Below are positions 1-64,000 of a stretch of 64,000 bases of DNA, one piece after another. Each line of letters opens with the position of its first letter. The stretch's first letter is position 1. The DNA is from Kofleriaceae bacterium (GTDB taxonomy: Bacteria; Myxococcota_A; Polyangia; Haliangiales; Haliangiaceae): positions 64,001 through 128,000 of the forward strand of contig CBDCCZ010000012.1 of NCBI GenBank assembly GCA_965215005.1, in the 5' to 3' direction. Made by a program: the position numbers and the translations under genes. Below the pieces are notes generated by a model. The model saw only the letters and a list, made by a program, of their open reading frames with translations, had not been told where the DNA came from and made no database searches.

Positions 1-14726: not shown

Positions 14727-16416
14727 CTACGCCTCGGTGACGACCTTGTAGAGGAACTGCGCGGCGATGGCGCCCTCGCCCACGGCGGAGGCCACACGCT
14801 TCACGCTGCCTGAGCGCACGTCCCCCACGGCGAAAATGCCAGGACGCGATGCTTCGCCGATGTGCGGCATGCGGCGCGCCAACCACTGCGGCGACACCAG
14901 ATGCTCCGTGGAGAGGTCGGCGCCGGTCTTAACGACCGCGATCGTCCAGGAGCAGACAGCCGTTCAGCCAGGCAGTGTTCGGCCGGGCGCCGATCATGAC
15001 GAAGAGATGCCGGATCGAGGCGGAACGTTCGTCGCCGGTTTCTCGGTTGCGGAGACGAAGCGACTTCACGTGCTCTTCCCCCTCGATAGCCGAGACCTCC
15101 GTGCAGTAGTGCAGAGTGATGTTTGGCGTGGCCTCAATGCGCTGGATGAGATATGCACTCATGCCTTCAGCCAGCTGTTTGCCGCGGATCAGCATCTGCA
15201 CCGAGCGAGCCTGCCGCGCCAAGTAGATCGCCGCCTGCCCCGCAGAGTTGCCGCCGCCAACCACGACGACGTCCGCGCCGCGACAGAGCATCGCCTCCAC
15301 GGCGGTAGCGCCGTAGTAGACCCCGGTATTTTCCAGGCGCTCCTCGTTGGGCAGGTTCAATCGCCTCCACGTCGCGCCGGTGGCGACCACGATAGCGCGA
15401 GCGTGAATGTCCTCCTCGTCGTCTAGCCGCAGGCAAAACGGCGAATCCTCGCACTGGATGCTGGTCACCCGGCGCGGGGTGATGATCTCGGTACCGAACT
15501 TCTGCGCCTGCAGCATCATCCGCGCGCCCAGCGCCTGACCGCTGATGCCGGTGGGAAAGGCCGGATAGTTCTCGATTTTCGAGCTGGTACCGGCCTGGCC
15601 GCCAGGCGCGCGGGATTCGATGGCGATCACCGACAACCCCTCGGCGGCAGCGTTGACCGCGGCGGCGAGCCCGGCGGGGCCCGCTCCAACGACCGCCACG
15701 TCGTAAATCTCTGTCTCGCCCGACGGCGAGGAGAGCCCGATGAAGTCCGCCACCTTGCGGGGAGTCGGTCGGCGCAGCACCTCCTTGTTGCGGTAGATGG
15801 CAGCCGGCAGGTCGGCGGCGGCGAGGTCGAACTGTGACATGACGGCTTGGGCCTCGTCGGGGTTCTCCCGCGGGTCGATGGCGCGGTGGGGATGGCCGTT
15901 GCGGGTCAGGAAGGTGCGGAGACCCACGAGCTCACCATGTTCCGGGTCGCCCAGGAGAGTCAGGTCGCCATGTTGCTGGTAGATCAAGCCCATTCGCCTG
16001 AGGATGAAGGCCCGCACGATGGTCTCGGAGAGCTCGGCGTTGGTGGCCAGCATGCGGCGGAACGCTGCGCGATCCAGAAAGGCCATCTCCCCGGCCTGAG
16101 TGCAGCGGCCACGCACGATGGCGCGGCGATTGGAGAACATGTCGATCTCGCCGGAGAAAGCGCCGGGCCCGTGCTCGACGATGGTGGTCGTCTCCCGGCA
16201 CCCATCCAGCTCGATGGCGAGCTTGCCACTGCGCACCAGGATGAAGTCGGTGTGATGGTCACCGACGTCGAAGAGCACCTCTCCCTGCGGTACGTGACGG
16301 ACGCAGCCATAACTCGCCACTCGCTCGGCCGAGGCCTCGTCGAGCACCGGCTGCATTTCCTCCATACGCTCGTACGGATTCTTCGGGATGTTGGGATCGG
16401 TGTCGGTGGACGCCAT
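14727..16416 (-). pseudogene. cNMP-binding domain / thioredoxin-reductase-like FAD oxidoreductase, frameshifted near 14935
   Basis: cNMP domain (GAFSGEIDMF), GAGPAG, GGGNSAG; frame stops at LDDRGR*, while VKTG...GIFAVGDVRSGSVKRVASAVGEG...TEA* continues in another frame to TAG at 14727. Confidence 0.8.
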
Positions 16417-16529
16417 GGAGGGGACGGTAGCACCGGGTGGCCCGGGCGCATGCGACGGGACGATGGCCAAGCCCAGCGCCGGCGGCTGCCGGGCCGCAGC
16501 AACACCGCCGACGGCCGCGTCACCACGCA

Positions 16530-16589
16530 GGCGCGGTCGGGCTAGCCGTCGATGGCGCGGTCGGGCTAGCCGTCGATGGCGCGGTCGAT
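16530..16589. repeat. 24-bp tandem duplication spanning a stop codon
   Basis: ggcgcggtcgggctagccgtcgat at 16530-16553 and 16554-16577, plus a shortened ggcgcggtcgat. Confidence 0.9.
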
Positions 16590-17396
16590 GGCGCGCTGGT
16601 TGTCGTCTAGGCTCGGGTCATCTTTGTCGCCATCGGCGGTGATCGACTTGATGATGTTGCTCGCCGGACGCTTCGCGGGCGCATTGGCCTCGCGAACGGC
16701 TAGCAGCTCTTTCTGCGTGGAGGCATCGGTCACGACTAAGCAGAAGGCGCCATGAAATGCGAGCTTGTCGAGCGCCTGAAGACTGTAGCCCTTGCTCGAC
16801 CACATCAGCCCGCGGTCGATCTCGGTGCCGGCGCCAAATCGAGCTTCCATCAGCTCTTTGAAGCGATCGAAGGTCGGGTCACCCGCGAGCATCTCGGTGC
16901 TCAGCTGAATGAACATCTTGTAGAGCTTGCCGCGGAAGAAGAAGAAGAACCGCCGCTGATCCTTGCCCTCCTGGTTCTCCCACAACACCATCATCGATTC
17001 GTCGGTGCGATGGGCAAACTGGTCGTCGATGATCGAGACGTCCCAGCCCTGCTTTTGCCCTTTGAACTCGACGAAGGATTTCTTGAAACGCTCCAGCTCC
17101 TTCTTGCGATCGCGGCGCAGCCTATCCTGCTGATAGACATCGCTGGTGCTCGCCAGCTCCTCCGCGTAACGCTCGCCGAGTTGCTTGGACACCACTTGAC
17201 GCACTTGCTCCGGCGTCATGCCGAACTCGAACGGCCCCATCACTTGAGCCAGCGCCTCTTGATCGGCCGTCTTGACCTTGGCGACGGCCTTCTTTTTGGC
17301 CTTGGCGCGCTTGGCGACGGCCAAGCCGGGGGTGGCGACGACGCCGAGCAGCGCGATGAGACAAAGAGTGATGCAGGTACGGGTGCGACGAAGCAT
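16566..17396 (-). CDS. Exported hypothetical protein
   Basis: Signal peptide (LAVA-K), Lys-rich N-terminus, GPFEFGM and RRFFFFFRGKLYK segments. Confidence 0.75.
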   Translation of the reverse strand: MLRRTRTCITLCLIALLGVVATPGLAVAKRAKAKKKAVAKVKTADQEALAQVMGPFEFGMTPEQVRQVVSKQLGERYAEELASTSDVYQQDRLRRDRKKELERFKKSFVEFKGQKQGWDVSIIDDQFAHRTDESMMVLWENQEGKDQRRFFFFFRGKLYKMFIQLSTEMLAGDPTFDRFKELMEARFGAGTEIDRGLMWSSKGYSLQALDKLAFHGAFCLVVTDASTQKELLAVREANAPAKRPASNIIKSITADGDKDDPSLDDNQRAIDRAIDG

Positions 17397-17534
17397 GAAA
17401 AACCTTCCCTAGGGGCTTCCGCAGTGTAGATCGCGGGTTTGTGCGCCACAAGCGGGGACGGCGGAGCCGCCGCGATATTCACTGCCGTGCAGAAACAGCG
17501 CGTGCCGTGTACGGAAGCGTGCGCGGCGCACCTG

Positions 17535-20492
17535 CTAATCGCTGAGCGACGCCGGCGCCTCGCTCGCAGATAATGACTCGGAGGCGCCCGTCAAGGCATC
17601 GGGCTCGAGGTGGACGTCTAGCTCGCGTCCCGATACCGAGCCGTGGCACCCGCCGCAAACAGCATCGAACAAGTCCTGCCGAATGCCAAGGCTGATGACC
17701 TCGCCAGGACCCATCTGGTGCTCTTCCCGCATGGTCGTGATGACCTGGCCGCGCTCGTCTTGCAGCTCGAACACCAGCGGCGTTCGCGCCGGCACCCGCA
17801 CCTTGATGCTGCCGTCCTCCGCCAGCGGCGCCCGCCCTATCAGCGTGCGCTGCTCAAAGATGTCATCGCGGCTGCCGCTCGCTCCGGCGGGGGCCTCGGC
17901 CTCGCGATACGCCGCGAGCTGGGTGGCATCGCGAAACAAAAATGCAGGCCGACCGCGGCGCAGATTGGCGCCGAGCAACGTGAACACCTGCGGTGCGTCA
18001 GGAAAGTGGACGACCGCTTCATCGCTACCGCCGGTCGTGTCTTGATTCACGGTGCCGCCGAAGACCAGCTGGCGGCGGTTGTAGTAGAGCGCGCGCGGCG
18101 GATGTCGAATCGCGAGCACCGCCTCCACCTGCGCCCCCGGACCACCGATCAACATTTGCCGCGCGCCGGTGCGCGGCTCGATGGCGACCACGTCCCACGC
18201 AAGCGACTGCGCCGTCGCCAGATCGCCGCTGTAGTTGGCCCACGAAGCCATGAGCTGCCCCGAAGGCAATGGGTGCGGCGAGCGATAGACGCCGCTCGTC
18301 GTTGCCCCAACGCGGCCGGTGGCAGCGCGGTCGACGATATACATCGACGGCAGGTATCCAGGATCGGTGCGCCCTTCTTCGTGGGGACCGATGCTGCGGT
18401 TGAAGATCGCCAGGGTTCCCGCGCCACCGCGAGCGCCGGCATCTGAGAGGACGACGAGGAAGTTGCCGTCGAGCCCTTCGCGCAGCTCCGTGGCCTGCTG
18501 ATATCCGATCGACGGCAGCGTTGCCATGGGGTCATCGGTGTTGGCGAGCGGGCTCTCACTGCGCTGCCCGAGCAGCGGGTGATAGTCGGTGAGGTCCCAG
18601 TTGATGCGGCGGCCAGCGAGTTGATAAAAGCCTTCGCTGACCTTTTCGGTGGTCATGATGATGCGCCCTTCGCGCAGCATCTGCGGGCTGATTTCGCTGT
18701 TGGTGAGAAACGTGACCTGCTCCCAGCTGCCGCCACGGATGTCCATCCGCCAGAGATCGGTCTGCGGCAAGAACAACGCGCGCGACACGCTGGGACCACT
18801 GGCGCCGCCTTTGGTGGAGGCGAATACGATGCTTTGGCCATCAGGGGCCCACGCGGGATCGACGTTGTGAATGGCAATGCCGTTTTGAGGCGGCTCTGCG
18901 GCGGTGAGACGTCGGCAGCCGCTGCCATCGACGTCGACCACGTAGATGCCAAACGGATCGCTCGCGGCAGTGCGCATGGCGAATGCGATGGTAGTGCCGT
19001 CAAAGCGAACATCGGGGCCGCGAACATCGACCGTCGCGCGATCGCCGGCGCCGGGGCAGCCATCGAGGAGCGAGCGCGACGGACCGACCTCGACGATGCG
19101 GCTGTCCTCGCCGAGGGTCGCATCGGCGAGCAGCAAGTCAGAACCGGGTTGGTAGATGTCGAGCTCGAGCGGCGTTGCCACGTGCGACTCCTGGCGCTCG
19201 ACGTAGATGAGGGGCAGCGTATCGGCCGGCGCCATCGGGCTCACTTCTCCGCGCGCGGCGAGCTCTTCGCGCTCCAGGCGCACCCACTCTTGCAGCACGC
19301 AAAACGCTGGCCCATCGGGATCGAACGGCACCGGACACGCCGCTGGCGTAGCGCCCCCCGCGCCCGGCGTCTCGAGAATCGCGCCGCCGCGATGCGCGAT
19401 GCCGCCGTGACGCGGCAGCACGTTTTTGGCCACCGCCCTGCCCCGCCGCGCATCCGGCACTTCCAGGGCCATGAAGTCGTTCTTGAAGAGCTCGTAGTTC
19501 TTCTCGAGTGCCACCGGCGAAAAGAATCCTTGGCCGCCGGAGCGGAGCTTGAAGTCGTTGGTTGCACTCGGGGAGTGACAGGCCTCGAACGAGCAGCCGC
19601 GCGCGAGCAGGATCGGTTGCACGTTGTCGGCAAAAAACTGCCGGCCGCGGTCGCCCTGGCCAAAGTCGATCGGACCGACACTCTCGGCCCATCCTCGGAT
19701 GGCCAGATAATTGGCTGCTTCGCGGGACTTGAAGTGATCGCCGCCGGTGTGGAAGAAGCCACCACTGGCCACAGACAGCGGCACCTGCAGGAGCTGGGAG
19801 TTGTCCGGCGTCGCGTCGACGAACGCGCGCGCTTTGTAGAAGTTGAACGCCAGCTGCGCATCATCGCTGCCGCAGGTGATGTAGAAGTCCGATTGCGGCG
19901 CGCCGTGACAGGTCGCCGCACTGCAGCCTTCGAGCACCGGCTGCACCTCGGCCACGAAGCGATCGAAGCCGGCATTGGCAAGCTGCGGCGCGGGATCGAA
20001 GTCGTCGGGAACCATGGTGGAGCAGCCGCCGCTTCCCGAGCGCTGCGGCGCCGGCGGAGGCAAGCCGTTCTCGGTGGCGCCGTTTTCCATCCACGTGAGC
20101 AACGTAAGATAGGCCTGCGAGCCGACCTGCAAGTTGGAACCGCCGGCGTGCTGCACCTCGAGCGGCAAGAAGTCATCGCCGTAGGCAATCGAGAGGTTGC
20201 CAGCGCCGCCCACCGCCTTGATGAGCAGGACTGGAATCGAGTACGGGCCAAACGGCTGCAACAGATCGCGTCGCTTTTGCACGTTCTCGAAGCTGGTAAC
20301 GTCGAAGTTGCCGGCCGCGAAGCCGAATGGGTCGTCTTCGTCGACTTGATGGCAGCCGGCGACGTTGCGCGCGCACGACTGCACGAGGATGGGCTCGATG
20401 TCGCGCTCGTAATAGGTGGTGCCCGGCGTGGGCTCATTACACGCCGCGAGCAACGCGACGCCGCATAGGACAGATCCAAATCGCATCGTCAT
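17535..20492 (-). CDS. Multiheme c-type cytochrome lipoprotein with TolB/PD40-like propeller and HzsA-like C-terminal domain
   Basis: Lipobox LAAC; CARNVAGCH, CSAATCH, CSFEACH, CGGCH; DPAWAPDGQSIVFAS repeat; EDGSIKVRVPARTPLVFELQD...PGE. Confidence 0.75.
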   Translation of the reverse strand: MTMRFGSVLCGVALLAACNEPTPGTTYYERDIEPILVQSCARNVAGCHQVDEDDPFGFAAGNFDVTSFENVQKRRDLLQPFGPYSIPVLLIKAVGGAGNLSIAYGDDFLPLEVQHAGGSNLQVGSQAYLTLLTWMENGATENGLPPPAPQRSGSGGCSTMVPDDFDPAPQLANAGFDRFVAEVQPVLEGCSAATCHGAPQSDFYITCGSDDAQLAFNFYKARAFVDATPDNSQLLQVPLSVASGGFFHTGGDHFKSREAANYLAIRGWAESVGPIDFGQGDRGRQFFADNVQPILLARGCSFEACHSPSATNDFKLRSGGQGFFSPVALEKNYELFKNDFMALEVPDARRGRAVAKNVLPRHGGIAHRGGAILETPGAGGATPAACPVPFDPDGPAFCVLQEWVRLEREELAARGEVSPMAPADTLPLIYVERQESHVATPLELDIYQPGSDLLLADATLGEDSRIVEVGPSRSLLDGCPGAGDRATVDVRGPDVRFDGTTIAFAMRTAASDPFGIYVVDVDGSGCRRLTAAEPPQNGIAIHNVDPAWAPDGQSIVFASTKGGASGPSVSRALFLPQTDLWRMDIRGGSWEQVTFLTNSEISPQMLREGRIIMTTEKVSEGFYQLAGRRINWDLTDYHPLLGQRSESPLANTDDPMATLPSIGYQQATELREGLDGNFLVVLSDAGARGGAGTLAIFNRSIGPHEEGRTDPGYLPSMYIVDRAATGRVGATTSGVYRSPHPLPSGQLMASWANYSGDLATAQSLAWDVVAIEPRTGARQMLIGGPGAQVEAVLAIRHPPRALYYNRRQLVFGGTVNQDTTGGSDEAVVHFPDAPQVFTLLGANLRRGRPAFLFRDATQLAAYREAEAPAGASGSRDDIFEQRTLIGRAPLAEDGSIKVRVPARTPLVFELQDERGQVITTMREEHQMGPGEVISLGIRQDLFDAVCGGCHGSVSGRELDVHLEPDALTGASESLSASEAPASLSD

Positions 20493-20528
20493 CTGAGGGT
20501 ATGGCTGATGAGGAAGCGGCGATAGCGG

Positions 20529-21371
20529 TTATCGAAGCAGGCCTAGCGCTACCCGCGCCGTACGCGCCACCAGTGGCGAGGTGTCGGCGCTGGCCGCTTC
20601 TAGAGCACGACGTGAGGCTGCATCGCCGATGCGACCGAGCGCCCACGCCGCATTGCGCCGCACCGCCGGGTCCGAATCCGCCGCCAGCTGGGCCTCGAGC
20701 GCGGTGCGCGCCGCGCCTTCGCGTAAATTGCCAAGTACGGCGATGGCTTTGCGGCGCACACGTAAGTCACCATCGGACACCAGCGGCACCAGCGCCGCGG
20801 CCTCCGTTTGCTCGCGCAAAGCCAACCACGCGCCCGCTGCTTCGAGCCGAACGTCGGCAGCGTCGTCGCCGAGCGCCGCCGCAATCGCAGGACGCGCCGC
20901 GGGATGACCGATGGTGCCCAGGGCGCGCACCAGATGCTGCCGCGCCTCGGGCGCAAGACCCTTGCGAGATAGCGCCGCGGCGAGCGGCGCGACGGCTTCG
21001 GGGTGGCGAAACGTGCCGAGAATATCGGCGGCGTTGCGCGCCTTCTGCGCGTCTTGGCCCTGCAGATAGGCCAGCGAGCGCTCGGTGAGCTCGCGCTTCT
21101 GCGCCGGCCGCCGCGCAAACCACCACGCCGCGGCTTCGCGCACCTCGTAGCGCTCGTCATCCAGGAGCGCCATCACCGGCTCGATGCACGCCGCGCACAC
21201 CAGCCGCTCGGCCCGCTCGAGCTCGGCGATGATGGCATCGCTCGAGCCGGTGTGAATGGCGTTGACGATGCGACTGGCGCTGCCGCCGCGGCCGGCAACG
21301 GCCGGCGCGCTCGCGAGCAGCAGCGCGCCGAACGCGGCAAGCGCAATGGAACGATGTGCCATGGTCTTCAT
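20529..21371 (-). CDS. Exported HEAT-repeat (PBS-lyase-like) protein with CxxC
   Basis: Signal peptide (PAVA-G), CAAC, repeats VREAAAWW, VRLEAAGA, VRRKAIAVLG, VRRNAAWALGRIG; start re-called at ATG 21371. Confidence 0.8.
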   Translation of the reverse strand: MKTMAHRSIALAAFGALLLASAPAVAGRGGSASRIVNAIHTGSSDAIIAELERAERLVCAACIEPVMALLDDERYEVREAAAWWFARRPAQKRELTERSLAYLQGQDAQKARNAADILGTFRHPEAVAPLAAALSRKGLAPEARQHLVRALGTIGHPAARPAIAAALGDDAADVRLEAAGAWLALREQTEAAALVPLVSDGDLRVRRKAIAVLGNLREGAARTALEAQLAADSDPAVRRNAAWALGRIGDAASRRALEAASADTSPLVARTARVALGLLR

Positions 21372-21385
21372 AGGAGCCGCCTCGG

Positions 21386-23563
21386 TCACGGGTTGGGGCG
21401 ATTTTCGCGGGAATAGAACTGGCCACCGCCATCGGCCATCAAGATCAGCAAGTGATACTCGTCGGCGGTGAGGTCGGTGAAGCCTTGCATCTGCGCATGT
21501 GTGGCAGCGTCGAAGGCACGCACCGAGGCGTCCTCGGCCGGAAACAGCTGCATCGGGTTGAGCACCTTGAGCAATTCCGAGCCGCGGGCATCGCCGGGAC
21601 GCACGTAGTGCGGGACCTGCCCTTCGATGAGTAGTCCCGCCTCTTCGAGATCCATCATCATCGGCCCGAGCAGCGACAGGTGCGAAGCCGAGTAGCCCGC
21701 GAGCATGACCTCGCCGATGCCGTAGTCGACCTGCTGGCCGCGCAAATCGAAGGTCCAGCTCATGGACGCGCCGCTGGCGGTATCGGTGATGGTCCAGCTC
21801 GGGTTGGCCGGGCCGGCGCTGCCGTCGTGGCACGAGACGCACTTGGCGTCGAAGATGGGCTGCAGCGCAAGATCCCACGGCACGCCGATGACGTCGTCGC
21901 GGTCGTAGCGGAGCGATTGCCGCTCGGCGCGCGAGGCTCGGCTGCGCAAATCGTCGGGGCCAATGGCCACCGCCTCGGTGATGCCGGGTTGAATGACCGT
22001 GGTGCCGCTGCGCGACTCGTGGCAGCCACCGCAGAAGCGCGACTCGCCGGGCGCCCCCGAGATCCACACCGGCTCATTCGTCACCGCCATGCCGAAGCGA
22101 TCGACAGTCTGCAAGTGGACGGGAACGTTGGGGGGAATCAACGCAGCCCAGCTGCCGTCATCGCGTACCTGCGCATAGCCGAGGTGCGCGGCGCCTTCAT
22201 GCTCGGTGAGACCAAAGTCGTTGGGCACGCCCTCCTCGACCGAGAAGCCTTCCAGAATGCGAACCGCGGCAATCGAGCCCGGCGCGGGGTTGGCGATGCT
22301 CGAGGCGTAGACGTTCATCGAGCCGAGGAGGACCGCCTGATCACTGAACTGATTGCTGCCGGAGGGCTCGATGGTCGGCGGCGCCTTGCGCGCGATCAGC
22401 GGCCGAGCAAACACGTCCCAGGTCGCCGGATCGTTGTAGATCGGCCTGCGCCGCGCGTTCTTGGAGTCGTAGAGATAGATGCCGAAGTCAGCCTCGAGGC
22501 CCGCGGCTTCTAGCGTGCCCGACTCCACCGGGCCGTCGGCCCACGACACCAGCAGGTTCGGGTATTCGCGCGCATCGAGCGCGTAGGCATCATAGTAGCG
22601 GCCAATCGTCTGGGACGACGGCTCGCGCCCCAGCGGCACCTGCGGCGTGAGGATGCGATAGGAGGCGGTTGCCTCGCTCATGTTGCGGTCGGCGCGCAGC
22701 ACGCCGTCTTCAGACCACACCTGGCCGAGGCGGATGTCGAGGATCGCCCCGGACTGCAGCGTGCGATCGCGCGAGGAGCCGATGGCGATGACTCTGCCCG
22801 GCGCTACCTCGACCGCCTTGAGATACGAGTTGGTGACCCCGGTGCCCTCTTTGCCGAAGGCCTCGCGGATGGTGGTCATGTCGGGATTGCTGATGACCAG
22901 GTGGCCGGCGTTCATCTCACCCAAGTGGTCCCACTGGGTGAGCAGCACCCGGCCATCACTCATCAGGGTGGGAAAGACTCGATGCGAGAGGTTGCGAGCC
23001 CCGAGCCGCTCGCCACTGCCGTCGCGACCGATGACGCCCATCTGGGTGGTGGTGCCGCGCTCGTATTCGTCGCGGTGCTGCGGCGCGCCGGGCTCGGAGA
23101 CGGCGTTGGTCATGAAGAGGATGCGGTCTCCCGGCAGGAAGATCGGGTAGACGTAGTCGCGATTGGGATCGGTGGGCAACTGCTCGACCGAGTCGTTATC
23201 GAGCGAGTAGACGAACAAGCCATAGGCTTGGTCGCCCGACAGCCGCGCCGAGAAGACGATCTCGCGGGCATCGAAGGAAATGTCGTAGGAGCCGATGTCG
23301 GCCTCAGCCAGCTCTGGGCCTTTGTCATCGCAACAGAGCACGGTGAGCTCGCCGTCGGCGGTGGGCGGGCTCAGCATCACCAGCTGGGCGCCGGGGATGT
23401 AGGAGCTGTACTGAAAGATGTCGCCGACGCCGCTGCGAGGTTGGCGCTTGATGAACACCACCGCCTCCACGCCTGCGAGCGAATCGCTCGACGACGAGCC
23501 GCACCCGGCCCCGAGGCCAACGCCCACTGCAACACCCACGGCGATTAGAATCTGGTTGCGCAT
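21386..23563 (-). CDS. HzsA-like (hydrazine synthase alpha-related) diheme lipoprotein
   Basis: Lipobox GAGC; propeller repeats (DISFDAREIVFS, PTLMSDGRVL); DDGSWAALIPPNVPVHLQTVD...PGESRFCGGCHE; LQPIFDAKCVSCH. Confidence 0.8.
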   Translation of the reverse strand: MRNQILIAVGVAVGVGLGAGCGSSSSDSLAGVEAVVFIKRQPRSGVGDIFQYSSYIPGAQLVMLSPPTADGELTVLCCDDKGPELAEADIGSYDISFDAREIVFSARLSGDQAYGLFVYSLDNDSVEQLPTDPNRDYVYPIFLPGDRILFMTNAVSEPGAPQHRDEYERGTTTQMGVIGRDGSGERLGARNLSHRVFPTLMSDGRVLLTQWDHLGEMNAGHLVISNPDMTTIREAFGKEGTGVTNSYLKAVEVAPGRVIAIGSSRDRTLQSGAILDIRLGQVWSEDGVLRADRNMSEATASYRILTPQVPLGREPSSQTIGRYYDAYALDAREYPNLLVSWADGPVESGTLEAAGLEADFGIYLYDSKNARRRPIYNDPATWDVFARPLIARKAPPTIEPSGSNQFSDQAVLLGSMNVYASSIANPAPGSIAAVRILEGFSVEEGVPNDFGLTEHEGAAHLGYAQVRDDGSWAALIPPNVPVHLQTVDRFGMAVTNEPVWISGAPGESRFCGGCHESRSGTTVIQPGITEAVAIGPDDLRSRASRAERQSLRYDRDDVIGVPWDLALQPIFDAKCVSCHDGSAGPANPSWTITDTASGASMSWTFDLRGQQVDYGIGEVMLAGYSASHLSLLGPMMMDLEEAGLLIEGQVPHYVRPGDARGSELLKVLNPMQLFPAEDASVRAFDAATHAQMQGFTDLTADEYHLLILMADGGGQFYSRENRPNP

Positions 23564-23703
23564 CCCCTGGCCTCCTTCGCTCGACCCTTCGCAAGTTCAG
23601 TGCCACGCTCAAAGCCGCGCGAAGACGCCAGCTGCCGTGCTTCGCGGGGGCCGCAAGCCGCGGCGCTGTTTCGCCATCGGGGGCAACAGGCCACGCGCAC
23701 GCC

Positions 23704-26298
<2,595 letters not shown>

Positions 26299-26357
26299 CG
26301 ACGAGGTGTACCAGGGCGCTGTGACGGGCGGCAACGGCGCCGCCGGTAGCATGAGCG

Positions 26358-27101
26358 CTAGCGAACGCGGGTCACGTACGCGATGACGTGCTGCTGGTCT
26401 TCGAAGCGCTCTTTGCCGCGCAGCGCATCATCGTAGCTCGCGTAGTGCCCGAGGCGAACGCGATACCAGGTGCCCTTGTCCTGCACCTCCGCCTCGACCA
26501 TGTACACCCTCCAGCCCGCCTGCTTCATCTCGGCCACAAACGCATCGGCCTCGCCGCGATCCTGGAACGAAGAAAGCTGCAGGGTGAACTTGGCCTCCGC
26601 GGCAGGCGCTTCGCGCGCTGGCGCGATGAGCGCGGGCTTGGCCGGCGTGGCCGCGGGCTTGACCGGGGCGCTCACCGGCTTGGCGGCGGCGGGCGCGGGC
26701 GCGGGATGCTCTGGCTCGGCGGCCGCGGCCTCATCGGCACCGCGGTCGCTCACGGCTGCCAAGGCTTGCTCGCTGGCGGCTCGCTGGCGCGCCGCCGCGG
26801 TGAGCTCGGCATCCACCTCCTCGAGGTCGTGACCTTCTGTGAGTGCAGCGGGAAACGTCAGCGCGGGGCGCTGCTCGTCGACGCTGAGCTGGTCGAGCGC
26901 GGCGAGAGGATCGAGCGCCGCGTTGGTCGCAGCGCTCGCTTCCAAATGGGCACGCGCTTCGACGCGCTTGCCGACCATCACCCCGAGGACGAACACCAGG
27001 CTCGCGATGATGGCGCCGCCAAAGAAGAGATAAAAGATCTGGCGGCCGTCGAGGCTGACCTCGATTTTGTCTTTGAACAGCTCGGTGTCGGCGGTGCGCA
27101 T
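26358..27101 (-). CDS. SPOR-domain membrane protein (FtsN/DedD-like)
   Basis: N-terminal TM, Ala/Pro linker, FTLQLSSF...WYRVRLG SPOR domain; GGAGG RBS. Confidence 0.85.
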
Positions 27102-27207
27102 GAAAACCTCCCGTCGTGTAGGACTATCACCCACACATGAGCCGGGCAAACAAACGGCTCCGATCATTGTCGCCCGCGCCGCCGAGTGCGGGCAGCATTT
27201 GCCGGCG

Positions 27208-30200
27208 TTAGCGCAGCGCGGGCGGCGAGACCTGCGGAATCGCCGGATTGAGCCGGTAGACCCCGCCGGCGGCGCTCGCCCTGCCCGCCTCTAAATCTCC
27301 GGCATCCAGGATCCAGAGCCGATTGTCCGGGCCGCGCTCGATGGCCACCGGCAACACCGCCGTCAGCCCCGAGACCATGGGCAAAAACCCGCCCACCACG
27401 TTGAAGCTGATGCGGTAGCCGGGGTACACGGTGCGAAATGGCGGCAGCTCCGCCGGCTCCGGGCGCGGGCACACCGCCTCTGCCGTGGTGTACGGATCGA
27501 CCAGCGTGAGCTGCAGCGACGGGTTTTCGTAGCGTAGGGCCGGGACGTCCTGCCGTACGCGGAATTCGCTGGGCACCGGCTCATCGGGATCATCGGGACA
27601 CATGCCCCCGGGAAGCGCCGGAGCTTGCTCGGCCTGCGCGACCGTGGTCATGCACGGATTGGGCGTGGGAATGGGCCCGAGATCTTCACAGCTCGGCGCC
27701 TCGAGCGGCAAGCGAGAGGTTAACAGCGAACTGCCATTGGGATCGTCGACGCAGGTGCCGGTGACCGGGTCGACGACGGTGTCGTGCAGAAATCCCTGCA
27801 CTGAGCCGATCACCGCAAACGCCTCACCGGCCCGAACCGCATAGCGCTGCAGCGTCTCGACGCACTCTGGGCGTGGCAACACACCCTCGACGCAGAAGCC
27901 GCCCGAGCAGGCCCAGCCATCCTCGCAATCGGCGGTGGCCTCACACGTCATCAAGCAGGTATCGCTACTCGTGGCGCGGGTCGGGTCCGCGGCGCAGGTC
28001 CAAGCAAACTCGTCATCATTGCGCTGCTCGGGATCGGCGAGCGCGGCTTCCACCGCGGCCAGCTGGGTGCACTGCGCCTCGCTCTGGCAGCCGCCAATCG
28101 GCGTGGTGCGCAGGACGCGCCGGCGCTCGCCGAGGACCAGGCGATCGGGAAACACCTCGCGAACCGTATAGCGGCGGCGGGTGGTGAGAACGTCACCACA
28201 GCCAGCGGCGAGCGCATCCGCGCGGCCACTCGGCAGACACAGACCGCTCGCGACGGTCGCGAGAGGATCGACGTAGCAGGTCTGGCCGAGCCCGCACTGC
28301 GCATCGCCTTGATTGGGATCGCACCCGAGCAGCTGCAAGATGTCGAACGGCCGCGCCCCCATGTTGCAGAACGGCGAGCTCGGGTCTTCGATGACGGTGT
28401 CGGCGAGCTGCCGACTCACGAAACCGGCGCGCACCTGCGGCCCGTCGACGTTGCGCGCGGCGTCGTCGAGGGAGATGGTGCCTTCCCACGTGAGCACCCA
28501 CTCCTGCTCGCGCGGCACCGCCGCGAGATCGGGATAAGCTGCCGCGCGCACCGCCGCGTCAGCCTGATACGCCAAGTCGGGAACCGCCAACGGAATGCGC
28601 TCGCCGCCATCGCCGTCCGGCAGGCACTCTTGCGCATGGAGCGAGGGCAGCGCCAACTCGTTGAGCTCATCGACCAGATCGATGCTGCGGACCCGCTGGG
28701 GCGCCGTCGCCAGATGGGGGCCCAGCTCCGCGCTAGTGGGATAGGTACAGAGCCGTTTCTCCCCATCAAACGAGAGCATCGAGCGGTCGGCGCCGGCATC
28801 GCGCACCTGGTGCGGCAGCGCCAAGCTCCAGTATGCCTGTAGCGGCTCAGCGGGCGTCTCGAAGTCGGGATAGCGATCATCGTCGACGTTGATGACCACC
28901 ACGCCGCCCGCGCTGCTGGTCGCATAGGCAAAGGTGCCGACGAAAATTCCGGCCTGAGGCGGCGCGGCGGCTAGGTTGTCGTCGGCATCAACCTCGGTGT
29001 CTCCGTTCACGTCGCGCGCTGGATTATCGCTCAAATCGAGCGTCACAAACGCCAGATCCAGCGGCACCGCGTCCCCGGGAAGCCGGATTCCTGGCGACGA
29101 GGCCAGCGCGCGGCGCGGCGGCGTCTGCTCGCCGCCAACCGGCAAGCACGCCAGCTGTGCGGCATCACGGATGCCGGTGAGGTAGCGCGGGTCGACCTGG
29201 GTGTCGCACTCCGCCAGCAGCGTGCGCACCTCGATCACGCGAATCGTGCCATCGGTGGCGAGGGCATAGACGAACTGAAACTCACCGGCCGACGTCGTGG
29301 AGGTGATACTGCCGCCCATGGCGACGACGGGCGAGAGGTGAACCTGCTCGATGCCTACCCGCCCCTCGAGCTCGACCCGCTGCGACGACACCGGCAAGCC
29401 GGCCGTATCGAGCTCGACGATCGTGAGACCCGGGCGATTCTCCGAGCCGATGAATAGCCGCTGACCGCTGTCATCAAGGGTCACGGTAACCGGCCGCTCG
29501 GGTCCGGTGGTATCTACTTGCCCGGCGAAAGCAATGGGAACCGCGGCGTCGCCGCACTCGTTTTCACAGGCCAGCTCCGCGGTCAGCTCAACGGTGCCGT
29601 CGTCGCCAAACGCCACGCCACCCACCACGTCACCCGTGGCGATATCAACCACCGCGACCGAGCTGCAGCCGGGATAGGCGACGTAGGCCAGTCCCTGGGC
29701 GGTGGCTGGGCACTCCACGCCCACCTCCCCAGCGGCGGGCGAGCCGACCATGGCCCGGGGCCGTGCGAACAGCGGCTGGCCCGCCGCGCGGACGGTGCGA
29801 CGCTCGACCACCGGCAACACGCGGGGATCGACGGCCGAGGCGACATCGATAACCGACAAGTCGCAGCTGCCGGCGTTGGCAGCGACGACGTGGCAACCAC
29901 TGGGCGAGGTAATCAGATCGACCGGCAGCGATCCGATGACGACCGCATTCTTACCCGGCGCGAGAGGATCCGCGTCTAGCACCAGCGAGACCGTCTCGCC
30001 CACGCCAATCGCGGTGCGGACCACGGCCATCGAGCCCGAGTCCTGCTGCAACACGAAGCTATAGAAGGAAGGGTCGTCCGGCGCGCTGCTACCAATGGCG
30101 CCCTGCCCGGGCGGGTCCGCGGGTCGGGCGCTCTCTCCGGAGCCGGTGGACTGGAGCCGTGCTTGGCAGGCGCTCAGCGGCTGTGCGCTAGCGACGATGG

Positions 30201-30378
30201 GGTCGGAGGCCGCACCGGTCTCGCTGCTGGTGATGCGCAGCTCGCCGTAGCAAGCAAACGTGATGGCGCTCGGGCGCTCAATGCTCTGCGACACGAGCGC
30301 CTGGTCATCGTCGGAGCACGCGCTTAGCCCCGCGCCACTCCCGAGGATGAACACCGCCACAACAACTACGCGCTGCAT
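27208..30378 (-). CDS. Large Cys-rich lipoprotein with beta-propeller-like repeats
   Basis: Lipobox [19 protein letters not shown] blades; many Cys pairs; DVNGD acidic loop. Confidence 0.65.
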
Positions 30379-30379
30379 A

Positions 30380-31714
30380 TCACTCGTCTCCTAGCGGCCG
30401 TGGTCGACCCAGGCGCATCACCAGACGGTTCTCGGTGGCAGCACCGGGCGCGAGATCGACGACCGCGATCGTGTCTTCGAGAAAATTGGCGACGTACAGC
30501 AGCTGCTGCTCCGGCGCGACGACCATGGAGTTGGGCCCCCGCCCGACGTCGATGATCGCCAGCAAACTGCTCGCGACGGGGTCGATCACCCAGACCTGCC
30601 CCGACGGATAACAGCTCACGTACACCCGCGGTCCTTCGCCGAGCTCGGCCACGACCAAGGTGGAAGCCTCGCTGCATACTTCGACGGCGCTGACGAGCTC
30701 GTTGCGCGGAAATCCGTCTTCGGCAAGGGTGGTGTCGTACGTCTGCACGGTGGCCGGGCTGAGACCAAGGAAGTGAGCACGGCCACCGTCGCTGGTGAAG
30801 GCGATGGCGCGCGTGTCGATGGAGGAGCGGACGGCATCGAGAAAGAAGAAGTTGCTGCGGACCAGAATCGGCAGGCCGCTCGGTGGCCGGCGCACGGTCA
30901 ACATCTGGATGCGATTCTCCGACCGGCTGGTGACGTAGAGCAGCGTCTGCTCCTCGCCCGGCCGCCGCCCTGCCACTGCCACCGCGCCGCGGATCGTGCT
31001 GCTCTGGCTTGCAAACAGCCCGCCGAGCTCATCGGAGATCACCGGCGGCGCGCCATCGCGAGGCGCCTCTACGAGCGAGACGGTGGCGTTGGAGAGGTGG
31101 GTAACGACCGCATAGCCGCCGGTTGGGTCGACATAGAGGCCAAATGGCTCGCGCTCGAGCACCGGCAGCTCGAGGTCGCCGCGCAGGCGGCTGAGGCGAT
31201 GGTCGTCATCGCAGAGGGGCGCGCGGCCGGTGCCGCCGCACGACAGGTCCCCGGCCTGCGGGTCGTAGTCGAGATAGGTGATCGAGGGGTCGCCGCGAAC
31301 GGCCGCAAACAGCCGCAGCAAGCCCGAATCTAGCGACTGCACCGCGAGCGCGGTGGCGAAGTTGCCGGTTCGCACGGTGGCATCGGCAGCGATGAACGAG
31401 GCCTCGTCGCATTCGAGCACCGCCGGCGTCTCGTCCACCGCGCTGCAGCCCTGGGCCACCTGCTCGCCGTCGACCCAACCGCGCACGACGTCCCGGACCC
31501 GCTCGAGCGGAATCACGGTGATGGTGCCGGAGTCGTAGCGGAGGTCCGAGTTGGCGTTGGCCACGAACAACACAGAGCCGTCGGGCGCCATCGTCAGGCC
31601 GGTGGGAAAGAACAGCTCGTCAATCGGCGGCCGAACCTCTTCCCCCGCGGCGGGACACCCCATGACGAGCGCGGCTATCGAGCTTAGACAAAGGCTAATT
31701 AAGAAGCGGGACAT
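30380..31714 (-). CDS. YncE/YVTN-like beta-propeller lipoprotein
   Basis: Lipobox VMGC; PDGSVLFVANAN, IDVGRGPNSMVV, LLYVANFLEDTIAVVD. Confidence 0.75.
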   Translation of the reverse strand: MSRFLISLCLSSIAALVMGCPAAGEEVRPPIDELFFPTGLTMAPDGSVLFVANANSDLRYDSGTITVIPLERVRDVVRGWVDGEQVAQGCSAVDETPAVLECDEASFIAADATVRTGNFATALAVQSLDSGLLRLFAAVRGDPSITYLDYDPQAGDLSCGGTGRAPLCDDDHRLSRLRGDLELPVLEREPFGLYVDPTGGYAVVTHLSNATVSLVEAPRDGAPPVISDELGGLFASQSSTIRGAVAVAGRRPGEEQTLLYVTSRSENRIQMLTVRRPPSGLPILVRSNFFFLDAVRSSIDTRAIAFTSDGGRAHFLGLSPATVQTYDTTLAEDGFPRNELVSAVEVCSEASTLVVAELGEGPRVYVSCYPSGQVWVIDPVASSLLAIIDVGRGPNSMVVAPEQQLLYVANFLEDTIAVVDLAPGAATENRLVMRLGRPRPLGDE

Positions 31715-31773
31715 TCGCTCACCAGGGCTTGGACTCGATGATCAAAAGGGAGGTTGCCCAGCGCGGGCCAAGG

Positions 31774-34428
<2,655 letters not shown>

Positions 34429-34448
34429 AGATATTCCTTGACCAATCG

Positions 34449-36518
34449 CTAGACGGCGAGCTGGCGAAAGTCGGCGATGCGCGTGAAGGTTGCGTTGATG
34501 CGGCCGAGCAGAGCCAGCCGGTTGGCGCGCACCCCTTCGTCCTCGTCCATCACCAGCACCGCATCAAAAAAGCGATCGACCGGGGTCTTGAGCTCGGCAA
34601 GAATCTGCAGAGAACCGCGATAATCACCAGACCCCAGGCAGGCGCTGGCCCGGCTCTCGATGTCGCCAAAGCCCTTCCAGAGCTCGCGTTCGGCGTCGGC
34701 GACGAAGCGTTCGGGATCGGGATCCGAGCCGGCCCAAGCGTCTTTGAGGATGTTGGCCACCCGCTTGAAAGCAACCGCCAGAGGCTCGAAATCTGGCCGA
34801 GCTCGCAAGCTGGCGACGGCTTGGGCGCGGGCGCGAGTGTCGGGCACGTTGACAAAGCCCGCCTCCATCGCGGCATCGACGCAGTCAGCGGGAAGCGAGC
34901 TGCCCTCGACCAAGAGGCCCTTGAAACGCGTGCGCAAGAAGCTGAGCACCTCGTTCCGACACGCCTCATCGGCAGGCACGAATGAGCTCAGCTCGCCTGC
35001 CGCCAGCTCCACCAGCTCCGTGAGCGGCACGGTCCAGCCGCGCTCGAGGAGGATTGCGAGTATCGCCAGGGCCGCGCGCCGCAGCCCGTAGGGATCGGCG
35101 GAGCCGGTCGGCTGCAATCCCGCGGCGAAGCAGCCAACGAGAGTATCGAGACGATCGGCAACGCCCACGACGGCGCCGAGGGCTCCACTCGGCAGCGCAT
35201 CGCTGGCGCCACGCGGCAAGTAGTGCTCAAAGATGCCATCAGCGATGTCACTTGGCTCGCCCGAGGCGCGCGCGTAATGGCGGCCCATCACGCCCTGCAG
35301 CTCGGGAAACTCGAACACCATGTGGGTCACGAGGTCGGCCTTGGCCAGCTCGGCCACCCGCGCTGCCGCGGCGGGGTCGACCGCGAGCCGCTCCGCCAAC
35401 CGCGACGCGATGACTTTCACGCGACCGACCTTGTCGCCGATGCTGCCGAGCTTGGACTGAAAGACGACGTCGGCGAGTTTTTCACCCCAGCTCGCTAGGC
35501 TCTGCTTGCGGTCTTCGCGAAAGAAGAACTGGGCGTCGGCCAGGCGAGCGGCGAGCACCCGCTGGTTGCCGCGGCGGACCACCTCGGGGCTGCGGGTGAT
35601 GGTGCCGGCGATGGTCACGAAGCGGTTGGCGAGAGCGCCGCTGGCATCTTCCATGGCGAAGTACCGCTGATGAGCGCGCATCGCCGACACGATGACCTCC
35701 TCGGGAACCTCGAGGAATCCCGCATCGAACTCGCCGCATACGCCCACGGGGTACTCGACGAGGTTGGCGACCTCGGCCACGAGTCGATCATCCACCCGCA
35801 CCACCAGGCCGGTCTCCTCGGCGATTCGCGCGAGCTCGGCGCGCACCATGTCGCGCCGAACCTCGGCAGAGACGATGACAAAGGCCTTGCGCAGCGCTTC
35901 GCGGTAGGATTCGGCGGTGACCTCGATTGGCTCGGGGGCCAGGAATCGGTGCCCAAGGCTGGTGGTGCCGGCGCGAATGCCGGCGAACTCGAGCGGCAGC
36001 GTGGTGGTGCCGAGACGAGCCACGAGCCACCGCACCGGCCGCACGAATGGCTGCTCGCCCGCGCCCCAGCGCATGGATTTGGCCCATGGCAACTCGACGA
36101 GCAGCTCGTGCAGCAGCGCAGCGAGGATCTCGGAGGCTGGTTTTCCGGCCTCGCGACGAGTACACACGACGTACTCGCCCTTCTTGCCCTCGACCTCACG
36201 GCGCTCCAGAGCGCTCACCTGCACGCCGCTGCGCTCCGCGAAGCCGATCGCGGCCTTGGTCGGCGCTCCGGTGGCGTCGAAGGCGACCCGCGCCGGCGGC
36301 CCGACGACCTCCTCTGATAGGTCGCGCTGGCGATCCTCGAGCTCGAGGACCAGGACCGCCAAGCGTCGCGGCGTACCGAGGACGTGCACCGCGCCGTGGG
36401 CCAGCCGCGCCTCGACGAGGCGAAGCGGCAGCTGCCGGCCGAGCTCGGCCAACGCGCGCTCGAGAGCGGCGGCAGGAATCTCTTCGACTCCCACCTCGAA
36501 CAACAAGTCAGCGGGCAT
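34449..36518 (-). CDS. glyS: Glycine--tRNA ligase beta subunit
   Basis: [41 protein letters not shown]; start overlaps the glyQ stop. Confidence 0.96.
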
Positions 36519-37506
36519 GAGCAACCTCAGCGGGGCGCTCGAGAGGGGCGGCGATGGCACGAGCGGCCGCCAGCGCCGCGGCATTGACGCCGTGCTCAAT
36601 CGCGGCATCGAAGGCGTCTTTGGCCGCGCGTCCGGCTTCTGGCGCTAGCAACGGAAACCCTAGCTGCGCGCGGCTGCGAACGTATCCCTCGGCGCACGTG
36701 CGAGCCAGATTTCGAACCCGGCCGATATAGCGCTGCCGCTCGGTCACGCTGATGGCGCCGCGGGCGTCGAGCACATTAAACGTGTGTGAGCACTTCATGC
36801 AGTAGTCGTAGCCGGGCAGGACCAGTCCTAGCGCGCTGAGCCGTTTGCTCTCGGCTTCGAACTTGTCAAACAGCTCGAACCCGAGCGCGGTGTCGGCGTG
36901 CTCGAAGTGCAGCTGGGAAAACTCGACCTCTTCCTGATGTCGAACCTGGCCATAGCGCACGTGGGCGTTCCACTGCAGATCATAAATGCTGTCGACGTCT
37001 TGCAGATACATCGCCAGGCGCTCGATCCCGAGCGTGATTTCGGCCGTGACGGGCATGAGATCGATGCCGCCCGCTTGCTGAAAATAGGTGAACTGAGTGA
37101 TCTCCATGCCGTCGGCCCAGACCTCCCAGCCGAGCCCCCACGCGCCGAGGGTTGGGCCCTCCCAGTCGTCCTCGACGAAGCGAATGTCGTGCTCGAGCGG
37201 ATCGAGCCCGATGCGCCGCAGCATGTCGAGATAGAGCTCTTGCACGTTGGGCGGCGAGGGCTTGAGGCCGACCTGAAACTGAAAATAGGCGCCCATGCGG
37301 TTGGGGTTTTCACCGTAGCGGCCATCGCTCGGACGACGGCAGAGCTGGGTGAACGCGACGTTGTACGGCTCGGGGCCGAGAACTCGCAGAAACGTTGCCG
37401 GATGAAAGGTGCCGGCGCCAACCTCGAGGTCGACAGGCTGCTGAATGAGGCAGCCGTTCTCGGCCCAAAACCGTTGAAGCTCAAGGATCAGGTCTTGCAG
37501 GTACAT
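36508..37506 (-). CDS. glyQ: Glycine--tRNA ligase alpha subunit
   Basis: [44 protein letters not shown]. Confidence 0.97.
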
Positions 37507-37530
37507 AGGTCTCGCCGAGGGAATCGCGGC

Positions 37531-37559
37531 ACCGTAACAGAGCGGTCAGCACCGGTCAA
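37531..37559 (-). promoter_or_regulatory. Putative glyQ promoter
   Basis: TTGACC-17 bp-TACGGT with an extended TG, 24 nt before the ATG. Confidence 0.5.
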
Positions 37560-37691
37560 TAGAACGTAGGACCACGAAAATCTTGATGATATCGGTTCGC
37601 TGCGCGGCCGCGTCTGGGTGAATTTCGGAAGCGGATGAAGCGGCTGACGCTGCTATCGAAATCATCCCCCCGGCAAGCCGCTGCTATCGCT

Positions 37692-38327
37692 CTATAGATC
37701 GATGAGCCCATCCGAGCCGTTTCGCGGACCGGGCGGCTTTTCACGTTCCCGGCGCGGTGGTCGCGGCACGGGCTGCAGCTCGATGGTCACCAGTTGATCC
37801 GCTCGCACGACGCGTTGGTCCTGCCATGCCCGATAGCCACGGGCACGCGCCGCGATGGCGACCGTCCGCTCGCCCCCCTCCCCCAGCTCGAGGACCACCG
37901 CCCGCTCGGATACCGGCACGCCGTCCACGGTGATGGCAACCTCGGCCGCGGCGGGCTGCACCGCGAACCGCAGCGACGCAGTCGCCGGTAGCGCGGCGTC
38001 CGCTGGCGCCACTGCCACCGGCCGCTGCTCGGCAACGCCCGCATCGACCGGTGGTCGAGCCTCCCTAGCGAGAGCCGCATCCGGTGGTGGCGCGAGCCCT
38101 TCTGCGCTGGCGGCAGGCGCCGGTGGGCGCACGATCATGAGTCCGCTGAAGACGCCCACTGCCAGACCGACCGACACCACGATGGGCAATGCTTTGCCGG
38201 CTGGAGCGCCACGGCCTGCCGGCCCAGCGGGCGGGCCCGAGGGATACCCACCAGGCGATGGATACGCCCCCGATGCGGCGGTGGAAGGTGGCCAGCTGGT
38301 TGGTTTCTGCCCCGAAGGTTTCATCAT
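37692..38327 (-). CDS. Hypothetical bitopic protein with PEGA-like C-terminal domain
   Basis: Pro-rich N-terminus, TM, AITVDG...ARARGY beta-sandwich pattern. Confidence 0.6.
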   Translation of the reverse strand: MMKPSGQKPTSWPPSTAASGAYPSPGGYPSGPPAGPAGRGAPAGKALPIVVSVGLAVGVFSGLMIVRPPAPAASAEGLAPPPDAALAREARPPVDAGVAEQRPVAVAPADAALPATASLRFAVQPAAAEVAITVDGVPVSERAVVLELGEGGERTVAIAARARGYRAWQDQRVVRADQLVTIELQPVPRPPRREREKPPGPRNGSDGLIDL

Positions 38328-38407
38328 CACGCCTCGCTGCGGGTCCACGCTAACAGAAGCGCCGAACCACAGCCACGCCGGCAGCCCCACAGCCGAGAGC
38401 ACCGCGC

Positions 38408-39196
38408 TCAGCGGCCGCGTCGAGCCTGGGCGGTGGCGACCTTGGTGAAGAACTGCAGCGAGCGCAGCGGCTTGCCGACGTGCCCGAGAATCAGCGAGAC
38501 CACCGCATCGCGGCCCTCGCGAGCGCCCGGCTGGTCAACGCCGAGCGCGTGCGCCGCGGTCAATGTCTCAGCGCGGCCGAAGGCAAGCAGCGCGAGGCGA
38601 GCGTCGAGCGACAGCGGCCGGATGCCCGCGCCTCTAGCATTGGCCGCGCACCCAGCACAGAGGATGCCGCCGCGCTCGGGGTCAAGGACGACGCCGGTGG
38701 CGAGGGCATCGGTGCGCTCGCAAGCGACGCAGCGGTCGAGAATGGGCGCCACCCCGAGCAGCTCGAGCAGCCGCAGCTCGAAGGCCCGCAGCACCGGCGG
38801 CGACGCGCCATGCTCGCGCAGCGCCGCGAACAGCGCGAGCAGGAGCGCGAGCACGTGCGGATCGGGCTGCTCGGCAGCGGTGAGCTCGCGAACCAGCTCG
38901 ATGCCGTAGCTGCCGTGCGCGAGCGTTGCGACGTCGGCAGCTAGCACCTGGAAGTCGTCACGCAGGCTCGCTTCGGCCAGCGTCCAAAGCTCGCTTGCCC
39001 CGCGGCGTCGGAGCGCGACCGCCGATACGGTGAAGAGCTCGAGCGCCGCGCCAAAGCGCCGCCGTGAACGTCGAGCACCGCGCGCCATGGCCGAGAGGCG
39101 TCCGTGACTGGCGGTGTACAGCGTCACCACCAGATCCGCCTCGCGATACGGCACCGCGCGCAACACCACCGCGTCCGTGACCACCGCTTCGCTCAT
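38408..39196 (-). CDS. recO: DNA repair protein RecO
   Basis: VVLRAVPYREADLVVTLYT, ARGARRSRRRF, CVAC...CAGC Zn finger; upstream of glyQ. Confidence 0.93.
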   Translation of the reverse strand: MSEAVVTDAVVLRAVPYREADLVVTLYTASHGRLSAMARGARRSRRRFGAALELFTVSAVALRRRGASELWTLAEASLRDDFQVLAADVATLAHGSYGIELVRELTAAEQPDPHVLALLLALFAALREHGASPPVLRAFELRLLELLGVAPILDRCVACERTDALATGVVLDPERGGILCAGCAANARGAGIRPLSLDARLALLAFGRAETLTAAHALGVDQPGAREGRDAVVSLILGHVGKPLRSLQFFTKVATAQARRGR

Positions 39197-39269
39197 CGCA
39201 GCTGCGAGCATGCCGCAAACGCAGCGATAACGCAGCCTCGGGGCGATCGCCCCAGTGATTGTTGCGTTG

Positions 39270-40379
39270 CTAGCGGCTCCCAACCGCCGGAGTGCCGGGA
39301 TCGAGCTGGGTGATGCCGTCACCGGTGTAGCTGGGTCGGCGCATGAGGTAACTCATGGTGATCGTGGCGACGATAACCAGGATGATCACGGCCAACGTGA
39401 GAGCGCCGCGACGGGGGCCGGCATCGGCGTCGAGAAGAGCGGCGGGCATAGACATCCGCGTCGAGGCATCGCGCTCGGGAACCGCGGCGCGCTCCACCTG
39501 CGCGCGCTCGGCGACGTCTGGGTTGGCGTCGTCTATGAGCAAGGTTGGCCGCGGCAGCACCACTGGCGCCGGCGACCGCGGGGTTGCCTTGACCGCCGAG
39601 GCGCCAGCCGGCGACAACGGGGGCGCGCCAGCCGGTTCTGCCGGCGAGAGCTGGGTTGCCTTGACCGCCGAGACGCCGGCCGGGGCGACGTCAGCCGCGA
39701 GCTCGCTGCACGAGTCGTGGCGCGGCGCGCCGCCGTCGCGACGCGGCGCGCTGCTACCACGGGCGTGGCGCTTCTTGCGCCGCCGCCCTCGCCCGCGCTT
39801 AGCAGCTTGATTGGTCACGATTACAGGCGCCGCAGCAGCTTGACCCGTGGCGCTCTCGAGATGCTCCGAAGAATGATGCTCCGGCAACGCCGCGCTCGGA
39901 GCAGCATCTTCGCTGGGCACCGGCGGAATGGCCAAGGCCGCGGTCGAGCCATGGGCGAAGCAAGCGTCTGACTCCGTGTCGGCCGGCCGCGGCGAGGGAG
40001 TCGAGCCGCCGATCCGGCTAGCCGCAACCGCGTGCTCGGGCGCCAGCCTTGCCATCGCTTCTAACAGCGCCTGCGCTTGCGGCGACGCCACCGGCGCCGG
40101 AGACAATCCGCACTGCGCATACCGCTGCACCGTGGCTTCGGCGTCGATTCCCACGCACCGCGCGTAGGAGCGCAAAAATCCGCGGATGAACACATCCGCC
40201 GGCAGCTCTTCGAAGGCGCCGGCCTCGAGCTGCTCGAGCGAGCGCGCGGGAATCCGCGTGATGCGCGCGATATCGTCGATAGAGATCGCCTGCGCTTGCC
40301 GGCGTTGTTTTAGGTACGCGCAAAAGCCAGCTCGTGAGGCAGCCGGCGCGTTGGCGTGACTATCGGAGCGCTCGTTCAT
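39270..40379 (-). CDS. RodZ-like HTH membrane protein
   Basis: IDDIARITRIP...LEAG...LPADVFIRGFLRSYA HTH; low-complexity linker; C-terminal TM. Confidence 0.8.
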   Translation of the reverse strand: MNERSDSHANAPAASRAGFCAYLKQRRQAQAISIDDIARITRIPARSLEQLEAGAFEELPADVFIRGFLRSYARCVGIDAEATVQRYAQCGLSPAPVASPQAQALLEAMARLAPEHAVAASRIGGSTPSPRPADTESDACFAHGSTAALAIPPVPSEDAAPSAALPEHHSSEHLESATGQAAAAPVIVTNQAAKRGRGRRRKKRHARGSSAPRRDGGAPRHDSCSELAADVAPAGVSAVKATQLSPAEPAGAPPLSPAGASAVKATPRSPAPVVLPRPTLLIDDANPDVAERAQVERAAVPERDASTRMSMPAALLDADAGPRRGALTLAVIILVIVATITMSYLMRRPSYTGDGITQLDPGTPAVGSR

Positions 40380-40416
40380 CGCTAACTCGCAAGGTCCGTT
40401 CGCGGCATGGAGACCA

Positions 40417-41334
40417 TCATGGCGCCAGGGCCCGACATTGAGCGGCCACACAGCTTCGGGGCGCCAATGCAGCGCAGCGCTGGGCCGCCACGGCGAGGTC
40501 ATCGGGGCGCGCGAGCTGCCGCATGGTCCTCATGAGATACAGGTGCGCCTCTTGGAGAGGACAGTCAGACTGTTGCGTAACGTACTGAAACTTTTCGAGC
40601 GCTTTTTCCCACTCTTTGCGGGCGAAGTAAACCCTGCCGAGACGATAGTTGGCGACGCACATTCCGGGCTGAAATTGCTCCGCTTGCCGCAACTCCGTCG
40701 CCGCCCCAACGTAGTCGCCGCGATGAAAGTGCGCCCATCCGAGATTGGCCCGCACCAGGCCGATGTTGTTCAAGCGACCAGGCTTGGCAAGCGCCTCCTG
40801 CAGGTGCCGCGCAGCGTCGTCGTAACGCTCGAGCGCGATCGCGACCACGCCGCGATTGGCGCGCGCCTCGCCATAGTCGGCGCTGAGCTCGGCGGCGGCG
40901 GCAAAATGCGCATCGGCCTGCCGCAGATGCGCATCCATTTCCGCGCGTAGCGCCTCGGCGTCGACGCCGGTTAGGCAATCGTCGATCTCCACGAGCCGAA
41001 GCTCACCGAGCGCGTGCATCAAGTCCAAGAGTCCGAGGAGATTCATGGCCTCGTCGTTGCTGGCGTCGTAACCGAGCGCCTTCTGCGCCTCTTGTTCGGC
41101 CGCTTCGATCGCGCCTTTGGAGAGGAAATCTTTGGCTAGATCCAAGCGCGTGTTGCTCTTGTTGCGATCCGCGGCGTGATGGGCGCAGCCGAGAAGCAGA
41201 ACGATTGCCGCAAGAGTGAGACCCGCCGCGCCCGAGGCGACCCGCGCGCGGCGCACGACCAGCGCGCGAGGCTGTCGCGCTGCCTTCGGCGTGGAGAGTC
41301 GTGACCTAGCAAGATGACCCATAACGTGCAGCAA
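40417..41334 (-). CDS. TPR lipoprotein, Tgl/PilF-like secretin pilotin
   Basis: Lipobox LLGC, several TPRs (EARANRGVV, RANLGWAHF, YRLGRVYF), Cys pairs; upstream of the rodZ-like gene; start uncertain. Confidence 0.7.
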   Translation of the reverse strand: MLHVMGHLARSRLSTPKAARQPRALVVRRARVASGAAGLTLAAIVLLLGCAHHAADRNKSNTRLDLAKDFLSKGAIEAAEQEAQKALGYDASNDEAMNLLGLLDLMHALGELRLVEIDDCLTGVDAEALRAEMDAHLRQADAHFAAAAELSADYGEARANRGVVAIALERYDDAARHLQEALAKPGRLNNIGLVRANLGWAHFHRGDYVGAATELRQAEQFQPGMCVANYRLGRVYFARKEWEKALEKFQYVTQQSDCPLQEAHLYLMRTMRQLARPDDLAVAAQRCAALAPRSCVAAQCRALAP

Positions 41335-41483
41335 CCTCTGCCGACCGCCATCGCAGCTGTGGCCGACCTCCGGATTGTAACACCATGCGCCGGTAACTCG
41401 TGGCGCATGCGCACCTCGTAAACCGGCATGTGCCTGCTCTGCGAGTGATTTGGGTGCAGGCGAACATGCTATGTTCGCTGCGC

Positions 41484-42389
41484 ATGTCGCCCTCCGAAGC
41501 CGCCGTGCGCGCTGCTGATGGTTCCGCGCCGGGCCCCCTCACACCAACCTCGACAGGGCAAATCCGTAGCCGCGACGGCACGAATCTGCACAGCGAGTGG
41601 TTTGCTGCGCCAGAGCCTCGCGCCGCGGCGGTCATCATTCATGGCTACCAGGAGCACTGCGGGCGCTACCGCGAGGTTGCGAACGTGCTCACGCGCATGG
41701 GCGTTGCGGCGCTGTCCTTCGACCTGCGCGGCCATGGTCGCTCGGGCGGGCAACGCGGCCACACCAGCGGCTATCGCCGCTACATCGATGATCTAGAAGC
41801 GGCCATCGACGAGCTCGAGCAGCGCCTCGATGACGCGTCGGTCCCGCTGGTGCTGCTCGGACACTCCAACGGCAGCTTGATCGCACTGCGCACGCTCACG
41901 GATCCGCTGCGCAAGCCGCCGCGGGTGGCGGCCGCGGTGCTGTCGTCACCGTTTCTTGGCTTTGAGCTGCAAGTGCCGCTCGCCAAGGAGTTGGTGGGGC
42001 GCGTTGCAGCGCGTTGGCTGCCTTCGCTGTCGCTGCCGAGCGAGCTGCGGGTCGAAGAGCTCACCAGCGACACGGGCAAACAAGCCGAACGTCGGGTCGA
42101 CACGCTGTGTCACGATCTCGCCAGCGCGCGCTGGTTCGTCGCAGCCGGACGGGCGCAGCGCTACGTGCTCGACCATGCCGCGCGCATCGATGTGCCAACG
42201 CTGTGGTTGGTCGCCGGTCGCGATCGCATCGCCGATGCCCGCGCGAGTAAGCGAGTGCGCGCACGACTGCGCGCACCCGCGGTCTATCACGAGCTCGCGG
42301 GGCTCGAGCACGAAGTCTTCAATGAACGCGACCGCGGATCCGTATTCCGGCTTCTCGAGACGTTCTTGTGCGAGCAGTTTCCAGCGTAG
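41484..42389 (+). CDS. Alpha/beta hydrolase, lysophospholipase/monoglyceride lipase family
   Basis: IHGYQEHCGRY, DLRGHGRS, GHSNG nucleophile elbow, HEVFNE; start uncertain. Confidence 0.9.
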   Translation: MSPSEAAVRAADGSAPGPLTPTSTGQIRSRDGTNLHSEWFAAPEPRAAAVIIHGYQEHCGRYREVANVLTRMGVAALSFDLRGHGRSGGQRGHTSGYRRYIDDLEAAIDELEQRLDDASVPLVLLGHSNGSLIALRTLTDPLRKPPRVAAAVLSSPFLGFELQVPLAKELVGRVAARWLPSLSLPSELRVEELTSDTGKQAERRVDTLCHDLASARWFVAAGRAQRYVLDHAARIDVPTLWLVAGRDRIADARASKRVRARLRAPAVYHELAGLEHEVFNERDRGSVFRLLETFLCEQFPA

Positions 42390-42477
42390 TCGCATACCTC
42401 GCATCACCGATCCCGCGGCGGCGGCACCGTTTTATAGAGCAACCTTCGCTGGGCGACGCCGTTGCGAGAAAGACTCT

Positions 42478-42506
42478 TTGCGCGCACCGACGCCCGCCCC
42501 TATACT
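42478..42506 (+). promoter_or_regulatory. Putative sigma70 promoter
   Basis: TTGCGC-17 bp-TATACT, about 110 nt before ATG 42620. Confidence 0.5.
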
Positions 42507-42619
42507 TGCAGTCAACGCGGGGTCCAGTCGCTGGGTCCACGTTCCTTGATGGTTTGTAGCCCCCGAAGAGCCCCGCGGGACTTCTGGGAGAGCTCCCCGG
42601 GGTAGGCGCGGAGTCCAAG

Positions 42620-43408
42620 ATGACACGTCTTTTCGGCTGCACTTGCAATCAACCACAACGCATCGCAGAGGCGCTCGAGCCAATTCGGCACGTGCTCGTC
42701 GCAACCGCGCCCGTGCCGCGTTGGGGACTCGGCTCCATTCAGGGCGGTGAGGTCTTGCTCAGCCGATTCCCCCGCCCCAGTGATGGTGACGTCGACTTCT
42801 TCGCGGCGCTGCAGAACCGCCACTCCGACTATCTCATCGCGCATGCAAGCGAGCGCGATGGCCTCGGAGGCAACGCCAACACCCAACCGCTGCGGTTTCG
42901 GCAGTGGATGTACGCCCAGGAAGGCTCTATCGAAGATTTCGCGGGCGTTCAGTCCGAGATTCTGGCGCGCATTCCAGCGTTCATGCGGCGCAACATCGCC
43001 GGCAAGACCGCTGCCGAGCACCTCTTTCACGTGTTCTTGGCGATGCTGCACGAAGCCGGATCGATCGATGATCGCAACCTGCCCCCAAGTGAGACCCGGC
43101 GCGTCCTTGCTGCGACCATGGAGCTAGCCTCCGGCGTCCTCAAGGGTGCCGGAAGCAGCGCTCGGCCGGGCAACGTCATCGTCTCCAACGCGCGCTCGAT
43201 GTTGGCGGCGCGTTTGGGTCATCCGATGTACCTGCGGCGGCTGTTCGTCGCCGGCGACGACCGCACCGGCCGCGATGAGACCTTCCGCGGCGTGCTCGTG
43301 GTCTCGACCACCGCCGATCCCGGCGAAGGATTTGAGGAGATACCCGCCGGCGCCGCGGTGCTGATCCACCGCGACTTGCGCACCGACATCACGCCTCTCG
43401 ACTCCTGA
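42620..43408 (+). CDS. Class II glutamine amidotransferase-like (EgtC/YafJ-type Ntn fold), Cys1 replaced by Thr
   Basis: MTRLFG (usual form MCRLFG), WGLG, NTQPLRFRQWMYAQEG, IAGKTAAEHLF. Confidence 0.8.
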   Translation: MTRLFGCTCNQPQRIAEALEPIRHVLVATAPVPRWGLGSIQGGEVLLSRFPRPSDGDVDFFAALQNRHSDYLIAHASERDGLGGNANTQPLRFRQWMYAQEGSIEDFAGVQSEILARIPAFMRRNIAGKTAAEHLFHVFLAMLHEAGSIDDRNLPPSETRRVLAATMELASGVLKGAGSSARPGNVIVSNARSMLAARLGHPMYLRRLFVAGDDRTGRDETFRGVLVVSTTADPGEGFEEIPAGAAVLIHRDLRTDITPLDS

Positions 43409-43521
43409 CCCCGCGCCGGGTCGAGGGGCGGCCCCCGCCTTGAATTCCTGCGCCACCACCCGGCTGCGCAGGAAGCAATCTCCCGTGGACGAACGCCACG
43501 GAGGGCTCTTACTATGCGTTC

Positions 43522-45633
43522 ATGCGATTTTCTCGGCTGTCGCTATGGAGTCCGTTGCTAGCAGCATTCCTCGGGCTCGTCGTAGGCTGCGGCGACGATG
43601 GCAACGCAGCGGGTGGCGATGGCGGCTCCGGCACCAACGTCGACGCCGGCGCGGGTGCCGATGCAAATCCCGGCGAGCCGCAATGCGTGTTCGCGCCCAC
43701 CGGCCAGTTCAATCCCGCCATCGAGTGCTCGTGGAACGGTCCGCCCATGGCGGCCGCCTATCCGCAGCACGATGACGTCGTGATGACCCCGGTGGTCATC
43801 AACCTCACCGACGACAACGGCGACGGCGCGGTCGATCTAGACGACATTCCCGATATCGCCTTCGTCGCGTATCCACTGCAGACAGGTGCTGCGTGCCCGG
43901 CAGGCGCCACGTGCGGCTGCTGCAACTCCAGCGGCGTGCTGCGGGTGGTCTCGGGAAGCTGCACCGACGGCACCCTCAGTGAGCACTATGTCGTGGGTCC
44001 CACCGAGATCGAAGCCGCTCTGGGCGTTGCCGGAGTGTGGCTCGATAACTCCGGTGGGTTGGCCGTAGGCGATATCAACGGCGACGGCGCCGCGGAGATC
44101 GTTGCCACGGCGCTCGGCGGCGGAACGATCGCCTTCAAGAACGACGGCACCCCGCTTTGGTATCAACCCATGTATCCCACCGGGGCCGACCATCTCGCGG
44201 CGACTCAGCCGGCACTGGCCGACGTCGATGGCGACGGCACGGCGGAGATCGTTCAAGGGCGCGTCGTGCTCAACGGCGAGGACGGCAGCCTGCAGTGGCA
44301 AGGCACCGCGGGCTTGGGCACCAATGGCTTTCTCGGACCGGTGTCGGTCGTGGGCGACGTCGATCTCAGCGGCACATCAAACGTGCTCGCCGGCGGCTCT
44401 ATCTATGAGAGCGACGGCACCGAAGCCGCCTCTGTGGTGTTTCCAACGCCGATCACGGCCGCCAACTGCCTCTCACAAGGCAAGCCTTGCGACGGCTTCA
44501 CGGCCACCGGCAACTTCGACGAGGATGACGAGGGCGAGGTGGTCATCACCCGAGCGGGAACGATCCACATCGTCAATCACGACGGCAGTCCCATGGAGCG
44601 CGATGGAGCCCCGGTGCGGATCGCCATCCCGGTCGATGACTGCGTCTACAACGAGGGTGGTCCGCCCACCGTCGCCGACTTCGATGGCGACGGCGAGCCG
44701 GAGATCGGCGTCGCCGGGGCCGACTTCTACGTCGTTGCCGATCTCGAGTGTCTGGTAACGCCGCTGCCGGCGCAGTGCAGTGATCCCGGCATCCGCTGGA
44801 AGACCGCCAACAACGACTGCTCGTCGCGGGTCACCGGCTCGAGCGTGTTCGACTTCGATGGCGACGGCAAAGCCGAGGTCGTCTACGCCGACGAAGTGCG
44901 GTTTCAGATCCTGGATGGCGTGACCGGCGAGATTCGCCGCGAGATTCCCAATCGGTCGCACACCCGGCTCGAGATGCCCATCGTCGTCGACGTCGACAAC
45001 GACGGCAACGCCGAGATCGTCTTCGTCGAGAACGCCCACGGCGGTGGCATGACCGCCGGCATTCGCGTGTGGGGCGACGAGACCGACAGCTGGGTGGCGA
45101 CGCGGCGCATCTGGAATCAGCACAGCTACCACGTCACCAACGTTGGCGAGCTCGGCGAGATTCCTCGCTCGGAGCCAGTAAACTGGCTCACCGCTACGGA
45201 TGCCACCGTCTCCAAGGTAATGAACAACTTCCGGCAAAATCTGCCCGAGGCCGAGGCATTCGCCGCGCCCGATCTCACCGTCACCCTCGCCGTCGAGGCG
45301 GCCATCTGCGGACTCAGCGCGACTGTCTGCAACGTCGGCGACATCGTTGCCGGCGCCGGCGTGCGCGTAACGTTCTGGGACAACGCCACCGAGGCCGAGC
45401 TGGTTTGCGAGGCTGGGCCGGTCTCGACCTCGGCGCCGCTACCGCCGGGGGCATGTGAGACCGTGAGCTGTGCCCTCGAGCCGCCGCCGGCCGGCCCCAT
45501 CGATGTTCGCGCCTGCGTCGACAATGCCGACTACGCCTGCACCTCGCAGAACGCCGGCGGCAACAATGAATGCGACGAGAACAACAACCGCGCCGAGGTC
45601 ACCGCCGAGGAAGCGTGCGTGCCGGTAGAGTGA
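43522..45633 (+). CDS. FG-GAP/VCBS-repeat lipoprotein with CARDB-like C-terminus
   Basis: Lipobox VVGC; repeated DINGDG, DVDGDG, DFDGDG, DVDNDG; C-terminal ECDENNN. Confidence 0.85.
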   Translation: MRFSRLSLWSPLLAAFLGLVVGCGDDGNAAGGDGGSGTNVDAGAGADANPGEPQCVFAPTGQFNPAIECSWNGPPMAAAYPQHDDVVMTPVVINLTDDNGDGAVDLDDIPDIAFVAYPLQTGAACPAGATCGCCNSSGVLRVVSGSCTDGTLSEHYVVGPTEIEAALGVAGVWLDNSGGLAVGDINGDGAAEIVATALGGGTIAFKNDGTPLWYQPMYPTGADHLAATQPALADVDGDGTAEIVQGRVVLNGEDGSLQWQGTAGLGTNGFLGPVSVVGDVDLSGTSNVLAGGSIYESDGTEAASVVFPTPITAANCLSQGKPCDGFTATGNFDEDDEGEVVITRAGTIHIVNHDGSPMERDGAPVRIAIPVDDCVYNEGGPPTVADFDGDGEPEIGVAGADFYVVADLECLVTPLPAQCSDPGIRWKTANNDCSSRVTGSSVFDFDGDGKAEVVYADEVRFQILDGVTGEIRREIPNRSHTRLEMPIVVDVDNDGNAEIVFVENAHGGGMTAGIRVWGDETDSWVATRRIWNQHSYHVTNVGELGEIPRSEPVNWLTATDATVSKVMNNFRQNLPEAEAFAAPDLTVTLAVEAAICGLSATVCNVGDIVAGAGVRVTFWDNATEAELVCEAGPVSTSAPLPPGACETVSCALEPPPAGPIDVRACVDNADYACTSQNAGGNNECDENNNRAEVTAEEACVPVE

Positions 45634-45756
45634 TCCGGCCTCTAAGTCGCGATTGTCGCAGGAGCAACGGCGGCAGAGGTGAGAAGCAGCGCCACCCGGC
45701 GCGTGAGCGCTCGGGTGACGCGACCTCAGAGACTTGACTCGATGCAGCATTTCGCC

Positions 45757-45777
45757 AGTTGACACGACGCGTCAACT
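45757..45777. promoter_or_regulatory. Palindromic operator overlapping a TTGACA -35 upstream of tetR
   Basis: AGTTGACACG-A-CGCGTCAACT (9 of 10 positions inverted); ATG 18 nt downstream. Confidence 0.65.
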
Positions 45778-45794
45778 AGACTACATCTGCCGTC

Positions 45795-46454
45795 ATGACG
45801 ACGGCTCAGGAACGCAAGCAGCAAGAACGCCAGGCGCGGCGGCGTCGCATTCAGCGAGCCGCGCGCGAGGTCTTCGCTGAAAAGGGTTACGCCAAGACCT
45901 CCATCGAACAGATCGCGCGGCACGCGTCGCTGTCGGTGGGCGCCATTTATCTCTACTTTCGCTCCAAGGAAGATCTTTACATCTCCCTTCTGGAGGAGAC
46001 CCTGGAGTGGTTCGAGGTCGAGCTCGGCCAGATCCGCACCCGTCCCGATTTGGATGCCTCTCGCCGCCTTCACGCGGCCTGGGAATTCCTCACCCGCTGG
46101 GCAACGTCGGATGTCGAAGGAACGCGGGTCCTGCGGCTCGTCGCCCAACCGGGGGTGCGCAAGCAGCTTTCGGAAGAGGTTGTCGAGGCGGCGGCGAAGG
46201 GAGTGGAGAGCATTCGCGAGCACCTCACCGCGCTGATCGAGGCGGCGATGAACGCCGGCGTCTATCGCCACGGCGACGCGCGGGCGACCGCGGATGTCCT
46301 CTGGTCGCTGTTCTTGGGAACCATGCTCACCGGCGACGCGCGCTCCAACCTGAGCCTTCCGGCGGCCAACTTCGCCGCCAGCGCCGAGCTCGCCTTCTGC
46401 GCGGTCGAATCGAGCCTGCGCACCACCGCCGCTCCCGCGGCCCGCGCGGCTTGA
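45795..46454 (+). CDS. TetR/AcrR family transcriptional regulator
   Basis: AAREVFAEKGYAKTSIEQIA...GAIYLYFRSKEDLY. Confidence 0.95.
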   Translation: MTTAQERKQQERQARRRRIQRAAREVFAEKGYAKTSIEQIARHASLSVGAIYLYFRSKEDLYISLLEETLEWFEVELGQIRTRPDLDASRRLHAAWEFLTRWATSDVEGTRVLRLVAQPGVRKQLSEEVVEAAAKGVESIREHLTALIEAAMNAGVYRHGDARATADVLWSLFLGTMLTGDARSNLSLPAANFAASAELAFCAVESSLRTTAAPAARAA

Positions 46455-46619
46455 CGCGCAGCTCATTGCCTCGCAGAGCTCCCTATCGGGGCGGCGGTTG
46501 CCGCGTCACCATCTCGCGGCCGCGGGCTCAGGGTTTGCTCGGCGCCGCGTCACATGCCGAGTTGCGGGCAAGGCGCCGGTCGTGCCGATGAGGCGCGGCC
46601 GGTTCGCCAACACCGGGAG

Positions 46620-47999
46620 CTAAAAGCCGCCGGAGATGCCGAGGCCGCCCATGATCCATGAGCTTTGGTAGTCGCCCCAGTTGACGTAGACGCCCAGTGG
46701 CTCGGCCGACTCATCGCGGATCGGCGTGAGCTGCGGCGCGCGCCCCACGTCAGGGGAAACGGTCCGATCCTCGACCGCGGCAAAGCCCACCATGGCATGC
46801 ACTGCGAGTCCGCCGAAGCGGTAGCCAAGGCCACCCGTGATGAGGTGCTTGGCGCCGTCGGCGGTGATGACGCTCAGGGTTCTCTCGGGAGCGGCGGCAG
46901 TCTCGTAGGCATACCCGAGCAGCACGTCGAGCGGCAGCGAGGCCAGCGGCCTGCCCTCACCTCCCAGGTGCACCGCGTAGGTATTTTGAAAGTCGCGCGG
47001 GATGCGGAGCGGACCGATCTCGTAGCTTCCCACCCCCGGTGCGCCCTCGATGCGGACGTTCTGCGGGTCGATCAGAAACTCGTCGTGCTGCGACCAAAAC
47101 TCGACGCTTGCGGCGAGCTCGAGGCGCAACCGCTCGCTCGGCGACAGCTCAACCCCGGCGCGCGCAGTCGCAGGCAACGTGAACGAAACGTCGGCGCGAT
47201 CCCCCATCACCTCAGCACCATTATAAAAGCCAGAAGATGGCAGCCGCGTCTCGAAATCGCCTTCGCCAGCAATGAAGAACGGCAGCTGAAACGAAGCGCC
47301 GAGCCGAAGCGATGCGCTCACGTCGTACTGCACTCCGAGCACGGCCGAAGGGTTGAATAAATCGGTCTGCTTTACCTTCCCGATGGCATCGAACTCGGGA
47401 TCTTCGGGCGCGCAGACGGTTTGACCAGGGCAGCCGCTGAAAACCAGCGTCGACACCAGGTGAAAGACCATGTTCTGAATCCCCGCCCCGACGCGCAGCC
47501 GATCGCTGACTCGATACGCTACCGACGCTTGTACGATGAACAGCAGCGACTCACTCAGGTCGATGACCGAGTACCGCTGCGCACCGTCCTCGGGATACCG
47601 CACCAACGCCGCGTAAGGTGCATAAACGCCGCCGGCAACTGTGAGCCGATCGTCGAGATCAACGGCAACTCCCAAGGTTGGGATGGGCAAACCAGCCGCC
47701 TCGTCGTCGACCACGTCACGGGGATTGTTGCCCGAGTCGATTCGCCGGTAGCTCACCGACTGGTCGACGTAGCCAAGATCAAAGAGGAACGTGCGCGCCG
47801 CATGTCCATCACCGCGCATGCCCAGGCCGGCCGGATTGAACCACTGCGCATTGAGGTCATCGGCGCCTGCGACGAACGCGCCGGCTCGAGCCGAGGGCCG
47901 AACCCCGCGAGTGGGAAGCTGCAGGCCACCCGCCCCGGCAGGCTCTACGCCGAGAAACCAGGCCGCGGCGAACGCCGCGACCCAATAGATGCGCTTCAC
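46620..47999 (-). CDS. FadL/OmpP1 family outer-membrane hydrophobic-substrate transporter
   Basis: Signal peptide, ARAGAFVAGADD...WFNPAG hatch motif, beta-strands, C-terminal F. Confidence 0.85.
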   Translation of the reverse strand: MKRIYWVAAFAAAWFLGVEPAGAGGLQLPTRGVRPSARAGAFVAGADDLNAQWFNPAGLGMRGDGHAARTFLFDLGYVDQSVSYRRIDSGNNPRDVVDDEAAGLPIPTLGVAVDLDDRLTVAGGVYAPYAALVRYPEDGAQRYSVIDLSESLLFIVQASVAYRVSDRLRVGAGIQNMVFHLVSTLVFSGCPGQTVCAPEDPEFDAIGKVKQTDLFNPSAVLGVQYDVSASLRLGASFQLPFFIAGEGDFETRLPSSGFYNGAEVMGDRADVSFTLPATARAGVELSPSERLRLELAASVEFWSQHDEFLIDPQNVRIEGAPGVGSYEIGPLRIPRDFQNTYAVHLGGEGRPLASLPLDVLLGYAYETAAAPERTLSVITADGAKHLITGGLGYRFGGLAVHAMVGFAAVEDRTVSPDVGRAPQLTPIRDESAEPLGVYVNWGDYQSSWIMGGLGISGGF

Positions 48000-50900
48000 T
48001 TGTTGCGATCCTCGATGATGCGAATGAATTTGCGCAGGCCGCGCTTCTCTTCATTGAGAAACTGCGCGAGCCCATCGAGCAATGCGCGGTAGTCGGCTGC
48101 CGTGTAGCGCTCGCCAAGATCTTCCCACGGCCGTGCGCGCTTGACCTCGCTGATGCCGTCGATGAGATCACCCACCGCCGTGTGACCCGCCCGCGGCACC
48201 ACATAAAGGTTGCGAAGCATGGCTGTGAGCGTCTGGTCGTCATCAGCTCGACGAGCACGGTTGATGAATGTCAGCTGCGCGTCGAGCCAGCCCCGACTCG
48301 GCTCGAGTGCCTGCCCCACCACCTGAGCGATGGGAACGAAATCTCGATCATCGAGCGCGAGCTGGAACAAGTCTGCCATGCCGGTGAGCGAGGCGCGGAA
48401 CGACTCGTTGTGCTCCGCTTCATTGACGAGATAGGCCAGCAGCGACTCGAGCTGCGCCCGCGCCTCGGGGCTCGCCTGCAGCGACAGGACGAAGTCAGCG
48501 GCGCCAGCAAACAGCGGCCCCGAGAGCATCTCCTCCGCGTCGCCGATGAGCTCTTGCGATAGCCATTCTTGCCGATCGCCAGCGGCATCGTGCGCCGCGA
48601 GCCTGGCGCTCACAAAGTCGATGAGCGCGACACCGACGCCACGCACCCGCGGGTTGCGAAACCGATAGCCCTCGGCTCCCGCGTCGCCGCGAACCAAGAC
48701 ATCGACCAGATCCGCTGCGGAATCCCGCCACGCCTGCCCTTCCGAGCCAGAGCTGGCGATGCGATCCGACTTGGCTGCGTACGCATCTGCGAGAACTTGC
48801 CACGGCGAAAGCTCTTCTACCGGCCGGCCATCGGCAGTCTGCGAGGTCTCTCGCCCCAGTCGATCGGTGAGACCGGGCTGCGGCGTCAGCAGATAGCGGC
48901 CCATGCCGCCGACGATCGTGATGAAGTCTTTGCCGGCCGCCGTCGTGGCGTTGAACGCAGGCGCGCTCTGCACCAACGCATCCAAGAGGGTACGTCGCTC
49001 GAGCACCTCGGCGATGAGGGGCTCGTAGCTCACGAGGTTGGAGGCCCACGCGTAGCCCGCATCATCGGGATTGCGCTGCTGGTGCGTCACCGACTCGCGC
49101 GACGGCCAGTGGTTGTGCAACACCACCAACAGGTCGACGAACAGCTGCTCCTGCCCGTGATCGGCAAATGCCTGCACGATGGGTCGGATCTGGTCGTAGA
49201 AGCCGTTGACCTCCCAGACCGGCAGCGTTCCGCCATGGGCATCGGTGTAGAGATGCCCATCGGCGCAGGTGGGCGGATCGATCATCTTTTTGATCTGCTC
49301 GGTGGGCTCGGGCAAGAACAACGACCGGCTGAGCGCCCCAGGGGTGGGGTGAGTTCGAAAGCCTGTGATGCCTGCCAGATCTTCAATCAAGCCGTCGTTG
49401 ACGGCCCATGCGACCGGAAGATTGTTGCGGTTGTCGTTCCAGTCGAAGGCGAGGTCGGCCTTGGGCAGCGGCTGGCCGTCTTTGATGATGACGTTGCCAT
49501 TGCCATCCTTGGCGTACGCGATGGATTGCACGAAGAACGTTGCGATGTTGTCGATGCGAAACAGGTCGCACGCGTCGTAGGTCAAGAGGCCACCAATGAC
49601 CGGAATGTTGACCCCAGCGTCATCTTTGTTGCAAAGCACCGCGCCGTTGGAATCGGCGATGAGGTGCAACAGCCGCTGCATGAGAGAGCGATTGAAGCCG
49701 CTATCGGCTTCGCTGCGCTCCACTGGCGTCGCAAAGCTACCCACCACGTTTTGGTCGGCGTCGTAAACGAACTGGTCTTTATAGAGGAGGTAATCGCGGA
49801 ACCGCAGCCCGAGCTCGGCGACCTCGGGTTGTTCCATGGCGCGCAAGAGATCCCGCGTGAGCCCAGGGTCGGCGAGGATCGCGCGAACCACCGGCACCAA
49901 GTCATCAAAGATCGGCGAGCCTTCCTCGAGCTGCGCTTCCGGATGCTCATCGGCCAGTCGCGCGGTCTCGACCATGGCTTCGGAGACCCGCGCCACCTCG
50001 GCCTCGCGCTCGACGAGCAGCGTGCGCGCCAGCGCCAACGTGTCGGAGATGTTGGGGTCGCGCAGGAGCTGTAGATAGCCGTACAGCAGGTCTAGGAGCG
50101 GAGCGTCGCTGGTATCGTAGCCGCGATACGCCAGCTCCTCGCCGGACTGGAAGGTCTTGGTGGTCATCTGCCGCGGCCCGAGCAACGCGGAGCTGCCGCG
50201 CAGCAGATCCAGCGCGGTCCCCTTCTGCGGATCGAAGAGCTCGATGCCATCGCGCACCAACGCGCCAAACACGGTGCGGTCGAGATCGACAAACTCGTAA
50301 AGCGGCGGGCCTTCATCGGCCACGAGTGCGCGGCCGGCGGCATCGCGATAGTTCCACGGCACTGCTTCATCGCCCGCTGGTAAGGCAAATGGCGTGGGCG
50401 GCTCGAGCTGCGTTCCCTGCGCATCGATGAACCGCCCCACCTCGTCGGTGTCGGCGAGACCATCGGCGTTGGTGTCTACGAATGGGGCCGGCAGCTCGCC
50501 GCCCACAGTAGCGACCTTGGCCAAACCGCGCCAGTCGCGACGCACCAGCGGGATCGAGCGCTCGGTGCCGAGTAGCTCCCTCTCGGTGAGCAAGAGCTCG
50601 AGAGCCAGCCTGCCGCTGCGTTGCGGATCGGCAGGCTCCTCGGTTGCCTCGGCGGCACGCATCGTCGCCGCTGCCGCCGCGACTAGATTTTGAAATTCCG
50701 CGCGCGCGCTGCCGCCTTCCACGACCGAATCCGTGACCACCAGCAGGAGCTCGTGAAGCCCGGGATAATTGACGACCGCGCGGACGATTCCGAGCGAGGG
50801 CTCGATCGGTTTGTAGCCGAGTCTCTGATTGAGGCGCTCGAGCGACTGCATCGACGCCTCGTCGCCGGCCATGAGCTTCATGAAGCCGCTCAAGCTATCA

Positions 50901-51289
50901 ATCGCCGCGATCGCCGCCCCGTCGTCATACAGGGCCAGAAATTCGTTGGAGGTGAGGTAGGCGTCGAGCTGGCCGAGAAACGTTTCCGGGAAGGTGGCAT
51001 CGACCGCGGCAGCCAGCGCCTCGCGCTTGGCCTGGAGCGCCTTGAGCGAATCGGGTGCCTCGGCCGGCGGCGCGAGCCCCAAGCGACAGACCTCGCGGAA
51101 CTCGTCGCCGCGAACGTCGACCGTGCCATCGCCGTCTTCGAGATCCTCGAGGTACGCGACGCGCTTGCACGCCAGCGTCAAGACGATCTCGCCAAAGGTA
51201 CCGGTATCGACCGGCTCGCGGGCGGTGTCGAGCTCGGACGCGCACCCCACGGTAAGACTCATTAGAAGAAGCCCAGCGACTGCTCTCAT
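47996..51289 (-). CDS. Large mostly alpha-helical lipoprotein of unknown function
   Basis: Lipobox TVGC; DGDGTVD and DTNADGLAD acidic loops; 4-bp overlap with the FadL-like gene. Confidence 0.75.
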   Translation of the reverse strand: MRAVAGLLLMSLTVGCASELDTAREPVDTGTFGEIVLTLACKRVAYLEDLEDGDGTVDVRGDEFREVCRLGLAPPAEAPDSLKALQAKREALAAAVDATFPETFLGQLDAYLTSNEFLALYDDGAAIAAIDSLSGFMKLMAGDEASMQSLERLNQRLGYKPIEPSLGIVRAVVNYPGLHELLLVVTDSVVEGGSARAEFQNLVAAAAATMRAAEATEEPADPQRSGRLALELLLTERELLGTERSIPLVRRDWRGLAKVATVGGELPAPFVDTNADGLADTDEVGRFIDAQGTQLEPPTPFALPAGDEAVPWNYRDAAGRALVADEGPPLYEFVDLDRTVFGALVRDGIELFDPQKGTALDLLRGSSALLGPRQMTTKTFQSGEELAYRGYDTSDAPLLDLLYGYLQLLRDPNISDTLALARTLLVEREAEVARVSEAMVETARLADEHPEAQLEEGSPIFDDLVPVVRAILADPGLTRDLLRAMEQPEVAELGLRFRDYLLYKDQFVYDADQNVVGSFATPVERSEADSGFNRSLMQRLLHLIADSNGAVLCNKDDAGVNIPVIGGLLTYDACDLFRIDNIATFFVQSIAYAKDGNGNVIIKDGQPLPKADLAFDWNDNRNNLPVAWAVNDGLIEDLAGITGFRTHPTPGALSRSLFLPEPTEQIKKMIDPPTCADGHLYTDAHGGTLPVWEVNGFYDQIRPIVQAFADHGQEQLFVDLLVVLHNHWPSRESVTHQQRNPDDAGYAWASNLVSYEPLIAEVLERRTLLDALVQSAPAFNATTAAGKDFITIVGGMGRYLLTPQPGLTDRLGRETSQTADGRPVEELSPWQVLADAYAAKSDRIASSGSEGQAWRDSAADLVDVLVRGDAGAEGYRFRNPRVRGVGVALIDFVSARLAAHDAAGDRQEWLSQELIGDAEEMLSGPLFAGAADFVLSLQASPEARAQLESLLAYLVNEAEHNESFRASLTGMADLFQLALDDRDFVPIAQVVGQALEPSRGWLDAQLTFINRARRADDDQTLTAMLRNLYVVPRAGHTAVGDLIDGISEVKRARPWEDLGERYTAADYRALLDGLAQFLNEEKRGLRKFIRIIEDRNK

Positions 51290-51485
51290 CCCCTGTGTAC
51301 TCCCCGTTGGCAACGTCTACGACACATTCCGGCAACACGGAGGCTAGCGAAGCGCCGTCTCACCGGTCAATCGTTAAGAGGACCTCGGAGTGGCAAAAGA
51401 GCGACGGTGCCGCTGCGATCCCTCCACGCTCAACTGCTTAGCATGCTCACGGAAGAACGCAGCGCGGCGCTTCCCACACTCAACA

Positions 51486-51558
51486 CAACGCACTGCGTCG
51501 TGGCCAACTGCTCAACGCAGTGCGTTGCGACAACGCAGTGCATTACGACAACACGTTG
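51486..51558. repeat. Short tandem palindromic repeats (about 18 bp)
   Basis: caacgcagtgcgttgcga (51513-51530), caacgcagtgcattacga (51531-51548), related caacgcactgcgtcg at 51486. Confidence 0.65.
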
Positions 51559-51609
51559 GCGTTGGCTGCGCGGCGACCTCGCCGTTGCTCGCAGCATCGC
51601 GGCAATCCT

Positions 51610-52422
51610 TCACGGCTTGCGCGCGCGAAAGATAAACGAGCTGCCGAGGCGGATGTCTTCGTAATCGGCAAAGCCGAGCCGCGAGAGCCATGCTCGCAGC
51701 TCGGGTGGCTCGAATCGACGAATACCCGCCAACCGCGCCGCCAGTCGTCCCGCAAGCGAGCGCGACTGCGCAAACGTGCTGCCAACGTACAACCCGCCCG
51801 GACGAAGCACGCGCCATACTTCGCGGAAGACCTGCTCGGGATCGTCATACGCGTGCAGCGCGCCGCTATTGTTGACGCCCCCAACGCTCTCATCGCGCAG
51901 TGGCAGGTCGTGGGCGTCGGCGCGAAGGAACGCGACGTTGGCGTAGCCGCCAGCGCGACGCGCGGCGACCTCGAGCATCGCCCGCGAGATGTCGACACCA
52001 ACGACCAGTTGCCCCGGGGTAGCAGCGCCCATCGCACGCGCAAACAAACCCGGACCGCACGACAGATCGACCCACGGCCCGGCGCGATCGTCCATGCCCA
52101 AGCTGTTTTTGTGGATGAAGAACTCGCCGGCAAAGCCGCCGGTCGAGCCGGCCGCGCCGCTGCCGGCCATCAATCGCACGAAGCTCGGGCGCCATAGTCG
52201 CTCATAGGCGCGCGCCACCAGCTCGCTCTCCATCAAGCGCTGCTCGGCTGTGGCGGCCGTGGGCTCGCCATGGCTCACGTCGAGCAGATCGGCGACGCCC
52301 TCGGAAACTTCGTACGCCGCGCCGCACGAGGTGCACGCTAGCTGCCCGCGCCGCGCCGCGAAGCTCGGCTGCGAGCAGGTTGGGCATTTGAGCAGGCCGA
52401 TGAAGGCGGGATCCACGCGCAA
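51610..52422 (-). CDS. Class I SAM-dependent methyltransferase with N-terminal Trm112-like Zn ribbon
   Basis: CPTC...[36 protein letters not shown]. Confidence 0.88.
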
Positions 52423-52463
52423 CTCCTTGGAGTTGCGACTGTAAAGGAAGTCGCCGCTGGGAG

Positions 52464-53993
52464 CTAGCGGCGCGGCGGCGCGCGGTCATCGACCTCGAAG
52501 AAGAGCCGAAGCACGGCGTCGCCGCGGGGCGGAAACAGCCGCACCCGGTAGTGGCCTGCATGGGCGAAGCGCGCCGTCATTCGATAGCGGCCGACGCCTT
52601 CGCTGCGCGCGGCCACCCCCCGCGAGGCTCCGCTCGGCTCTTCGACCGCTAAGATGAGCTCAGGCGCGCGCAGTGGAGCGCCGCTCGGCTCCCAAAGCTC
52701 GAACGTGAAGGTCTGCTCGTCGCCAGCATGCAGCTGCTCGGGCAGCGAAGCCTGCAGCGCGTAGCCTTGCTCGCTCAGCACGACCGTCCGGCGCGCGCCA
52801 AGCTCAGCGGTGGGCGGCGCGCTGGCAGAAGCCGCCGCTCCCTCGGACAGTCGTTGCCCAGCAGCGCCCACCGCAACCAGCAGCAGCATCGCGATGGCCA
52901 GGGCAGCGAGCCAGCGCAAGCCGCCGCCAGCCTCACGGGACGGCGCGCTGGTTTCGAAAGCGAGCGCAGCAGAGCTGCTCGGCGTGCGCGCTGCGACGCC
53001 GGGCGCGTCATGAAGACGATTGCCGTGGACCCGGCTTGGCAAGGCGCGAGCTTGCGCGAGAGCGGCGGCCAGGTCGGCGGCGCTGGCGAAGCGATCAGCA
53101 GCGGATTTGGCCAAGCAGCGCAGAATGAGGTGCTCGAGGGGCTCGGGCAGCGGCCGCAGGCTGCTCGGAGCCGGCGGAGCTTGATGCAGGTGGGCGAGCA
53201 TCACGGCCACGCCCGGCCCATCGAAGGGCACGCACCCCGTCACCATCCGGTAAAGGACCACGCCAAGACTATAGAGGTCGGCCGCAGGACCAACGGTCTC
53301 GCCGCGCGCTTGCTCGGGTGCCACGTAGTGCGGCGTTCCGAGCACCGCGCCAGCGGCGGTTAGTGCCCCTTCCACCAGGGTGCGCGCGCCATCGGCGAGG
53401 CGTGCGACGCCAAAGTCGAGGACTTTGACCCGCAGCACGCCCCCCGGCTCCGTTACGAGCATGATGTTGGCGGGTTTGAGATCGCGATGAACGACACCGG
53501 CCGCGTGCGCGTGCGCGAGTGCCTCGGCAACCTGCTCGGCGATGGCACATGCGGTCTCGACCGGTAGCGGGCCGCTCGCCAGCGCCGCCTCGAGCGTTTG
53601 ACCGGCGGCAAGCTCCATGACCAGGCACGGCGCCCCGTCGCTGGTCGCGCCCACCGCGTGCAGCGCGACGACACTGGGATGTGCCAGCCTCGCAACCGCG
53701 CGCGCTTCGCGATCGAAACGGCGCCGCATCGCCACGTCGCTCAGCAGCGACGAATGCAGGATCTTGACCGCAACCGGGCGCTGCAGCGATCGCTGCCAGC
53801 CGCGATAGACGGTGCCGCCTTGGCCACGGCCGAGTGGCTCACCGAGCTCGAGGTCGTTCCAGAGCAGTGAGCCGACGCGCGGATCGACGACAAGCAATGC
53901 AGTGCCATCGGCGGAGCAGAACCGGGTGGCGTCGCCGAAGCGACGCATGCATGTTGGACAAGAGCGCATGAGGGCCATGGGCGGGGCGCCCAT
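52464..53993 (-). CDS. Membrane Ser/Thr protein kinase with external Ig-like (YtkA-like) domain
   Basis: [43 protein letters not shown]; start uncertain. Confidence 0.88.
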
Positions 53994-54119
53994 AGATTCT
54001 GACGCACGAGTGCCATCAAAGTTCAAAGGAAGTGCACCGGCAACAGGCGCAAAGCAGCTCTCGCGGCAGCAGCGTCGCCGCCGCGACAAGCTCGCGTATT
54101 CCGAGCGAGCAATGGCGCG

Positions 54120-55499
54120 CTAGAAGTGGCCGCCCAGGACATCGACGGCGTAGCCGCGAGTGCGCGCATCGAGCGCCGGCAACGCCGCCGGCCGCACGTT
54201 GGGCAGGCCCACCATCCACGCGCCGTCCGAGCTGCGATGCAAGAGACCCATCGGAGCCTCGCCGGCTTGCGGTTGACCAGCATCCATGTCGCTGGTGTAG
54301 CGCCACGCCAGGTACGCACCGCCGAACAAGCTCGCAGCCGATACCAACCCCACGGTGCGCTCGTCGCTATCGGTGGAGTAATCGGCGATCACCGGATACA
54401 GCAAGATCCACGGCGCCGCCGCCCCTGCCAGCGCACCTAGATCGATGCGCAGCATCCGCTGGCGTGAGATGTCGAGCTTGGTGCTGGCCCAGAGGCCAAT
54501 GCTCAAACCACCCACAGCGCCGAACACAGCGTTGAGCGAGTAGGCCTCGCCGGTGGCGGGGTCCATCGCGACGCTGAGCAGCAATGCTCCCAAGCCGCCA
54601 TACATGCCCAGCGAGTTGGTCAAAGCGAGGTCATTTCGCGACGGCCGAGCCGCCAGCGCGTAGTAGGCACCAGCGCCCGTGCCGACGAGCGAACCGATGC
54701 CAATGCCGCGATAGACGTCGTTGACCGAGGTGGTGTCGATGCCGGTGACGAGATCGGCAAAGAAGCCCCCCAAGACGCCGCCCCAGACGCCACCTGAGCC
54801 AACGGCCCAGGCTTGCCCCACCGTCATCGGCCGCTCGCGGCTGAGGTAATACGCAGCGCCTGCGCCTGCGCCTGCGCCGATCAATCCGCTGAGCACCGCC
54901 CCGCCCCGCACGTTATCCTCGTCATCGTAGGGCCCGACCATCGCCAGCCCCGCGGTAAACCCGAGCAGGCCGCCGTAAAGCATCAGACCGCGCTGCGCGC
55001 GCCAAGCCTCATCGGCCGAGAGCCCCGCGGCCGCGAGGGGCGCTGGCTCTGGCTGGATTTCTGGCTCTGCCGCAGGGTAGGCGTCAAGCGGCTCCTCCGG
55101 CGGCGATTGCCCGTACGGGTCTAAGAGACCGTCGTCGGTCGCTCCCGGCTGCGGAAGGCCCGCATCGAGATCCTCGAGGCCGAGCCGCTCATTGGCGGTT
55201 TGCAGCATGAGCTTGGCGTCGGCGGAGACGGGGCCACTAAAACTGCGCTCGAGCGACTCGATGAACAGCATCTTAGCGTTGGCGTAGTCGCCGCTGCTCA
55301 AAAGGACGCGCCCGCGCTCGTAAAGGGCTTTGGCCACGGCTTCATCGAGTGCGACGTCGGTAATCGCTGCGGGGCTCGCCTCTGCGTCGGCCTCTGGGTT
55401 GGCCTCTGCGGGCTGCGCCGGCTGCGCACGCGCTTCGAGGGGCGCCAACACGAGCGCCGACACGACAAGCGATGCAAAGAGTAGGCGAGGCGAAGTCAT
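54120..55499 (-). CDS. Hypothetical protein: signal peptide, TPR-like hairpin, multiple Gly-rich hydrophobic helices
   Basis: ALYERGRVLLSSGDYANA; repeated GxxxG-rich hydrophobic segments. Confidence 0.65.
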   Translation of the reverse strand: MTSPRLLFASLVVSALVLAPLEARAQPAQPAEANPEADAEASPAAITDVALDEAVAKALYERGRVLLSSGDYANAKMLFIESLERSFSGPVSADAKLMLQTANERLGLEDLDAGLPQPGATDDGLLDPYGQSPPEEPLDAYPAAEPEIQPEPAPLAAAGLSADEAWRAQRGLMLYGGLLGFTAGLAMVGPYDDEDNVRGGAVLSGLIGAGAGAGAAYYLSRERPMTVGQAWAVGSGGVWGGVLGGFFADLVTGIDTTSVNDVYRGIGIGSLVGTGAGAYYALAARPSRNDLALTNSLGMYGGLGALLLSVAMDPATGEAYSLNAVFGAVGGLSIGLWASTKLDISRQRMLRIDLGALAGAAAPWILLYPVIADYSTDSDERTVGLVSAASLFGGAYLAWRYTSDMDAGQPQAGEAPMGLLHRSSDGAWMVGLPNVRPAALPALDARTRGYAVDVLGGHF

Positions 55500-55616
55500 G
55501 ATGGCGGGCCGGACACGGTCCTCGATGAGATAGCACTCGCCGCAAGCCGCATCAATCGCCACCGCGGCATTGGCGAAGCATGGCGACCGACATCACGTGC
55601 TGCCGATGCCTGCGGC

Positions 55617-57047
55617 TCACCCCAAAGGCAGCCCACGAGGCGGTACCGGCCCTTCCGGCGTCGCCGGCTCACGGCGCCTAGGTCCCGAGAGTGCGGCATC
55701 GCGCATCCATGCTTTGTGGCGAACGTAGAGGAACAACACCTGGATCATCGACAACACCGGGACCGCCAGGAGCGCGCCAACGAGACCATACGTGTGTTCC
55801 CCGACGATGAGCGCGAAGATGACCAACACCGGATGAATCTTGGCCGAGGAGCCGATGATCTTGGGATTAAGGAAGTTGCCTTCGATGAAGTGGATGCCGA
55901 CCACCCAGGCCAAGGCGAAGAACGCGCGGGTGACGTTGATGCCCTCATCGCCGCTCACCAGCGCAGCGAAGACGATGGGAATCGTCGACAAAATAGAGCC
56001 AAAGATGGGGATGAGGCTCATGACGGCAGCAACCACCGCCAAAATGAGCGCGTATTTGACCTGAAAGATCATCAGGCCGACGTAGGTGAGCACGCCGTTG
56101 ACGAGACAGATGACGAGCTGCCCTCGAATCACGCCCGAGAGGCCGCGATTCATGCCGGCGGTGATCTTGTCATAGTCGTCGCGATAGACCGCCGGTACCA
56201 ATCCGCGGACGAAGCCGTGAATCTTCTCGAGGTCGATGAGGATGAAGGCGCACACCATGAGCACCAAGAAGAACGTGAACACGCTGGCTACTAGGCCGGC
56301 AAGGATCGCTTGGCCGAAGCGAAAGAAGTCGCCGAGCTCAGCCTGGAGTCCCGAGAGCGCCTCCGCGACCCAGCCGCGGATGCGATCTTCGAGGGCATAA
56401 GGTTCATCGTCGGCTTCACGCGACTCCATCGTGAAACCGCCGCCCGCCAGCGGCGTAACGTCGATGCCGGCGGATTGCACCTGCACGGCGAAGCGCCCAT
56501 CGGGCAACGGCGTGAGAACGAAGGCGGTGCCGGGGGGCATTGGCACGTCGGCGATGAGCGGCTCGACAGCAATGGCCTCGGCGGGCTCGACCGCGGGGAA
56601 TCGCTGCTCCACCCACACCGCGGCCTGAGGCGCCCATTCCTCGTTCAGCTTTTGATACAGGCCTGGCAGCTCGCGGCCGATGCGGGCGGCGTCTTTAGAG
56701 AGCCGCGGCAATAGCAGCCCCAAGAACGAAGCGATGAAGGCGATGAGGACCAGATAGCAGAGCAGAATCGCCAGCCCGCGCGGCATCCGACGGCCCCCGT
56801 CTTTGCGCTCGCTCATCCACTGCACCACGGGCGCTAGGATGTAGGCCAAGAGCAGCGCGAACACGAACGGCAAGATGACGTGCCGCGCCAGAACGATGAC
56901 CAAGATGGCGAAGCCAAAAAACCCCCACAAGCGCGCGCTGCGTCGCGCCCACCCACCGGGGCTAAAGGCGGTCACCGCCGGACGACGGCGCGGCCGCTCG
57001 TCGACTGGAGCAGCGGGCTCGGCGGGGTTTTGCGGATCGGTCGACAT
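55617..57047 (-). CDS. AI-2E family transporter
   Basis: PFVFALLLAYILAPVV, IRGQL, SLIPIFG, EGNFLNPKIIG...IHP, GALLAVP. Confidence 0.92.
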   Translation of the reverse strand: MSTDPQNPAEPAAPVDERPRRRPAVTAFSPGGWARRSARLWGFFGFAILVIVLARHVILPFVFALLLAYILAPVVQWMSERKDGGRRMPRGLAILLCYLVLIAFIASFLGLLLPRLSKDAARIGRELPGLYQKLNEEWAPQAAVWVEQRFPAVEPAEAIAVEPLIADVPMPPGTAFVLTPLPDGRFAVQVQSAGIDVTPLAGGGFTMESREADDEPYALEDRIRGWVAEALSGLQAELGDFFRFGQAILAGLVASVFTFFLVLMVCAFILIDLEKIHGFVRGLVPAVYRDDYDKITAGMNRGLSGVIRGQLVICLVNGVLTYVGLMIFQVKYALILAVVAAVMSLIPIFGSILSTIPIVFAALVSGDEGINVTRAFFALAWVVGIHFIEGNFLNPKIIGSSAKIHPVLVIFALIVGEHTYGLVGALLAVPVLSMIQVLFLYVRHKAWMRDAALSGPRRREPATPEGPVPPRGLPLG

Positions 57048-58522
57048 CAGTCCCTGGGCGGCTTGAACGGGTCAGCCGATTTGCCGCCGCGCATCGTAGC
57101 CCAGGCGCCAGAGAACCAACTACCAGCTCTGCCAACGACTGACGAGGGGCGCGCGATGGCGTCGAGCTCGTCGCCGGTCAAGCTGGCATCGCGCGGCTCG
57201 GACACACCGCCATCGCCCAGGAGCAGCAGCGAAGGGGCGCGCGGTAGCTCCCGGGGCGATGGCGGCGGCACTGGCGTGGCGCGGCCGCCGTCGAGCTGCA
57301 CCGTGGCCCATCGGCGACAGCGCGCGCAGCGCCAAAACAGCGACTCGGCGCGATGCCCGCAGTGCGTGCACGCCCACGCACCGTCGAGCGCCCAATCGAG
57401 GGCACCATCGTCGGCGGTGAGCGCTTCGAGCTCCCGGCGCACCCACGCAGCGTCATTACTGGCCAACGCCAGACGCGCCGACGCCAGGCGGGCGGGCAGA
57501 AGCTCGGGAAACGCAGTCGAGGCGCGCGCGAACATCTCGAGAGCGCGCGGCTGATCGCACACCGCGAGCACCTCGGCCTGGGCGAGAAGTAGATGACCCT
57601 CCGGGCCAGCACCATCGAGCACCGCATCGAGAACGGCAGCGGTCTGCTCGGCCGCGCGACGTTGCTTTTCCACCTCGAGACGCTCGGGCGCGACCTCGCG
57701 AGCATCGGCTGGAAATTTGGCCTCGACCAGCTGGCGTTGCGCCAACACCAGCCCCGGCACGAGGAAGCGAGCCAGTCCTGGAGCCGCGAGCAAGGCGTCG
57801 CGAAGGTAGCCAATGGCATCTTCGGGGCGTCCTCTCGCTGCAGCCAGCTCGGCGGCAACCGCGAGATGATGGGGCGTGCTGCCGCCTTGCTTCTCGGCAT
57901 CCTTGAGGAGCCGCCTGGCGGAGTCGGGATCACCAGTGGCTAGCGCATGCTGCGCCGCTGCGACCAGCAAATGATGCTCGCGCCGATGCGAGGGCGGGCC
58001 CTCGATCTTGCGAAGGCGTCGCCAGGCGGCGGCAGCTTCCAGATAGCGGGCCTGCTGCTCGTAGAGCCCGCACAACGCGCGAATCGCGCCCTCGTGCTTG
58101 GGCTCTTCTGTCAGGCACTCCTCCATGGCTCGAGTCGCGCGTCGCGGCATGCCGGCGGTCCGAAAATCGAGCCCTAGCTCATAGCGAGCGCGGAGCCGCA
58201 ACCTTCGCGAGCCACTCTCACGCAGCGCCAGCGCTTGGTGCACACGAATCGCACGCTCCCACTCGCCGCGGGCACGGAACAGCGCCCCGAGCGCGAAATA
58301 CGGCTCGACCTCGTCGACATTCTCGGAGACCACGCGGGTGAGCTCCGTGACCGCCTGCTCATCGTCCCGAGCGAGCACGTGGTTGAGCGCGCGCATGTAC
58401 GAACGCGCATGCCGAGCTGTGCGCCGCAGCATGCGATCGTCGGGGACGTAATACCGACCGACCAGGATGCCGATGGCCAGCGCGCCGAAGCCGATGGCGA
58501 GAAGCACGACGGCGGCGCCCAT
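57047..58522 (-). CDS. lapB: LPS assembly protein B (LapB/YciM)-like TPR protein with rubredoxin motif
   Basis: N-terminal TM, ALGALFRARGEWERAIRVHQ, CTHC...WRCARC; downstream of a lapA-like gene. Confidence 0.8.
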   Translation of the reverse strand: MGAAVVLLAIGFGALAIGILVGRYYVPDDRMLRRTARHARSYMRALNHVLARDDEQAVTELTRVVSENVDEVEPYFALGALFRARGEWERAIRVHQALALRESGSRRLRLRARYELGLDFRTAGMPRRATRAMEECLTEEPKHEGAIRALCGLYEQQARYLEAAAAWRRLRKIEGPPSHRREHHLLVAAAQHALATGDPDSARRLLKDAEKQGGSTPHHLAVAAELAAARGRPEDAIGYLRDALLAAPGLARFLVPGLVLAQRQLVEAKFPADAREVAPERLEVEKQRRAAEQTAAVLDAVLDGAGPEGHLLLAQAEVLAVCDQPRALEMFARASTAFPELLPARLASARLALASNDAAWVRRELEALTADDGALDWALDGAWACTHCGHRAESLFWRCARCRRWATVQLDGGRATPVPPPSPRELPRAPSLLLLGDGGVSEPRDASLTGDELDAIARPSSVVGRAGSWFSGAWATMRGGKSADPFKPPRD

Positions 58523-58777
58523 CACCGTCCCCCTTCGACTAGAAACACTACAACCGATGGCGCAGGCGCCCATGGCAGCCCGTGAGCAGGGCAAGTCTGC
58601 CCTTGCCCCGCATCCAGGCGGAGGCCTGCATCATCGACTCCGCGACGGCGTGCCGAGCGCCCGGATCGGGACGTCACGCAGCGGCAGCTCGAGCCCGCGG
58701 GCTGAACGAGGCGACCCGGGGGCAGCGGTAGGTCGCCGGTGAGATAGAGTCTCGATCGCATGGCTCGATCCGTGCGG

Positions 58778-59191
58778 CTACGCCGCATCCTCGTCATCGA
58801 CGGCCGCGGCCAACGCCCGTGCCAGCGTCGGATCTGGCGACTCCGGCAGGTCTTCAAGCGGCGCTGGCTCGGTAAACGGCAAGTTTCGCAGCTGCGCAAG
58901 CTCCCGCTCGAGTCGGTGGATCAAACTCTCATACTGCCGACGGCGCCACACGTAGAACATGCTCCAGATGATCAGCAGGCCCGTGAGCAGGATCGACGCC
59001 AGCCAGCCGCCGATGAGCGCTGGCAGCCACATGTCAGCTTGACGATTGCCGAAGATCCCTTCGAGCCACGGCGGCACGTCAACACGCACCCAGCCGCTGT
59101 TTGCGACCAGGAACAAGCCAAGGCCGAGGCCAACGGCAATCATCGACAAGATGACGGTACCGATGGCAAGGATGCGCAACCAGCGAATCAA
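58778..59191 (-). CDS. lapA: LapA (DUF1049)-like small membrane protein
   Basis: Two TMs, FLVAN, coiled LERELAQLRNLP; located between rpsA and lapB. Confidence 0.65.
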   Translation of the reverse strand: MIRWLRILAIGTVILSMIAVGLGLGLFLVANSGWVRVDVPPWLEGIFGNRQADMWLPALIGGWLASILLTGLLIIWSMFYVWRRRQYESLIHRLERELAQLRNLPFTEPAPLEDLPESPDPTLARALAAAVDDEDAA

Positions 59192-59384
59192 TGAAGGTCC
59201 CCTGCGCCGAGCTTACTACGCACGACTCCTGCCGCGCCTTGCATCGACCTCGTTTCGCTCGCGACGAGATGCCCCGCGGCAATCGGAGGAGAACCGCTCC
59301 TCGGCGTGCAAGTCAGCAAGAGCACCGCACCAGCGCAATTCCTACTGCACCCGGCGGAGACGTTTCCAGGCGCCGAAACGCACA

Positions 59385-59437
59385 GCGGCGACCCGAAGGC
59401 CGCCGCCATGGTTGGTTTGCCGCCCGAAGGGGAGGCA
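59385..59437 (-). terminator. UUCG-capped hairpins after rpsA (possible terminator or processing site)
   Basis: gcggcggcc-TTCG-ggtcgccgc plus a second weaker cTTCGg hairpin on the minus strand; no strong U-tract. Confidence 0.4.
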
Positions 59438-59446
59438 TCCTCTGCA

Positions 59447-61207
<1,761 letters not shown>

Positions 61208-61340
61208 TGGTAAATGTCTCTCCTAGAACGTATTTACGCCGCTAGAGGGACCATTGCCCACAGGCGCGCGCAGGGGGGAACTGATACGCCCGGAGGCTGA
61301 GTTTGTCAACCGATTCCAACCCATGGAGGTCGGTATCCGA

Positions 61341-62045
61341 CTATTCCTGCTCCGGGTGCTGGGTAACCGACTCGCGCCGGCGGACCTCGCGCAGCATGAA
61401 CTCGATGACCGCATCGGCCGCCATCTGCGACGTGTCCACCAAGATCGCATCGTGCGCGGCGACCAACGGGGCCACCGCTCGCGAGGTGTCGCGCTCATCT
61501 CGCGCGCGCAGCTCCGCCAGCGTGGCGTCGTACTCCACCGCCGCGCCCTTACTGCGCAGCTCCTCGAAGCGTCGCCGGGCGCGCACCTCGTCGCTCGCGG
61601 TCACGAAGAACTTGGCGTGAGCCGCCGGAAACACCACCGTGCCTACATCGCGTCCCTCAGCGACGATGCCGCCACCGGCCGCCAAACGGCGCTGCAGCTC
61701 GAGCAACGCCTGCCGCACCGCCGGATGACCTGACACCTGCGAGCTGGCCTCAGAGATCGCGGGGGTGCGAATCGCTTCGGTGACGTCCTCGCCGGCGACG
61801 AAGACATGATTGAGCTCGCCGCGAAAGTCGAAGCGAACCTCGAGGGCGCGTGCGAGCTCCGCCAGGCCCTCCTCATCGGTCCAGGAGATCCCGGCCTGCT
61901 TGGCCGTAAGCGCGATCGATCGATAAATGGCGCCGGTGTCGAGCAGCCGGTACCCCAGGGCGCGGGCCAGTCGCTTGGCGACCGTGGACTTACCAGCCCC
62001 GGCAGGACCGTCGATGGCGACGATGAGCTTGCGCGGGTGGGACAT
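61341..62045 (-). CDS. cmk: Cytidylate kinase
   Basis: AIDGPAGAGKST, LDTGAIYR, EGRDVGTVVFP, RDERDTSRAVAPL. Confidence 0.97.
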   Translation of the reverse strand: MSHPRKLIVAIDGPAGAGKSTVAKRLARALGYRLLDTGAIYRSIALTAKQAGISWTDEEGLAELARALEVRFDFRGELNHVFVAGEDVTEAIRTPAISEASSQVSGHPAVRQALLELQRRLAAGGGIVAEGRDVGTVVFPAAHAKFFVTASDEVRARRRFEELRSKGAAVEYDATLAELRARDERDTSRAVAPLVAAHDAILVDTSQMAADAVIEFMLREVRRRESVTQHPEQE

Positions 62046-62141
62046 GGAAGTCGCGGACCTTACCCACTCGCGCCGCCGCGCGCAACGGCCGGCAAAGGTT
62101 GCCGCTTGCCACCGGCCCCGCCGCGGCCCATACCATCATTT

Positions 62142-62378
62142 ATGCATGACCGGCTGCGCAGTCTTCTCCTCATGTTGATCCTGATCGCGGGCGCTCTCGT
62201 GCTTTGGAGCGGCGCGGCCGCCGCTTGCCCCTACGCGCTGAAGGCTGTGCGCGTCGCAACGCCCGCCGTGCAAGCGTCAGCTGCCGACTCGACCCTCGGG
62301 TGGAGCGCGTGGGGCGCCCTCGCCGCGAGCACCTGGCTGTCGCTGTTTTGGGCCGCCTACCGCTGGGGCCGGCGCTAA
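62142..62378 (+). CDS. Small hypothetical membrane protein
   Basis: Signal-like N-terminus followed by ACPY, and a C-terminal TM ending in WGRR. Confidence 0.45.
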   Translation: MHDRLRSLLLMLILIAGALVLWSGAAAACPYALKAVRVATPAVQASAADSTLGWSAWGALAASTWLSLFWAAYRWGRR

Positions 62379-62471
62379 CTCTAGCGCGCTGCTTCTCGGA
62401 CCCGATCCGAGGAAACCCCCGCGAGCTGCAGTCATGGCGCGGCGGACCATTCTTCGATAGTATTTTCGCTA

Positions 62472-63260
62472 GTGGTCGCGGGAGCTTGGCACAGCCCACA
62501 GCGATGGCGCGTGTTCGCCGAGGCGGTCGCCGCCGCGCTTGGCGTCAACGTTTGGGTGTCGCTGGTGGTGTTGCCAGCGCTGTTCGTTGGCGCTGACCGC
62601 TCAACGATTTTTTTGCTGCTGGCCGCCCTCCCCTTGGGCATCCTCGCAATCGGCTTGTGGAGAAGCTCAGAGCTGGCGCTGCTGCTCGGGTTCCCGTCTG
62701 CCCTCCTTCTACCCGTTGCTCTCGCTCCCGAGCTGGTGTCCGCGCACGTCTATGGCGCGGTCCGGTTCGCGGTCGTGGGGGTGGGGCTGGTCGCCTACCT
62801 GCTTGGCGTGTCGTTCTTCATGTCGTGGTACGAGCCACCCACACCTGAGCGAGTTCGACCGTTGGCGCCGCTCGAGCAGTCAACGCCAGACCGCTGGCGG
62901 CGGCGGTTTCGAGTGTACCGCTACCTCACCGTGCTGGCGGCGGCGATGCCGCTGGTCCTGCTCTACGCGGTCAACTACGACCAGGGCAACCGCGACGCGC
63001 TCCGAGCGATGTATCCCGGACGCGTGGCGGCCATGACCACGGTGCTCAACCTAGCGGTCATGGGCGTGTGGGTGCTGCTGTTTTCCCATGCCCTGCTCGG
63101 CGTCCTGCGCGCCCATCGCGCCGGTGACCGCGACCTCTTCCGAGTCTTGGCGCGGCGCGGTCGCGGCGTGCGCAGCACGCGACCCCGCGCGAGCTTCTAT
63201 ATAGGCGTTGCCGGCGCCGTTGGTCTCATGCTGCTGTTGATCGTTACGCGCTACCTGTGA
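62472..63260 (+). CDS. Hypothetical multi-pass membrane protein
   Basis: About seven hydrophobic segments. Confidence 0.7.
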   Translation: MVAGAWHSPQRWRVFAEAVAAALGVNVWVSLVVLPALFVGADRSTIFLLLAALPLGILAIGLWRSSELALLLGFPSALLLPVALAPELVSAHVYGAVRFAVVGVGLVAYLLGVSFFMSWYEPPTPERVRPLAPLEQSTPDRWRRRFRVYRYLTVLAAAMPLVLLYAVNYDQGNRDALRAMYPGRVAAMTTVLNLAVMGVWVLLFSHALLGVLRAHRAGDRDLFRVLARRGRGVRSTRPRASFYIGVAGAVGLMLLLIVTRYL

Positions 63261-63269
63261 AGGAGCTCC

Positions 63270-63458
63270 GTGCAGCGTTACTTCTTCGAAATCCTCGCGG
63301 TCGCGCTCATTGGCGGCAGCCTTGCCTTTTTCTGGCAATGCATCGGCTATCTGGCGCGCCGCGATTACGTCGCCGCAGTCATCCTGCTCTTCATCGGCGT
63401 CGCGGTGATTTCCGTAGGCAAAGAGATGGCGCGATTGGCGCTGGTGCAGAAGGACTAA
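63270..63458 (+). CDS. Small two-TM membrane protein
   Basis: AAGGAG RBS, GTG start, two hydrophobic helices. Confidence 0.65.
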   Translation: MQRYFFEILAVALIGGSLAFFWQCIGYLARRDYVAAVILLFIGVAVISVGKEMARLALVQKD

Positions 63459-63528
63459 CGTGGCTCACGGCATGCGTCATGACGCACGGGAAACGCAGCA
63501 CGCTCCCGACTCACGCGGTGTCGAAGCG

Positions 63529-64000
63529 ATGGCCCCACGCCGCGTTGGTCGCATCGTTTGGCTCGCTGCGCTGCTCACCGCTTGCGCGCAAGACCCCGTC
63601 ACCACGCCTACCGCGCAGGCGGTCGACCTTTCGGCTGCGAGCACGGCCGTGGTGGTGGCTAACGTCAATGGCGCGCCGATAGATGCCCACTGCGTCGCCA
63701 ACCAAATGCGCGCCCTAGGCGTGGCTCGGACGGCCGCTCTCGAGCAGTGCATCGACTTCGAGCTGCTGGCGCAAGCGGCAAATCAGCGCGGCTATGGAGC
63801 AGATCCCGAGGTCGTCGATGCGATGCGTACCGAAGCGGTCCGCCAGCTCCTGCAGCGCGATTTTGCCGCCACCCACGCGCGCCCGGAAGACCTCCCGCCG
63901 GGGCTGCTCGATGCCGCCTACGAGCAGAACAAGCGACGGTTTCAGCACCCCGAGTACCGCTTTGCCCACTACGTGCGTGCCGAGGTCGATGCCAGCGAGC
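63529..64000 (+). CDS. PpiC/PrsA/SurA-type foldase lipoprotein (3' truncated by the window)
   Basis: Hand translation: lipobox LTAC, VVANVNGAPI, LEQCIDFELLAQAA..RGY...PEV, YEQNKRRFQHPE; absent from the ORF track because it has no stop. Confidence 0.7.
   Translation, partial: MAPRRVGRIVWLAALLTACAQDPVTTPTAQAVDLSAASTAVVVANVNGAPIDAHCVANQMRALGVARTAALEQCIDFELLAQAANQRGYGADPEVVDAMRTEAVRQLLQRDFAATHARPEDLPPGLLDAAYEQNKRRFQHPEYRFAHYVRAEVDASE

Follow-up and report, generated by a model that had tools for sequence, protein, structure and literature searches.

The window analysed here, a 64,000-nucleotide stretch of a Kofleriaceae genome, contains three closely spaced genes on the minus strand, which we call A, B and C. 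Gene A (21386..23563), identified from its ORF, profile matches and a structural model, encodes an HzsA-like predicted lipoprotein of 725 amino acids. Gene B (20529..21371), identified from its ORF, a HEAT_2 match and an alignment, encodes an exported HEAT-repeat protein of 280 amino acids, and gene C (17535..20492), identified in the same way as A, encodes a second HzsA-like predicted lipoprotein of 985 amino acids. The gaps are 14 bp between A and B and 36 bp between B and C, in agreement with the tight, co-oriented spacing described in a first-pass annotation of this DNA. Upstream, mutS lies 140 bp away, and the next gene on the other side follows at 138 bp. The trio is not a chance arrangement, because its gene order and motifs are kept across dozens of genomes; the nearest homologues carry the labels Haliangium or Kofleriaceae. 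As a possible fourth member we considered gene D (17396-16566), which often adjoins C in Haliangiales, but we rejected it: in several loci its match has the opposite orientation, and in the more distant loci it did not turn up beside the trio.

A candidate sigma54-type promoter site with -24/-12 spacing lies on the minus strand at 23591..23605, about 42 bases ahead of the start codon of A. This site (23605-23591) is the single exact match to YGGCAC-N5-TTGC in the window, a hit that is weak alone, as 40 of 100 shuffles also gave at least one match. Across genomes, a relaxed motif with the right spacing was found before A in 39 of the 83 regions, and not in the other 44, compared with 1-3 of 83 for four wrong spacings and 3 of 83 on the opposite strand; a few of the 83 regions are duplicates, and kin are not independent. 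The same motif preceded B in 0 of 82 regions and C in 6 of 110. The genome contains rpoN, and a scan for sigma70 promoters and terminators returned nothing exceeding shuffles.

Both large proteins resemble HzsA, for which we used kuste2861 of 'Ca. Kuenenia stuttgartiensis' (PDB 5C2V, chain A) as the reference. They are the only proteins in the genome matched by PF18582 (HZS_alpha; cut-off 26.6 bits), A at 48.5 bits (E 1.3e-12) and C at 42.3 bits (E 1.1e-10). HzsA was the best sequence match for A and for both profiles and the best Foldseek match for both models (pLDDT 92 for A and 90 for C), with E 7.5e-31, TM 0.66 and rmsd 6.5 for A against 5c2v_A, and E 5.3e-21 and TM 0.38 by query or 0.48 by target for C. 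The HzsA-like fold proposed in the first-pass annotation is thereby borne out, as are the lipoboxes it had reported in both proteins: a GAGC at C21 of A, non-canonical at -3, with the Cys kept in 81 of 89 aligned rows, and a LAAC at C18 of C, with the Cys in 92 of 92. Its TolB/PD40-like propellers are present in both proteins as a fold, in A by way of the model and TolB fold matches, and the Pfam PD40 family itself was matched in C only. The DGS...P...P...D...PGE...CxxCH pattern is likewise found in both, PGE and CxxCH being 15 residues apart in C and 3 in A. As a mark of the hydrazine synthase (HZS) alpha subunit, this pattern does occur in many relatives; it is less special than had been implied, since the A profile matches 2,989 protein clusters at E<=1e-10 and non-anammox homologues of HzsA have been published (PMC12758564).

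Gene A has all three parts of HzsA, and its profile aligned to 5c2v_A over positions 30-717 (E 9.3e-36). A six-bladed propeller (residues ~33-395) is followed by the HZS-alpha middle domain with a haem alpha-I-type motif, C511-x-x-C514-H515 (22019..22033, minus strand), and by a C-terminal cytochrome c domain with a haem alpha-II-type motif, C575-x-x-C578-H579 (21827..21841, minus strand). This second CxxCH adds to the first-pass annotation, and 4 of the 86 rows with a readable motif carry CX4CH in its place. H689, kept in 83 of 89 rows, aligns, to within one or two residues, with HzsA His772 when the profiles are compared, and the haem at C575/C578/H579 is likely bis-His with H689. In HzsA, Tyr591 is the proximal ligand of haem alpha-I and lies four residues past the CxxCH His. 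The corresponding residue 519 of A is S here, and T (35), A (23) or S (15) in the 89 rows, with Tyr absent from the six commonest letters. A residue of the HzsA Zn site (His587 and Cys303) is not universal even among anammox bacteria (PMC12758564); the Cys303 region failed to align with A in the profile alignment, and the A alignment has no invariant Cys in the propeller.

Gene C differs in its architecture. It begins with an arm of three homologous helical haem-type domains (residues ~24-415; 19248..20423, minus strand), continues with a six-bladed propeller (residues ~424-800; Z 26.4, rmsd 3.1 and 268 aligned positions against TolB) and an HZS-alpha middle domain with a CxxCH at residues 946-950, and has no C-terminal alpha-II domain. 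At residue 954, the Tyr591 position, C has S, and the 92 rows have S (73), T (17), E (1) or N (1). The arm, overlooked in the first-pass annotation, carries the motifs C40-X6-C47H48, C190-X4-C195H196 and C300-X4-C305H306. After each of them comes an HxGG-type motif with an invariant His (H115, H248 and H367, respectively). Every one of the 92 rows keeps the three motifs and the three later His residues, motif 1 being CX6CH in 83 rows and CX8CH in 9. The repeats match one another with hhalign probabilities of 67-96%, and match the alpha-II domain of A with 67, 47 and 1%. No Pfam cytochrome family matched these domains, and a wide structural search of C gave propeller matches only, barely covering them; Atlas leads for the arm, at 0.90-0.91, were cytochrome c-named clusters, plus PSCyt1 on 16% of one cluster. 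CX4CH is a haem-binding motif listed in the accessible part of PMC11492766, and we consider it very probable that the CX4-8CH motifs of C bind haem. Because only two of the three domains resemble a known haem domain, and weakly, and C carries three more conserved, disulfide-like Cys pairs, the CXnC pairs of the arm could instead be disulfides. Counted together, the trio has six predicted haems, two in A and four in C. A ccmF-like gene is present in the genome, split in four pieces.

Gene B matches HEAT_2 with E 3.6e-28, its N-terminus looks signal-peptide-like when the sequence is read by eye, and its CxxC (C59/C62) is invariant in 63 of 63 rows, in keeping with the exported CxxC HEAT protein of the first-pass annotation; E52, E55, R78, W83 and W84 are also invariant in this alignment. 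Complex prediction paired A with B at a score of 0.90, compared with 0.05 for the best of three controls, which supports the suggestion of a dedicated HEAT partner. The runs shared at least 80% of contacts, with partner pLDDT of at least 89. Among 157 solved complexes, 116 reach the score mark, as do 2 among 215 mismatched pairs; with the alignments used here these counts are only approximate. B is thus predicted to clamp A, through a large interface that covers the propeller, middle domain and C-terminal haem domain of A; C59 and C62 are not among the contacts listed in this prediction.

To follow the trio across the class Polyangia, we used one draw of 201 genomes. The complete trio was found in 83 and none of its genes in 117; the one remaining genome has A and B without C, with B at a contig end. 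Across the class the trio is all-or-none. Individually, A was found in 84 genomes, B in 84 (87 matches minus 3 generic C-terminal HEAT matches) and C in 83. Reading coordinates by hand, we found A and B adjacent in 79 of 84, the remaining 5 lying at apparent contig breaks, and B and C adjacent in 73 of 83, with 7 at apparent contig breaks and 3 truly apart. Among 80 named loci, 66 had the order A-B-C, 1 had B-C at an edge, 6 were cut upstream and 7 were lone C genes; in one locus (L011) a MutS_V-domain gene sits between B and C. The conserved three-gene order is supported, and several orders of the class retain it. C is the only gene seen duplicated, with additional lone copies in several genomes, and its separability from A-B is as compatible with an independent C as with a subunit. 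In a quick IQ-TREE analysis of 61 propeller-plus-middle-domain sequences (short search, no bootstrap, midpoint root), which took in 29 of the more distant representatives and left out HzsA itself, A fell among other HzsA-like proteins, and C joined a sister subfamily with an SH-aLRT of 100. On this tree, A and C belong to two old subfamilies and did not arise by tandem duplication; the idea that they are complementary halves of one duplicated ancestor is rejected on this placement.

We searched the surroundings for possible partners. Among the neighbours scanned, no hzsB/hzsC-like gene lies beside the trio, as the first-pass annotation had stated; the sole match to these profiles was a generic YVTN propeller about 7 kb upstream (31714-30380), rejected as HzsB because it scored 27 bits against 560 and matched through a single repeat. 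A beta-gamma fusion gene is absent from the window neighbours and conserved neighbour clusters, and the best scores in the whole genome, which is 92.8% complete, were 34 bits of 1250 for beta-gamma and 24 of 625 for gamma. PF13447 (HAO-family) had no match in the genome, and control genomes gave none either. The one propeller-dihaem protein of this genome, 919 aa long and encoded on contig C39, was rejected as a beta-gamma partner in trans, since close orthologues occur in 16 of 201 genomes and only 2 of these have the trio. Many trio-positive genomes have weaker relatives of the propeller-dihaem type, and another partner of this kind may exist. The conserved neighbour clusters include no quinol dehydrogenase, porin or other electron source, and no biosynthetic or secretion genes; neighbour genes gave no clue to the substrate. 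At nine loci of the C sister subfamily, the ORFs selected for scanning included DUF3570 in 7, a propeller-dihaem HzsBC-like gene in 8, thioredoxin-like genes in 5 and ApbE in 3, and no HEAT gene was seen there. DUF3570 is described, in the accessible part of Meheust et al. 2021 (PMC8238504), as a substrate that ApbE flavinylates and as linked to extracytosolic electron transfer; the DUF3570-like and ApbE-like genes of the present genome are on other contigs.

We propose, at about even chances, that the trio forms one lipid-anchored periplasmic haem-c oxidoreductase in which B clamps A and the haems of C feed the alpha-I-type haems. A sigma54-type site precedes the three co-conserved genes, whose likely product is this single enzyme; B is predicted to hold the HzsA-like A, and electrons would likely pass from the three predicted bis-His haems in C to the two alpha-I-type haems, which would act as open, catalytic sites. 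C probably binds A-B, its propeller and haem arm standing in for the beta propeller and gamma haems of HZS-like pairs. The alpha-I haems may well be His-ligated and catalytic, with invariant propeller residues nearby (D165-E166-Y167, H194 and H213 in A; K617 and D636-Y637-H638 in C). A simple relay inside A is doubtful because haem alpha-II of HZS lies beyond efficient electron-transfer range of the other haems, according to the accessible part of 10.1101/2023.01.22.525020. The weakest step is the reaction, for which we suggest, tentatively and as somewhat doubtful, reduction or detoxification of a small envelope oxidant (an N-oxide or peroxide) rather than N-N bond formation.

In a different division of labour, A-B with its two haems would act alone, and C, with four, would be a distinct protein that serves the same pathway and is co-transcribed with A-B but does not bind it. 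No genome showed A truly separated from B, C lies elsewhere in 3 of 83, only C is duplicated, A and C fall in deeply split subfamilies, and the sigma54-type motif in 6 of 110 C upstream regions fits the same idea. We nevertheless regard a separate C as rather unlikely: it never occurs without A and B in the 201 genomes, A-B lacks C at one contig end only, and the order persists across several orders of the class. The trio could also be a non-catalytic scaffold for electron transfer or redox sensing, with six-coordinate haems and propellers that bind partners as TolB does. Bis-His ligation looks likely for four of the six predicted haems, the propellers resemble TolB, and single-copy A and B genes beside housekeeping genes (mutS, PPDK) fit a general envelope role. 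However, the alpha-I site is catalytic in the only solved relative (the available part of 10.1101/2023.01.22.525020), the sequence after it has no invariant distal His or Met, and invariant acidic and His residues in both propellers fit an active site, making a scaffold quite unlikely.

It is very unlikely that B is instead a maturation factor, a HEAT chaperone or thiol-redox protein for folding of A or haem attachment, loosely like CpcE/F. Its invariant CxxC and weak matches to CpcE, CpeY and NblB point this way, but those matches are 24-43 bits against NCBIfam equivalog cut-offs of 300-600, B tracks A with its canonical motifs and not C with its odd ones, and the sister operons with CX4CH motifs show no HEAT gene; the large predicted interface on three A domains, with C59/C62 outside the listed contacts, also argues against it. 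The first-pass annotation had raised N-N chemistry or oxidative attack on prey. Formation of N-N bonds, in hydrazine or a related metabolite, or production of an oxidant against prey draws on the homology to HzsA along the full length of A, the likely His772 equivalent included. The absence of a Tyr591 equivalent and of beta/gamma genes weakens the case for N-N bond formation, and Hagglund et al. reject hydrazine synthesis for homologues without these residues (PMC12758564). With propeller-dihaem orthologues in 16 of 201 genomes and the trio in 2 of those, no conserved biosynthetic or secretion genes nearby and nothing in favour of attack on prey, both are highly improbable.

Returning to the single oxidoreductase, its fullest form would be a six-haem alpha/alpha-prime enzyme with a HEAT clamp and a three-haem CX4-8CH arm taking the place of beta/gamma, devoted to nitrogen-oxide chemistry in aerobic myxobacteria and a culturable model of pre-anammox HzsA. 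This we consider doubtful; if true, it would be a second way of building on the hydrazine-synthase-alpha scaffold. In the work of Hagglund et al. (PMC12758564), the top structural matches to HzsA include no protein with another confirmed function that could mark the starting point of hydrazine synthesis. The operon is a compact, mostly single-copy, class-wide HzsA-like example with a cultured carrier, Haliangium ochraceum (its C orthologue, Hoch_3713, is 62% identical), and with such a carrier and no beta/gamma partner its products can be purified and assayed. A count of CxxCH motifs alone would find 3 of the 6 predicted haems and overlook the other half.

Compared with HzsA, A and C share the six-bladed propeller and the HZS-alpha middle domain with CxxCH, and A alone has the C-terminal bis-His-type cytochrome domain. 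Identity is 16-17%, however, and the trio has lipoboxes, a HEAT partner, no beta/gamma genes, no Tyr591 equivalent, three N-terminal CXnCH domains in C in place of the C-terminal haem domain, and a host that is Haliangiaceae/Kofleriaceae by the labels of its nearest homologues. The HzsA equivalog NF052339 (NCBIfam, cut-off 800 bits) scored A at 49 and C at 30.4 bits. Judged on these sequence features, the trio is not hydrazine synthase, because it has no Tyr591 equivalent and no adjacent beta/gamma genes and scores 49 and 30 bits against 800; the non-anammox function first suggested for it stands. TolB also has a six-bladed propeller with the PD40 repeat, but the score is 43.5 bits against a TIGR02800 cut-off of 343, the trio has haem domains, and the neighbours scanned include no tol-pal genes. 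CpcE/F-type bilin lyases are cytoplasmic HEAT proteins found in a phycobiliprotein context, whereas B has a signal-peptide-like N-terminus and scores 24-43 bits against 300-600. Members of the C sister subfamily, in other classes of the phylum, lie in operons like the DUF3570/ApbE/thioredoxin clusters described in the accessible part of PMC8238504; none of these genes adjoins the trio. We found no published work on this A-B-C arrangement and no characterised orthologue, as first stated, in literature that was searched short of most subscription journals. Non-anammox HzsA homologues have already been published as clades I-IV (Hagglund et al. 2025, PMC12758564). The main text of that paper makes no mention of Myxococcota, Polyangia or a HEAT protein, and its BLAST table, in the part available, has at least 8 Polyangia alpha matches of 672-977 aa, without comment. 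One locus of the same phylum (L009) has the clade III layout (FG-GAP/ASPIC, alpha, beta-gamma fusion, binding proteins). Like these clades, the trio has the HzsA fold without the catalytic Tyr; unlike them, defined as they are by a co-located beta-gamma gene (PMC12758564), it has no such gene and instead has two alpha-like genes and a HEAT gene, and A likely has the alpha-II distal His that clade I lacks (PMC12758564). The HzsA-like family is large and already known outside anammox bacteria.

Three tightly spaced genes, placed by the first-pass annotation at gaps of 14 and 36 bp, were recovered as minus-strand open reading frames in just that arrangement: A (23563-21386, 725 aa), B (21371-20529, 280 aa, a HEAT-repeat protein) and C (20492-17535, 985 aa), with 14 bp between A and B and 36 bp between B and C. 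This trio is flanked by mutS on one side and a 276-aa gene without a known family on the other, and its GC content is the same as that of its flanks. A and C each carry a cysteine after a hydrophobic N-terminus (kept in 81/89 and 92/92 aligned relatives, respectively), and C59 and C62 of B are invariant in an alignment of its relatives. The kinship of A and C to HzsA, the hydrazine synthase alpha subunit, was borne out by Pfam HZS_alpha, whose cut-off both exceed as the sole two such matches in the genome. The closest homologues carry Haliangium or Kofleriaceae labels; Hoch_3713 is the H. ochraceum orthologue of C.

The 276-aa protein (17396-16566) has a signal-peptide-like start and no family match, and its gene adjoins C in most Haliangiales loci, in varying orientation. 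The gene at 16470-14929 joins a cNMP-binding domain to an FAD domain of thioredoxin-reductase (TrxR) type; the TrxR match ends at profile position 253/300, so a frameshift may have truncated the ORF. An outer-membrane barrel, a Ser/Thr kinase and an MXAN_5187 C-terminal-domain protein are encoded at 12919-8699, and 24-44 of the first 100 loci have similar genes on the downstream side of the trio, a count in which the kinase cluster may merge paralogues. The segment 2001-8000 has a GC content of 54-58%, versus ~66% elsewhere in the window, and was possibly acquired. Upstream of mutS (31714-26358) are a 444-aa YVTN propeller lipoprotein, a 1056-aa Cys-rich lipoprotein (33 Cys, no Pfam match) and a SPOR-domain protein, a block that recurs in several relatives. 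Five related loci (L013, L015, L018, L019, L020) have, upstream of A, a divergent hisIE and then a ~750-aa receiver and coiled-coil protein, which may resemble myxobacterial FrzS.

The three-gene order is conserved. A-B-C are contiguous in 16 of the first 18 trio-bearing genomes; in one, B and C are separated by a MutS_V gene, and in another C lies ~40 kb away. The 80 best of 524 candidate stretches make up the named C loci; of these, 66 have A-B-C, one has B-C at an edge, six are cut upstream and seven have C alone, five of these seven coming from assemblies that also yielded a second C locus. In one draw of 201 Polyangia genomes, which are kin and whose counts are not independent, A was found in 84, B in 84 (87 matches less three generic HEAT matches) and C in 83, in the same genomes, and 117 had none of them. 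A occurs in 31/33 genomes of the window's family and is absent from some other families of the class (0/17, 0/12 and 0/8 genomes). Across the phylum (n=301; a C profile made from class members, two candidates scored per genome), all 26 full-length C matches (>900 bits) fell inside Polyangia, and the matches in 34 other genomes were all <295 bits.

A sigma54-type motif lies upstream of A at 23605-23591. Its relaxed form, correctly spaced, occurs before A in 39/83 regions (wrong spacings, 1-3; other strand, 3; upstream of B, 0/82) and its strict form in 14/83; rpoN was found in the genome. A site before A and none before B would fit a single transcript beginning at A.

The predicted model of A (pLDDT 92) matched HzsA (5c2v_A) in a structural search with E 7.5e-31 and TM 0.66, and the solved relatives found were HzsA and propeller proteins only. 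A profile of 89 A relatives matches HzsA over positions 30-717 (E 9.3e-36), leaving the HzsA Cys303 region unaligned. Both haem motifs are present (511-515 and 575-579), the second being CX4CH instead of CxxCH in 4/86 relatives, and the conserved H689 aligns near HzsA His772. Tyr591, which is described as ligating the iron of the catalytic haem in HzsA (10.1101/2023.01.22.525020), is replaced by Ser in A and mostly by Thr, Ala or Ser in relatives.

Because B was never truly apart from A among the genomes examined, we took this pair (A residues 30-723, B residues 27-280) for complex prediction. It scored 0.90, against 0.05 for the best of three controls; the mark for this score, reached by 116/157 solved complexes and 2/215 mismatched pairs, is only rough for the alignments used here. 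At least 80% of contacts were common to runs, with partner pLDDT of at least 89. The prediction supports A-B binding: the concave face of B would grip loop 125-134 of A and touch its propeller, middle domain (442-454) and C-terminal haem domain (592-644).

The model of C (pLDDT 90) also has 5c2v_A as its top Foldseek match (E 5.3e-21), through the propeller and middle domain, and the CxxCH of the middle domain is followed by no further domain. Residues 1-415 of C contain three related helical domains, not mentioned in the first-pass annotation, which bear the non-canonical motifs CX6CH or CX8CH, then CX4CH, then CX4CH. These motifs and a later His in each domain are invariant in 92/92 rows. 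The repeats align with one another at 67-96% probability and weakly with A's C-terminal haem domain (67, 47 and 1%). CX4CH is included among haem-binding motifs (PMC11492766), and from these patterns we infer three bis-His haems, probably six haems in total for A and C. As three other Cys pairs are also conserved in C, the N-terminal pairs may possibly form disulfides instead of attaching haem.

In their best-matching stretch of 191 residues, A and C are only ~23% alike. In a quick tree of 61 sequences, C groups (SH-aLRT 100) with a sister subfamily found in other classes of the phylum, whereas A falls among other HzsA-like proteins; on this placement the pair is not a tandem duplication. The sister proteins have two CX4CH domains and a C-terminal haem. 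Among selected ORFs at nine sister loci, one unreadable by the gene caller, DUF3570 was a neighbour in seven, a propeller-dihaem HzsBC-like gene in eight, thioredoxin-like genes in five and ApbE in three; none of these adjoins the Polyangia trio. ApbE is described as flavinylating DUF3570, itself tied to extracytosolic electron transfer (PMC8238504). Eight loci from other classes (L101-L107, L109; e.g. L106:6209-15782) share a conserved operon that encodes a thioredoxin-like protein, an HzsA-like protein with two CX4CH domains plus another two haem motifs, a small lipoprotein bearing CX4CH, DUF3570, a further lipoprotein, an HzsBC-like propeller-dihaem protein and ApbE; this operon ties HZS-like pairs of alpha and beta-gamma genes to flavinylation clusters. 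Near the second C copies of L116 and L120 are a cytochrome b/4Fe-4S/FlpD fusion (Pfam, L116) and a gene resembling tryptophanase; in L097, L104 and L119, C or its sister is flanked by beta-eliminating lyase genes.

Elsewhere in the window's genome, G000:C39:59065-61878 (L121:66-2825, minus strand) encodes a 919-aa orphan lipoprotein that combines a YVTN propeller with two CxxCH motifs and is weakly HzsBC/MauG-like; its close orthologues occur in 16/201 class genomes, only two of them with the trio. A ccmF-like gene (G000:C49:150626-152435) lies in four pieces in different frames, through assembly errors or decay; a second PF01578 gene is on contig C59. ORFs with 28 CxxCH (G000:C49:32579-35074) and 13 CxxCH (C18:135413-136762) encode large multihaem cytochromes.

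We give an even chance to the trio being a lipid-anchored periplasmic oxidoreductase, in which C's haem arm would relay electrons, two haems of the type at HzsA's alpha-I site would be the reactive sites and B would clamp the domains of A. The weakest step is the substrate, tentatively a small oxidant, for instance an N-oxide or a peroxide. Counting against this mechanism, C can lie apart from A-B or be duplicated by itself, no conserved electron source was found near the trio, and HzsA's alpha-II haem is described as beyond electron-transfer range in the solved enzyme (10.1101/2023.01.22.525020). That A-B and C are separate proteins, to be weighed with the lone C loci on one side and the retained gene order on the other, seems unlikely. 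A non-catalytic scaffold is less probable again. We consider it improbable that B, constant companion of A and predicted to span its domains, is a maturation factor. N-N chemistry or attack on prey is very improbable, for all the likeness of A to HzsA. 

Compared with known systems, the trio is by its sequence not a hydrazine synthase, since A and C score 49 and 30 bits against an alpha cut-off of 800, there is no Tyr591 equivalent, and beta/gamma genes were found neither adjacent nor by genome-wide scoring. Hagglund et al. 2025 (PMC12758564) describe non-anammox HzsA homologues without key residues; what defines their clades is a beta-gamma gene at the same locus, whereas the trio lacks one. 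Neither Myxococcota nor a HEAT protein is mentioned in their main text, and a table holds at least eight Polyangia alpha matches without comment. A locus from the same phylum as the trio's host, L009:5678-14799, encodes an FG-GAP/ASPIC protein, an HzsA-like protein (149 bits to NF052339), an HzsBC-like protein (164 bits) and, lastly, a periplasmic binding protein; their clade III has this layout. Our searches found no publication on the H. ochraceum locus tags or on hydrazine synthase in Myxococcota/Haliangi, and a profile search with A returned 2,989 protein clusters at E<=1e-10. The trio is a real, conserved, uncharacterised variant of an already known kind of protein.
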